Shown here: in pieces, positions 1 to 64,000 of the stretch | Position numbering within the stretch: position 1 is the first letter of the stretch | Layout: every line of letters begins with the position of its first letter | Assembly: GCF_964213995.1 (NCBI RefSeq) | Contig: NC_135807.1 | Coordinates: 73,718,001-73,782,000, forward strand | Direction of reading: 5' to 3' | Length of the DNA: 64,000 bases | Source of the DNA: Mustelus asterias | Taxonomy: Eukaryota | Made by a program: the position numbers and the translations under genes | Notes under the pieces: model-generated | What the model was told of the DNA's origin: nothing | Seen by the model: the letters and a program-made list of their open reading frames with translations, nothing else | Database searches by the model: none

Positions 1-236
1 CAGACTGAGGGGTCCCAGAGAGAGCAAAGACCTTTATACCTCTCCCAGGAGGCGGAGCCCGACTGGGATGTACCACAATAACTATAATACAAGGTGTAAC
101 AGCCCAACCCTAACCCCAACAGCAACAAGTAGAACAACCCATCCCTAACCCCAACAGCAACATATATACATACTTGTAGTACTGGCCAGACCCTGGCTCA
201 GTACTATCTAGTGGGAACCAACGATGGTTCACCACA
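1..236 (-). mobile_element. LTR of an LTR retrotransposon (probably Gypsy), truncated by the window start
   Basis: Reverse complement starts TGTGGTGAACC at 236 and aligns with the complete LTR at 63650-63945; has a short internal duplication of CCCTAACCCCAACAGCAACA. Confidence 0.75.
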
Positions 237-1409
237 GTGAGACAGCTTTCAGTCACCTCTATCTATACAGGCTACTGTAGTAATCTTCCCAACAGCAAGC
301 TGGTCCTCGGCTCCCCCTTTCTTTGAAGGATCTCCTCTGGCAAAACCTCCAAAGCTGCTTTACTGATTGGGTCTGTTCCAAAATATCCCTTGGTTACAGT
401 GACCTCAAATGTGCTGTACAACATTGGATGAAGTGTAAAATTAGATAACTGCACACTTCCTCTCCAGAAAATCTTAATTCCTGTTGTTATTATTGTCACA
501 TTTTTGTGTCAACCATTTCCATTATAAATTTGTGTGTCCACATTTAAAATTGCACATTTCTGCCTCACCTGGGAGTGAGCTTGGAGTTGGCTAGGAAAGG
601 AGGCAGCAATGGGAGGATGGAAAGAGTAGGGGGCATGGCATGATTGGGAGTGAGGGCTGGAGAGGATAGAAGTGAGAGATAGAAAAACGTTGATAAAATG
701 CCTCAATTTCCCCAATGAAATCTCCTCCAAATACAACGCCTGATGCCTCCTTTTCCTGCCCCACCACTGCCCACCAAGATTATGAAAGAAGAATAGAAAG
801 GAACAAAAAGCAGGGAATGGAAGACAGAAGCAGAATAGAACCCAAAGAAGGGAGAAAGAACAGTTTGAAGATAACATAGGCAGGTTGGAGAAAGAGGGCA
901 TAAAATTCAGATGTGTAGAGCCTTTTATTGGGCACTACAGGTGGCCTTAGGAGTTCAAACATTTCTAGTGCAGGTCGTACCAAAAGATAAATTGGTGAGG
1001 GCATTAGCACATGCAGTTAGCACTGGTGGAGATAGCAGAACTGACTTCAGTGCTACCATTTTTCAGCCCAATACTCCTGCCTCCTCTTAATGATCTACGA
1101 CAGAACATGAAGCATGAAGGACTCCTCCCCGAAACCCCATCCCCCGCCCACTCCCTCCCACTCCTGCTGTTTAAAGCAATCATTAATTATTTTTAGATTT
1201 TATTGCTAGCTAATTTCTACTGGTTTTTGCTCAAACTGTATGAATCTTTGGTGCTATCTAGATTTCCTTGACGCTGTTCAGTGTGGTGTGGCAGATGCTG
1301 TAGGTGTTGGAACTGATGAAAGGATTTGAAATGTTAATTATATTTCTCTCTGCACTGATATTGCCTGATCTGCTTAACATTTCCAGCTTTTTCTGTTTTT
1401 ATTTCACAC

Positions 1410-1790
1410 ACTGCTCAATTCACACCTTCATTTGCCCACCAAAATTCTCTAACAACCACAACTCATTCCTCACGGTCACCTCACCCTCACACATTTAGTG
1501 CAGTCGCAAGTCTCACTCTCATATTTTAAAGCTTGCACACATAGCCAGCTATTCAACCTTCACAGGCGTGTCAGCCGAATAGATTGCACCACACTCACTG
1601 ACATGCTTCCCTCTCTCTTGCAGGACAATGTGATACACAACTGCAGGCAGCAGTACCTAACTGGCAGGGGCAGGAGTGGCTGCCTGTCCTCAACTCAACA
1701 GAAGAGACTGCGCAGGCCATCACTCTGCCAGCGGTGTGTTTGAAAACATTGAAGGTGACAGTATGTTCATCCTAATCCTCCTAATCTTGG
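1410..1790 (+). mobile_element. Fragment of a decayed Harbinger Myb/SANT accessory gene (intron plus exon 2)
   Basis: Acceptor CTCTCTCTTGCAG then DNVIHNCRQQYLTGRG from 1624, matching DKIIHNSR-TSQTRGG after the acceptor at 42942 on the minus strand. Confidence 0.5.
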
Positions 1791-1794
1791 CAAT

Positions 1795-4075
1795 GTGATC
1801 TGATTTAGTAAGCTTTAAGATGAAGTTAGGCATAGATTTAAGTGTGACGAAACCTGGATTAATAGATTGGAGAAAAGCTGATTTTGAGGGGCTGAGAATA
1901 GAACTTGGAAAAATAAAATGGGCGACATTATTGGCAAACAAAGATGTCGAACACGAATGGGAGACATTTAAAATGGTGTTTTTCAATTTGCTCATGCAGG
2001 CATCACTGGCTAGGCCAACACTTATTGCCCTTCCCTAATTGCCCTTGAGAAGGTAGCGGTGAGCTGCCTTCCTGAACCACTGCATTCCGTGAGTTGTAGA
2101 TACACCCACAGTAATGTTGGAGAGGGAGTCCTAGGATTTTGACCCAGTGGCAGCAAAAGGAATGGCAATATATTTCCAAGTCAGGATGGTGTGTGGCTTG
2201 GAGGGGAAATTGCAGCTGGTGGCATTCCCATTCATCTGCTACCCTTGTCTTTCTAGATGGTAGCTGTTTGGAAGGTGCTGTCAAAGGAGCCTTGGAAAGT
2301 TGTTGCAGTGCATCTTGTAGATGGTACACTGCTGCCACTGATTGGCAGTAGTGGAGGGAGTGCCACTTAAGCAGACGGCTTTGTACTGGATGGTGTGGAA
2401 CTTCTTGAGTGTTTCTGGAGCTGTACTCATCCTGGCAAGGGGAGAGTATTCCATTTCACTCCTGACTTTTACCTCATAAATGTCAACAGGCTTTGAAGAG
2501 TCAGGAGGTGAGTTACTCACTGCAGGATTCCTAGCTTCTGACCAGCTCTTCAAGGGATATCAAACAATATAGCAAAATAGTTTACAGGCATGTCAATAAA
2601 AGAAGAAGGCTGTGATGTGAATTGGACCATTAAGGGGTAGACAGACTAAAATCACAGGTAGTAACAGAGAGATGGCAGAAATATTAAATAATTATTTTGC
2701 TTTGTTACTTACCAGGGAGATAGAATAGGCCAGTATAACATTGAATGATGAGATGAGCAATGGGATCAGCGTATTTAAATTTTAAAAAGGGGATGTAGAT
2801 ACGAACATACAAAATAGGAGCAGAAGTAGGCCTTTCGGCCCCTCAAGCATGCTGGCTGATCTGTGGTTCTAGTTCCACATTCCCAGTTACTCTTGATAAC
2901 CTTTGATTCCCTTTCCTAACAAGAATCTACCTACCTCTTCCTTATAAGTATTTTTGGAGAGAGCGTAGATAATAGTAATATAGTAGATGGAATTTACCTG
3001 GATGTTAAAAAGGCCTTTGCTAAGATGCCCCATAATAGACTAATGAAAAAGTTAGTGAATGGAGTCAAGGGATAAATGGATGAATAGATTGCCAGTTAGC
3101 TTCAAGGCAGAAAGCAGAGAGTGGGAGTAGATGGTAGTTATTTTGAGTGGCTAACTGATGTTTTACAAAGATCAATGCTGGGATCACCGCTATTTTCAAT
3201 TTACATTAATGAATTGGACTTTGAAATCAAAAACACAATATCTAAATTTGTAGATGATACCAGATTGGGAAGATAGTCAATAATGAAGAGAACTGCAACA
3301 AATTATAGGAGAGCATTAATATACTTGCAGAATGGGCAAACAATTGGCAAGTGAAGTATAGCATAGATAAATGTAATATATTTTGGTAGGAAGAATAAGA
3401 AGGTCACTTAATACTTGGAAGGTACAAGTCTAGGTGGGGTAGAAGAAGGGATCTTGGAGTGCAAAAACAGCAATCAAGAAAGACGCTGCCTCAAGTTAAC
3501 AAGGCCATAAAATAACTAATCAAGTGCAAAGTTTTATTTCTGGTGGGAAAAGTAGGGAAGACCAAACCTGTATTGAACTCGCGTATTTCTGGTCACCATA
3601 TTATAAAATGGACATAGAGATACAGGAGAGAATGCAAAAAAGATTTACAATAATGATAGCAGAACTGTGTGAAAGTACGTATCAGGAAAGAATTAACAGG
3701 CTGATTCTCCTTTCTCTTGAAGAAAGAAGCTGTGGGATCTTCCAAAAGAGGATATTTAAAATTATGAGACATTTTGATACAGTGGATACAGAATCAATAC
3801 ATTTTCTTGTGGGGAAGAGAATAACCAGAGGCCATCAATAGAAGGTAGTTCAATAGGATTTCTTTCCCCAAAGCAATGAGGAGAATTTGTAATTCAGTAG
3901 CACAGGAAATGGTGAAAGCAAATAGTACAGATGCATCTAAGGGGAAGTTAGATAACATATAAGGGATAGAGGGCTACAATGAAAGATTTAAATGAGGCAA
4001 GATGGAAGGAGGCTCAGGTGAAACATAAACATTGACATGTACTGCTTGAGCCGAATGGCCTGTTCCTGTATCATG
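1795..4075 (+). mobile_element. Old CR1 LINE (ORF2 remnant through 3' UTR), interrupted by younger inserts at ~2000-2550 and ~2800-2960
   Basis: IDWRKADFEGLR..WETFK, decayed KFVDDT near 3245, FWSPYYKMDI..QKRFT, CR1-type 3' end GCCGAATGGCCTGTTCCTGT. Confidence 0.85.
2000..2552 (-). mobile_element. 3' fragment of CR1/L2-group LINE family B
   Basis: Matches the 3' part of 4330-6015 and other copies (TTATTGCCC.TCCCTAATTGCCCTTGAGAAGG tail; MEYSPLARM). Confidence 0.8.
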
Positions 4076-4329
4076 AGTAATTTTCACATCTTACTTCCCC
4101 TTCATCCCACAATCTCTTCAGATTTATAAGTTCCTATAGTCTAAACATGCACCTATTGATTTTCCCTCTCCCTTCACCACAACCAAAACCTTGTGCCTTT
4201 CTATTTTCAGACACCCAAGAGGTGCAACCAAAGTTCTGCAGGAGCAATAAGTGGAAGTGGAAGTGGAAGAGGGCAAAGAGACTCATGATGACTCGCAGCC
4301 AGACACTGACACCATGTGTAACTTAGGCT

Positions 4330-6015
4330 GAATTCAATGCTGAAGCATTTGCAACAATCTTCAGCCAGAATGGCGAGTAGATGATCCCCCTTGGCTTCCT
4401 TCTGAGGACCCCAGCATCACAGATGTCAGTCTTCAGCCAATTCGATTCACTCCATGTGATATCAAGAAACGGCTGAAGGCACTGGATACTGCAAAGTCTA
4501 TGGGCTCTGACAACATTCTGACAATAATACTGAAGACTTGTGCTCCAGAACTTGTCACACCCCTAGCCAAGCTGTTCCAGTACAGCTACAACACTGGCAT
4601 TTGCCGACAATGTGAAAAATAGCCTATGTCCTGTCACAAAAAGCAGGACAAATTAACCCTGGCCAGTCAAACTCCTGATCATCAGTAAAGTGATGGAAGG
4701 TGTCATCGACTGCGCTATCAAGTGGCACTTGCTTAGCAATAAATTGCTCACTAATGTTCAGTTTGTGTTCTACCAGGGTCACTCAGCTCCTGACCTCATC
4801 ACAGTCTTGGTCCAGATATAGACAAAAGTGCTGAATGCCAGAGATGAGATGAGAGTGACTGTCCTTGACATCAAGGCAGCATTTGACTGAGTAGCATCAA
4901 GCAGTCTGAGCAAAACTGAAATCTCTGGAAATGAGGTGGAAAACTCTCCACTGGCTAGAAACATACCTAACAAAAAAGAAAATGGTTGTGGCTGTTGAAG
5001 GTCAATCTTAGTCCTAGGATTTTTTATTTTTTGCTGCAGAAATTCCTCAGGGTAGTGTCCTAGGCCCAACCATCTTCAGCTGCTTCATCCATCACCTTCC
5101 TTCCATCATAAGATCAGATGTGGGGATGTTTGCTGATGATTCCACAATGTTTAGCACCAATCATGACTTCTTAGATACTGAACCAATCCGTGTCCAAATG
5201 CGACAATACCTGGACAACATTCAGGCTTGTACTGATAAGTAATAACATTTGTGTCACACAAGTGCCAGGCAATGACATCTCCAACAAGAGAAAATCTAAC
5301 CATTTTCCATTAACATTCAATGGAATTTCCATCACTGAATCCCCCACTGTCAACATCCTGGGGGTTACCATTGACAAGAAATTGAACTGGAGCAGGCATG
5401 TAAATTCTGTGGCTATAAGAGCAGGTCAGATGCTGGGAATTCCAGGATTCTGGAATCCTGGAACTCCCTCCCTGGAGCAGTAACTCACCTCCTGATTTCC
5501 CAAATTCTGTCCACCAGCCACAAGGCACAAGTCAGGAATGTGATCGGATACTCTGCACTAGCCTGGAAGAGTGCAGCTCCATTGACACTCAAGAGGTTCC
5601 ACACCAGCCACTTGATTGGTACCCCATCCACCTCCTGAACAATTGCTCTCTCCATCACTGACAGAAAATGACACCAGTGTATACCATCTACAAGATGTAC
5701 TGCAGCAACTCACCAAGGCTCATTTAATAACTCCTTCCGAACCCGCAACCTCTATTACCTAGTCGGAAGCAAATGCATGGATGACCACCACCTACAAGCT
5801 CCCTTCCAAGTTACTCACCATCCTGATTGGAACTCTATCACCTTTCCTTCACTTAGGCTGAGTTAAAACCCTGGAACTCCCTCCCTAACAACTCTGTAGC
5901 GGCACCTAAACCACGTGGACTACAGAAGTTTAAGAAGACAGCTCACCACCACTTCTGCAGGGCATTTAGTGATGGACAACAATTGGCCTAGACTAGACTC
6001 TGTGAGAGAATAAAT
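4330..6015 (+). mobile_element. CR1/L2-group LINE family B, RT-containing remnant
   Basis: PQGS.LGP region near 5045, VGMFADD near 5120-5140, NILGVTIDKKLNW; multiple stops and frameshifts. Confidence 0.85.
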
Positions 6016-7744
6016 TTTTAATAATTTAGTGAACAGCTTAGAGATGGGCTATGCATTTGGAAACACCAGGCATGAGTGGCCAAGAGCTAAGATAGTGGCA
6101 AAGGGTAGCATAGGTACCCACTCTCCAGAGAGTGCAGTCACACACAAATTCTGCAAAAGGCTCAGAGGAGGGCTCCGAAGGACAGCATGCAGTAAGGGAC
6201 TGCTGGGGGTGCACCCAGATCTTGGTGCATTGGCAGGCCATATGAAAGCCTGTGTCGTTGTGAAGGAATTGGGTGCTAAATCTTACAGGGACTTGGCAGA
6301 GCTTGGAGTCCACCTTCTGCAGCGTGCAAGCCATAGGCAACTCAATTACTGCACTTTTAGACCTAGTGTAACGCAGCATCTGATGGCTATATGTCTCAGC
6401 TTCCAATGCAGCATGGGCAAAAGTGTCTGAGTGTTGCAATGGAAACTCAGACTGAAGTTATACATGTACCATGCATGCTTAGACTGCTGCTATTATTGCT
6501 ATGGAGATAGGCATTCAAAGGATCTTACAACCTCTCACAGCAGTCCAACAATCTATCCTCCAGCACGTTGCTAGAATTGCTGAAATACCACTCTGGTGCA
6601 ATGCCAATGGCTACACGGGTGGATGAACCTGCTGTCCTCTCTCAGGATCTCAGGATGTGCTCCCACATTGTCGCTTGGCTTGTGCCCTTGCAGCTGCTTT
6701 TCAGACTGCAGCCGTGTCATACCGACCTGGTGCAGGTTAAAGCCGGGCTGCGGTGAAGCCAGAGCTGTGTAAAGACAGCCATAGTGCAGCCAGTGGGTAG
6801 CACTATGTGGGAGCACTGGTTAGACAAAGGCACATGGAAGTAGTGGTGGACCTGCAACATGGGGAATCTTACCCTGTTAAATCTTTACATGCAACAACCT
6901 TCCTCACACGACAGTGGATAGTGAACTGGGAGATGTTGGAAGGTATTCCTGCTCCAGCCTGGAAAGAGGTTGATGCTAAGGGATCCATCGCCATGGTTAC
7001 CATCACAGTGACTGTCAATGCCATCCTTGCCCTGTTTTGAGACTGCAGGACTATAGGTGATGGATTTCAGTGAGGAAACAGAGACATCACACATACTGTT
7101 TCTCGTTGAGTTTGAGATATGAGAACTGCTCCCTGAAGTGGATATATCCTCCTGCTGGGAGCACTGCCCCTCCTTCTCCTTCTTTATGTAACTTGCCCTC
7201 TGTGTGCGTGCTGCCGCTGCTTATTCTCCCTGTCATACTGCAGGCCAAGGGGCATAGAAACCACTGAACCCATGACTCAAAGCAAATGATCTGAGCAGAC
7301 CTCTTCAAGTCAGAACCAAAGCCTTCACCATATATCTCCCTGTAAACTCAGCAACTTTCAAGGGGCAGTACAAACCACTAAGCACTTTGATTCACTCAGC
7401 AGCAGCTAATGGAAATCAAACAACAACTCAACTGAAAGTAGTTGATGATCAATCCCTTTAAATAACATTTGTTGGAATCCCTTTTTCTTACTGAGTGAAT
7501 GTTTAGCTTGAGAAGGAAGTTAGCTGGACAACTGAGTTTGAAAATGAGAGCATCAAATCAGCTTCAGACCCTGACTGATAGAGAAGTTTATCTACTCTAC
7601 TCACTTTCGATGTATTCTTCCTGCACCTGTATTAATGACCTATCCAAAATTGTGCCAGCGTAGCCTATGTATTGCTAGTGAAAGGTCAGCAGTTTATGGA
7701 TTCTAATTGTACCCCATTTCGGTAATGTGCTTTTTTAGTACTTT

Positions 7745-8050
7745 TTTATTCTTTGATGGGATGTGGGTGTCGCTGACAAGGCAACACCCACATTCCTAAT
7801 TGCCTTTGAACTGAGTGTCTTGCTGGGCCATTTATTGGGCAGTTAAGAGCCAGCCACATGGGTCTGTAGTCATATGTAAGGCTAAACCAGGTAAGGATGG
7901 CAGATTCCCTTGCCTGAAGGCAGTAATGAACCGTTTCTCACGACAATCCAGATTCAATCAAGGTGGGACTTATGCCCATGTCCGTAGAGGATTAGTCTGA
8001 GCCTCTGGATTACTAATCCAATGACATTCCACTATGCCACTATCTCCCCT
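7745..8050 (-). mobile_element. tRNA-head SINE sharing its 3' tail with LINE family B
   Basis: Reverse complement of the GGAAATCTGCCATCCTTACCTGG..AATGTGG core and tail found at 36700-36890 and 44085-44340. Confidence 0.65.
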
Positions 8051-10538
8051 AGTTCACCTTTCATCGAGAGAGAAGGCCCCATGAATAATGTGCTTAAATA
8101 AAAAGTACACATCGTGAGAGTACATTGTTACAGCTCTTGGGGTCATGTTAATACTCAAATTGAGAATGGGCAGAAAAGCTGCAATCTGGATCATGAGGAA
8201 CCTTTGTGGGAGTGATTAGGGGTGCTGAACTTGAAAGATTATTTACTGCAAAACTGAAAAATGTGACAAGGTAATTGTAGAGTCAGGAAACTATCTTCGA
8301 AAATGCTCAACCACAAGTTCACAATGAATCGGTTTTGTGTTTCGCTTGCAGTGCAGTTCGAATGTGACGTCAAGTCCAATGCAATGTCACGTTGAGGTCA
8401 GGGTTTTCCACTTTTACGCTTGCAAACCAGCAATTTTCTGCTCGTTAAAGTGAACAGCAGATTATGGACAACTGAGTACAGAAGCAGAAAATCCTGGCTT
8501 AAAATGTAATTTCTTCAAAGTTTGTTCCCTGAAGTGGCAGTATTTTTGGATATCTTTCACGCGTGTAAATTAAACTATCTTTTGCTGTATTTGCCGTAAA
8601 GTTAAAATCAAGTCAAATGTTGCAGTTTGCTAATTGTGATGAAGAAACACTCACTACACATTGGGTCAGGCAGTTTTTCAGGCATTAGGCCCTTTTCATA
8701 TATTAATGAGGAGCCTAATACCCAAACCAGGCCCAATCTGTGAAATTGGATTCTGATGAATGATTTTGATAACATCAGTAATATGAAGAGAGAATTGGAC
8801 AGGCAATTGGATGTTTTATTTAAATTTTGAAACTTAGCTATGTACTCATACTTAATTTTTCAAAGTTACTTCCAGATTCTTTTCTAAACATATAACCTTA
8901 TGTAATTAAGTCAAAACAATGAGAATGCAAATTGTTGAGCTGCAGCAGAAAAGATCTTTTATTTTATTTTGCACCGATAAATCAATTGGTTCCCTTCAGG
9001 TACAATTGAAAGACTTTTTGGATATTAGTCTGTTATTTGTAATTGAAGGAGAAAATAAACATAAACGTAACCAATATATTCTGTCTACATTTTTAAAAAA
9101 TTGACCCTTATAATCCACGTTGGGTCTGACCATATTTAAGATCTAATTAGATTTTACTTGCAGTTGGAATTAAGGAAACTGGATGCAAATCCTTTTTGTG
9201 TGTCATTTAACATTTTAGACTTACTGTGATAATAAACCTATTGTAACCTTCCAACATTTTAGAATTAATGTTGTGGTAGAAAAGAGGCTGCTTTTCTCCA
9301 CACCCACTTCAGGAGCTCATCTAGATTACAAGGTTTTTTTAAAATCTTAATCCTCCTCCAGGCAATGTTTGGAGCTAAAACAGATAACACAAATCTGTCT
9401 GACACTCCACAATGACCGCATCTCATTTCTTAAAGGAGGTGAGTTAATTTCTACATTTTAGTGACTGATGTTTTTCAGATTAGGTTCCGTTCGATTTGCC
9501 ACAGCCCGCAGGGGCTTTGCTTACCTTTCTACATCTGTTCCTGGCAAGGAGGAAGTTTGGGGTTTTCGTAGTTTGTTTTTTCAATATTCTCGTGACGAGG
9601 TTCGTTTAATCTGATTTCTGCAGCAGGTCATGTAGCACAAAGCTATAACGCAATTGAAAATAGGTACGGAATTCTGTAAATTGCAAATAAAGCAAATGAA
9701 AAAGCAACTTCTAGAGTGTTAAGAAATATGGCTCACACACTTCATTGCTGCATTTATCACAATCCCATAGGTAAGCCATCAGTGGAAAAGAGCTCCAGCA
9801 CGTATCCACTGGAAATGAGGGAAAAACTCCCTGGAAAAGAGGAGAAAGTCACTCAGGTATTCTTTCTTCATTTATTTTGACCCACTTCTGTCTTCTTTGT
9901 TGCTTATTTATTCTCCTACATCTTTTTATCTAATTTTCTTGGGTTAATTCATAAAAAGGTAAACTGTACACCAAAATTTAAAGTAGGAATTAAATTGGAT
10001 ATAGTTCAGCATTAACTTGCGTGTCTTTATGTACATCTGGGGGTGAGGGATGGTGGCCAATGCAGACACAGTTGGATTAGTGCCCACCTGATTAGTTGTA
10101 GAGGATGTTCTGGCCCAATTGTGCGGGGTAGGGGGTGGATTTCAGTGGAGTTTTTGGAGTTGACTGTCATAATTTTGGGGAAAAGTCATTGAAACTCAAT
10201 TTATATGTAAAAACTGGGTTTTTGTTAAAGTTACAGCAGTCAATTAAGAGACCTCCAGTGAATAATCTTTGCAAACTCCTGCGTTTGGCCTGTTCATAGG
10301 TTGCTTAGGCCAATGCAAGAGCTGGCACAATGAATTTAGATGCAGATGGCAGCAATGGAATTCCTGTTTGATGGTTGGCAGAGTGGAGTTACTGATAAAT
10401 ATGATGGATGCAGAGATAATCACCAGAATTCTACCTCCTTGCCCGCCACGGGATTGGAGTGGGCGAGGGTCGCACAATGGAAATGTCCGTTGACCTCAGG
10501 CAGTCTCGCTTAAGTGAGGCCATAAAATTCCACCCAAT

Positions 10539-11799
10539 GGGTGGATTCTCCAAAGAAATTCTAAGTGCTGAATTTGTGTAAAAACGAGTAAATCCCACTG
10601 GTTTTTTTCAGCGGGATTTTCAAAATGAATCTCTCACACTCTGTGCATCAGGGAGTGCCCTAGCGTGAGTCATGCTAAAAATCAGTGGGCTGGGGCCTAT
10701 TCCCTCTGGAGAAGCCGGCAACATAGTGCTGAGCGGGCCACTGTGCATACACCAATCTGTCAGAGCGGAGATCGCACATGCGCAGTAGCCCCGCAGTGCC
10801 GGCCTCCCGATCACTGGCCAGCTGAGCGATCACTGGCCATCCCTATGACCATGCATCATTGCCCCTCCGACCCCCTGCCCCCATGCCCTGACCACCCCCC
10901 CCCCCGCCTCCCCCCCCCCCCCCCAACTCCCCCCAGCACACCTCGATTCCCCCATCCCAGGCAGTCCCGATTTCCTGGATTCCCCCCCCCCCAGTCCACC
11001 TCAATTTCCCCTCCCCTCCCTCGGCAGTCCCGATTTACCCCCCCGTCCTCCGATGGCCAGCCCTGATCACTGTCCTCCCTCCTTCTGCCCACAATCCCAA
11101 ATGCAGAATGGCAGTGGTACCTCCCACCCCCACCAATCTCCCCCACCAGACACCCTGCCGCCCTCTGGCCCCATCCCCTTGGTACGGCCTGATGACTGGT
11201 GGGCAGTGCCAAGATGCCCCCTGGGAACTGCCACTTTGCCCCTTGGGCAGTGCCAGGAGACCAGGCTGGCACTGCCGAATTGGCAATGCCTGGCGAACCC
11301 CCCCCCCTTACTCCTGACCTCCTGTGGGGCCTCCATGGCCCGCTAGTGGGGAGCTGTTGTAAACCTCACTGGAGTAAGATTTCAGTCCCGGGCCTGCCAA
11401 TGAGATGTAAATCTCAATTTAAATAACTTATGCAGCTCTGTGCAATTTCTGGCGCAGAGATGGCAACGTTGGAAATCCAGCAGCCGGAGGCGAGCAGAGA
11501 ACAAAGAACAATACAGCACAGGAACAGGCCCTTCGGCCCTCCAAGCCCGCACCGCTCCTCGGTCCAGGATTGAATCCTGAATCCAGGATCCCCGCCCAAT
11601 TTTCCAGCCTATCTACATACCAATATCCTATCCACCGAGCTGTCCCTCACAGCTACGATGCTTTGTTCATTACAACCTATTAACTCACCCCCACCCCCCC
11701 ATTCCAGACCATGTGATCTCCAGGGAGAGGTCGTGCCGAACAGCGGGAACCCCGCTGGACACCCTCCGCTGATGTCTCCCAGCTGGGAGAATTACTCCC
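10539..11799. mobile_element. Harbinger-type MITE with C-rich interior, carrying a CR1-tailed insert at ~11497-11730
   Basis: Imperfect terminal inverted repeats GGGTGGATTCTCC / GGAGAATTACTCCC; interior (TGCCA/TGGCA motifs, C runs) shared with 19385-20074 and 29862-30799. Confidence 0.65.
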
Positions 11800-11822
11800 A
11801 ATTACTCTATTTGTCTTACTCT

Positions 11823-11962
11823 ATAAGACTTACCTGGATAGTCACATGAGCAGCCTGGGAATGGAGGGATACAAACGATTGGTCTAGTTGGACCAAGGAG
11901 CGGCACAGGCTTGGAGGGCCGAAGGGCCTGTTTCCTGTGCTGTACTGTTCTTTGTTCTTTGT
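11823..11962 (+). mobile_element. CR1 LINE 3' end
   Basis: GGAGGGCCGAAGGGCCTGTTTCCTGTGCTGTACTGTTC followed by a (TTTGTTC)n tail. Confidence 0.85.
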
Positions 11963-12940
11963 TGTCATTAAAGTGCATTCTCCCCAGATACCGCCAGAGC
12001 AGGGTACCTAGCAGAAAATGGTGACCCGGTTCAATGCAAGATCTGGCAATAGACATGGAAGAAACTGACAATTTTTAAAATGCTCCATTTTAAAAATGCA
12101 TATCTTTGCTATGTATACTATGAAGTGTTGCTGGGCTAAGTTTTTCACATTTACTTATAATTCAAGCCAAGCCCTCAAACAACTTTATCACTGTTGACAG
12201 TGCATATCTTTATCAGTATTATCCAATAGGATTTCAATGACAAACTTGTTGCAATCAGGTCACCATATTCTCCACACAATACAAAATGTATGCAATAATA
12301 ATAGAACAAAAAGCACTTTTAAAAAAAAATACTGTTTGAGATTTTGCAGCACCATCATTCAAGACAGCTGCATTCACTATCAGAGCCAGAAGAACTGCTT
12401 CAAAAGGGTTTTGTAATCTGCAAAACAAGCCAGATGTTCCCATTCTCAAAGGGTGGTGACAATCTCTTAACTGAAGTGCTCTGTCTCTGTTAGTATGTTC
12501 CAGTTTATTTCAAAATATTTATTATTTTCAGAAAAACAAATTTCTTCAAAAGTAAATTGTCTTTGTTTTATCAGAATTGATATATTACCGAACTTGGGAA
12601 GGTTAAAGAATCAACAGATCTCTAGCTTTGGCTAATGGTCAACACCTTACACCTATAGTGCCCTATTCCTTTCAGTCGCCCATCTGTTAAGATGAAGGTT
12701 GGGCACATCTGGATGCTGCTGTACCACTCACAACTTGCCAAAATTGCACATTTCAACCCTCATTGGCAGCAATGCAGCACTGCTCATGCATCTCAACTGT
12801 TTTGCAAAAACCAACAACTACCGGCTCAAGAAAACAAAGTTCTTCAGTTAGAATCCCCTGTCTCACCAGATTCCCAAGAACATTTTGAGATCCATTTATC
12901 TGCTGTTGTTGTGAAGGCCAACCCTGTTTTCACAATACTT

Positions 12941-13060
12941 GATGTGGAGATGCCGGCATTGGACTGGGGTAAACACAGTAAGAAGTCCGAAAGCTTATGG
13001 TATTTGCTACCAAATAAACCTGTTGGACTTTAACCTGGTGTTGTGAGACTTCTTACTGTG
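12941..13060. mobile_element. Minimal Penelope-like insertion with short inverted ends
   Basis: Same GATGTGGAGATGCCGG start as 25555 and 39230; inverted CACAGTAAGAAGTC/GACTTCTTACTGTG; 12-bp TSD TTCACAATACTT at 12929-12940 and 13061-13072. Confidence 0.85.
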
Positions 13061-13477
13061 TTCACAATACTTCACAGAGCAGTCTCACAGCTCTAAATAT
13101 ATTGTCATTGAAGAGGTACTCAGAAATGTCAGGAACAGAGATGGTAACAAATGGCTGACTATTCTTCTTGTTTCATTGAGTAAGTGGTCCTTCAGGTTCC
13201 AGGTCACTACACACCTGACAACTGAACAATAATCTAATAAACATTGTCATTGATCGATGTGTGACTCCTGCCTAACAGAGATGTGTTTGATTTTCCTTGC
13301 TCCAATAGAGATTGATACCCATGCTCATACCCACAGCCTCAACTTCAACACAACTCAGTACTCTGTGTGTCTTCAAAAATGACCAATATCAATCTGCCAT
13401 GTGCCTGTGACTAATTCACCATATGTGGCAAGTGGTGATCGTATTGAATACTGACCTATTCAGCGCACTTTACAGTT

Positions 13478-13610
13478 GTCAGGTGGATGTAATAGATCTC
13501 AATGCATAGGAGTTCCACCCAGTGTCCTGACTAATACTTATCCCTCAACCAACATCACTATAACAGATTGTTTGGCCATTGTCACATTGCTGGGAGAAAA
13601 TTAGCTAATT
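13478..13610 (+). mobile_element. Deu-domain SINE fragment (SacSINE1-like)
   Basis: CAGGTGGATGTAATAGATC..GTGTCCTG..TTATCCCTCAACCAACATCAC. Confidence 0.6.
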
Positions 13611-13614
13611 CTTC

Positions 13615-13756
13615 AGAGCTGTGAATAAGAGTCGTACGGACTCAAAACATTAACTTGTTTCTTTCTCCACAGATGCTGCCAGATCTGCAGAGGTCTTCCA
13701 GCATTTTCTTCTTTTTTACAGATTTCCAGCATCCGCAGTGTTTTGCTTTTATTTTA
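13615..13756 (+). mobile_element. Penelope-like family 2 pseudo-LTR fragment
   Basis: Decayed hammerhead-like GAGTC..GACTC.AAAC, then ACAGATGCTGCCAGATCTGC..TTTCCAGCATCCGCAG shared with 18101-18490, ~26910-27010 and 48715-48865. Confidence 0.6.
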
Positions 13757-14133
13757 GTGTACAAACCTGACCTTGCCATTACCAAACACCTTGGCCAAAT
13801 ATATGTGAGGACCACATAGGTTCACAACTCTTCCTGATAGCAACTTCAACAACTTGTGATGGTGATTCTTCATTCTATTCTTCTGGTTCAACTTCAGATT
13901 TCTTTCTTTCACTCCACTCCTATAATGACCCTCTTACTGTCTTGATTGTTTTCCTTCTACTGTGCTAAATGTGGATTTAGCAATGAAAATCTTAATTTGG
14001 GTTGTTTTCTAAGAAATCGTTGAGCTGGTGTTCCGCTGGCAGAAATGTGAGATGGTTACGATAGGTAAAATTTGCCAGTCTGTGATCCAATGAAGACTGA
14101 CGTTTCTTCAGATTTGTTTCTGGCATTTGTCTG

Positions 14134-14396
14134 ACACAGTAAGAAGTTTAACAACACCAGGTTAAAGTCCAACAGGTTTATTTGGTAGCAAAAGCCACAC
14201 AAGCTTTCGAAGCTCTAAGCCCCTTCTTCAGGTGAGTGGGAATTCTGTTCACAAACAGAGTTTATAAAGACACAGACTCAATTTACATGAATAATGGTTG
14301 GAATGCGAATACTTACAACTAATCAAGTCTTTAAGAAACAAAACAATGGGAGTGGAGAGAGCATCAAGACAGGCTAAAAAGATGTGTATTGTCTCC
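14134..14396 (-). mobile_element. Penelope-like family 1 pseudo-LTR inserted into the Gypsy remnant
   Basis: Reverse complement matches 40895-41091. Confidence 0.85.
14198..14234 (-). ncRNA. Minimal type I hammerhead ribozyme motif
   Basis: CAC-CTGAAGA-A-GGGGCT(TAG)AGCTTC-GAAA-GCTT-GTG. Confidence 0.7.
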
Positions 14397-17286
14397 TTCT
14401 ACTCCTTCTACTGCTTGACATACTCCACACTGTTTCACTTTGTTTTCAATGTCCTTATCAAACCAAAGATAGTTATTTGCTAAAGTCTTTGTCAAACATA
14501 TCCTTCTGCGTTAACCATGAAGATCACACACAACTGTGATCTGTACTTTCCAGGAATTACAACTCGGGTTCTCCACATGACGCAACGTTAATCAACTGAC
14601 AATTAATTCTTATCTATAAAATATGGTCTGATTTCTAATTCCAATACCCTTGTAGGCATACACCCTTATCAATATAGGGTCCCTAAGAGTTGTTCTACCA
14701 ATGTCATCTACTGTGACTGACACCTCATTTATGTACAAAAAGAAAAATACATCTTCCCTGTTGGACTCTACCTCTGATGGTGATGGTAATCTAGACATTG
14801 CATCAGCATCACAGTGATCTTTTGATGTTGGTACAGTTCCAGTATCCTTTATCCATAATTCTGAAAACTAAATACATCCAAAAAGACACTATTTTGAAAC
14901 TCGTCAAACTTTAGCACAGGATGTCTATGACCTGAACTGACAGGACCCGAGCCGACTGCACCTAACCTTTGTTACTCAATGGTCTATTTTACTTTTCCAA
15001 CCATTTTATTTACTTTAGACTATAGCGAGCCTAGCCTTAAACCATTGTAATGGAAGTAGGCTGAGGCGTATATGCAGTATCTGTAAGCAGAAATGATCTG
15101 AGATCCGAAATGCAATCACCCTCAAAGGTTTTGGATAAATGACACTCAACTTGCATTTGATGTCAGACTGATACGCAGACAAAATCAAAGCCTATCTCTG
15201 TATTTGGGCTGCAGCTACCATGGACACTGAAGACTGGATTCCGAATAGCAATTAATGGCTTATGATCAGTTATGATCGTGAAACTATTTATGAAACAAGT
15301 ATTTATGAAATCTTCTTACTCAAAAAAATCAACAACATTGATTCATATTCTTTCTGAGCATAATTTCACTCACTGGCATTGAGATAACGAGAGGCAAATG
15401 TATTTGGTCTCTCCTCCTGATCACAGCACCTTCTCTATCACATATTAGCTTAATCCTTTTGGGCATGTTATAATGTACAACCGTTGTATTCTCTGCAAGT
15501 TGACTTTTATTCAGTTTGAATGCCTTGTCACACTCCTTCGTCCAATTTCACACAACACTCTTCCTCAAGAATTATTTCAATGGACGCAACAATATTGCCA
15601 AATCTGGTCTGAATTTACTGTAGTAATTCATGAGGCCCAAAAAAGATCTGAGCTCAGAAATGATCTGAGAGTGTGATGCAGTTCTTGTTTCTCGAACCTT
15701 ACTCTTGGTAGGATGTAACCCATCTTTGCCTACCCCGTGACCCAAGTACTCTACAGAGTTTTCAAACATTTCCCATGTTTGCAGCTTCATCTCAATTCTA
15801 TGCTTTTCCAACCGTTGGAGCTTCTCTTTCAGTCTGTGATCATGGATATGACTGTTTGGAACTGAAATAAAAATGTCATCCAAATAGCACACTAGTCCCT
15901 CAATTCCTGGCCAAACTTGGTTCATCCCTTGGAAACTGACAGAGGCTAAAGGTACACTATACCTTTAATCGTAGGAAACTGTAACAGACCTGCTTGTGTA
16001 TTGCTAGTCAATTATGACACAGATTGATCATCTAACTCAAGCTGCAGATAAGCATTTGTCAGATCTAACTTTGAAAAAGTCTGGCCTCCTGACAACATTG
16101 TGAACAGATCCTCCACATTTGGCAGCTTTCAAGGCTACAATAAGCTTCCTGATCCTTGTTCCAAAATGATACATTTCTACCATCTCCAAAGGCTTGCGAT
16201 TGTGCTGCTGCTCAAGCTTCATCAAAATGTCTTTCAATGGCATATTCTTTGGCTTTGCTGGAGTGAGCAAATCATCTACATCCAGGCCTACTTCAGTCAA
16301 AAATATTACCCTTTTCTTTTCCCACACTGCCTTGTTGACAGCTGAATATACAACATCTATGAGCATAATTGTAAACGATCTCTCACCGCTCCACATACAC
16401 ACCAAAAAACTGTCATCGCAGCCTTACTCCCCAGTCACTCGATAATTCCCATTAATGCAGCCACCTTGGAAGATCAGTCCACCGAGTTTTGGACGTATTT
16501 TAAGACCTTTTTTTCCAACAAATAACACTCACAAGTCCCTCAGCTGGTCATCTGGAAACCTTTCCAACCAAAAGGTTCTCGGCTAGGGAATCCACCATCC
16601 CATCTTTGTTGCCAAACTGTCGTACCTTTCCTGACAACATCACTTGTGTGCACAACATGGAGCTTGGGAAATAGGCTGGTTTAGTTTGTTTTATTTTATA
16701 CACATGAATGGTCACAAAATGTCACTACTACACTCACCGAAGAGATTCATGCAAAATGTGAAATACGTAAAAGTGTCGAAGGTTGCCAGTGCAACCTATT
16801 GTAAGCCTTCTATTGGCACGTGACTTTAATGAGGTCTTGGATCTAAAATTATAATAAGACAAAGGCAGAAATATTTTCATTTTACACTTTTCATAGACAC
16901 AGCAACCTAATTAGTCTTTCCATTGCAATAATGGCAAGGACAAGAGGTGATTGTGGATAAAATTATAAATGTCCCTCTCCAAACTAACTGCCATATTTGG
17001 CAAGCCACTTTACATGCTGTCAAATAATTTTCCCTTCTGAGATTTGTTTTGGGGCATACACAATAGGCAGCAGGTAAGCTCAGTTGGCTGGAAGGAGAGT
17101 GTCTGTGGTTCAGAATACTGCCAAATGCGTGAGTTTGATTCCTATTCCAGCTGAGGTAAACGTTAGACCTTCCTCCTTGCCCTGCCCCAGCAAGTGGAAG
17201 GCAATGGCAAACCACAACTGACAACAAAAAATAGCCAAGACTACAACTCAGGATTAAGCATTAGCAGACAATGAGCCAAGGACGGT

Positions 17287-17641
17287 GGGCGGGCACGGTA
17301 GCACAGTGGTTAGCACTGCTGCTTCACAGCTCCAGGATCCCGGGTTCGATTCCCGGCTCGGGTCACTGTCTGTGTGGAGTTTGCACATTCTCCTCGTGTC
17401 TGCGTGGGTTTCCTCCGGGTGCTCCGGTTTCCTCCCACAGTCCAAAGATGTGCGGGTTAGGTTGATTGGCCAGGTTAAAAATTGCCCCTTAGACTCCTGA
17501 GATGCGTAGGTTAGAGGGATTAGCGGGTAAAAATATGTGTGGGGGTAGGGCCTGGGTGGGATTGTGGTCGGTGCAGACTCGATGGGCCGAATGGCCTCCT
17601 TCTGCACTGTAGGGTTTCTATGATTTCTATGATTTCTATGA
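17287..17641 (+). mobile_element. Full-length HE1-type (V-domain) tRNA-derived SINE
   Basis: A box TAGCACAGTGG, B box GGTTCGATTCC, V-domain GTGGGTTTCCTCCGGGTGCTCCGGTTTCCTCCCAC, CR1-like tail with (TTTCTATGA)3. Confidence 0.92.
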
Positions 17642-18100
17642 CCTGTCTTCGGGCAGAGCACACATGAATGAATGAATGTATGTGATGTTGGCATGCATGT
17701 TTATTGTTCAGTTCTAAGTCTAACTCAATATTTTCCCACGGAATAGAAACTCCTGGGCAATCATAACCTGCAAGCGAAGTGAATGATGCTGTCATATTGA
17801 ACTGTCAACTGAAACACAGTAGGAAGAAGGATACATTGTGATATGTAGGACATGTCCTTGTAAGACATCTCAGCATCCAATACATGTCATGGTGTGATGT
17901 TGTGGCAACAGGTAAGTTCTGTATTTATCTCTTAATGAAAGACAAATTCCTTTGTGCGAGGAGAACATTACAAGAATAGGCACTAGACTGCAGTTACAGA
18001 TTTATCTTCTCTAATCAACTCCATGGTCTCCAATATATTTAGAGTGAGATTATCCTGGGAATTTAGGGACTTGAGATCAGGTGTACAACATCTACCTATC

Positions 18101-18490
18101 AGAAAAAGCAAAGTATTGTGGATGCTGGAAATCTGAAATAAAACACAAAATGCTGAATAAGTTCAGCAGGTCTGGCAGCATCTGTAGAGAGAGAAACAGA
18201 GTTAATGTTTCAAGTCCATATGACTCTTCTACAGAAGATCATATGAACTCAAAACGTTCGCCAAAATCTTGCTACCATTCAAGCCAGCGGCGACGGGTGC
18301 GTTCAATGGGAAACCCCATTGACAGCGGCAGGACCATAAGATCCTGCCGCCAGTGAGCGCGTGCCACCTCCCACTGCCGTGAAACACGCCGCGGGGTGGG
18401 AGCAAAATCCCTCCCAATAAATGTTTCTCTCTCCACAGGTGATGCCAGACCTGCTGAGTTTATCCAGCATTTTCTGCTTTTTATCTATCA
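18101..18490. mobile_element. Penelope-like family 2 inverted pseudo-LTR pair split by a small Harbinger-type MITE (18259-18415)
   Basis: Left arm ..CAGCAGGTCTGGCAGCATCTGTAGAGAGAGAAAC.. is the reverse complement of right arm ..GTTTCTCTCTCCACAGGTGATGCCAGACCTGCTG.. Confidence 0.7.
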
Positions 18491-19384
18491 GCCTCATTTT
18501 ACCAACTATACACTTCATCACTCTGGAATTGCCTTGAAATTGAAAGGTGTGTCCTTTATGAGAACCTCTTGCTATATTTTTATGGCTGTGAGACAAAATT
18601 ATGCCATTAAAGATAAGGAAGTATTCCACATGAATATGCAGTTGACTGAGATGAAATTAGGTGTGTGAATGTGCCATGTCCTAACAGAATGCTCACAGGA
18701 TAAGATATAGAATGACCTGTAAGGTGGGGATCAAAAATATTTAAAAGACACAGGTGATGTGACAAAAGGAACATTATGAGATATAATATTTACCAAACTT
18801 CCATGGCAGCTGCTCATAGACACAAGAGAAACAGTAAAACACATGCAAATCAGTAACCAAATTGCTGCAGGATACAGAACCTTTGATGCTATCAGAACTT
18901 TGAACTATGATATTGTCAGTGTAATGTTTTAACAATACGTATGACAGTTTACTTAAAGGGTGTATAAAAAGACAACGAAAATTTACTGTAAATGCTTGCT
19001 CTCATTTCAAAATGTCACAAAAAAACAAGTTGTGATTGTGCTCTGATGGGTTGTGTAAATCGCTTCAAGTACTTTCATGTCTCATGCGTCCAAGTCATGT
19101 GATCGTATAGCTTAAGGTTGACACACATCAATATCACCGTAGAAAATGAGGGCAGTTGTCAGACCAGTTGAAGACTGACGGGAACAATGTACGTTTGGAC
19201 CATTGACGTTTATAGAGCAGAGGATGCCATTCAGCTCATTGTGCCTGTGTCAGCACTACTAGAAAAGTCCACAGCTAATTGCCCTGCTTTGTGCTCTCCC
19301 GATAGCCTTGCACCTTCTTCCACTTCAAATATTTATTGAAATTTTCCTTTAAACATGCATTGACCTGTGATTTAACCATTCTCT

Positions 19385-20074
19385 GGGGCGATATTAAGTC
19401 ATGCTTGCTGTCTCTGCGAATGTCAGCAGGGGCTCAAGATCTGGAAGTCGCAGATCTCGCGGCGAGATCTCAAGTTCAGACCATCCCTGCTTCTCGCTAG
19501 CGATGTCATGGGGCGTGAACCTTCTTTACATGAATTTCAATAAATTTTAATATCATTAACCTGTCCCCTTGCAAGATATTGACTTCATGCTGTATATTGG
19601 TGTCATGTCAGCACAACTTCAGACAGGACATAAACCTGTCATGGGGGTCTCCCCACCGGTGTAAAGGTAACTATAGCCCCGAGTGGAGAGGGGCGTGGCC
19701 TGGCACTGCCCCCTAGCACTGCCTCTTGGCAAAGGTCGGCACTGTCAGGTTGACACCATGCCAACTTGGCAATGCCAACCTGTGCCAAGGGGCGGGCCCC
19801 AGAGGGAACCTCATGGGGTGGGGGGGGGGTGCATTTAGATGTGCTGGTGGCTGGGAGTGGACAGGGGAGCTGGGGACACTGGCAATGGCCAAGGGAGGGA
19901 GCCAGTGTGTTGAGCCCCATCCCCCCGTATGACAGCGTGAAACATGTTCCCATGTTTGTTTTGGCAGAGTGTGGTAAGATCTGGAGAAAAAACTAGCTTG
20001 TTTCTCTGGAAGGAAACATGCCAGTTTTCTCACCGGAAACAGCATCCTGCCATTTTTTGGTAAGATTTACCCCC
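19385..20074. mobile_element. Harbinger-type MITE inserted into an old CR1 remnant (~19215-19380 and ~20500-20980, minus strand)
   Basis: GGGGCGATATTA / TAAGATTTACCCCC termini; interior similar to 10539-11799 in reverse. Confidence 0.6.
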
Positions 20075-20134
20075 TCTGTGTACAGGAATTTCTTCAAACT
20101 TTGCTCTCAGAGAAAAGTTTTATTTTTAAAAAAA

Positions 20135-20490
20135 TTTGCGTTCATGGGATGTGATCATCACTGGCTAGACCAGCATTTATTGCCCATCCCTAATTGCCCT
20201 TGAGAAAGGCGGCGATGATCCACTTTCTTGAACCACTGCAGTCCATGTGGTGTAGGTACATCCAGAGCGCCACTAAGAAGTGAGTTGCAGAACTTTGATC
20301 CAACGATAATGAAGGAACAGTGATATATTTCCACATTAGGATAATGTGTGGCTTGGGAGAGGAACTTGCAGGTGGTGTTCCTATTCGTCTACTGCTCTTG
20401 TTCTTTTTGGTGGGAGAGTTCACAGGTTTGGAAGGTGCTGTCGAAGGATCCTTGGTGAGTTGCCGCAGTGCATCTTGTAAATGGCACAAT
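20135..20490 (-). mobile_element. LINE family B 3' fragment
   Basis: Same tail and 3' region as 2000-2552. Confidence 0.8.
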
Positions 20491-21469
20491 TTTTATTTAA
20501 TGATCCCTATTACTGACTCCCCAGTCAAAGGAAATAGTCTTTCCCAATTCACTTAATCAGAATCCTTCACACTTTTAAAACACTCTCTTAAATCTCCTCT
20601 TGACCACTCCAGTGAAATAGTTTCTGTATCTGCAATCTCCTCACTACGATCATCCCTGGTGAATTTATACTGTACGCTTCATATGGTTTTAATGCCCTTT
20701 CTATATTGGATGCCCAAAAGTATACTTAGTTCTCTAACCATTGCCTAACCAATGTTTTGTAAAAGTTTATTATTACTTCTTAATTTACTTAATTAACATA
20801 TTTGCAATAAATTGTGTATTCCATCTGTCTGCCCATTCATTAAGTTGAATGTACCTCTTCCTGAAGTCTTTTACAATCATCTTGCTGTTCATGTAAATTT
20901 TGAACTTGTGTTCCTAGCACTCAAATCCAAAACATCTATATCTACCAAGATCAAAAGTGAAACCATCACTTACTTTTGGGGCAATTTTTAAGATTGCAGA
21001 GTACATGGGTTTAGAAGTAGCTGGCAGGGGTGAGGGGAGGGTGGGTTTCATCCACTAGAAAAGCTAGTGTGTCAGGCAGCCAGCTCCAACCCACCGACTT
21101 TCGGGTTTAACTCGGGGACCTTCGGCAGACTATCCCCTCAGGAGAAGTTGGTTATCAATTTAAGTATGGAAATTGCTCCAATGTAGTGATACTTCAACGT
21201 CCTTTCAAATTTATTGTTGCATGCGTAGCTTTTAATGGATTCCTGAAACCTGCCATTGAAACCAAGGTGAGAACACAAAGCAAATTCTGGTAAGTACTGC
21301 AATAAATACTCAGACCTCACAGCCGCTTTCATACGTTAGAGGTTACTTACTACATTTTGAATGTTCTGAGGTTCGGATCAGGATGTATGACATCTTGACT
21401 GCCTTAGATTGTTTCCTTGTGTGGTCAAGATCTAGACAGGGGTTTTGGGGATTGTCTATTCTCCTAATG

Positions 21470-22460
21470 TGTGCTGCTCGAGTCCGTAGTTTCTCAAAAC
21501 CATTATTCTTTATTTACAGGAAGTATTTACACTTTGGACCTCTACACGAGGTTGGAGCTTCTCCTCTTTCCAGGTCTCTCTTACTTCTCAGTCATGTGAT
21601 CTAACATCATTATTACATCAGCACCATGTATGCTAATAATGTTAACCCTTTACTCTACGTCTGCCCCCAGATCTTTATCCCTATCATATTTACATCCTCC
21701 TATATCTCCCCCCAAATTCTCAGACTTCACAGGGTTAGTCTCTGAGGTGTCTTGATTAATCTCCCCAATCTCATGCCGATCTCCTTTTGACGGTGAGGAT
21801 ATTCTGTTGGTGTGAGTGATCTACCAGGTGGCTGTAGAGCTAGTAGCAAGTCTTTTATCTTCTTCATCAAGATCAGAGTAGTAAACCCAAGTTTTTTATT
21901 GGCTTTTTCTTCATGAATATTAAGGAACCGTGGTATCTCCTAACAATACCCTGGGTCCGTTTCAATTCTATATAATCTTGGCTGTGGAGTTTTTTTTTCG
22001 ATGATTGTGCTTTCCTGCTGTGTTTTGGACTCTTTTCCCAGACTTCAGCACTGATCTCTCATATGGATATGCCTATGATTAAAGTTCCAAGTCTGGTTGC
22101 TTCTCTGTTCTTCCTCACGCTATTTCACCCTTGTGGTTTCTTTGGTGATATTGGGTTTGAGTTTTTGCTCTAAAATTAAAGCCGTGTTCTCAATCTCCTA
22201 CTCGTGGGAAGAAACCATTTTACAGTGCTGAGGTTCGATGAGTCAGAAAAGCTAGATAAATAAATGTCTTTGTTTTTCTTCAATATATCTTTGATGGTTC
22301 ATACCACTCTTTCAGCTTCTCCATTCACTTGAGGATAGCGAGGTGAACTGGTTGAATGAACAAAGCCATATTTGTTAGCAAAATTGTGGGATAGCTCATT
22401 TGCAAGTTACTTCCTCTGTGATATTATGCAATCTATTTACTTTAATCCACCGTGAGTAGT
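21470..22460 (-). mobile_element. Decayed Gypsy integrase, PPT and 3' LTR
   Basis: FANKYGFVHSTSSPRYPQVNGEAER at ~22310-22385; polypurine tract GGGGGGAG at ~21706-21713 next to an LTR-like segment. Confidence 0.75.
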
Positions 22461-23564
22461 GATCAATGACAATAAAGAAGGTTTTTACCTAAATTCAAAT
22501 ATGCCCATTCCCAAGTGCTACCCACAGCCTTGATGGAAAAGTAGAAGATAATAATGATTCTTTTTGTTTTTTGGCTGTTTGCAGCACAAGTAAGCTAGTT
22601 AGAAATAATTTCTTCCATAGAGTGAGTAATGCCTAGCTACCAGACTGACTGCTGTGCTCTTGCACTACATTTAACTATTCCTAGATGATCTTAGTGAAGT
22701 CTTTGAAGAATATTAAGCTGAAATGTTCTCAGTATGACTTTTCTCACTGAAGGTTAACAAGTCGTCAATGAGTGTGAGATGCTTGTGCTGTTCAAGAAAT
22801 GCCATAGTCCCGATATTACTCTGACAATCTGTGTTGCACCAGCTCCAACGTCAATCTGTGCTTCCAAAGGAGCTCTGCCCACAATTAAACACAGTACTCT
22901 AAATGCGTTACAAGTGCATAAACCCAATGTTACACCCGTTAGGGTTATGTGAGCATGTCGGAAAAGATGTGCCTTTGCAAGAAAAGCTATTCTTCAGATC
23001 CTATTGCACAGGCAGGAAAGTAATCAGGAGATGCCGAAAAGTGAAGGTGCATGGCCACATGAACACAACTTGTACATCAGCAGGGAGTCGGTGAGATCAT
23101 ATTTGTTTCCAATAACTTGAGAGATGATGCCCTTGGAAATGTCAGTGTGACCTACACAATAAAACAAGTGTAATTGGATAAGTACGTCAACATCAGCACC
23201 TCCAACTTAGTGTCTGAGACTGGCCTGAGAGTGTCAATCTCTTTAGATTCTACTGTAGAGTCCAACAGTGTGTAGTGATCTGAAATGGAGAATCTCTACA
23301 AAGAGGGGAAAACAGAAGAAACACAAATATCCCCAAAGCACCTGACAATAGAGATATTTTGTGTGGTGGAAAAATAATTGGAGAATGTTCATTTTTTTAT
23401 TTATCAAGTACGAGTCATTCTGGGATATTTTAGAACCTCACCATTAGGGCTGATTCTGTGATCCTGGAGATCAGTTGGATATCTCATGAATGGAGAGTGG
23501 GGAGTTAACCTCACTAGATTCACTAAGATTATGACATTGTAATAATATGCAAGTTTTAAAAACT

Positions 23565-24795
23565 TATTTCATGGGATGTGGGTGTCACTGCCTAGGCCAG
23601 CAATTGTATTTCCCATACCTAATTGCCCTTGAGACAGGGGTGGTGAGCCATCTTTGTGAACCACTGCAGCAGTCCGTGTGGTGTAAGCACACCCACAGTG
23701 CTGGTTAGGAGAAAGTTCCAGGATTTTGACCCAGTGATAGTGAAGGAATGGTATATAGCCTGAAGGGAAAAATGCAGGTGGTGATGTACCCATGCATCTG
23801 ATGCCATTGTCCTTCTAGGTGGTAGAGGTCATGAGTTTGGAAGGCGTTGTTGAAAGACCCCTGGTGAATTGCTGCAGTGCATCTTGTAGATGGTACACGC
23901 TGCTGCCACCATGCATTAGTGAGGGAATGGATGTTGGAGGTGGTGGAGGGGATGCAAATCAAGCGAACTGCGTGGTCTTGGATGGTGTAGAGCTTCTTGA
24001 GGGTTTGTGGAGCGTTACTCATTCAGCCAAGTGGAGAGAATTCCATTACACTCCTGACTTGTGCCTTGTAGAAGGTGGACAAACTTTGGGAAAGCAGGGG
24101 GTGAGCCTCCGATCTGTTCTTGTAGCCGCAGTATTTATATGGCTAATCCAATTCAGTTTCTGGACAATTATACCCCCAAGACGTTAATAGTAGGAGATTC
24201 AGATATGGTAATACTATTAAATGTCATGGGGGGATGGTTGGATTCTCTCCTGTTGGAGATGGTTCAATGCTTGGCACTGTGTGACCTTTACTTGGCACTT
24301 GTCATCCCAACCCAGAATGTTGTGCTAGTCTTGCTGCATATGTGCGTGGGCTGCTTCAGTATCTGAGGAGTCGAAAATGGTGCTGACCATTATGCAATCA
24401 TCAGTGAACATCCCCACTTCTGACCTCATGGTGGAGCGATGGTCATTAATAAAGCAGCTAAAGATGTTTGGGCTGAGGACACTACCCTGAGGAATTTCTG
24501 CATTGACGTCCTGGTATTGGTATGATTGACTTCCAACAACAACAATAATCTTCCTTAGTGCTCACTCAGTATGTCTCCAAGCAGTAGAGAGTTTTCCCCC
24601 TGATTCCCAATGACTTCAGCTTTGCTCGAGTTCCTTGATGCCACACATGGTCAAATACAACCTTGATATCTAGGACAGTCACGCTCACCTCACCCCTAGA
24701 TTTCAGCTTTTTTCTCCATGTTCAGACCAAGGCTTACTGAGGTCAGAAGCTAAGTGACCCTGACGGAAATCAAACTGAATGTTGGTGAGCATCTA
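23565..24795 (-). mobile_element. LINE family B RT and 3' remnant
   Basis: Reverse complement of 4780-6000; EVGMFTDD near 24395-24420, PQGSVL near 24480. Confidence 0.85.
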
Positions 24796-25647
24796 CTTGA
24801 GGAAGGTAGCCATATTTGAAATGAAGGGAACTCTATGGCACAAGCTAATATATAGGTTTGGAGGTGGTTAACAGTGCGATTGCTTCCTCCCACATAGACC
24901 CTGGCAGCAGGTTAAAAAATATTTAGGCCTGGGAAAGGATTAAAATAAAGTTAGTCACAATTTTGCAATTCAAATTATACCTGCGTACGTACTTTACATG
25001 CCACATGCACTGTGGTCTAAAAGTGGAGCAGTATCTGTGAAGAAGAATGGGATGCAATGGCACAACCATTCATATCTTGATCACCAATATTTTCATGTCC
25101 TGATACTTCAGCATGAACCTTTGTGGCTAGAACAGAGAAACATTTCTAACATAATATTGAACTGTTTCATGTTGTATTACCAAGTCAAAATGCCACCTGA
25201 AGTTATTTGCATGCAACTTAATTATTTTTAAACAATATGGGATGTTGGGATGTAGACTGAACAATGAGGTATCGAGTTCAGTGTTATTTCCTGCTGCTGA
25301 AAGCCAAAAGGTTAAGTTGGGCTGTTGACAGGCCTCCAATGTCTAAATGCTGAAGCCCCATGAGAGCAAATGTTATCCTCCAATTCGTGGGAACTGATGA
25401 AGTAGAGGATATGTGCTGGCAAAGATTGGTGGCAAATACTCCCTCCTCATTGCTTCCTTTTAAAATTCTCTCACTCAGTAGCATCCAGTCACAGCACCCT
25501 CGCAGCTGCATAGCCCTCAAGAGACAATAACAGTATCCTGGCTAATAAATACATGATGTGGAGATGCCGGCGTTGGACTGGGGTAAACACAGTAAGAAGT
25601 CTCACAACACCAGGTTAAAGTCCAACAGATTTATTTGGTAGCAAATA

Positions 25648-25684
25648 CCATAAGCTTTCGGAGCACTGCTCCTTCGTCAGATGG
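25648..25684 (-). ncRNA. Minimal hammerhead ribozyme motif (left arm)
   Basis: Exact reverse complement of 25939-25975. Confidence 0.72.
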
Positions 25685-25938
25685 AGTGGAAATGTGCTCT
25701 CAAACAGTGCACAGACACAGAAATCAAGTTACAGAATACTAATTAGAAACTTGATGTCTGTGTCGATATGCGCAATCTTCTTGGAGATCTTAACTACCAT
25801 CGACACCGCAAACTGCCAGCTCCAAGTGGAGAGGATCTCCAAGAAGATCGGGCATATCGACACAGACATCAAGTTTCTAATTAGTATTCTGTAACTTGAT
25901 TTCTGTGTCTGTGCACTGTTTGAGAGCACATTTCCACT

Positions 25939-25975
25939 CCATCTGACGAAGGAGCAGTGCTCCGAAAGCTTATGG
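25939..25975 (+). ncRNA. Minimal hammerhead ribozyme motif (right arm)
   Basis: CCAT-CTGACGA-A-GGAGC(AGT)GCTCC-GAAA-GCTT-ATGG. Confidence 0.72.
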
Positions 25976-27269
25976 TATTTGCTACCAAATAAATCTGTTG
26001 GACTTTAACCTGGTGTTGTGAGACTTCTTACCGTAATAAATGCATTCACAGAGATTGCAGTTAGAGAATTGGGGCTACACTGTAGTCATGCTAGCTCTAA
26101 GCATGACAGCCCCACTTGGAGCATGTGATTGCAGAATCCCTCTTCAATGTATTGGCATTAAATTTGGGAGATATTTGGTGTACACCACGGGGGTCTTGTC
26201 CCAGGTTGAGCAAATCTCAGGGGAAGAAATTGAGGAACACTTTGGCGCTGGTGACCGTTCAAGCTGGCAGTGGGGGTTACTGGCGAAGCTGAGAGAGTCA
26301 AGATTTGGGGGCGAGGGGTTAATGGTGGAGGGCATTGTTGGCGAAGCTGTGAGATCCGCAGCCGGGAATAATGCAAACCTGCAAACATGCATGCGCAAAA
26401 TTTAAAGGTCTTAAGCAGTGTCCCAGCAACCTAAAACCCTGGATATGCGACAACTGCCTCAATGATGGGACAATTCTATGAAATCCAGAACAGTTGGTCA
26501 CCCTTACCGCTGGCTACAGAACAGGTGAGACTAGCCCCTCATCACGTCTTTGCAGGAAGGCTTGTCCTATTAACTTCCAAACTTCCAATTAACTGCCAGA
26601 GGAAAGCCTTCCAATGCTATTTCTCAATCAGGCTCTGAGTGCCTTTGAATGAGGCTCCTTCTCCCACACTGGGACCTGCAAAACCCTGACAGGGTTTGCT
26701 TCTTAAACTTTCCATCACCCAGTGGCGAGTCCACCACCCAGTGGTGGCAAGATGAAGCCCTTAAGTGGGCATTAATTTTGTCATTTAATCCCACCTGTCA
26801 TCTACCCTATCACAGACCTTCTCCTGTGTTCTTTCTCCTTTCACCTCATCCCTTTCCCTCCTTCTGTACTTGCTTAAACCCTGTTATATCTTTATATTGA
26901 ACTTCTCCCAATCCCAATGAAAGGTGACTGACTTGAAACTTTAACTCTGTTTTTCTTTCCGCCGATGCTGCCTGACCTGCTGAATATTTCCAGCATCTAG
27001 TATTTGCTATTGTTGTAGAGGTTGTGTTAGGCAGAGCATACTGTTCATTGGGGCAGCTGATGATTTGATGCTGATGATCATAGGACTGTTCATCCGGGCA
27101 AAATTACACAGTTACTGAAGTTATTGATTGTCCACCAGTGGCTGCAAGTTAACCATTTTATGTTTCTCCTCCTCAATGTAAAGTCTTCAGATTGATTCTT
27201 CTTTGTTTTCCTATGGCTTCCCCTCTCTAGATTGTAACATTGTGTTGTTATTTAGAAACACAAAGGTTT

Positions 27270-29050
27270 ATTGTTTGGCCTATTATCCTCATTGTCCATG
27301 GCAGTGATAATGATCTGTCGAGTCTAATCCCAGCTCCCAGCTCTTGTTCCACGCAGCCCTGTGGTGATGGCTACATCTGAGTGCTTTTTAAATGTGATGA
27401 GGGTTTCTTCTTTTACCATCCTTTCTAGCAGTGAGTTCCAGACACCCACCACCATCTGAATGAAATAATTGCTCCTCAACTCCCCTCTATTCCTTCTACC
27501 AATTACTTTAAATCAATGACCCCTGTTTATTGACCTCTCTTCTAAAGGAAATAGATCCTGCTCATCCACCTTGTTTAGGCCTCTTATAATTTTATACATT
27601 TCAAGTGAAACGTCCCTCTACTTCCTCATTCTAAAAATACTGCCTATCCAAACTTTCCTCACAGTTAAAATTCTCCATTGCTGGCAATATCCTCGCTAAT
27701 CTCCTCTATCTTTTCTCATGCGCTTTTCTGCGCTGTATGATCAGATCTTTCTTGTAATGTAGTGATCAGATGTGTACGCAGTACTCTAGCTGTGGTCTAG
27801 ATGTCAATGAAATACCTGACACTGAGGCTTTCACCCAGCTGGCATGACATGCATCCACACCATATTCAGACAGTCACAACTGGCTTGGGCTAAGCAAATC
27901 ATCTATGGAGAGTTCAAGTCTGGGGTGCGCTCTCATGCTGGTCAAAGGAAGCACCATAAAGACGCACTGAAGAAGTTTCACTTCGGAGTTTTGATATTGA
28001 CTTCGGAAACTGGAAGAAATTCACCTATGATCGCCACACCTGGCACAACCAAATAGAAAAGGATGCGGCCTCCTTCAAAAGCAAGAAGCCGAGCATCAGA
28101 GACCAGGAGAAAACTCAAGGAGAGGAAACTCTGAGCCAGCAGCTCGTCCAAAGCTCAATTGTTTGTGCTATCCTTTACCAGCTACAGTGGGACCTTCCAG
28201 ACAGACCGGCCTTAGCTGTCGCCTACATACCCCACCAAACACACCAGGTTATAAATATAGTCATCTTCACCTTGAAGGATGAACAAAGCTGTTGTTTTGT
28301 ACAGTTCTAGCTTATCTCCCAGTTCTTACACTCTAGGCCTCGACCAATAAAGGCCTGCACCCATAGGTCTAGTTGACCAGCTTAACCAGCTGTCCTGTCA
28401 GAGATCTGTGGGCATACACTCCAAGGTCCTTATGTTCCTCTAAACCTCTCCAAATCCTATCATTTATTCTATATTCACTTGCTTTGTTTGTCCTTCCCAA
28501 ATGCTCCCACTTCTCCTGAATGAATTCCATTTGTCATTTTCTACCCACCTGACCAGTTATTGATATCTTCCTGCAGTCGACAGCTTCCTTCCTCATTGTC
28601 AACCACACAGTTAATTTTTGCATTCATCTCCAAACTTTTATATCCTGCCCCCTACAATTAAGTTGAATCATTGACTTATAGTACTGCAGAAATCAAGGGA
28701 TCAGTATTTTTAAAATTCATTTTATGGGATGTGGGCGTTGCCACTGGCCAGCATTTATTGCTCATCCCTAATTGCCCTTCAGTATTGAGCGCTCTGGAAC
28801 CCAATGGAAACAGCCTTCCAGTCAAAAACACATTTGTTTACCATTACCCTTTGCTTCCTCTTCTGAGACCATTTGGATCCAACTTGCTACTTTCTTTTGG
28901 ATCTTGTGAGTTTTTAATTTTCTGACCTGTATGCCACATGGGAGCTTTTCAGAAGCCTTGCTAAAATCCTTGCAGGCAACTTCAAACATGTTACCCTATA
29001 ACCCTTCCTTGTTATCTCCTCAAAACATTCAATCAAGTGAGCCAGATATG
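27270..29050 (-). mobile_element. Old CR1 remnant interrupted by an RTE fragment and a short LINE-B tail
   Basis: Decayed CR1 3' region and RT (KFGDEC..INCV near 28610-28635). Confidence 0.65.
27800..28285 (+). mobile_element. RTE-clade LINE 3' fragment
   Basis: QSQLAWAKQIIYGEFKSGVRSHAGQRKHHKDALKK, a typical RTE ORF C-terminus. Confidence 0.75.
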
Positions 29051-29719
29051 ACCTTGGGGTAAATTTCGAAGGGGGTTCTCTTCCTCATTGGCTGTAACAT
29101 CAGCAGAGGAGTCACAGAAACCTTGGAAAAACAGAATAAACAACTTGCACGCTGTTTATGACCTTTTTTCCCAAGGCATCCGTGGCTGCAACGGCAACTA
29201 TCAACAACAAGTAATACTTAGACAATGCAGATGCAGCTTTGCGAAAAACAAACATGAAATATGAAACACAAATCCTAAGCTGCTAATTGCACAATAAACA
29301 GTCAAGCTTCTAAAGGCCAGAATCCCAGCTGCACACATTTTCTAAAGGCAAACTGCAATGGAAGATTGAGCAGATGAAAAGATCACTGTTTTGGCTTGAA
29401 CCAATTTGCATGTTGTTCACTACAATTAAGCAATATAACACGGCTTATAAACAATCTGTGCAAAACCTCAAATGTTTTTCAAAAATTAGATCATTGAATA
29501 TACTTCTTTGAATATAATGCCTTGTGAATCAGGCACTTGGGCCCACTTGCCTGAGGCGTAAGGCTACTCTTGTAACATGTGGGTATACTCAAAAGAATTA
29601 TACATAATTAAATCACCCCTTGAAAGTACTCCACACCATGTTGATGTTTCCTTTAGTTTCAATTAATGTAGCTTCAAAAATTCAAAAAATGGATTTCTCC
29701 CTACGTTATTTATGTCAGA

Positions 29720-31045
29720 TTTGGCTCAACGTGCACTCTTGCCTGAGTCAGAGGATTGTGGGATTCAGGTGCCCCTCCAGAGTCTTCTGCTCACAGTTTT
29801 GACGAACAGATCTGTGCAGCATTGAGGCAGTGCTACACTGCTGGTCTTTCAATGAGACATTGGGTGGAATTCTTCCAAACAAAATCTAAGGGTGGGATTC
29901 TTCGGCCATTCACGCCAGTGGGATTCGTCCATCTTGCTACTCCTCCTGCAATCCTCCCACACTCACTTTTGGAAAGTTGGGAGTTTTGCACCGGTGCTGG
30001 GGGGGGGGTTGGGTAATCACACCGGTGAGCACAGCTTCAAAGCGCACTGGTGCTGTTTCACAAAGGCACCCTGATCTCACAGTGCGGTTGGAGATGCCTT
30101 CCTTCCCCCCACGGACATCGGGACCCAACCCCTCATTGGAAGCATGTGTCCCCACCCCCTCCTTGACACAGGGTGCCGACATTGGGGCATTGACCCCTGA
30201 CATGCCCCCCCCATCATGCCCCCTGACTTGCACCCCAGCATGATCCACAACGTGCCTCCCCATCATGACGCCCCCTGCATAGCCCCCCTGTCATCGCCCC
30301 CACTCAGGCTCCACTCCCTCAGCACTGCCCCTTGCACACTGACTGTGCCAGCTGAGGTGGCCATTGCCAGGGTATCCAGTGGCCACTGCCGGGGTGTCTG
30401 GTGACCACTGTTGAGGTGTCTGGTGGGCACTGCCATTGTGCCAGGTGGGCACTGCCCAATGGGCAATGTTCAGCCATCTCCCTGACCACCCGGGGACTTC
30501 AAAAACCTCTGAGACCCCAGCGTGACCATCGTGCCAAGTCTCCACTGATGGAGACCAGCAGTGATTCTCACCGTTATCGTGTCGTGCCCGAAAGCCGGAG
30601 AATTCTGTGTGCTGGGAGTTGAACAGGCTATGCGTATTTAAATGCTACTGTAAATATGCTAATCGATCTGGTTTGCTCCATTAGAAAGGGGCTGAGGGAA
30701 TCGCAAACTGCTGCTGGGCACGAAACCGATTTTTAGGCCCTTATGCTACTGTTCAGGATCAACGCGATCTGCACCAGGCGAGGTTGGAGAATCACCCCCA
30801 TAATAAAAGGAATTTCTACCCCCGAGGTGGCTATAAAAGATCCAATTGCACAATCTGAAGAAAAGCAAGGAAATTCTCCTGATACCCTGGTCAATGGATT
30901 ATCCAGTTATTTATCTCATTGATGTATTTGGGATGTTGCCTGCTGTGTTTCTCGACATTACAACAGTTCACAATAATTCAATTGGCAATGAAATGCTTCG
31001 GGATAGCCTGAGGTCATGGGTCATGAAAAGTGTTACATGAGTGGT
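29720..31045 (+). mobile_element. Deu-domain SINE split by a Harbinger-type MITE
   Basis: Head and GTCTTTCAATGAGAC end at 29861; GGTGGCTATAAAAGATCC..GAAGAAAAGCAAGG resumes after 30800. Confidence 0.65.
29862..30799. mobile_element. Harbinger-type MITE
   Basis: TIR-like GGGTGGAATTCTTCC / GGAGAATCACCCCC; C-rich interior like 10539-11799. Confidence 0.7.
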
Positions 31046-31156
31046 TATTGATTTAATGGTAAATCTTTATCTTTTTCACTTCGCAATACATGAGGGAAAT
31101 TAATTTGTAATGCTTCACTCATTTATGGGTTAGAGGCAAACTTATTTTGTTAATAG

Positions 31157-31324
31157 TGGCAATAGGCTAAAATTGACAGCATGGGAGAAAGTTGGAACGA
31201 GGATGATATGAAAGAATGTCTGCGTCCTGATATAAAAAACGACCTTTTCCGGAGTGAAAGTTCAAATAGGAGCAAAGATGTCTGTAAAGGATCACATGAG
31301 AATGAGCAATGGCTTGAGATCAAG
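31157..31324 (+). CDS. Candidate host exon, unidentified (MGESWNEDDMKECLRPDIKNDLFRSESSNRSKDVCKGSHENEQWLEIK)
   Basis: Acceptor TTATTTTGTTAATAG, Kozak-like AGCATGG at 31181, 48 open codons, donor AAG/GTACTG; unique sequence, no recognised homology. Confidence 0.3.
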
Positions 31325-33399
31325 GTACTGTAATTGTAAAAATGTTTGCCCTGAAATGACTCTTTTGGATTTGCAGTGTAACAACACTAAACTCCTCTGG
31401 AACACCGATAACCCAGATGTGTGCTTACAATGGGGTTTCCAGTCAGTTGGGGGGTGAATTGGGGGTGGCGGGGGGGGGGGGGGGGGGGGGGTTGGCGAGG
31501 ATGGCCATTGGTGGCACCTCAATCTGAGCCAAAAAAAAGCCACTGACCTGATGAGGAGGGGTTCTGAGGTTGAGGAATTTCTGTATTGAGTGTTCCCATT
31601 TCCTCAGCCTCAAAGTGACCTGGCATAAATTTGAGGCTGGCATGCTAAGTGAGATGGAGTCTATCAGGCCTACCAAGGAATTCAGAACAGGATGGGAACC
31701 TGAACCACCCGAAACAAGTTCAAAAGATTAATTATAGCATAGACCCCTTTACTAAATGGGGAGCTGTATTAAATCTTCTCGGGGGCGAAGGGCAAAACAG
31801 ATACATCCCCTGGAAGGCAAAAGCTGCCGGTCTTTCCAGTTTTTGTTTGGAGCCTTTGAGCAACTTGGATGTGATCTCGATGGTGCAAGTGTCAGCTGGC
31901 AGAACTTATGTAGGGTGAACCACCTGCCAATGGCAAAGGTTATTCATGGACATGACTGTGACATGTGTTCAGATTGCAGCCCCAAATTACTTTCTAGCTA
32001 AGCTATTGTAAAACTCAGTATTATAAATGCATTATGTATGTTGGTTCAATAATTTCTATTTCTTTCAACCTTTATTTTACTCGAAAACATTTATGTTGTT
32101 TCCTCAAATGCAGAGTTTGTTTCTGAATTTGGAGCACTGAATGGAGGGACAGAGGCATAGGTGCTCTATTCCCAACTTCCTGATGGCTGCGTTACCAAAT
32201 TTAAATAATACCAAATATACAAGGGGATTTGAGTAGGACCCAGTAATTTGGTGTCCTTTCTAAAGTTTCCAGCCTGTAGTCTTCAGTTTCAATCGATATT
32301 CAGCTTCAAAAAAAGGCAGGGAATAGAGGAAAACAGACCCCGTAGAGGCAAAAAGCCTTTAGTTTAGAAAGATGTCATGTGTCAGTGCAGGCTTGGTGGG
32401 CAGGGGGCCTGTCCCTGTGCTGCGCTGTTCTTTGTTCTTCATCAAAGGAAAAATTAATTGACCTTTCCAGTAGATGAGAGTTACAATAGTTCTTGGACAG
32501 TTGACAGATGTGGAATGCTTCACCATCCTATGGAGGGAAAATTGATTTGAGCATTGCAGAAGAAAAAACTGCAGTCAACTGACCACAGCACAGCACAACA
32601 CAGTGGAGACAACATCTGTGGAGAAGTCCCTGTCTCCTGTCCTTCTGAGGGCTGAAGTAAAATATATGACAATGGAAGGTAAAAGTCTGTACATGGCAGG
32701 TAGAAGTACAGAAGAAAATTATATCTGGGACACTTAATGGAAAAATGTGCATAAAACAAACAGGGGCAATCTACATTACCTGTCAGTGATCTAACCTATG
32801 TAAAGTCCTAATGTCAGAGTCCATTAAACTTTACACAATTTACAAGATGCTCGTGTTGTTAACCATATGTTTCTGTTTATTCAGTGGAGTAAAAATTAAG
32901 TGAAGGCAACTGATTTATGATATGTGTCAGTGTTTTGCCTGGTTTAGTTGTTACGAAAAATACAAAATGTTCATAAAATTTGTAAATTCAACAAACTAAT
33001 TATTAATCTTTAAGTGAACAATTGGTATCTGGAGCTGGGAAAGCAGAATAACCATGGAAAGTTATAGCATAGGAGGCACCATTCGACCAGTCAGGCTTTG
33101 CCGGCTCTTTGCAACAGCAGTCACTCTGATTCGCCCATCCCTGTTGTCTGTCCCTAATTTGGTGAGTTCCTCATTCTCAAGTACCCATCCAACACACTTT
33201 AGAACTTATTTATGGAATCAGCTTCCACCACCTTTCCAGTTAAAGCGTTCCAAATCCTCACTAAAACCCCAAGTGAAAGACATTCTCATCTCCCCTCTAG
33301 ATCTTTTATCAATGATTTGAAATCCATGACCTCTGGTTATTGGCCCACTTACCATAAGGAGTCCTGTCACCATCTTGGAACCCTCTGTGGGGAAAGAAG

Positions 33400-33820
33400 C
33401 ATTTTAGGCCTATACTCTCTGGAATTTAGAAGAATGAGGGGAGACCAAATTGAGGTGATGAAAGGTATGGATAAAGTAGACGTGGAGCGGATGCTTTCGC
33501 TGGTGGGGCATTCTAGGATGAGAGGTCATAGTTTTAGGATAAGGGGTAGCAAATTTAAAACAGAGTTGAGGAGAAACTACTTCTTCCAAAGGATTGTGAA
33601 TCCGTGGAATTCGCTACCCCAAAGAAGAGTGGATGCTGGGACAGTGAGTAAATTTAAGGAGGAGTTAAACAGATTTTTAATTGGTAATGGGTTGAAAGAT
33701 TATGGAGAGAAGGCAGGAAAATGGGGATGAGGAGCATAATCAGCCATGATCGAATGGCGGTGTGCACTCGATGGGCTGAATGGCCCAATTCTGCTCCTAT
33801 ATCTTATGAACTTATGAACA
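33400..33820 (+). mobile_element. CR1 LINE 3' fragment
   Basis: LGLYSLEFRRMRGD..RGHSFRIRG..RRNYFFQRIVNPWNSLP; (TTATGAAC)n tail. Confidence 0.92.
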
Positions 33821-33821
33821 T

Positions 33822-34140
33822 AGTGGTAACACTACTGGACTAGTAAACCAAAGGCCTGGATACTTGTTGTGAAGACATCAGCTCCAATCCCACTGGAGGA
33901 ATTTAAAGTCTTTGAATTAAAGAGTCTGGAAGAAGAGGCTAGTTTCATCAATAATGATCATGAAACTACCAGATTGTCATAAAAAAACCCATTTGGTTCT
34001 GGGAAGGAAATCTGCTGTCAATGCCTGGTCTGGCCTACACGTGACTCCAGATTCACAGCAATGTGGTTGACTCATAAACTGCCGCTCTGGAATGGCCTAC
34101 CAACTCATTCTGTAGTAGGCAGCTCACCATCACTTACTCA
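33822..34140 (+). mobile_element. tRNA-head SINE with LINE-B-type tail
   Basis: TAGTGGTAACACTACTGGACTAGTAA head; GGAAGGAAATCTGC..GTGACTCCAGA..AATGTGGTTGACTC core. Confidence 0.65.
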
Positions 34141-34194
34141 CATCTCTAGGAAAACAGAAAAGAAATGAGGTCAACTCAATTTTCTCTGTTCCAA

Positions 34195-34440
34195 TGAGAT
34201 GGTAGTGAATCTGTGGAATTCTTGACCATAGAGGGCTATACAGACTGGGTCGTTAGTTATGTTCAAGGCTGAGATAGATAGATTTTAACCAGTAAAGGAA
34301 TAAATAAGGGTTATGGAAATAAGGTGGAAAAGTGGAGTTGGGGATTATCATGTCATATCAGATCAGTCATGATCGCATTGAAAGGCAGAGCAAACCCGAT
34401 GGGCCGAATGGCCTCATTCTGCTCCTACATCTTATGGTCA
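34195..34440 (+). mobile_element. CR1 3' fragment
   Basis: VVNLWNS..; GATGGGCCGAATGGCCTCATTCTGCTCCT. Confidence 0.8.
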
Positions 34441-34664
34441 ATTCTAACTTTCCCAATCTGCCCTCTCAACTGAATTTCTTTATAATATTGTTGTTATAGA
34501 AAAGTTATAAAAAGTAAAATATGTATTTAATTAATTATAATGCAATTGCTAGTTGATGTGAGATCACACACAATCATTGAGCATTGCTTCATTCCATGGC
34601 CTTGGCTTCATCCATCTTCGGTGCAAAATTCACAAAGTTAGCAACTTTTCATACTTTTGCGTTC

Positions 34665-35480
34665 TTTCATAGAATGTGGATGTTACTGGCTAGGTCAGCA
34701 ATTGTTGCCCATCCCTAATTGTCCTTGAGAAGGTGGTGATGAACTGCCATCTTGAACTGATGCAGTCTATGTAGTGTCAGTACACCCACAGGCTGTTAGG
34801 AAGAGAGTTCTAGAATTTTGACCCAGCAACAGTGAAGGAACAATGAGATAGTTCCAAGTTAGGATGGTATGTAGTTTTGATGGGAACTTGCCAGTTGTAG
34901 TGTTCTTCTGCCCATTTTCTAGGTGGGACAGGTTATGGGTTTGAAGGTGCTTAAATATTTGTTGCATCTTGGAAATGGTATACTCTGCTGCCACTCTGCA
35001 TTGGTAGTGGAAGGAGTGAACATTTAAGATGGTGGAAGGGGTGCCAATCAAGTGGGCTGCTTTGTCCTGCCTGGTGTCGAGCTTCTTGAGTGTTGATGGA
35101 TCTGAAGATGGATTAAACCAGGACCATGGAATGAAGCAGTACCCAATGATTGTGTGTGTGATCTCACATCAGCTAGTAATTGCTGATACATATTTTACTT
35201 TTTGATCATTCAGGCAAGTGGAGAGTATTCTACGCACTCCTGACTTCTGCCTTGTAGATGGTGTTCAATCTCTGGGGAGTCAGGAGGTGAGGTACTCATG
35301 CAGGATTCCCAGCCTCTGTCTTGCTCTTGTAGCTATAGTATTTATATGGCGAGTCCAGTTTAGTTTCTGGCCCGGATGTTGATTGTTGGGGATTTAGTGA
35401 TGGCAATGCCATTGAATGTCAAAGGGAGATGGTTAGATTTTCTCTTAGTGGAGATGGTCATTACATAACACTTGTGTGCT
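34665..35480 (-). mobile_element. LINE family B 3' remnant containing a foreign inverted insert (35104-35202)
   Basis: Collinear with other family B copies on both sides of the insert. Confidence 0.8.
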
Positions 35481-36020
35481 GTGGATGTCCCTTGCCGTAA
35501 AAGTGTAGGTTGCACAGTAATTTGGACTCCTTGTGCGGGGGCAGTTGGCTGATCGACCAATGCACGGGCTTTGATCCTTGTTCCAGTTGGGGTGGATTTG
35601 AGACCTACGTCCTTGACCTACCTTGTGGCGCTGTGGGCCTTCAAGCAACGGAATGAAGAAGTTTCCAATTCTACTTTTGCAGAGAGTGATCCTTTAAATT
35701 TAAGTAGCCTAAAAACCTGTTTAAATGATCATTAATCTGATATTTCAATTTTACATTTGTTTTAAAACTTCAGCTAGTAGTAGAGAGACCAGCCCAGCCA
35801 GCACACTATTGCCAGTAATCTACATTCTGTCATAAATGTTCCTGATCACACACAGTTAACAATGGAACATCTTCAGGAGTCTTCTATCGTGGAAAATCTA
35901 GTCACCACGTTGAGTTGAACTGGCCCATTCAGAATTGAAAGGTTTCCAGTTTCATTGATCGTTCAGTGTTGAACGAGTTGCTTAAAGCTGTGGTAGCGAT
36001 GGTGGAAACTGTAACTGAGT

Positions 36021-36338
36021 GGCACGGTAGCACAGTGGTTAGCACTGCTGCTTCACAGCTCCAGGGTCCCGGGTTCGATTCCCGGCTCGGGTCACTGTCT
36101 GTGTGGAGTTTGCACATTCTCCTCGTGTCTGCATGGGTTTCCTCCGGGTGCTCCGGTTTCCTCCCACAGTCCAAAGATGTGCAGGTTAGGTTGATTGGCC
36201 AGGTTAAAATTGCCCCTGAGATGCGTAGGTTAGAGGGATTAGCGGGTAAGTATGTGGGGGTAGGGCCTGGGTGGGATTGTGGTCGTTGCAGACTCGATGG
36301 GCCGAATGGCCTCCTTCTGCACTGTAGGGTTTCTATGA
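36021..36338 (+). mobile_element. HE1-type V-SINE
   Basis: Near-identical to 17287-17641. Confidence 0.92.
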
Positions 36339-36699
36339 CTTCAGCATCCCTTGGCTAGGAAGGGAAAAAACTAAGTCAACCTGTTTTACTTCTCACAATC
36401 TATATAAAAACAGGAGAGGATTTGTTGGGATCCAGAGCATGCTTTTAGATATGAACTTTAGACCCATGGCTCACGTGGTTTGTCTGAATTCCCAGCTCAG
36501 CCTGGCATGTGTCAGACAGAATTAAAGGAGCTGTGGAAATCCCATTTGTAAGTATCTGCTGATCAATGGCAACCAACAACTTGATGATTAGCAGAGATTA
36601 AAATCAGATGAAGATATTGGCCAAAGTCTCCATTAAGCCTTTCAAAATATCTATGCTGGACATCTCTTTTATCCTCACCCCACAACAGTACCACACTCA

Positions 36700-36890
36700 C
36701 TTTAGGGGAGAAAGTCTGCCGTCCTTACTTGGTCTGGCCTACAAGTGACTCCAGACCCACAGCAATGTGATTGACTCCTAACTGCCCTCTGAAATGGCCC
36801 AGCAAACCACTCAGTTCAAGGGCAATTGGGGATTGACAACAAATGCTGGCCCAGCCAGTGATGCCCACACCCCATAAAAGAATAAAATTA
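36700..36890 (+). mobile_element. 3' half of the tRNA-head SINE with LINE-B tail
   Basis: CTGCCGTCCTTACTTGGTCTGGCCTAC..GGGCAATTGGGGATTGACAACAAATGCTGGCC. Confidence 0.7.
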
Positions 36891-36944
36891 TTCTTTCACA
36901 GGCATTGCTGTCTGGGCCAGCATTTTTATTGCCCATCCCTAGGC

Positions 36945-37270
36945 AGAAAGAGAAAGAACTTGCATCAATGTCTTTCACATTCTCAGGATGTTCTAAAGTC
37001 CTTCACAGTCAGTGAAGCACAACTCAAATGTTATCATTGTTGTTTGTAAAAAAATGCTGACGTGAATTTGCAAGGTCCCACAAGCGAACATCATAATGCA
37101 ATCAACCAGTTAACATGGGCAAAATCCTTCACCTCTTTTTTGAAATCGCACCATAGATCCCACCTCAACAGATAGATGTAGCATTTGATATATTTTCTGA
37201 AAGACACAAATTTCAAGCAATGTTCTTTAGTACTTTAGTTCTTTAGTACTGCATCGAAGTGTTGACCTAA
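36945..37270 (-). mobile_element. Decayed Deu-domain SINE
   Basis: Reverse complement resembles 30800-31045 and 59400-59730. Confidence 0.5.
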
Positions 37271-37910
37271 TGTTAACGGTGCTAGCAATTGGCATTAAAA
37301 ACTCGGCACTTGCATGGAATCCAAAAATAATTCCCCTAATTAAGCAGATACAGTTGCTGCAAAAGCAACTTTCCAATTAGAGAAATTATTGTACTCCGAG
37401 ATGCCTTATCCCTTTCCAGTGAGGCCTGAGTGCTGATCCAGGGGCTTTTAGGTTTTAATCTTCAATATTGCCTGGGTTAGACTGAGAGGCACAGAACACA
37501 ATTGTTGCAAATGGATAGACCTGTACTCCACTGAGAGCAGACTTCATGCTTGACTGAGAAATCCCATACTCAAGGGAACAATGTCAACAAGGAGAAAAAT
37601 AACTGAGCCAAAGAAATCATGGATATATTTGCACACGTGTGTGTGTGTGTTACAAAAAAAATACAAGAGAGAAGAGCAAGCTGTGGAGGGGGGCAACTCT
37701 TAAAAATATTTGCAGCAGCTCTTTTGGAAGGCTAGAAATTCTGAAAATAGACAGCAATTTAAAACACAATCCAGGATTTCAGCGCTTTTTGGTGCTATTT
37801 GCAAAAGAACACTGTCAGTTCAGGATTTTTTTTAAAATGGCCTTTGTTTTCCTTCACAGATAAAGATAATTGATAATAATGGCAGAAAATGGAGGATGTG
37901 AAACTGTAGT

Positions 37911-38662
37911 TTACCGTGGTGGGCGGGGTAATGTTTTTATCCTTATTTGTTAGTCTATCTGTTTGTCTTGTTTGCCTATAAACAAAATACCTCAAAAACA
38001 AATGGACGGATTTAATGAAACTTGGTGCACAGTTAGGATATGGCCAAAGGAAAAACTGATTAGTTTTTGGCAAAGATTCGGATTTGATCCCGGAATTTTG
38101 TAAAAGATCTGGTAACACTGTGGGATAAGGTAAATTGACTTTTTTTTGGAATGTTGAGGGTTATTTTATTTGAAATGTTTTGGGTTATTTTATATCGAAT
38201 ATTGTGAATTGTCTCGGCTGCCTATGGTGGAATTTGTCAAAATTATCAAAATGCGAGCAGAGTTTTCAGAGCAGGTTGTTGGATGTGGACTGGCCCGTAG
38301 CCTCCTCAGTGAATTTGAAGCTCTTAATAATAAGATTTATTTTCAGCTTTATAGTTATAGAGCATCAAGCATTCAGAGACAAACCTCAAGGAAGAGCTTC
38401 GTAACGTTCGCCCCGTGTCTGTGTGGGTTTCCTTCCACAGTCTGAAAGAAGTACTTGTTAGGTGCGTTGGTCATGCTAAATTTTCCCTCAGTGTACCCTA
38501 ACAGGTACACTGAATGTGGCAACTGAGGGATTTTCACAGTAAACTTCATTGCAGTGTTAATGTAAGCCTACTTGTGACACTAATAAATAAACTTTAATTG
38601 TAATAATGTTGAGTTAACATAGCATAGTGGAGGTACATGCTTTACTGAGTGCCCTCTTATTT
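37911..38662 (+). mobile_element. Helentron-associated non-autonomous element (HINE/DINE-like) containing a V-SINE fragment at ~38407-38596
   Basis: GTAATGTTTTT..(GTTT/GTCT)n..ACGGATTTAATGAAACTTGGTG start and GGAGGTACATGCTTTACTGAGTGCCCTCT end resemble fish HINE architecture (recognised from memory). Confidence 0.5.
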
Positions 38663-40489
38663 ACACACGTTTTCAAAAAAACAATTTTTCCACAATTTCA
38701 TAACTTCCTTAAAGTAATATACGAATAGTAACACTGCAGTAACAGTAAATTTAGGGTGTGTAAATAAAACATATAAACTTTGTTATTGTGCAGGATAAGG
38801 AAAAATAGGCTAAAATTTGCAAATACTTTACAATAACAGGGAAAAGGGGAATATCTTTATATAGCAAGGTGCTTAGCGAGATGTTCTGTGAACAGTGCCA
38901 CCACATGGTAAAATTCTGCATATGTAATAATTGAATAAAGAAATATTTTTCGAGGGAACAACAATATGTTCACAGTACATATCATCTTAAATTATGTTTT
39001 GGAATTACAATACAACCATCTATTCAATTTGAAGTAATAAGAAAATGTTTGAACAGTTAAATACGAATTGAAAAGCCCATTATCCATTTATATTGCCCAT
39101 TAGTCTATCTTCCCCTTTCAGATGTCAACTGATCTACTGTATAGTTTCAGCATTGTCTGTGCTTTTAATCCATTAATATCTGCTGTATTCCTTTTTGTAA
39201 CCACGTAATGGCTGTAAATCATTAGTGATGATGTGGAGATGCCGGCGTTGGACTGGGGTAAACTACAGTAAGAAGTCTCACAACACCAGGTTAAAGTCCA
39301 ACAGGTTTATTTGGTAGCAAAAGCCACTAGCTTTCGTGCTGAGTTTCTGGAGTAAGTCCGTAGTGTTGTGACAAAAGCTTTGTACAATGGGTTTCAGGAT
39401 GCCCTCAACGTAGCCAGAGAGGTTCTCGCACAGGGTCCCATTGCCCGATATGATGGGACAGCCGGGTGTGTTTGCCTTGTGTGTCTTCGGGAGACAGCAG
39501 AGATCTCCAACGCGGGGAGTACGTGGGATGAGAGCACGGAGGGTGCTCTGAAGGTCCAGATCAAAGGTCTTGATCAGTCTGTGCAACTTCCTACAGAAAC
39601 TCAGCACACATGGAGCAGTTGAACCAGGAGGTTAACCGCACGAACTCCTCGTCACAATGGATGTCTCTACACCAACATCCCCCACAACAATGGCATTGCT
39701 GCAACTGCCTCAGTACTCAACGCCGACAACTGCCAGTCTCCAGATGCAATTTTACAACTCATCCGCTTCATGCTGGACCACAATGTCTTCACCTTCAACA
39801 ACCAGTTCTTCATCCAGACACACAGAACAGCCATGGGGACCAAATATGATGGCATTTTCTTCCTTTGGACTCATGGTGAACAATCACTGAAACAACTATA
39901 TGATGACATCAACAAGTTCCATCCCACCATCAGACTCACCATGGACTACTCTCCGGAATCGGTTGCATTCTTGGACACACGCATCTCCATCAAGGATGGT
40001 CGCCTCAGCACCTCACTGTACCGCAAGCCCACGGATCCATCCCCTACGGACAAGCCCTCCGTATACACAGGATCTGCTCGGATGAGGAGGATCGCAACAG
40101 ATACTTCCAGACGCTGAAAGATATCTTCATAAGAACAGGATATGGCGCTCGACTCATCAATCGACAGTTCTGACGCACCACAGCGAAAAACCGTACCGAC
40201 CTCCTCAGAAGACAAACACGGGACACGGTGGACAAGGTACCCTTCGTCGTTCAGTACTTCCCCGGAGCGGAGCAGCTACGACATCTTCTCCGGAGCCTTC
40301 AACATGTCATTGATGAAGACGAACATCTCGCCAAGGCCATCCCCACACCCCCACTTCTTGCCTTCAAACAACCGCACAACCTCAAACAGACCATTGTCCG
40401 CAGCAAACTACCCAGCCTTCAGGAGAACAGTGACTACGACATCACACAACCCTGCCACAGCAACCTCTGCAAGATATGCCGGATCATCG

Positions 40490-40846
40490 AACACCATCCA
40501 CCAGGTACACGGTACATACACTTGCAACTCGGCCAACGTTGTCTACCTGATACGCTGCAGGAAAGGATATCCCGAGACATGGTACATTGGGGAGACTATG
40601 CAGACGCTACGACAATGGATGAATGAACACCGCACGACAATCACCAGGCAAGAGTGTTCTCTTCCTGTTGGGGAACACTTCAGCGGTCACGGGCATTCGG
40701 CCTCTGATCTTCGGGTAAGCGTTCTCCAAGGCAGCCTTCACAATACACGACTGCGCAGAGTCGCTGAGCAGAGACTGATAGCCAAGTTCCGCACACATGA
40801 GGACGGCCTCAGCCGGGATCTTGGGTTCATGTCACACTATCTGTAA
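40490..40846 (+). pseudogene. GIY-YIG endonuclease domain of the Penelope ORF
   Basis: YTCNSANVVYLIRC..WYIGET..LRQWMNEH..VGEHF..AEQRLIAKF..GLS; upstream frameshifts. Confidence 0.88.
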
Positions 40847-40999
40847 CCCCCATGATTTGCCTGGGCTTGCAAAATCTCACTAACTGTCCTGGCTGGAGAC
40901 AATACACATCTCTTTAACCTGTGCTTAACCCTCTCTCCACTCACATTGCCTGTACCTTTAAGACTTGATTATGCCCTGTTTGTGAACTGAAATCCCACT

Positions 41000-41034
41000 C
41001 ACCTGATGAAGGAGCAGCGCTTCGAAAGCTAGTG
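41000..41034 (+). ncRNA. Minimal hammerhead ribozyme motif in the 3' pseudo-LTR
   Basis: CAC-CTGATGA-A-GGAGC(AGC)GCTTC-GAAA-GCTA-GTG. Confidence 0.75.
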
Positions 41035-41325
41035 GCTTTTGCTGCCAAATAAACCTGTTGGACTTTAACCTGGTGTTGTGAGACTTCTTACAATCATTAG
41101 TGACCCATTGAGGAAGAATTCTGGTGATGCTTTGCAAACTTACATTGATTCCCTGATGGCAAGCAGCACCATGGGCTGCCTTCCACACAGCCCACGTGGC
41201 ATTCCTCACTGGCATTAATGAAGAATATAGCTTGGGCTGTGTACGCAGTGGTCTGATGCACTGCCTGTCCTTGAGAAATTGATCAGAAATGCCGCAGCGC
41301 GGTCAAAGTTCTCCCCCATAATCTT

Positions 41326-43708
41326 GGGTGGAATTTTCTGGTCTTGCTGGTGGCAGACATCATGGTGGGTGGAACTGGAAAATTTGGAGCTTTGCCAAAA
41401 GCCAGTTTTCAGCCAGCGTGAAAATTATTTTGCAATTTTCTGCTCCTGAATTTCATGTTGGCTCGAATTGCCCGCCCCACCATGTTGGGAACTGGAACTG
41501 GATTTTCCTGCCTTTGCATCTGGCGAATACTCATTAAAAACCCAGCTCACTGGAATCACACTCCCAGTCTAAACCAAATGACCACGCCGGCAGCTAATAA
41601 GACTGGCGTGAATCACAACCAGATATAACAGACATGCACCTGGAAAACTGCTTCTCACTTGCTATTTTGAATTTGTGTATGCAACATTCACCTAGCTTTC
41701 ACTGCGCTTCACTCACGACTGCTGTGATGTGGTGCCAAGGATAATCAGACAAGACCAGTGGGAAGATGGGGGGTGTTTGTAAGGGAAGATGATGGGGGGG
41801 AGGGTTTGTAAGGCATTCTCTTGACTGGGGGAGGGTGGGTGTTGTTTAGACAAGACAGAGGCAAGGATGGTACTGGAAGGCACATTCTTGACAGGGTGGG
41901 GCGGGGGGGGGGGGGGGGGGGGGGGGTGGTGGGGGGGGGAATTGTTGTGGAGGGGCCAAGACAGAGGAAACTAGTCTCATAACGGAAGCAGAGCAGCACC
42001 ATTTCAACAGCGCGCGGAATGACACAATTAAAAAATAACCTAGGTCAAAAATCACCAGGGGCAGAGTCAGCATATTCAGGGCAGTATGCTTGGTGTTAGA
42101 AGGCACCTCAAGGTGGACAATCGTCTATCACAGGTTCTCTTGCCTTAATGCCTGCGGTCTGAACTGAATCCAGACTGCAGCATCACTCCACAGGCCATCC
42201 CTCATGCAAGAATAATGTCCTGGTCCCATCCTCTTACTGGCATGTTGGTGCAACAAGATTAGACAGAACATGGATGATTCCTCCATCCTCCATTATAATC
42301 TGCAGACATTCTCTGACAGCCCTTCCTACTCTGCCCCTGCCTGCCTTTGGAGCTCCAACATCTTTTTCAGGGCTGAATCCAGAGGCTTGTCATTCGACTC
42401 GGACTCAGCAGGATCCTGGCCTCCAGCAGTCCCCTGAGTGTCACTGCATCTGTCTGCTGTGGACCCGAATCTGTGCTGCGTTCACCAGATGTTGTCCCCA
42501 AGCCTGCTCTAAAACTAAGACCCACTGAGGTGCGTGTCTCTGAGCTGGTGGAGGGTACTGGAGAAAGCAGTGACAGCTCGACATCTAGTGGTCCTCAGGA
42601 TCCTTATCCAAGGCGGCATGGGGACTGCGGCTGATGGGCTGTCTGGTGGTGGGCTTCCCTCTTTTCTTCTGGTGGCTGTAATAGAGAGAAGAGATCATTA
42701 GTGATTGGCTGGATAGTCACCTATATTAAAGAGAACTCACAGTTTTGGCGGGTGGGTTCAGACTGGTGGATACAGCCTCACCGGCTTGTTAGGAGACACC
42801 AATCTTGCCTTCAGCGCAGGAATGGTCCCTGTCCTTGCCAGCCAGTTCTGCCACCAACTCCTCAAAATAGGTGACTGCTTTGAGCTCAGGCATTTCCCCC
42901 TCTGGTCTGGGATGTCTACCTGCTGTTGTGAATGATCTTGTCCTACATAAAGAGAGATGGACAGACTGTGAGCAGGACGGATGCCAAAGCAGGTGATAAG
43001 CATGCCTGACTTCTGTGTGTGCTGAGTGGATCTATATTAGGGCTGGAGATGTGACTTGTGCAGGACGTGACAGAGATGAAGATGTAAAAGTGTGTGTGAG
43101 AGAGTCAGTGATGATGGCCCTTGTGCTGGTAGATTATGTGAGATCTCTGTGGACTGTAGGGATGGCTTTGTGAGAGTTGGGAGTGAGGAGAAGGTTGACA
43201 CGCCCTGGCAGAGCGACTGAGATCATTCATCCTCTTTCTGCACTGGATAGCAGTCCTCTTCTGAGAAGCGCAGTTGCTGACCACGTTGACGACCCATGCC
43301 AAGCCTTAATAATGAGGTTGGTGGTCTGCCGGTCTCCCATCTTGGGTGTAAAGGACCTCCTGCTTGTCCTCGACTGCCTGGAGGAGTGCCGCCAGTGCCT
43401 TGCTGCTGAATTTGAGCACAGAGCACCTGTCTCTTCTTGGGGCCCTCACTGGTCATGGCAAGTCCTTGGTGCAGAGACTGAATGTGTGCCATTTAAATAT
43501 GGTGCCAGTAAATATGAGCTGGTGAGGTAGTGACAGGGTGGATGAATCCCAGCTCAACCTGCCACGAGATATGACTTGCTGATCATTTATGCATACATAA
43601 TGAGGTGAAAAGCAGACAACCTGCGCAGAAACCCACCATGCTGCAGGGTCCACTACATCTTTCCTGCACACCACCGCACTTAGTCCCGAGAGCAGAAAAT
43701 TCCAACCC
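41326..43708 (-). mobile_element. Non-autonomous Harbinger/PIF element carrying a decayed Myb/SANT gene
   Basis: TIRs GGGTGGAATTTTCTG / CAGAAAATTCCAACCC; AWVVNVVSNCASQKRTAIQCRKRMNDL (Myb/SANT trihelix-like) at ~43220-43300; second exon after an acceptor at 42942. Confidence 0.75.
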
Positions 43709-43849
43709 ATATGATCACATTTGACACTATATTGTATTGATAGCCCAACTTACAAAGAAATACAGATTGTATTTTTTATTTTCCAGCAATACCTTCAATA
43801 AACATGGATTTGTCCCTCACTTTGTTTTTAGATTTTTCATTGTTGCTTC

Positions 43850-45700
43850 TGTTCACCATGACATGGAGTATACAGGCTCGCAGAGAAACAGGCCATTCAG
43901 TCTGTGCTGCCATTTATACTCCACTGGAGCCTCCACCTATCCTTCCTCATTATCTTTTATCAGCATTACCCTCCATTTCCTTCTCCTTTGTATGCCTCTC
44001 TTCCTCCTATTAAATGTATCTGTACTATATGCCTCAAACAGTTCTGAGATCCACATTCTTATCATTACGAGGAGGCAGTGTCACAGTCCAGAACAAGATC
44101 TGAGGACCCCTAGGTTCAAATCCCGCCATGGCAGATGGTGAAATTTAAATTCAATAAAAAATCTGGAATTGAAAGCCTAATGATGACAATTGTTGTTAAA
44201 AACCCATCTGGTTCACTAATGCCCTTTAGGGGAGGAAATCTGTCATCCTGACCTGGTCCGGCCTACATGTGACTCCAGATCCACAGAAATGCTGGCCCAG
44301 CCAGCAATGCTCATGTCCTGTAAATACAAATTTTAAAAAATGGTTTTAATGGCCTCTAGTTCTGCTCTTACCCAGAAATGGATATGCATGGTGTGTTTGC
44401 TCTACAAAAACCTTTCAAAGTTTTAAACACCTCTATTAGATCACTCCTCAGGCTTCTCATTTCATTCAGTAATACTGTGGCCAAACTATACACAATACTC
44501 CAAGTGTGGCCTAATCAAGGTTCAATGTAAGAAATCACTATAGAAATTAACCCTAGTTCTTGGTTTGTTGCTATTTTAGTGATTTTTACTCCCGGATCGC
44601 TTTGCTCTTCAACACCATTTGGAATCTTAGTTTCCAAGTACTATGTACCTTATTTTTCTTACCAAAATGTAATATCTCATATTTATCTGTGTTGAAATTT
44701 ATTTGCCAATTATATGCCCATTCTGCAAGTTTATCAATGCCTTGTAAGTTGTTGCAGTCCTCCTCACTTTTGAGTATCCAGAAAATAACAATGTCACAAG
44801 CAAATTGAGTAGTTGTGTTTTTGATTTTAAAATTCCAAATGGTTAATGTAAATTGCGACCTACAGTTGTTCCAGCATTGATCCTTGTGGGACCCTTGACC
44901 TTCCATCTGCCGCCACTCTGAATAGATACCTTTTATCCTTACACTCTGCTCTCTGTCTTGCCCAGCCAGCTAGCTATCTATTCTGCTTATAATTCCACAT
45001 GTTTGGACTTTGTTCATTAGTCTATTATGTGGCAGTGTATTAAAGACCTTTTAGACATCTCAATAAATTACACCTATTGCATTAATCTTGTCTACTCTCT
45101 CTGTTACTTTGTCAAAGAATTCAATTAAATTTGGTCAAGCAAGACTTTGCTTTGTGAAATCAATGCTGACCATCCATTATAATGCTATTATCTTTCCTAC
45201 TATTGATGTTAAACTGACTCACCTATTGTTCCCTCAATATCTTCTATCTCCCTTTTTTAAATACAGGTGTAATGTTAGCTATTTGCATGTCCTCTGGTAT
45301 TCCACCTTTTGCTAACAAAATATTAAATATGTGCCTCAGCCTTAATTTCTCTCGGTTTTTTAAATGTACAAATGCAATTCATCTAGACCAGGGGTTTTAT
45401 CCTTTCAGAATTTGATTAATTTATTCAATATTTCCCCTCATTATTTTAAATGTGGTTATATCATTTCTATAAATACTAAAGTAATTATTTAATATTCTGC
45501 CATTTTGCTATTGCTGTAATTTTATCCTGTCCATTCTTTAGCTCTATTCTTATCCTGCCTTTCCCTTCTTTTAATTCATACACCTGTAGAATATTATATT
45601 ATTTGCTTAACGTTCCTTGATAATTTAATGTCATAGTTCCTCTCTTGCTTCCTGTTTTTGACTTCTCTTAATTTATTTTTTATTTCTTCCTGCTGACATA
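43850..45700 (-). mobile_element. Old CR1 remnant, interrupted by a SINE at 44085-44340 and continuing past the young CR1 to ~47550
   Basis: EEDCNNLQGIDKLAEWAYNWQINFNTDKYEILHFG (44586-44906). Confidence 0.8.
44085..44340 (+). mobile_element. tRNA-head SINE with LINE-B tail
   Basis: B box GGTTCAAATCCC; AAAACCCATCTGGTTCACTAATG core. Confidence 0.7.
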
Positions 45701-45709
45701 CTTAGTGCA

Positions 45710-47177
45710 TAGAACATAGAACATTACAGCACAGTACAGGCCCTTCGGCCCTCGATGTTGCGCCGACCAGTGAAACCAATCTAAAGCCCATCTAACCTAC
45801 ACTATTCCAATATCATCCATATGTTTAACCAATGACCATTTAAATGCCCTTAACGTTGGCGAGTCCACTACTGTTGCAGGCAGGGCATTCCACACCCTTA
45901 TTACTCTCTGAGTAAAGAACCTACCTCTGACATCTGTCCTTTATCTATCACCCCTCAATTTAAAGCTATGTCCCCTCGTGCTAGCCATCATCATCCGAGG
46001 AAAAAGGCTCTCACTGCCCACCCTATCTAATCCTCTGATCATCTTGTATGCCTCTATTAAGTCACCTCTTAACCTTCTTCTCTCTAATGAAAACAGCCTC
46101 AAGTTCCTCAGCCTTTCCTCATAAGACCTTCCCACCATACCAGGCAACATCCTGGTAAATCTCCTCTGCACCCTTTCCAATGCTTCCCCATCCTTCCTAT
46201 AATGCGGCGACCAGAACTGTACGCAATACTCCAAGTGCAGCCGCACCAGAGTTTTGTACAGCTGCAACATGACCTCATGGCTCCGAAACTCAATCCCTCT
46301 ACCAATAAAAGCTAACACACCGTACGCCTTCTTAACAACCCTATCAACCTGGGTACCAACTTTCAGGGATCTATGCACATGGACACTGAGATCTCCCTCT
46401 GCTCATCCACACTACCAAATATTTTACCATTAGCCCAGTACTCTGTATTCCTGTTACTCCTTCCAAAGTGAATCACCTCACACTTTTCCGCATTAAACTC
46501 CATTTGCCACCTCTCAGCCCATCTCTGCAGCTTATGTATGTCCTTCTGTAACCTGCAACATCCTTCCACACTGTCCACAACTCCACCGACTTTAGTGTCA
46601 TCCGCAAATTTACTAACCCATCCTTCTACGCCCTCATCCAGGTCATTTATAAAAATGACAAACAGCAGTGGCCCCAAAACAGATCCTTGCAGTACACCAC
46701 TAGTAACTGAACTCCAGGATGAACATTTCCCATCAACCACCACCCTCTGTCTTCTTACAGCTAGCCAATTTCTGATCCAAACCGCTAAATCACCCTCAAT
46801 CCCATGCATCCATATTTTCTGCAATAGCTTACCATGGGGAACCTTATCAAATGCTTTACTGAAATCCATATACACCACATCAACTGCTTTACCCTCATCC
46901 ACCTCTTTGGTCACCTTCTCAAAGAACTCAATAAGGTTTGTGAGGCACGGCCTACCCTTCACAAAACCGTGTTGACTATCCCTAATCAAATTATTCCTTT
47001 CTAGATGACTATCAATCCTATCTCTTATAATCCTTTCCAAAACTTTGCTCATAACAGAAGTAAGGCTCACTGGTCTATAATTACCAGGGTTGTCTCTACT
47101 CCCCTTCTTGAACAAGGGGACAACATTTGCTATCCTCCAGTCTTCTGGCACTATTCCTGTCGACAATGATGACATAA
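45710..47177 (-). mobile_element. Young 5'-truncated CR1 LINE with near-intact RT
   Basis: NYRPVSLTS..QHGF..DFSKAFDKV..QGSVLGPLLF..KFADD (ORF 46363-47229), one frameshift to 45941-46378; (ATAGAAC)n tail; TAGTGCA TSD at 45703-45709 and 47178-47184. Confidence 0.95.
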
Positions 47178-47628
47178 TAGTGCACATCTCTTTCCTTACC
47201 CTCAGTTTTTCCTTTACATCTTTATTCATCCAAGATGTCTAATGTTTGTTTAATTTGGTTTATTTTCTCCAGACCCTGTTGAACAGCACTTTAAATGTTT
47301 CCCTACATGATTGTTTGCCAAAATTGTTATTCATTTTACTTTCTCACTTTTATTCTCAGCAACTCAAAATCAACTTTCCTCCCATCTATTACCAATCTTT
47401 GCCATGCTTATGTCCTTCTCAATTATTATCTTAAAGCATATTATAATCACTATTATCTAGATGCTCCCCCACCTTTACCACTATTATTTGCTCTGGATTA
47501 GTCTCCATTACAAAATAAATAGTGAATTCTCTCTTGTTAATAATCTTAGGTAAAAAGAGAAAATGTTGGAAATACTCAGCTGATTAGGCAGCATTGATGG
47601 AGAGAGAAACAGAATTAATCTTTCAGAT

Positions 47629-48459
47629 CAAAGAACAAAGAACAAAGAACAATACAGCACAGGAACAGGCCCTTCGGCCCTCCAAGCCCGCGCCGCTCCC
47701 TGGTCCAAACTAGACCATTCTTTTGTATCCCTCCATTCCCACTCCGTCCATGTGGCTATCTAGATAAGTCTTAAATGTTCCCAGTGTGTCTGCCTCCACC
47801 ACCTTGCCCGGCAGCGCATTCCAGGCCCCCACCACCCTCTGTGTAAAATACGCCCTTCTGATATTCGTGTTAAACCTCCCCCCCCGCTCACCTTGAACCT
47901 ATGACCTCTCGTGAACGTCACTACCGACCTGGGAAAAAGCTTCCCACCGTTCACCCTATCTATGCCTTTCATAATTTTATACACCTCTATTAGGTCACCC
48001 CTCATCCTCCATCTTTCCAGTGAGAACAACCCCAGTTTACCCAATCTCTCCTCATAACTAAGCCCTTCCATACCAGGCAACATCCTGGTAAACCTCCTCT
48101 GCACTCTCTCTAAAGCCGCCACGTCCTTCTGGTAGTGTGGCGACCAGAACTGGGCGCAGTACTCCAAATGCGGCCAAACCAACGTTCTATACAACTGCAA
48201 CATCAGACCCCAACTTTTATACTCTATGCCCCGTCCTATAAAGGCAAGCATGCCATATGCCTTATTCACTACCTTCTCCACCTGTGACGTCACCTTCAAG
48301 GATCTGTGGACTTGCACACCCAGGTCCCTCTGCGTATCTACACCCTTTATGGTTCTGCTATTTATCGTATAGCTCCCCCCTACGTTAGTTCTACCAAAAT
48401 GCATCACTTCGCATTTATCTGGATTGAACTCCATCTGCCATTTCTTTGCCCAAATTTCT
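47629..48459 (-). mobile_element. Young 5'-truncated CR1 LINE
   Basis: WAKKWQMEFNPDKCEVMHFG..RDLGV..PHLEYC..; (AAAGAAC)n tail. Confidence 0.95.
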
Positions 48460-48734
48460 GACATTTCATCAGAACTGGGAAAAGTTAAGTATGTAATAGA
48501 TTTTGCATAGGCTGACTTTCTCAGCTTGCTGGACTGTTCCAGTGAATTTCAACATAAGCTTAAAGAACAATACCTCATCTTTCGATTAGATCTTTTAGAC
48601 TCAACATTAATCTTGTAAGACCAACTCTTCTGTGATTTAATCTCCCCTGTCTTCCACGATATCACAGCAGCCCCCACCCCATGTCCTTGTCCCTCACGCC
48701 TCGTGCTCAAATCCTATTATATTTGAACATTTTC

Positions 48735-48773
48735 CAGTTCTGATGAAAGGTCATCTACCTGAAATATTAACTC
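48735..48773 (+). ncRNA. Degenerate hammerhead ribozyme motif (PLE family 2)
   Basis: AGTT-CTGATGA-A-AGGT(CATCT)ACCT-GAAA-TATT-AACT. Confidence 0.55.
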
Positions 48774-48939
48774 TGTTTCTGTCTCCACAGGTACTGCCTG
48801 ACCTGCTGAGCTTTTCACAATTTGCTGTTTCTATTTCAGTTTTCCAGCATCCACAGTAGTCTGCTTCTCAATTTTTGATTTTCTTAGGTACTGGGTTAGA
48901 AAGCAGTCTTACACACATTGCAGGGTTTTTTAAAAAATC

Positions 48940-49330
48940 GATCATGGGATGTAGGTGTAGCTGATTAAGCCAGTATTTGTTGCACATCACTCATGGCTAT
49001 TGAGAAGGTGGTTGTGAGCTGCCTTCTTTAACCACTGCAATCGATGTGGTGAGTACATCTACATTCCTGTTGGGAAGGGAGTTCCAGGATTTTGATCCAG
49101 CAACAGTAAAGGAACAGTGATATTATTCCAAGTCAGGATGGTGTGTCATTTTGGGGGCAACTTGCAGGCATTGGTTTTTCCGTTCATCTACTTCCCTTGT
49201 TCATTTATGTGGTAGAGTTTGCGAGTTTGAAAAGTGCTGTCGATAGAGGCCTTGGTGAGTTGCTGCAATGCATCTTGTAAATGGTACACACCACTGCCAC
49301 TGTGTCAGTGGTGGAGGGAGTGAATGTGTC
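48940..49330 (-). mobile_element. LINE family B 3' fragment
   Basis: Matches 2000-2350. Confidence 0.8.
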
Positions 49331-49614
49331 TTCTACTATCCTACCTGGTAAATAAAGTCACAATCATTAGAGTTTTACAGCACAGAAAGAGATCCTTTGG
49401 CCCTTTGTGGTTGTGCCAGCCATCGAGCACCTACCTATTCTAATCTCATTTTCCAGCACTTGGTTGGTAGCCTTGTTTGCTATGGCATTTCAAATGCTCA
49501 TTTATATGTTTCTTAACGTTTATCACAATTTGAATGAAAAAACATTTTGCCACCAGTAACATACCCAAATTTCTGTGTGCAAGCCTTGACATTATATTTA
49601 ATAATCTATTTGGT

Positions 49615-49905
49615 TTAAAGTTTATTTATTAGTGTCACCAATTGGCTTAAAATAACACTGCAGTGAAGTTACTGTGGAAATCCCCGGGTTGCCACACTCC
49701 AGCGCCTGTTCAGGTACACAGGAGTATTTAGCATGGCCAATGCACCTAACCAGCACATCTTTTGGATTGTGGGAGGAAACCGGAGCACCCGGAGGAAACC
49801 CATGCAGACACAGGGAGAACGTGCACACTCCACACAGACAGTGACCTGAGGCCGGAACCAAACCTAGGTCCCTGGCACTGTGAGGTAGCAGTGCTAACCA
49901 CTGTG
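49615..49905 (-). mobile_element. V-domain SINE with a different 3' tail from HE1
   Basis: tRNA head and V-domain, tail ..GTGACACTAATAAATAAACTTTAA shared with 38407-38596. Confidence 0.85.
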
Positions 49906-49964
49906 AATGATGCATCATAGGCAAGAACTAATCTAACTAACTAATAAGAAAGATGCACTTTCAC

Positions 49965-50162
49965 AGATTTCATTAGCGAAGACAAAAAGTATTTATTAAT
50001 AAGAATTGTACAGCAGCCGCATGGTTGTAGCTGGCTCCCAAAATGTCTGGCTAGAAGCCTCTCTCATCATGGGGTGATTCCACACTCTGAGTCCTGATTG
50101 GTCACCCAGGCCATGTGATTCTTACTCTGCTGTGTTGCCCTTAAAGGGGCAATCGCATCATA
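49965..50162 (-). mobile_element. Possible short solo LTR
   Basis: Minus-strand AATAAA near 50000, CCAAT box, CCCTTAAAGGGG motif near the end; termini decayed. Confidence 0.35.
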
Positions 50163-52739
50163 ATCTTTTCCTCACCAGACATCCACACATATCAACATTC
50201 AGCAAGGATCACTGCTGGAAATCAGGGATCGGAATCCTGAAGTATTTTCCCTAATTTAGGGTCATCACGGTCACTTGTAATTGCCCTCACAGAAGCTCTG
50301 CTAACTTAGCACAAACCAATGATTTAAACTGGCAACTTCCTCCTCTGTGTAACTTGTTATTCACTGTCTTGCCCATGTGCTATTAGACAATTATGACTTC
50401 AGTCGAGAAGAATGGAAGTTCAACTAACAGGAGGAATGCCTCTCCAATTTAAATGGTACTGTGCTACCACCCATAACTCAACCCCGTGTCCGAAGACAGT
50501 AATGATCAAATCTAAATATTGATGTGAGCTGTTCAATTTGATCAAACAAAGCTAAAGTTTATCTTGGTAGTTCTTTGTTTGAAAACTCCCCGCTGCCAAA
50601 TTAAGAGATGGCAGGTTAAATTATTTTTTATTGAAGATTTTTCCCCATTCTTGAAAACAATGCAGCAAACCCTAAAGGGTTGCTACATTACAGCATATAC
50701 TAACAGAAAAGACCAGCAAATCATTACAATTGGTTTGGAATATCAATTATTAATTAGAGCTCATTATAATAATTGTAATCAGTGCCTCCCTTCTTATGGA
50801 TAATGAAATTATATTACACAGAGTGGGGGATAACAGGAGCCACAATGGTGCACACCCTTGGCTACAGGATAATAAGGACTGAGCTACATAGCATAAGGGA
50901 ACCCCTATGGGGTCAAATACAATCAATCAGAGCGTAAAAGAGCACCCCAAAGCCTCCAAACAATGAACAGATATCACAGAAAGGGGAACATTGGGATACA
51001 ACCCCAAATCTAAGACGTGGCATTACAGTTTACACTGTCACATACAGGATAACAGGACAGAGCTATACAGCCTCATGGGAAGAGTGTGGATAAAACAGAG
51101 CCCAGGATCTAAACTTGCACTTGGACCCTTCCATTAGGAGGACCTAAACTAGAATATAATCTCCGCAGCTTCTAAGTGTGAATTTTCAAAGAAGCTGATA
51201 CCCTTGCCTACACAGCCAAAGAAAGTAAGGGATATTGACAGATAAAAGAAGAGGCAATAAGCCAAGGATCCTCACACCACACTTGGGCTCACCACAAAAC
51301 AACCCTCACTCATCTCAAGCCCCACCATCAGCAGGAAAATTTAACCCATTTCCCAACCAAGGAGACCCCACCAACCAGAAGAAGAATCGTGAAGACATCC
51401 ACAGCTATGATATCTCGGGGGAATTTTATTCAGTCGTGGAACATGGGCGTCGCTGGCTTGCCAGCATTTATTGCCCATCCCTAATTCTCCTTGAACTGAG
51501 TGGCTTGCTAGGCCATTTCAGAGTGCAGTTGAGAGCCAACTATATTGATACAAGATACAATCCTCACCCTCCCAACAAGATGAGGGGAACTCCATGGGAT
51601 TAAATATAATAAACCGGAGCCTGTATCAGTACCCCACTGACCCAGATAGTGAAAGAAAACCTCGAAGAGAGAGCAACACCTGGATAAGAGCATAAACACA
51701 AGACATCTCATATGCAGGATGGCAGGAGCAGAGCTACATAACCTCATAGGAGAAACTCAGATAATACAGAGCCCCAACATCTGAGTTCACACTCAGACCC
51801 TGCAAACAGGATATTAACCCCCCCCCCCCCCCCCCCCCCACCCCGGCCCCAGCCCCCGAGGAACCTGAACTCTAGAAAGAGAATTGTCCAGAAGACTCCA
51901 AAAGGGACATCTCAAGGAAGGAGAGCTTACTCCCTCTAGTATATTCTCCACAAGGTCCAGGAACAGGTAATCAAAGTAACTACTACCCTAACATACCCAG
52001 CCAAGATAGACATTGAACAATGACACGGTTGAAAGAAGGACTGACAGACCAGGGGTACTCACGCCATGACTGGGCTACAAACAAAATAAACTTCCCCAAT
52101 CTCCAGTCACACCTGAGAGGCTATTCAGGCCCCACCTTCAACAAAATTCCACCCAATTTTCCCCCATCAAGGAAACCTTAGCAACAGGAGGAGGAGTTGT
52201 CAGGATATCTCGGGGGAGGACAAGAACCTCCTCCTCCCCACAAGATGATATGTTCACCATACACTCCAGGAGCCGAACTACCAAGTAGCCATTGTCACAA
52301 CCCACACAGCCATAGAAAATATAGCTAACACCAAGACTGAATGAAAATGGTAACAGATTTTAAACGAAGCTCTCTCTTGTTCCACTGCCAGAGCATCTCA
52401 TTGGATGACTTCCACAATAAATAAATGGATATCTCGGGCTTTCAAAGAATAACAGGATAACAGGCGACATACGTCTCAGTGCACATATATCAAGCACGCT
52501 TGTCAGGATATAAGACAACATCACAAAATCAGGAGAACCATTCACAAGGGAAGTAGTTGCAGGATTGTGATGATGTTTCTTGGACATCTAAGTATCTGGT
52601 GCATAATCCTCAGAGCGTCACAATTTACTGAATACAATGAAGAGTACCTGGAATTCCTGGCAAGTGACTTTGGCAGTACTGTACAGCTAGCATTGCAGGT
52701 TTGACTGTTGTAGCTTGTGCTTTCCTTGGATATATTTAA

Positions 52740-53285
52740 GTGACCAGATGCAGTTTCCAAGGCTATTTCAGATGCCAAACTGATAAATACTGGTGTCCTT
52801 TTTGAAGCCAACTCCACCAGCATTCAGGAAAACTCCTGAGAAACCAACTATGATGGACTGGACATTCTGTCCAGATCGTCAAAAAACTATCTCCCCTGCT
52901 AGGTCTTTTTTTCTGAACTTTCAGATGGCCAAGGTCCGGAAGAGGACAAAGAAAACATTTCAAAAACACTCTGAATCTCTCCTTGAAGTGCAGGAGCATT
53001 GACATTAATGACTGGGAGGAGCTTACTGCCAACCATTCAAAATGGTGACAACATGTCCATCAAGTTGCTTCATGTTTTGAGTCACAAGGTCTTAATGATG
53101 GGGCCGAGTGGCAGCAGAGTAGGAAAGGAAAGAAAGCAAATCCTGCATTCTGGATCCCAATACCTTGTGGGAAATCTTGCCCCATGTGCTTAAGAATCTG
53201 TGGGTTGAGAATCAGCCTGTTCAGTCACAAGGAAACCCGTGGCAGAAACTTGTGACCCTAAGTATCCTGAAATTGAGGGACAGTT
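52740..53285 (+). mobile_element. RTE-clade LINE 3' fragment
   Basis: Frameshifted LRWTGH..SELSDG..GQRKHFKNTL..IDINDWE..WRQ pattern and a C-terminal CPMC motif. Confidence 0.7.
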
Positions 53286-54304
53286 GATAACAACAATTGC
53301 CAAACAATATGTTGAGCTTGTGCAACTATCACCATGGAATCAATAAAGGGTAAAATACAAGGTTAGCGATTGTCACTTTAACTCAGGGAAATCTCACACT
53401 CTGCATGAAGCTATTGGCTCTGATAAGTGCAATAATTTGTCCTCTAAAACAAAAGTAAATATTTGTACGTGACCTTCTTAAGTTGAGAAGCAAGGCCCCT
53501 GGGCTTTGGTCCAAAATCAAAACAAACAAAGCATAATCTCCCTCAAATAAAAAGTGCTTTGAAAAGGACATTTGTTCCTGCCAACTTTTAATCCGTAGTT
53601 ACTTGTTTCTTAAACTTTTTAACTGATCCTTCAGACAGCCTTTTGTTTCTCTGCGTTCTTCAGTTGACTCAATGCTGCAAACATTTCTGAAAAAGCACTC
53701 TGACTGAGCTGGCTTTGTGTAGGAGATGCACTGCTACTGGACTAAGCCAGATAGTATTGACACTATAACTCCCTCGAGGTCAAACAATCCGCCGTTACAA
53801 AGGCTTGTACTCAAACAGTTCGCTCAGAATTTATTTGACTTGTATACTAATCCTCTGACTCAAATCTATTGAGGCAAGAGCTGGTCATATTTAATCCATC
53901 CATTAAAAATACATGCTGGTTGATTATTTTTATCTCGTATTGGAAAGTAGCTGACTTAACCCTATTTATGGAATGCTGCTTAGGGGGCTGAATAAGAGGC
54001 AACATAATTATGGATCATGAGGGCTACTCTTCGGGACAGAATGGTAACTGGGTAGAAATCCAAACAATCAGTGTAGTTAGAGATGTGAGTTCAAATCCCA
54101 CCAGGGTATTTTATAAATTTGAGTTCAGTCAACCAGCAACACCCACCCTGTGAATGGATAAATTAAAAATGACGATAAATCTGGAATAAAAAGCTAGTAT
54201 CAGTAATGGTGAACATGAAACTATTGGGTTGTCATAAAAACCCACTCGTTCTTTAGGGAGCAAAACATGTTGCCCTCATCCAGTCTTGGTTATATCGAAT
54301 GGTA

Positions 54305-55050
54305 ACCATAGAATGGTTACAGTACAAAAAGAAGCCATTCAGCCCATTGTGTCTGTGCTGGCTCTCTGAAGGAGTAATTCACCTAGTGCTTTCAGTTCCT
54401 TCCTTCTTTCCGGAGCCCCACACATTCTTCCTTTCCTGGTAATAATCCTTCTTAAATGATTTGATTGAACCTGCCTCCATCACACTCCCAGGCAGCACAC
54501 AATCTCTTCACGGGTTGAAAAAGTTTTTCCTCATGTCGCCATTGCTTATTTTGTCAATTACCTTAAGTCTGTGCAATGATTAAATCTTTGCATCAAAGGT
54601 TTGTAACCCTTCAACCAATGGGAACAGTTTCTCCTCATCTACTTGTCCAGAACCGTCATGATTTTGAATACCTCTGCCAAAACTCCTCTCTTCCCCAAGG
54701 AGAACAGCCTCAATTTCTCCAATCTATCCACATAACTGAACTTTTTCATCCCTGGGACCATTGTCCTGAATCTTTCCTGCACTCTCTCCAATGCACTCAA
54801 TATGCTTCCTAAATTCTGGTGTCCAGAATTGGATGCAATGCTCCAGTTGAGGCTGAACCAGTGTGTTGTGCAAGTTTAACATAACTTGTTTACTCTTACA
54901 CTCTGTACCCCAATGATAAGGCCTGGGGTGCTGTATGCTTTAATCGTGCTCTCAAACTGCCCTGCCACCTTCAATGATTTATGCATATATCCCTCTGCTC
55001 CTCAACCCCTTTTAGAATTATACCCTTTAATTTAAATTGTTTCTCCACAT
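54305..55050 (-). mobile_element. Old CR1 3' remnant, preceded by a tRNA-head SINE at ~54040-54300
   Basis: LVQPQLEHCIQFW on the minus strand near 54820-54860; CR1 tail GCCATTCAGCCCAT. Confidence 0.7.
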
Positions 55051-55764
55051 TCTTAAGTTGAAAAGACAAGGCATTCACAACTATCTTCAGCTAGAAATGC
55101 TGAATGGATTATCTGTGTTAGCCTCCTCCTGAGGTCCTAGTACCACTGATACCAGGCTTCAACCAAATCAATTAATTCTACGTGGTAGCACTGAATACAT
55201 CGGAGATTATGGAACCAGCCAAGATCCTGACTGTGGTGTTGAAGACTTGTACTCTGAAACTACTTGCACCTATAAGAAACCACCCCATACAGCCCACCCC
55301 ACCACGGAACCCCCCCCCCCAACCACCATGTCAACACCCCCACACAGAAACTGAACTCCCCACGCAACCCCCACCCACCAAGGGACAACCCCCCCCGGGG
55401 TTAGTGCTGTGGTAGGGCCACAGCGAAGTTCCAGGTACTGCCTGGGCATGACTCTCACCCCCTGGGGGCTGTATTCACCTGTTCACCTCCAGCGGGTTCT
55501 GCTCTGCAGGTACACGTCGTGGAAGACCTGTCCTGATTCAAGTCACCGTTAAATGGACAATTGAAAAGATGAGGTCTATCGGGGCAAAGGCTTCATTATT
55601 ATATTTAACAGTATTCAAATGGAAACCCCAACTTGTAAAGTTAGGATTCCCATTACATCATCAGGAGGAGGGGAGGGCAGGGACAATCGATTGGGGAAAT
55701 CCTGCCGACATAAAAAAACATTTTGGGTCTCCAGAAGGATTCCCCGCCTTATCCATCATTCTCA

Positions 55765-57332
55765 AAGAACAAAGATCAAAGAAAATTACAGCACAGGAAC
55801 AGGCCCTTCGGCCCTCCAAGCCTGTACCGATCATGCTGCCCGACTGAACTAAAACCCTCTACCCTTCCGGGCACCATATCCCTCTATTCCCACCCTATTC
55901 ATTCATGTATTTGTCAAGACGCCCCTTAAAAATCACTATTGTATCTGCTTCCACTACCTCCCCAGGCAGCAAGTTCCAGGCACCCACCACCCTCTGTGTA
56001 AAAAGTTTGCCTCGTACATCTCCTTTAAACCATGCCCCTCACACCTTAAACCTGTGCCCCCAAGTAATTGACTCTTCCACCCTGGGAAAAAGCTTCTGAC
56101 TATCCACTCTGTCCATGCCCCTCATAATCTTATAGACTTCTATCAGGTTGCCCCTCAACCTCTGTCGTTCCAGTGAGAACAAACCAAGTTTCTCCAACCT
56201 CTCCTCATAGCTAATGCCCTCCATACCAGGCAACATCCTGGTAAATCTTTTCTGTACCCTCTCTAAAGCCTCCACATCCTGCTGGTAATGTGGCGACCAG
56301 AATTGAACACTATATTCCAAGTGCGGCCTAACTAAGGTTCTAGAAAGCTGCAACATGACTTGCCAATTTTTAAACTCAATCTCCCGGCCGATGAAGGCAA
56401 GCATGCCGTATGCCTTCTTGACTACCTTCTCCACCTCCATTGCCACTTTCAGTGACCTGTGTACCTGTACACCCAGGTCCCTCTGCCTATCAATACTCTT
56501 AAGGGTTCTGCCATTTACTGCATATTTCCTATCTGTATTAGAACCTTCCAAAAAGCATTACCTCACATTTGTCTGGATCAAACTCCATCTGCCATCTCTC
56601 CACCCAAGTCTCCAACTGATCTATATCCTACTGTATCCTCTGATGGTCCTCATCGCCTATCCGCAAATCCATCAAACTTTGTGTCGTCCGCAAACTTACT
56701 ACTCAAACCAGTTATATTTTCCTCCAAATCATTTATATGTATTACAAAGAGCAAAAGTCCCAGCACTGATCCCTGAGGAACACCACTTGTCACAGACCTC
56801 CATTCAGAAACACACCCTTCCACTGCTACCCTTTGTCTTCTATGATTGAGCCAGTTTTGTATCCACCTTACCAGCTCACCTCTGATCCCATGCAACTTCA
56901 GCTTCTGCACTAGTCTGCCATGAGGGACCTTGTCAAAGGCCTTATTGAAGTCCATGTAGACAACATCCACTGCTCTACCCTCATCAATCATCTTCGTCAC
57001 TTCCTCAAAAAACTCGATCAAGTTAGTGAGACTCGACCTCCCCTTCACAAAACCATGTTGCCTCTTGTTAATACGTCCACTTATTTCCAAGTGGGAATAA
57101 ATTTTGTCTCGAAGAATCCTCTCCAATAATTTCCCTACCACTGATGTAAGGCTCACCGGCCTGTAATTACCTGGGTTATTCTTGCTACCCTTGTTAAACA
57201 AAGGAACAACATTGGCTATTCTCCAATCCTCTGGGACCTCCCCTGTAGCCAATTAGGATACAAAAATTTCTCTCAAGGCCCCAACAATTTCCTCCCTTGC
57301 CTCTCTCAGTATTCTGGGGTATATCCCATCAG
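55765..57332 (-). mobile_element. Young 5'-truncated CR1 LINE inserted into a Harbinger-type MITE (from ~55270)
   Basis: ORFs 56650-57252 (PQGSVLG, FADD) and 56039-56551; AAAGAAC-type tail. Confidence 0.95.
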
Positions 57333-57364
57333 GATTCTCGCACCCCCAAAATTTGAAAGCTTCA

Positions 57365-57580
57365 GTAGAGATTTGCGGGGGAAGTCTTTTACACAGAGGT
57401 TGGTAGAGGCCTGGAATGCACTGCCAAGTGAAGTGGTTGAAGCAGACATATTAATGACATTAAAGACTTATCTGGATGGCCACATGAACAGACGGGGAAT
57501 AGAGGGATACAGGCAGTTGGTCTAGCTAGGACAATGTGATCGGCACCTGTTCCTGTGCTGTACTGTTCTTTGTTCTTTCT
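57365..57580 (+). mobile_element. CR1 3' end
   Basis: FTQRLVEAWNALP..; (TTTGTTC)n tail. Confidence 0.85.
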
Positions 57581-59191
57581 TTATAAATTCCTTCCTAATT
57601 TTTCTTAATCTACATCTCAAGACTTGGGTGCTGAAAGTCGGTGGCTGTTATAAAGTAGCTAATTTCACAGGGGGATGTGTGGGAAGGAGCAGAAATTAAG
57701 CAGCTATTAGAAAATGAAAGGTGGGTAAATGCACCCTGATTAACCTTGACCAGTTTCAGTGACCCTGTTTTTAACTCGGGTGCATTAGACAGTGAGATAG
57801 ACAAAGGGGACAAGAGTCAGGGGAAGGTCCAATACAACTTTATTGAAAATTTTATCAAGAAAAATCAATATTTATCTGACTCCACGATTGTACTCTAAAC
57901 TCGAACAATCTCTTCACAGGACTCTTCAGTAAACAGTCTTAGATCTCTAAGTAAACAGTCTCAAATCGACACGAGCTATCTACTTCTGACATGCGCTTCT
58001 GAGGATTCGCTACACTCTATCCACAGGTCCCTTTCACTGTATTTCAAGTGTTTGTCTGTGTTACCTGTCCCATTCAGTAAGACTGAGACAGACTGTTCCT
58101 CGGTCTTTGAGGGCTGGCTGATGTTTCAGGATCTGCAGTGGTCAATTTGGGCTTCCTCTCTCGTCTAGGTCTGGTTCCACTCTCACCGGCATGATCTTCT
58201 GGGTCTGGTCAGTCTGATGATGCTTACCAAGAGGTACAAAAAGCTGGAGATGCTGTACTGCTCAGCTGCCAGTCAAAGGTGCTCCCTGGAGACACCCATT
58301 GAAGAAGGTGCAAAAACAGAGAGAGCTGGGGCTCCAGATTACCCCTTTTATCCCCCTCCTCATGCCCTTCTCTAAAATTCTGTGGTCTGTGTCCAATATT
58401 AGCATCAGGCAAGGGCAAGAAGATCCAATGAGGTGACTACTTTCCATATTTGGAGGTCGCAGACATGGTTTTGAACCTTTTTTGAACTGCCAAGTGCCAC
58501 CCTTGTTATGCTATGCTTCTGGCCTCCTACTGAGCTGGGTGCCGCCAAGTCTACGTCACATTCTTCTAACAAAACAAGTTCGCTGGAGGTGTAAACAATG
58601 GTTTACACTGAAACAATGTGGCTGTTAGCACCTGACCAGGCAGTTCCAGGCCTGTCTGGTTTCATTGGGAAGTTGATTGTCCAAGGCCTGGCTCAGTGAA
58701 TATTGGCTGTTCCCGCTCCTCGGTTTGCTAATTGCAGAGTCCGGCTAGGTTTAAACTTGGCTTCCACACTTTGAGTTTTTATCCATTGTCATGAAAAATA
58801 TATCAATATTTCTGTAACAATCCGGGAGGTCATGGGCCACCTGATCACACAGCAATTCAGATAGGTTGATGAATGTCCTCGAGTGGAGGAGCAGGTAGAA
58901 TCACCAACCTGCTGGAGACGGACATGCTACTCATCCCAAAATGTGGTTATCTTTGTAAGGCTAGTGGGCTTGAGGCATGAGCTCCAAACTCTAGCATAGC
59001 GTACCCAGGTCTGTGATGGGACTCACTGGATAGTGAAACCACATGTATCTCACTGACACAGGCAGAAGTGGGAACCCTTGAAGAGGATCCAACTTTAGTG
59101 TGGTCTCCTTTTGGGAGCAGCATTAAGTTGCAGTGTACTATAACTCCTTGCCAACCCCATCTTTTTACAACCTTTGCTTCTTACTATTGAC

Positions 59192-59288
59192 ACACAGTAA
59201 GAAGTCTCACAACACCAGGTTAAAGTCCAACAGGTTTATTTGGTATCACAAACTTTCAGAGCGCTGCTCCTTCATCAGGTGAGTGGGG
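59192..59288 (-). mobile_element. Penelope family 1 pseudo-LTR fragment with hammerhead motif (59247-59281)
   Basis: CAC-CTGATGA-A-GGAGC(AGC)GCTCT-GAAA-GTTT-GTG on the minus strand. Confidence 0.8.
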
Positions 59289-59399
59289 TACACAGGCAAG
59301 GGAACCACTTCTTGAACTTAGAAATTCCATTAGGTCCTCCCTTTCATTGACAAAGGTGCATCATATCACAGATTTATAAGCCACATCTTTTATATTGTA

Positions 59400-59730
59400 C
59401 TTTGCCACACGTTTTCATTGTGCATCTCTCAATGCGCACTGTTGGAGCAGAAGCGAGATACGGAACAGAATGACAGATAATCTCTTTTGATTGAGTGATA
59501 AATATTGTCAGAATTTTGCTGCTCTTCTTCAAAACAGTACCACTGGATCTTTTCTGTCTACCTGAGAGGGCAGACAGGGCCTTGGTTTAGAATCTCCTCC
59601 AAGAGACAGCATGGCGCCTCTGGCACTGCAGCACTCCCTCTCTGTTCTCGTAGACAGTCAGCCTGGATTTTGTTCTCTGAACTTGGGAGTGGGAGTTGAA
59701 TCCAGCACCTCTCATATTGAGTGAGTGTTT
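59400..59730 (-). mobile_element. Deu-domain SINE (SacSINE1-like)
   Basis: Reverse complement reads GAGGGAGTGCTGCAGTG..TAAACCAAGGCCCTGTCTGCCCTCTCAGGTAGAC..GATCC..GAAGAAGAGCAG. Confidence 0.7.
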
Positions 59731-60267
59731 AGAACGAACTGCAGCAGGGTGAATCTGTCTGATACCTTCCAGCACTGTTCCTTAAAATAAAGTTTATTCT
59801 CATATCCCAATCAGAAGATTGACACATTATACGTTACTGCTGAGTCCGACTTACAACCCCGACTCCCCCCCCCCCCCCCCCCCGATGGTGTGACTCTTCC
59901 TCCCCCCCGGTGGATGCAGTGGGCCTTTCACTTCGGCACTTGAGCAGAACCGTAATAACCCGCTGGGCAGGAGGGGCTGTAAAATCCTGGTCAAGGAGTT
60001 TTTACAGTTTATGTTAAACTGACACTCTAGCAGTGCCACTCTGAGCCACCAGGTGGAGTTCTGTGAAGATAGAGCCTGATTGCAATCTCTAAATTAGTCA
60101 CTTCTCTTTCTTATTTTGTTAGGTTTAATCATTATTTAGTAATTATTACAATTTAGTTATTATGAGTTCAGTTGTTGTCTATGTTTATTGATATTCAAAC
60201 TTGCTTCCCCCTGCCCCCCCCACTCCCACTGAGCAGCTGTACTCTGTAGCAATATTTCTTTTCTTTA

Positions 60268-60458
60268 AATCATAGAAACCCGACAGTGCAGAAAGAGGCC
60301 ATTCGGCCCATCGAGTCTGCACCGACCACAATCCCACCCAGGTCCTACCCCCATATCCCTGCATATTTACCCGCCAATCCCTCTAACCTACGCACCTCAG
60401 GACACTAAGGGGCAATTTTAGCATGGCCAATCAACCTAACCCGCACATCTTTGGACTG
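60268..60458 (-). mobile_element. 5'-truncated HE1-type SINE
   Basis: Reverse complement of 17440-17625. Confidence 0.9.
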
Positions 60459-60809
60459 GGTTTCATTAACATGGTCAGTATTTGTTGCCCATCACTAATG
60501 GCCTAGACCCCAATGCCTCAGGGGGGACTAGGAGGCTTTGTGAAATCTTCTGGTTGGCCTAAATAGGCCTTTAAGAAGCCTTAATTGGCTACAGACCACT
60601 TGTGGGTGGGCAGCCCTGCAACCCTTTCAGAAAGTTGGCAAACATCTGTTAAGTGATGATAACCTGCTCTGAGGGAAGAAGTGCTGTGAATAGCAGCCTC
60701 TCAGCTGGAGTTCTGTTCTTTATCTGTGTGGCTGTAATAACAACCCATTCAATGGGTTGAGATGACACAGTGTAAATGGTTGTGATGCCACCAGGAATGG
60801 ATCACTCAA

Positions 60810-61215
60810 AGACATAGAAACTAGAAACAGGAGGAGGCCATTCGGCCCTTCGAGCCTGCTCTGCCATTCATTTTGATCATGGCTGATCATCAAATTCAAT
60901 ATCCTGATCCCCCCCCTCCCCCCATACCCCTTGATCCCTTTAGCCCCAAGAGCTATATCTAATTTCTTCTTGAAATCAGACAACATTTTCACCTCTTACT
61001 TTCTGTAGTAGTGAATTCCACACGGTCACCACCCTCTGGGTGAAGAAATTTCTCCTCACCTCAGTTCTAAAAGGTTTACCCCTTAACCTCAAACTATGAC
61101 CCCTAGTTCTGGATTCCCCCACCATTGGGAACATTCTTTCTGAATCTACTCTGTCTAACACTGTTAGAATTTTATAAGTTTCCACGAGATCGCCACTCAC
61201 TCTTCCAAACTCTAA
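60810..61215 (-). mobile_element. CR1 3' fragment
   Basis: GDLVETYKIL..RTRGHSLRLRG..RRNFFTQRVV.VWNSL. Confidence 0.9.
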
Positions 61216-61679
61216 TGGTCTGATGAGAACCTCTCCCGGTGAGGCCATGAAGGCAAAGAGCCCGAATGTTTCAGCGCCGGGCTCGCTAATGCATTTCAAT
61301 AAATTTACATAATTTATTCAGCCTCTTGCCTATTTCTGGTGAGAGGCTGACCTTGCCAGAAACCCGGCTCTCGTAAGATCGCAAGAGGCAAGAAATCGGG
61401 CGTGATCCTGATTTCTCAGCTCTTGCGTGATCTTACCTGTTCACACCACCCATTGATGGGCAGGGCGAACTGGTAAAATCCTGGTCCTAGTCTCAATGAG
61501 GGTAACCATGAAACTATTGTTCATTGTTATAAAACAGGTTCAATAATGTAATTTAAGGGAGGAAATCTGCCATCCTTACTTGGTCTGGCCTACATGTGAC
61601 AATGTGGGAAATAAGGGATAGGCAACAAATGGTGGCCTTGCTAATGGTGTGAAAGAGCAAATTTTTAAAAATTTAGATG

Positions 61680-62980
61680 AATCCATGGATTTTGTTTGGA
61701 GGCCCTGTGTCCAATGGGAGTGCTTTGTTAGCTGTTGGCCAGTGGTGTTCTTTAAGGAGGATGTTGTCCCTGTGGACACCAGAAAGTTCAATGTGAGCTA
61801 GCACAGGAAGCTGCCGTGTTGGCCAGAGGTATTCCTCATGACTCCTTGGTAGTGGATATCTATCACGTTTGTGTGGCAGCCTCTGAGCAGGATGAGCAGC
61901 TTTGTGCTGTTGGGTAGACCATGGCAGGTGAAGCTGTGCTGCCCCAGGTGGCATACACAGGTTTCTGTACAAGATTCACTCTCATCTTGACCTTGGTTCT
62001 GATGTTCTGGAAATGCTGCTGATGAGTTCATATATGATCAAGAGTGATGCCAGAGATATTTGAGCATTAGGTGGTGGGTGAATGGTCGGCCACAGAACTG
62101 AGAAGGAAGTTCTTCTCTGGTCTTTGAGCTGTTCAGGTGGAAGGCATGAAATGACAATCTTTGCAGCATTTGGTTGAAGTCTCCATTTTCTGAAGTAGGT
62201 TTTCAGAGAAAATGGATCTTCAGTGAATGTTGTTTGCAACGTCCTCGAGTTCTTCAGCCTGGAAATCCAGGGCCAAGTCGTCAACATATGTGAAGAGCTG
62301 TAACTTTGTGGGAGGGAGGTCAATTATGATGAAGAGAGGCCGTGTGAGGACTGATCCCTGCAGGAGCACGTTGTGGTTTTGTGTGGACAAATGATTTAAT
62401 CTCCAAGGTTCACATGGAACTGTGGGTTGTTATCCCGGAGTTGACTCTTTGTCGGATTTTCACACAGCGGATGATTTTGGAGAGTTTCAGCAGCGTGTCT
62501 GTGCTGCACTGTGCCAAAGGCACAGGATGTGGCAACAAAGATGGCCCTTCAGGAAACCTGCTTCAGTATGTCAGCAAGTTGTCAGGACCTGCTCGGAGTG
62601 ATTGTGACCTGGCTGGAAACTTGCCTGTTGAGGACAGGCATCGCTGCTTCTCGGATCAGACTCAGTCTATCTAGCAGGAGGGGTTAATGAGAGCAGGCCA
62701 AGGAGGCCTGTGAGGGTCATCCTCCCCTGGTTTGGCAATGGCCACTATCTTGGATTGGTGCCAGTTGTTTGGAATGATGCTTGTGCTATGGATGTTGGTA
62801 AACAGCTTTGCTAGTCACTTCCTTCTCTGTGAGCTTATGTTCTTCAGGAATTCTGGATAAATCCCATTGACTCCGGCTGCTTTGCCTGACTGGGGCTGCC
62901 ATCAGGACATGGTCCACTTCCTGTTGTGTGTAAGGACCTGAGAAGTCTGTCTGCTCTGACAGACAGTAGCAGGTCTGCTG
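61680..62980 (-). mobile_element. Decayed non-LTR retrotransposon RT, Daphne/jockey-like (not CR1 or RTE)
   Basis: LLQGSVL near 62350-62368, YVDDLAL near 62272-62292, YFRKWRLQPN, KAAGVNGIYPEFL near 62850-62885, ATWG..LPVLAHI. Confidence 0.7.
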
Positions 62981-63649
62981 TTACAATCTGCTTTCATTCC
63001 CTGCTGGCTAGTATCTTAGAGTTTATTAGGAGCTGTGACAGCATCAGAAAAAAACTTTCAGTGTAACTGGTCAGATGTTTTGTAAGTTTAATTGAAAAAG
63101 TCCTTCCCGCTTTGGACTTGGACAGTGACCCTGCTGCAGGCAAGTTGGGGAACAGATGCTCTGGCTGTTAGAGGCAGAAATGAAGGTTAAGACAGCACAA
63201 AATGGCCTATTTGAATATTTTAATGACTTAATCGACAGCATAGCTGTATGGTGGAGGAGGGGATGTATTCACTTGCCTGCACACCGGACATGGGTGGGGT
63301 GATGTTGGGACCCTGACTTCACTGTTAGGGGATTTAACTCCAGGCACACAGTTGTAAATCTGTCTCCTCTTGCCTGGGAAAATTCCAGAACTCATTGTTG
63401 CCTCTGCCTGTACGATGGCTGCAGCAGTTACCCTGATGGCAGCTCCCAGGTCATAATGCCATCTCGATGATAGCTGTGCTTTCCAGAAAACTTCCGATGA
63501 TTTTTAAAGCCTCTGTAAAACAACAAATTAAACCCTGGCATTGCACAGTGTTTATTACCCCCGGGGAGCCAGGATTAAACTCAGCACAGGCATGAGTGAC
63601 AAAACAGATCTCTGTGTTTAAGTTATATTTGAAAATAAATGATGACATG

Positions 63650-63945
63650 TGTGGTGAACCATTGTTGGTTACCACCGGGAGTGCTGAGCCATGGTTTGGC
63701 CAGCACTATGAGTCTGTAGATATGTTACTGTTGGGGTTAGGGTTGGGCTGTTCTACCTGTTAATATAGTCCTATGGTACACCCCAGTTGGCTCCGCCTTC
63801 CGGGAGAGGTATAAAGGTCACTGCTCTGCCTGGTGACCCTTTAGTCTGGGATTGTATACTGTATATAGTAGCTCCGTTATTGTTGGCAATAAAAGCCTTT
63901 ATTTCCCGGGTACATCCAGCCTCCCGTGTGATTTATCGCGCATCA
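63650..63945 (+). mobile_element. Complete solo LTR
   Basis: TG..CA termini, 5-bp TSD ACATG (63645-63649, 63946-63950), TATAAA at 63810, AATAAA at 63888; same family as 1-236. Confidence 0.85.
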
Positions 63946-64000
63946 ACATGCTCGCTCTAATTCCTAGTGGACATGGGTTTGAAGAATAAAACTTACGCAA

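What the first reader, a model, noticed from the sequence alone, without database searches (positions are those of the whole stretch)
25555..26033. Near-perfect 440-bp fold-back carrying a hammerhead ribozyme motif on each strand
Seen: two ~198-nt arms are reverse complements (2 mismatches, near the loop), with a ~44-nt loop, a 37-nt unpaired left extension and a 12-bp TSD. Each arm holds a CUGANGA..GAAA core, so a transcript from either strand contains one sense ribozyme and can fold into a ~200-bp dsRNA hairpin. The centre reads TTIDTANCQLQVERISKKIGHIDTDIKFL joined directly to pseudo-LTR sequence. Known: Penelope-like elements often integrate with inverted pseudo-LTRs plus a short tail and encode minimal hammerheads. 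Inference: the centre is the start of the Penelope ORF, and this is a recent internally deleted, retrozyme-like derivative that could be a mobile non-autonomous family and a source of siRNA or ADAR-edited RNA.
Basis: partly seen in the sequence, partly recalled or inferred. Interest (0 to 1): 0.7.

Follow-up and report, generated by a model that had tools for sequence, protein, structure and literature searches.

The report
Penelope hairpin insertion recording template jump
This real 480-base hairpin is a single dead insertion of a very abundant Penelope-type jumping gene, not a mobile mini-family, but its odd centre is one of many such joins in this genome that likely record the copying enzyme restarting about 90 bases inside the gene, a step that could seed small ribozyme-bearing repeats.

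Summary
The palindrome is real: 201-nt arms with 3 mismatches, 44-nt loop, unpaired tail, 11/12 TSD, and junctions present in public contigs. It is a head-to-head insertion of a Penelope-like element (Neptune/Nematis type; over 112,000 pLTR anchor hits), a layout already in print. The 'mobile non-autonomous family' reading fails: the exact ORF-to-pLTR junction occurs only in these two arms, and similar junctions are scattered over several subfamilies. Both hammerheads are predicted to be locked in the duplex. The centre points to a general habit: 52 of 100 ORF starts break off at +82 to +115 (mode +92), against 7 of 100 in the next 45 nt; some sit directly on a TSD; jumps favour the base of a predicted pLTR-ORF helix; ends recur within one insertion. 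Likely: both target strands primed on one short RNA, with a third start site near +92.

The parts
25543..25554 (+). Left target-site duplication (12 nt); its last 3 nt also match the element's start codon on the other strand
25555..25588 (-). Unpaired 'tail' of the pLTR (element positions about -1 to -34 before the ATG)
   Evidence: tail described in PMC8557442 and PMC11167929
25589..25748 (-). Left arm, pLTR part (-35 to -194)
25648..25684 (-). Minimal type I hammerhead motif of the left arm
   Evidence: mirror of 25939-25975; sequence
25744..25789 (-). Left arm, ORF fragment +90 to +45; 25744-25748 is the 5-nt overlap shared by ORF and pLTR
25790..25833 (+). 44-nt loop: 3 bases of neither side, then ORF +4 to +44
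   Evidence: joint seen in contigs
25793..25879 (+). Right unit, ORF fragment +4 to +90 (no start codon)
25852..25914 (+). Predicted hairpin between ORF (+63 to +87) and pLTR (about -185 to -155); the junction lies in its loop
   Evidence: -25.4 kcal/mol, z -5.7
25875..26034 (+). Right arm, pLTR part (-194 to -35); 25875-25879 is the 5-nt overlap at the jump
25939..25975 (+). Minimal type I hammerhead motif: 4-bp helix I, core 25943-25949, bulged A, 5-bp helix II, GAAA, predicted cut after 25971
   Evidence: layout as in PMC4209133
26034..26045 (+). Right target-site duplication (11 of 12 identical to the left)
25539..26050 (.). Symmetric target: TG at 25539-25540 and CA at 26049-26050, 17 nt apart in the rebuilt empty site

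Best explanation
The hairpin is a one-off, non-coding insertion of an abundant endonuclease-bearing Penelope-like retrotransposon, likely made when both nicked strands of one target primed reverse transcription on the same short RNA and each copy likely jumped from the 5' edge of the pseudo-LTR to a restart site near ORF position +90. Shown: the parent element, the layout, the TSD, the symmetric target, the uniqueness of this junction, the genome-wide hot spot of ORF ends at +82 to +115, their scatter over subfamilies, and the reuse of the same ends within one insertion. Inferred: the enzyme cuts both strands about 12 nt apart; one strand starts at the tail end (position 0), the other at about -35; each runs through the hammerhead to -194; a long-range helix between pLTR (-185 to -160) and ORF (+63 to +87) holds -194 next to +90, and a 5-nt overlap fixes the jump; the two cDNAs are joined head to head at the centre. 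+92 is either the usual 3' end of a short template RNA or a third protein-set start site. The product is a dead end: any transcript would be a 200-bp duplex in which neither hammerhead is predicted to fold.
For: Parent: 891-aa ORF with RT (Pfam RVT_1, E 4.9e-10) flanked by pLTRs. Junction unique; 20 looser matches at 16 loci show 9 spellings. Hot spot: 52 of the first 100 of 1,414 ORF anchors break between +82 and +115 (by eye; ends measured, mode +92 with 13 of 53), against 7 of the first 100 of 840 in +128 to +173 (by eye; Fisher p 1e-12). In 7 of 17 loci where the ORF end meets host DNA the TSD lies within 5 nt of it. Of +92 jumps whose donor lies at or beyond -186, 13 of 18 rows are at -186 to -196 (by eye), against 5 of 100 ordinary young copies stopping there (by eye; p 8e-10). 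Same 5' end within 2 nt in 15 of 44 multi-segment loci, shuffled mean 2.9 (p 5e-5); same ORF end in 12 of 15, shuffled mean 4.4. Target TG-N16/17-CA in 32 of 37 loci with a TSD, background 144 of 2,296. Helix: -31 to -34 kcal/mol, z -4.0 to -5.1 in the young subfamily; forms in an undeleted older copy. In vitro a lizard PLE cuts and extends both strands, starts at two internal sites that bound the tail, needs RNA about 55-60 nt beyond them and shows a faint product put down to priming from the RNA 3' end (PMC11167929).
Against: No RNA or biochemical data here. Counts are by eye on the first 100 listed rows, and one search covers one subfamily while one search covers all. Most +92 jumps (about 69 of 87) come from donors closer than -186, so the helix cannot be needed for jumping. 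In 7 of 14 pLTR variants tested (older or other subfamilies) the helix is weaker (-19 to -25 kcal/mol, z -1.2 to -3.8), and in 6 of these 7 the +61 window is not the best partner in the ORF. Two-sided covariation was not tested, and the complementarity could be a relic of an old inverted capture. Several loci carry different donors in their two joins (L102, L109). 8 of the 17 flank-abutting loci have the TSD 7-11 nt away and 2 have none. Organism B seems to have PLE ends at both junctions while lacking this subfamily, which a simple young insertion does not explain.
Confidence: 0.6

Rival explanations
1. The template was already joined: a covalently closed RNA circle of about 280 nt (or a transcript of a source locus absent from this assembly) was copied round from two starts. 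This is the retrozyme-like route.
For: Identical junction in both arms here and in L004 (three times, two in tandem), L005, L022, L072, L073, L101, L143; a circle gives this without a repeated jump. Unit size is in the range of animal retrozymes (PMC7229834 passages).
Against: The junction lies away from the hammerhead cut, so self-cleavage and ligation do not make it; donors are spread over the whole pLTR; some loci reuse the ORF end with different donors; no source copy.
Confidence: 0.15
2. One jump, guided only by the 5-nt overlap, and the second arm made or overwritten at the DNA level (fold-back synthesis or arm-to-arm conversion); the helix is incidental.
For: 5-nt overlap at the junction; arms 198 of 201 identical; organism B appears to hold PLE ends at the same site, which an overwritten older insertion would explain; self-priming was proposed for PLE palindromes (PMC3846280 passages).
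Against: The left arm carries a tail that the right arm lacks, so it cannot be a plain copy; the loop end has no overlap for a fold-back; shared ends also occur where other segments lie between them (L097, L107, L126); most other junctions have 0-1 nt overlap.
Confidence: 0.17
3. One reading: a member of a mobile non-autonomous, retrozyme-like family with its own amplification.
For: One spelling of the junction occurs at 4 loci, two of them (L007, L079) 1 difference apart; non-autonomous PLE derivatives and PLE-derived retrozymes are in print (PMC8557442; bioRxiv 10.64898/2026.07.22.740005).
Against: This junction is unique; the same spelling also occurs on another subfamily (L066, 8-9 differences) and an ordinary copy (L019) is as close to L007/L079 as they are to each other; hammerheads predicted to be buried.
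Confidence: 0.06
4. Assembly or library artefact.
For: Long palindromes are a known artefact class (general knowledge); no listed contig spans the whole hairpin.
Against: TSD, tail asymmetry, 3 arm differences, preferred target motif, and all three junctions in contigs, the centre in two samples.
Confidence: 0.02

Closest known systems
Inverted-pLTR insertions of EN+ Penelope-like elements, Neptune/Nematis type (PMC8557442 passages; PMC3846280 passages)
   Same: Head-to-head pLTRs, 30-40 nt tail on one end, TSD, hammerhead in the pLTR, parent ORF with RT, DKG motif and CX2-5CxxC linker.
   Different: The centre is the ORF start, not a 5'-truncated 3' end; both arms carry the same +90/-194 join.
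PAc (Poseidon of Anolis) in vitro mechanism (PMC11167929, parts 1-2 of 4)
   Same: Both strands cut and extended; two internal start sites that bound the tail; RNA downstream of the tail needed.
   Different: Only two start sites are reported there; here a third end about 90 nt past the tail leaves a footprint, with jumps to it. PAc prefers AT-rich ATT sites; here the target is TG-N16/17-CA.
Non-LTR retrozymes of animals (PMC7229834 passages; bioRxiv 10.64898/2026.07.22.740005, parts 1-3 of 5)
   Same: Non-coding, about 280-nt unit with a type I hammerhead, derived from a PLE end.
   Different: Retrozymes are head-to-tail tandem families that yield circular RNA; this locus is head to head, single copy, with minimal hammerheads predicted to be buried. 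The preprint proposes birth by local tandem amplification and, in the parts read, gives no junction mechanism.
Minimal hammerheads of metazoan PLEs (PMC4209133 passages)
   Same: Short helix I, bulged base before helix II, G10.1-C11.1, palindromic remnant of helix III; pairs of motifs 100-700 bp apart on opposite strands were already noted.
   Different: Nothing essential; activity there is low and needs dimers.
Twin priming of LINE-1 and template jumping of R2 RT (recalled, not checked by a call beyond listings)
   Same: Two primers on one RNA give an inversion; RT jumps between RNA ends.
   Different: In L1 the two primed parts do not overlap; here both cover the same 200 nt.

Membership tests
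EN+ Penelope-like element (Neptune/Nematis type) | Single ORF with RT domain in the parent | tested here: met
   L082, 891 aa, RVT_1 E 4.9e-10; window ORF fragment 98-99% identical
EN+ Penelope-like element (Neptune/Nematis type) | C-terminal GIY-YIG endonuclease with two cysteines in the core | tested here: inconclusive
   No Pfam GIY-YIG hit in L082 or L086; a VVY..C...C..W stretch fits by eye (motif from PMC8557442)
EN+ Penelope-like element (Neptune/Nematis type) | CX2-5CxxC linker and DKG motif | tested here: met
   C-X4-C-X2-C and DKG seen; definition
EN+ Penelope-like element (Neptune/Nematis type) | pLTRs in partial tandem around the ORF | tested here: met
   L080, L082, L085, L144; period 3,018 nt
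EN+ Penelope-like element (Neptune/Nematis type) | Inverted pLTR, one-sided tail, TSD | tested here: met
EN+ Penelope-like element (Neptune/Nematis type) | RT placed in the Neptune clade by a tree | not tested
   No reference RTs were fetched
Minimal PLE hammerhead | Intact core, helix I and II, U-H cut site | tested here: met
   Sequence and fold (z only -1.3); Rfam 0 matches
Minimal PLE hammerhead | Self-cleavage | not testable with these tools
   Predicted blocked in the hairpin
Non-LTR retrozyme | Two or more head-to-tail units, each with a hammerhead | tested here: not met
   Units are head to head and each incomplete; criterion from the preprint
Non-LTR retrozyme | Unit of about 150-400 nt without coding capacity | tested here: met
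   -194 to +90 is about 280 nt; no start codon kept
Non-LTR retrozyme | Expressed as linear and circular RNA | not testable with these tools
   No raw RNA reads were available
Non-autonomous PLE family | Same junction at many loci with different flanks | tested here: not met
   2 hits, both in this locus
Non-autonomous PLE family | Junction-bearing copies form one lineage | tested here: not met
   20 junction and 25 other pLTRs interleave over at least 6 groups (142-149 nt, no support values read)

The most novel reading that the evidence does not exclude
Penelope RT works on a folded RNA domain of about 280-300 nt closed by a pLTR-ORF helix, has a third start site at its 3' edge (+92) and rolls round this domain by jumping across the helix base, so that hammerhead-bearing, retrozyme-sized monomers and short tandems are born afresh again and again from the coding element: a direct mechanism for the origin of animal non-LTR retrozymes and for PLE tandem and inverted structures.
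Probability: 0.3. Interest if true: 0.72.

Novelty: new variant of a known kind. Interest (0 to 1): 0.42.

Why it matters
The locus itself is ordinary: one of more than 100,000 pLTR pieces in this genome. Its junction matters because how PLEs make their tandem and inverted structures is called unresolved in PMC8557442 and PMC11167929, and the PLE origin of retrozymes rests on co-occurrence and trees (bioRxiv 10.64898/2026.07.22.740005). The footprints give exact, testable positions (starts at -38, 0 and +92; a helix; reuse of one RNA's ends; a symmetric target) for an in vitro system that already exists for a related element.

Tried and rejected
Rfam at gathering score: 0 matches. PDB by sequence with the parent ORF: 0 matches. 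Host gene: 14 of the 51 window ORFs of 110 aa or more were scanned against Pfam; 2 hit RT, none a host family; short exons would be missed, so genic context is open. Expression: no RNA holder listed; this is no evidence either way. A general pile-up of 5' ends at the helix base, which a fixed transcript start would give, was not seen (5 of 100). A strong general peak of 5' ends at the hammerhead cut was not evident by eye in the first 100 rows; among jumps to the ORF, 3 of about 87 rows and loci L114, L139, L143, L036 join exactly at the predicted cut, which I count as a hint only. A family behind the 4-locus junction spelling was not supported. Literature searches gave no paper on a third start site or on ORF-to-pLTR jumps in PLEs; subscription papers, Repbase notes and the supplements of PMC11167929 and of the preprint were not seen and may bear on this. 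Earlier-findings look-ups by sequence and by words for the junction returned nothing. Zero cover of 25718-25736 in run X5 is a hole in contigs and proves nothing alone.

Full report
1. Observation. The inverted repeat is real: arms 25589-25789 and 25834-26034, 201 nt, 44 nt apart, 3 mismatches, folding z -42.6. The left arm has 34 extra unpaired bases, and a 12-nt TSD with one mismatch brackets the whole. Contigs of run X1 cross the left and right junctions with no differences; the centre joint is in X1 and in X3, another sample. No listed piece spans the whole, and X1 may be the assembly's own sample.

2. Parent. The window lies at G000:C7:73718001 in a 3.68-Gb genome; 'shark-like' comes from recall and earlier notes, not from a call. 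A 23-nt pLTR anchor followed the pattern 112,531 times. L082 holds a whole copy: 891-aa ORF with RT, DKG motif and C-X4-C-X2-C linker, which PMC8557442 gives for Neptune and Nematis; Pfam did not find the GIY-YIG domain. Counting from the ATG, the right unit is [+4..+90][-194..-35] and the left, inverted, is [tail..-194][+90..+45]. Over 142 nt both arms equal L023, a copy attached to the endonuclease end of the ORF. Head-to-head pLTRs with other centres are common among the top hits (L008, L009, L013-L015, L024, L027), as in print (PMC8557442; PMC3846280; opposite-strand hammerhead pairs in PMC4209133).

3. Not a family. The exact junction gives 2 hits, both here, with one mismatch allowed. 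A looser pattern gives 20 hits at 16 loci in 9 spellings. In a tree of 45 pLTR pieces the 20 junction-bearing ones are spread over at least 6 groups, next to ordinary copies. One spelling occurs on two subfamilies 8-9 differences apart. A small source-and-daughter pair (L007, L079) cannot be excluded.

4. What the junction belongs to. Of the first 100 of 1,414 matches to ORF +63..+82, 52 leave the ORF within 45 nt (by eye). I fetched the 50 regions holding these 52 and 2 more; the ends fall at +82 to +115, 13 of 53 at +92. In the next 45 nt 7 of 100 break (by eye; p 1e-12). What follows the break is host DNA or another piece of the element. In 7 of 17 loci tested with host DNA next to the ORF end, the TSD lies within 5 nt; in 8 it lies 7-11 nt away and 2 have none. 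So the target itself can be joined at about +92, as at the two tail sites. Among 100 of 157 rows with a change right after +92 (by eye), about 9 are point changes, 4 meet host DNA and about 87 are jumps, with donors grouped at -186 to -196 (13), -67 to -74 (11), -14 to -18 (10) and 3 exactly at the predicted hammerhead cut. Joints from the same ORF place to several pLTR places also appear in contigs of organisms B and D (table 5; sides of 20-27 nt, so weak).

5. The helix. ORF +63..+87 is complementary to pLTR -185..-160; the junction sits at its base. Of 20 pLTR variants found, 14 were tested: 7 of the young type bind at -31 to -34 kcal/mol (z -4.0 to -5.1; best partner in the ORF for 6 of 7), 7 others at -19 to -25 (z -1.2 to -3.8; best partner for 1 of 7). 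In an undeleted older copy folded over -205..+105, 21 long-range pairs exceed probability 0.5 (a short excerpt favours this). Jumps that get as far as -186 stop at the helix base in 13 of 18 rows, ordinary young copies in 5 of 100 (p 8e-10; subfamily mix differs). Selection on the helix is not shown.

6. One RNA, two primers. In 44 of the 51 fetched loci with two or more segments (7 single-segment loci and 5 distant segments left out), 15 have two segments with the same 5' end within 2 nt; shuffles give 2.9 (p 5e-5). ORF ends agree in 12 of 15 loci, shuffles 4.4 (this set includes loci picked for the junction). The junction is the same on both arms here and in L004, L005, L022, L072, L073, L101 and L143, yet differs between loci; L102 and L109 show different donors in one locus. 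These facts fit the in vitro results for PAc: both strands cut and extended, internal starts that bound the tail, RNA needed about 55-60 nt past them, faint 3'-end priming (PMC11167929).

7. Function of the locus. On either strand the sense hammerhead is in the second arm and pairs with the first; helix II probability is 5e-18, against 0.25 in a lone unit. Minimal PLE hammerheads need dimers and cleave weakly (PMC4209133). A transcript would be a long duplex, so siRNA or editing is possible in principle (general knowledge), but transcription is untested.

8. Unexplained. Organism B (flank about 4-5% diverged) has a contig from the left flank ending 22 nt inside the tail and one from the right flank ending in the -38 end, yet almost no cover of this subfamily's -185 segment and no centre joint. 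An independent hit on a preferred target or an overwritten older insertion would both fit.

9. Papers seen. bioRxiv 10.64898/2026.07.22.740005: parts 1-3 of 5, no supplements. PMC11167929: parts 1-2 of 4, no supplements. PMC8557442, PMC4209133, PMC7229834, PMC3846280: passages only. All others: search listings, in which I found nothing on a third start site; closed-access work was not searched.

10. Verdict. Identity as a PLE insertion about 0.97; not an amplified family about 0.9; the full mechanism 0.6; the retrozyme-birth reading 0.3. Interest 0.42.

Noticed in passing
window 25300-25576 and 26027-26126, run X5: A related species appears to carry PLE ends at both junctions of this site while lacking this subfamily: independent insertion or overwritten older copy.
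   Followed up: partly
window 12941-13065: Small PLE insertion with tail on the inverted arm, a right arm starting inside the hammerhead, and a TSD of about 13 nt.
   Followed up: no
window 39219-41101: A 1.9-kb PLE insertion of an older subfamily with inverted left arm, rearranged RT part and an 11-nt TSD.
   Followed up: no
window 14134-14396 and 59192-59287: Two more inverted pLTR fragments of this family.
   Followed up: no
window 46363-47238 and 56650-57252: Decayed LINE-type RT frames on the minus strand (Pfam RVT_1).
   Followed up: no
L114, L139, L143, L036; G000:C2:25706079, C11:57399672, C13:78965282: ORF-to-pLTR jumps whose donor begins exactly at the predicted hammerhead cut, a possible trace of cleavage in vivo.
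   Followed up: partly
rows, across subfamilies: The base at the hammerhead cut varies among U, A and C and helix I changes in step (CCAU/AUGG against UCAC/GUGG); seen by eye, not counted.
   Followed up: no
G000:C10:50499625-52203270 (L043-L059): 17 near-identical copies of a PLE ORF start spaced 40-330 kb apart in both orientations, likely a segmental duplication array.
   Followed up: no
L004 (G000:C20:33384340-33387839): The 280-nt junction unit occurs twice in tandem on one arm and once on the other, all with one junction: the closest thing seen to a newborn retrozyme-like dimer.
   Followed up: partly
rows: Jump donors also pile up at about -70, -46 and -16, suggesting short abortive starts from the two tail sites.
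   Followed up: no
L084 about 975-3591: A PLE copy interrupted by about 2.6 kb with frames that look like a DNA transposase (family not tested).
   Followed up: no
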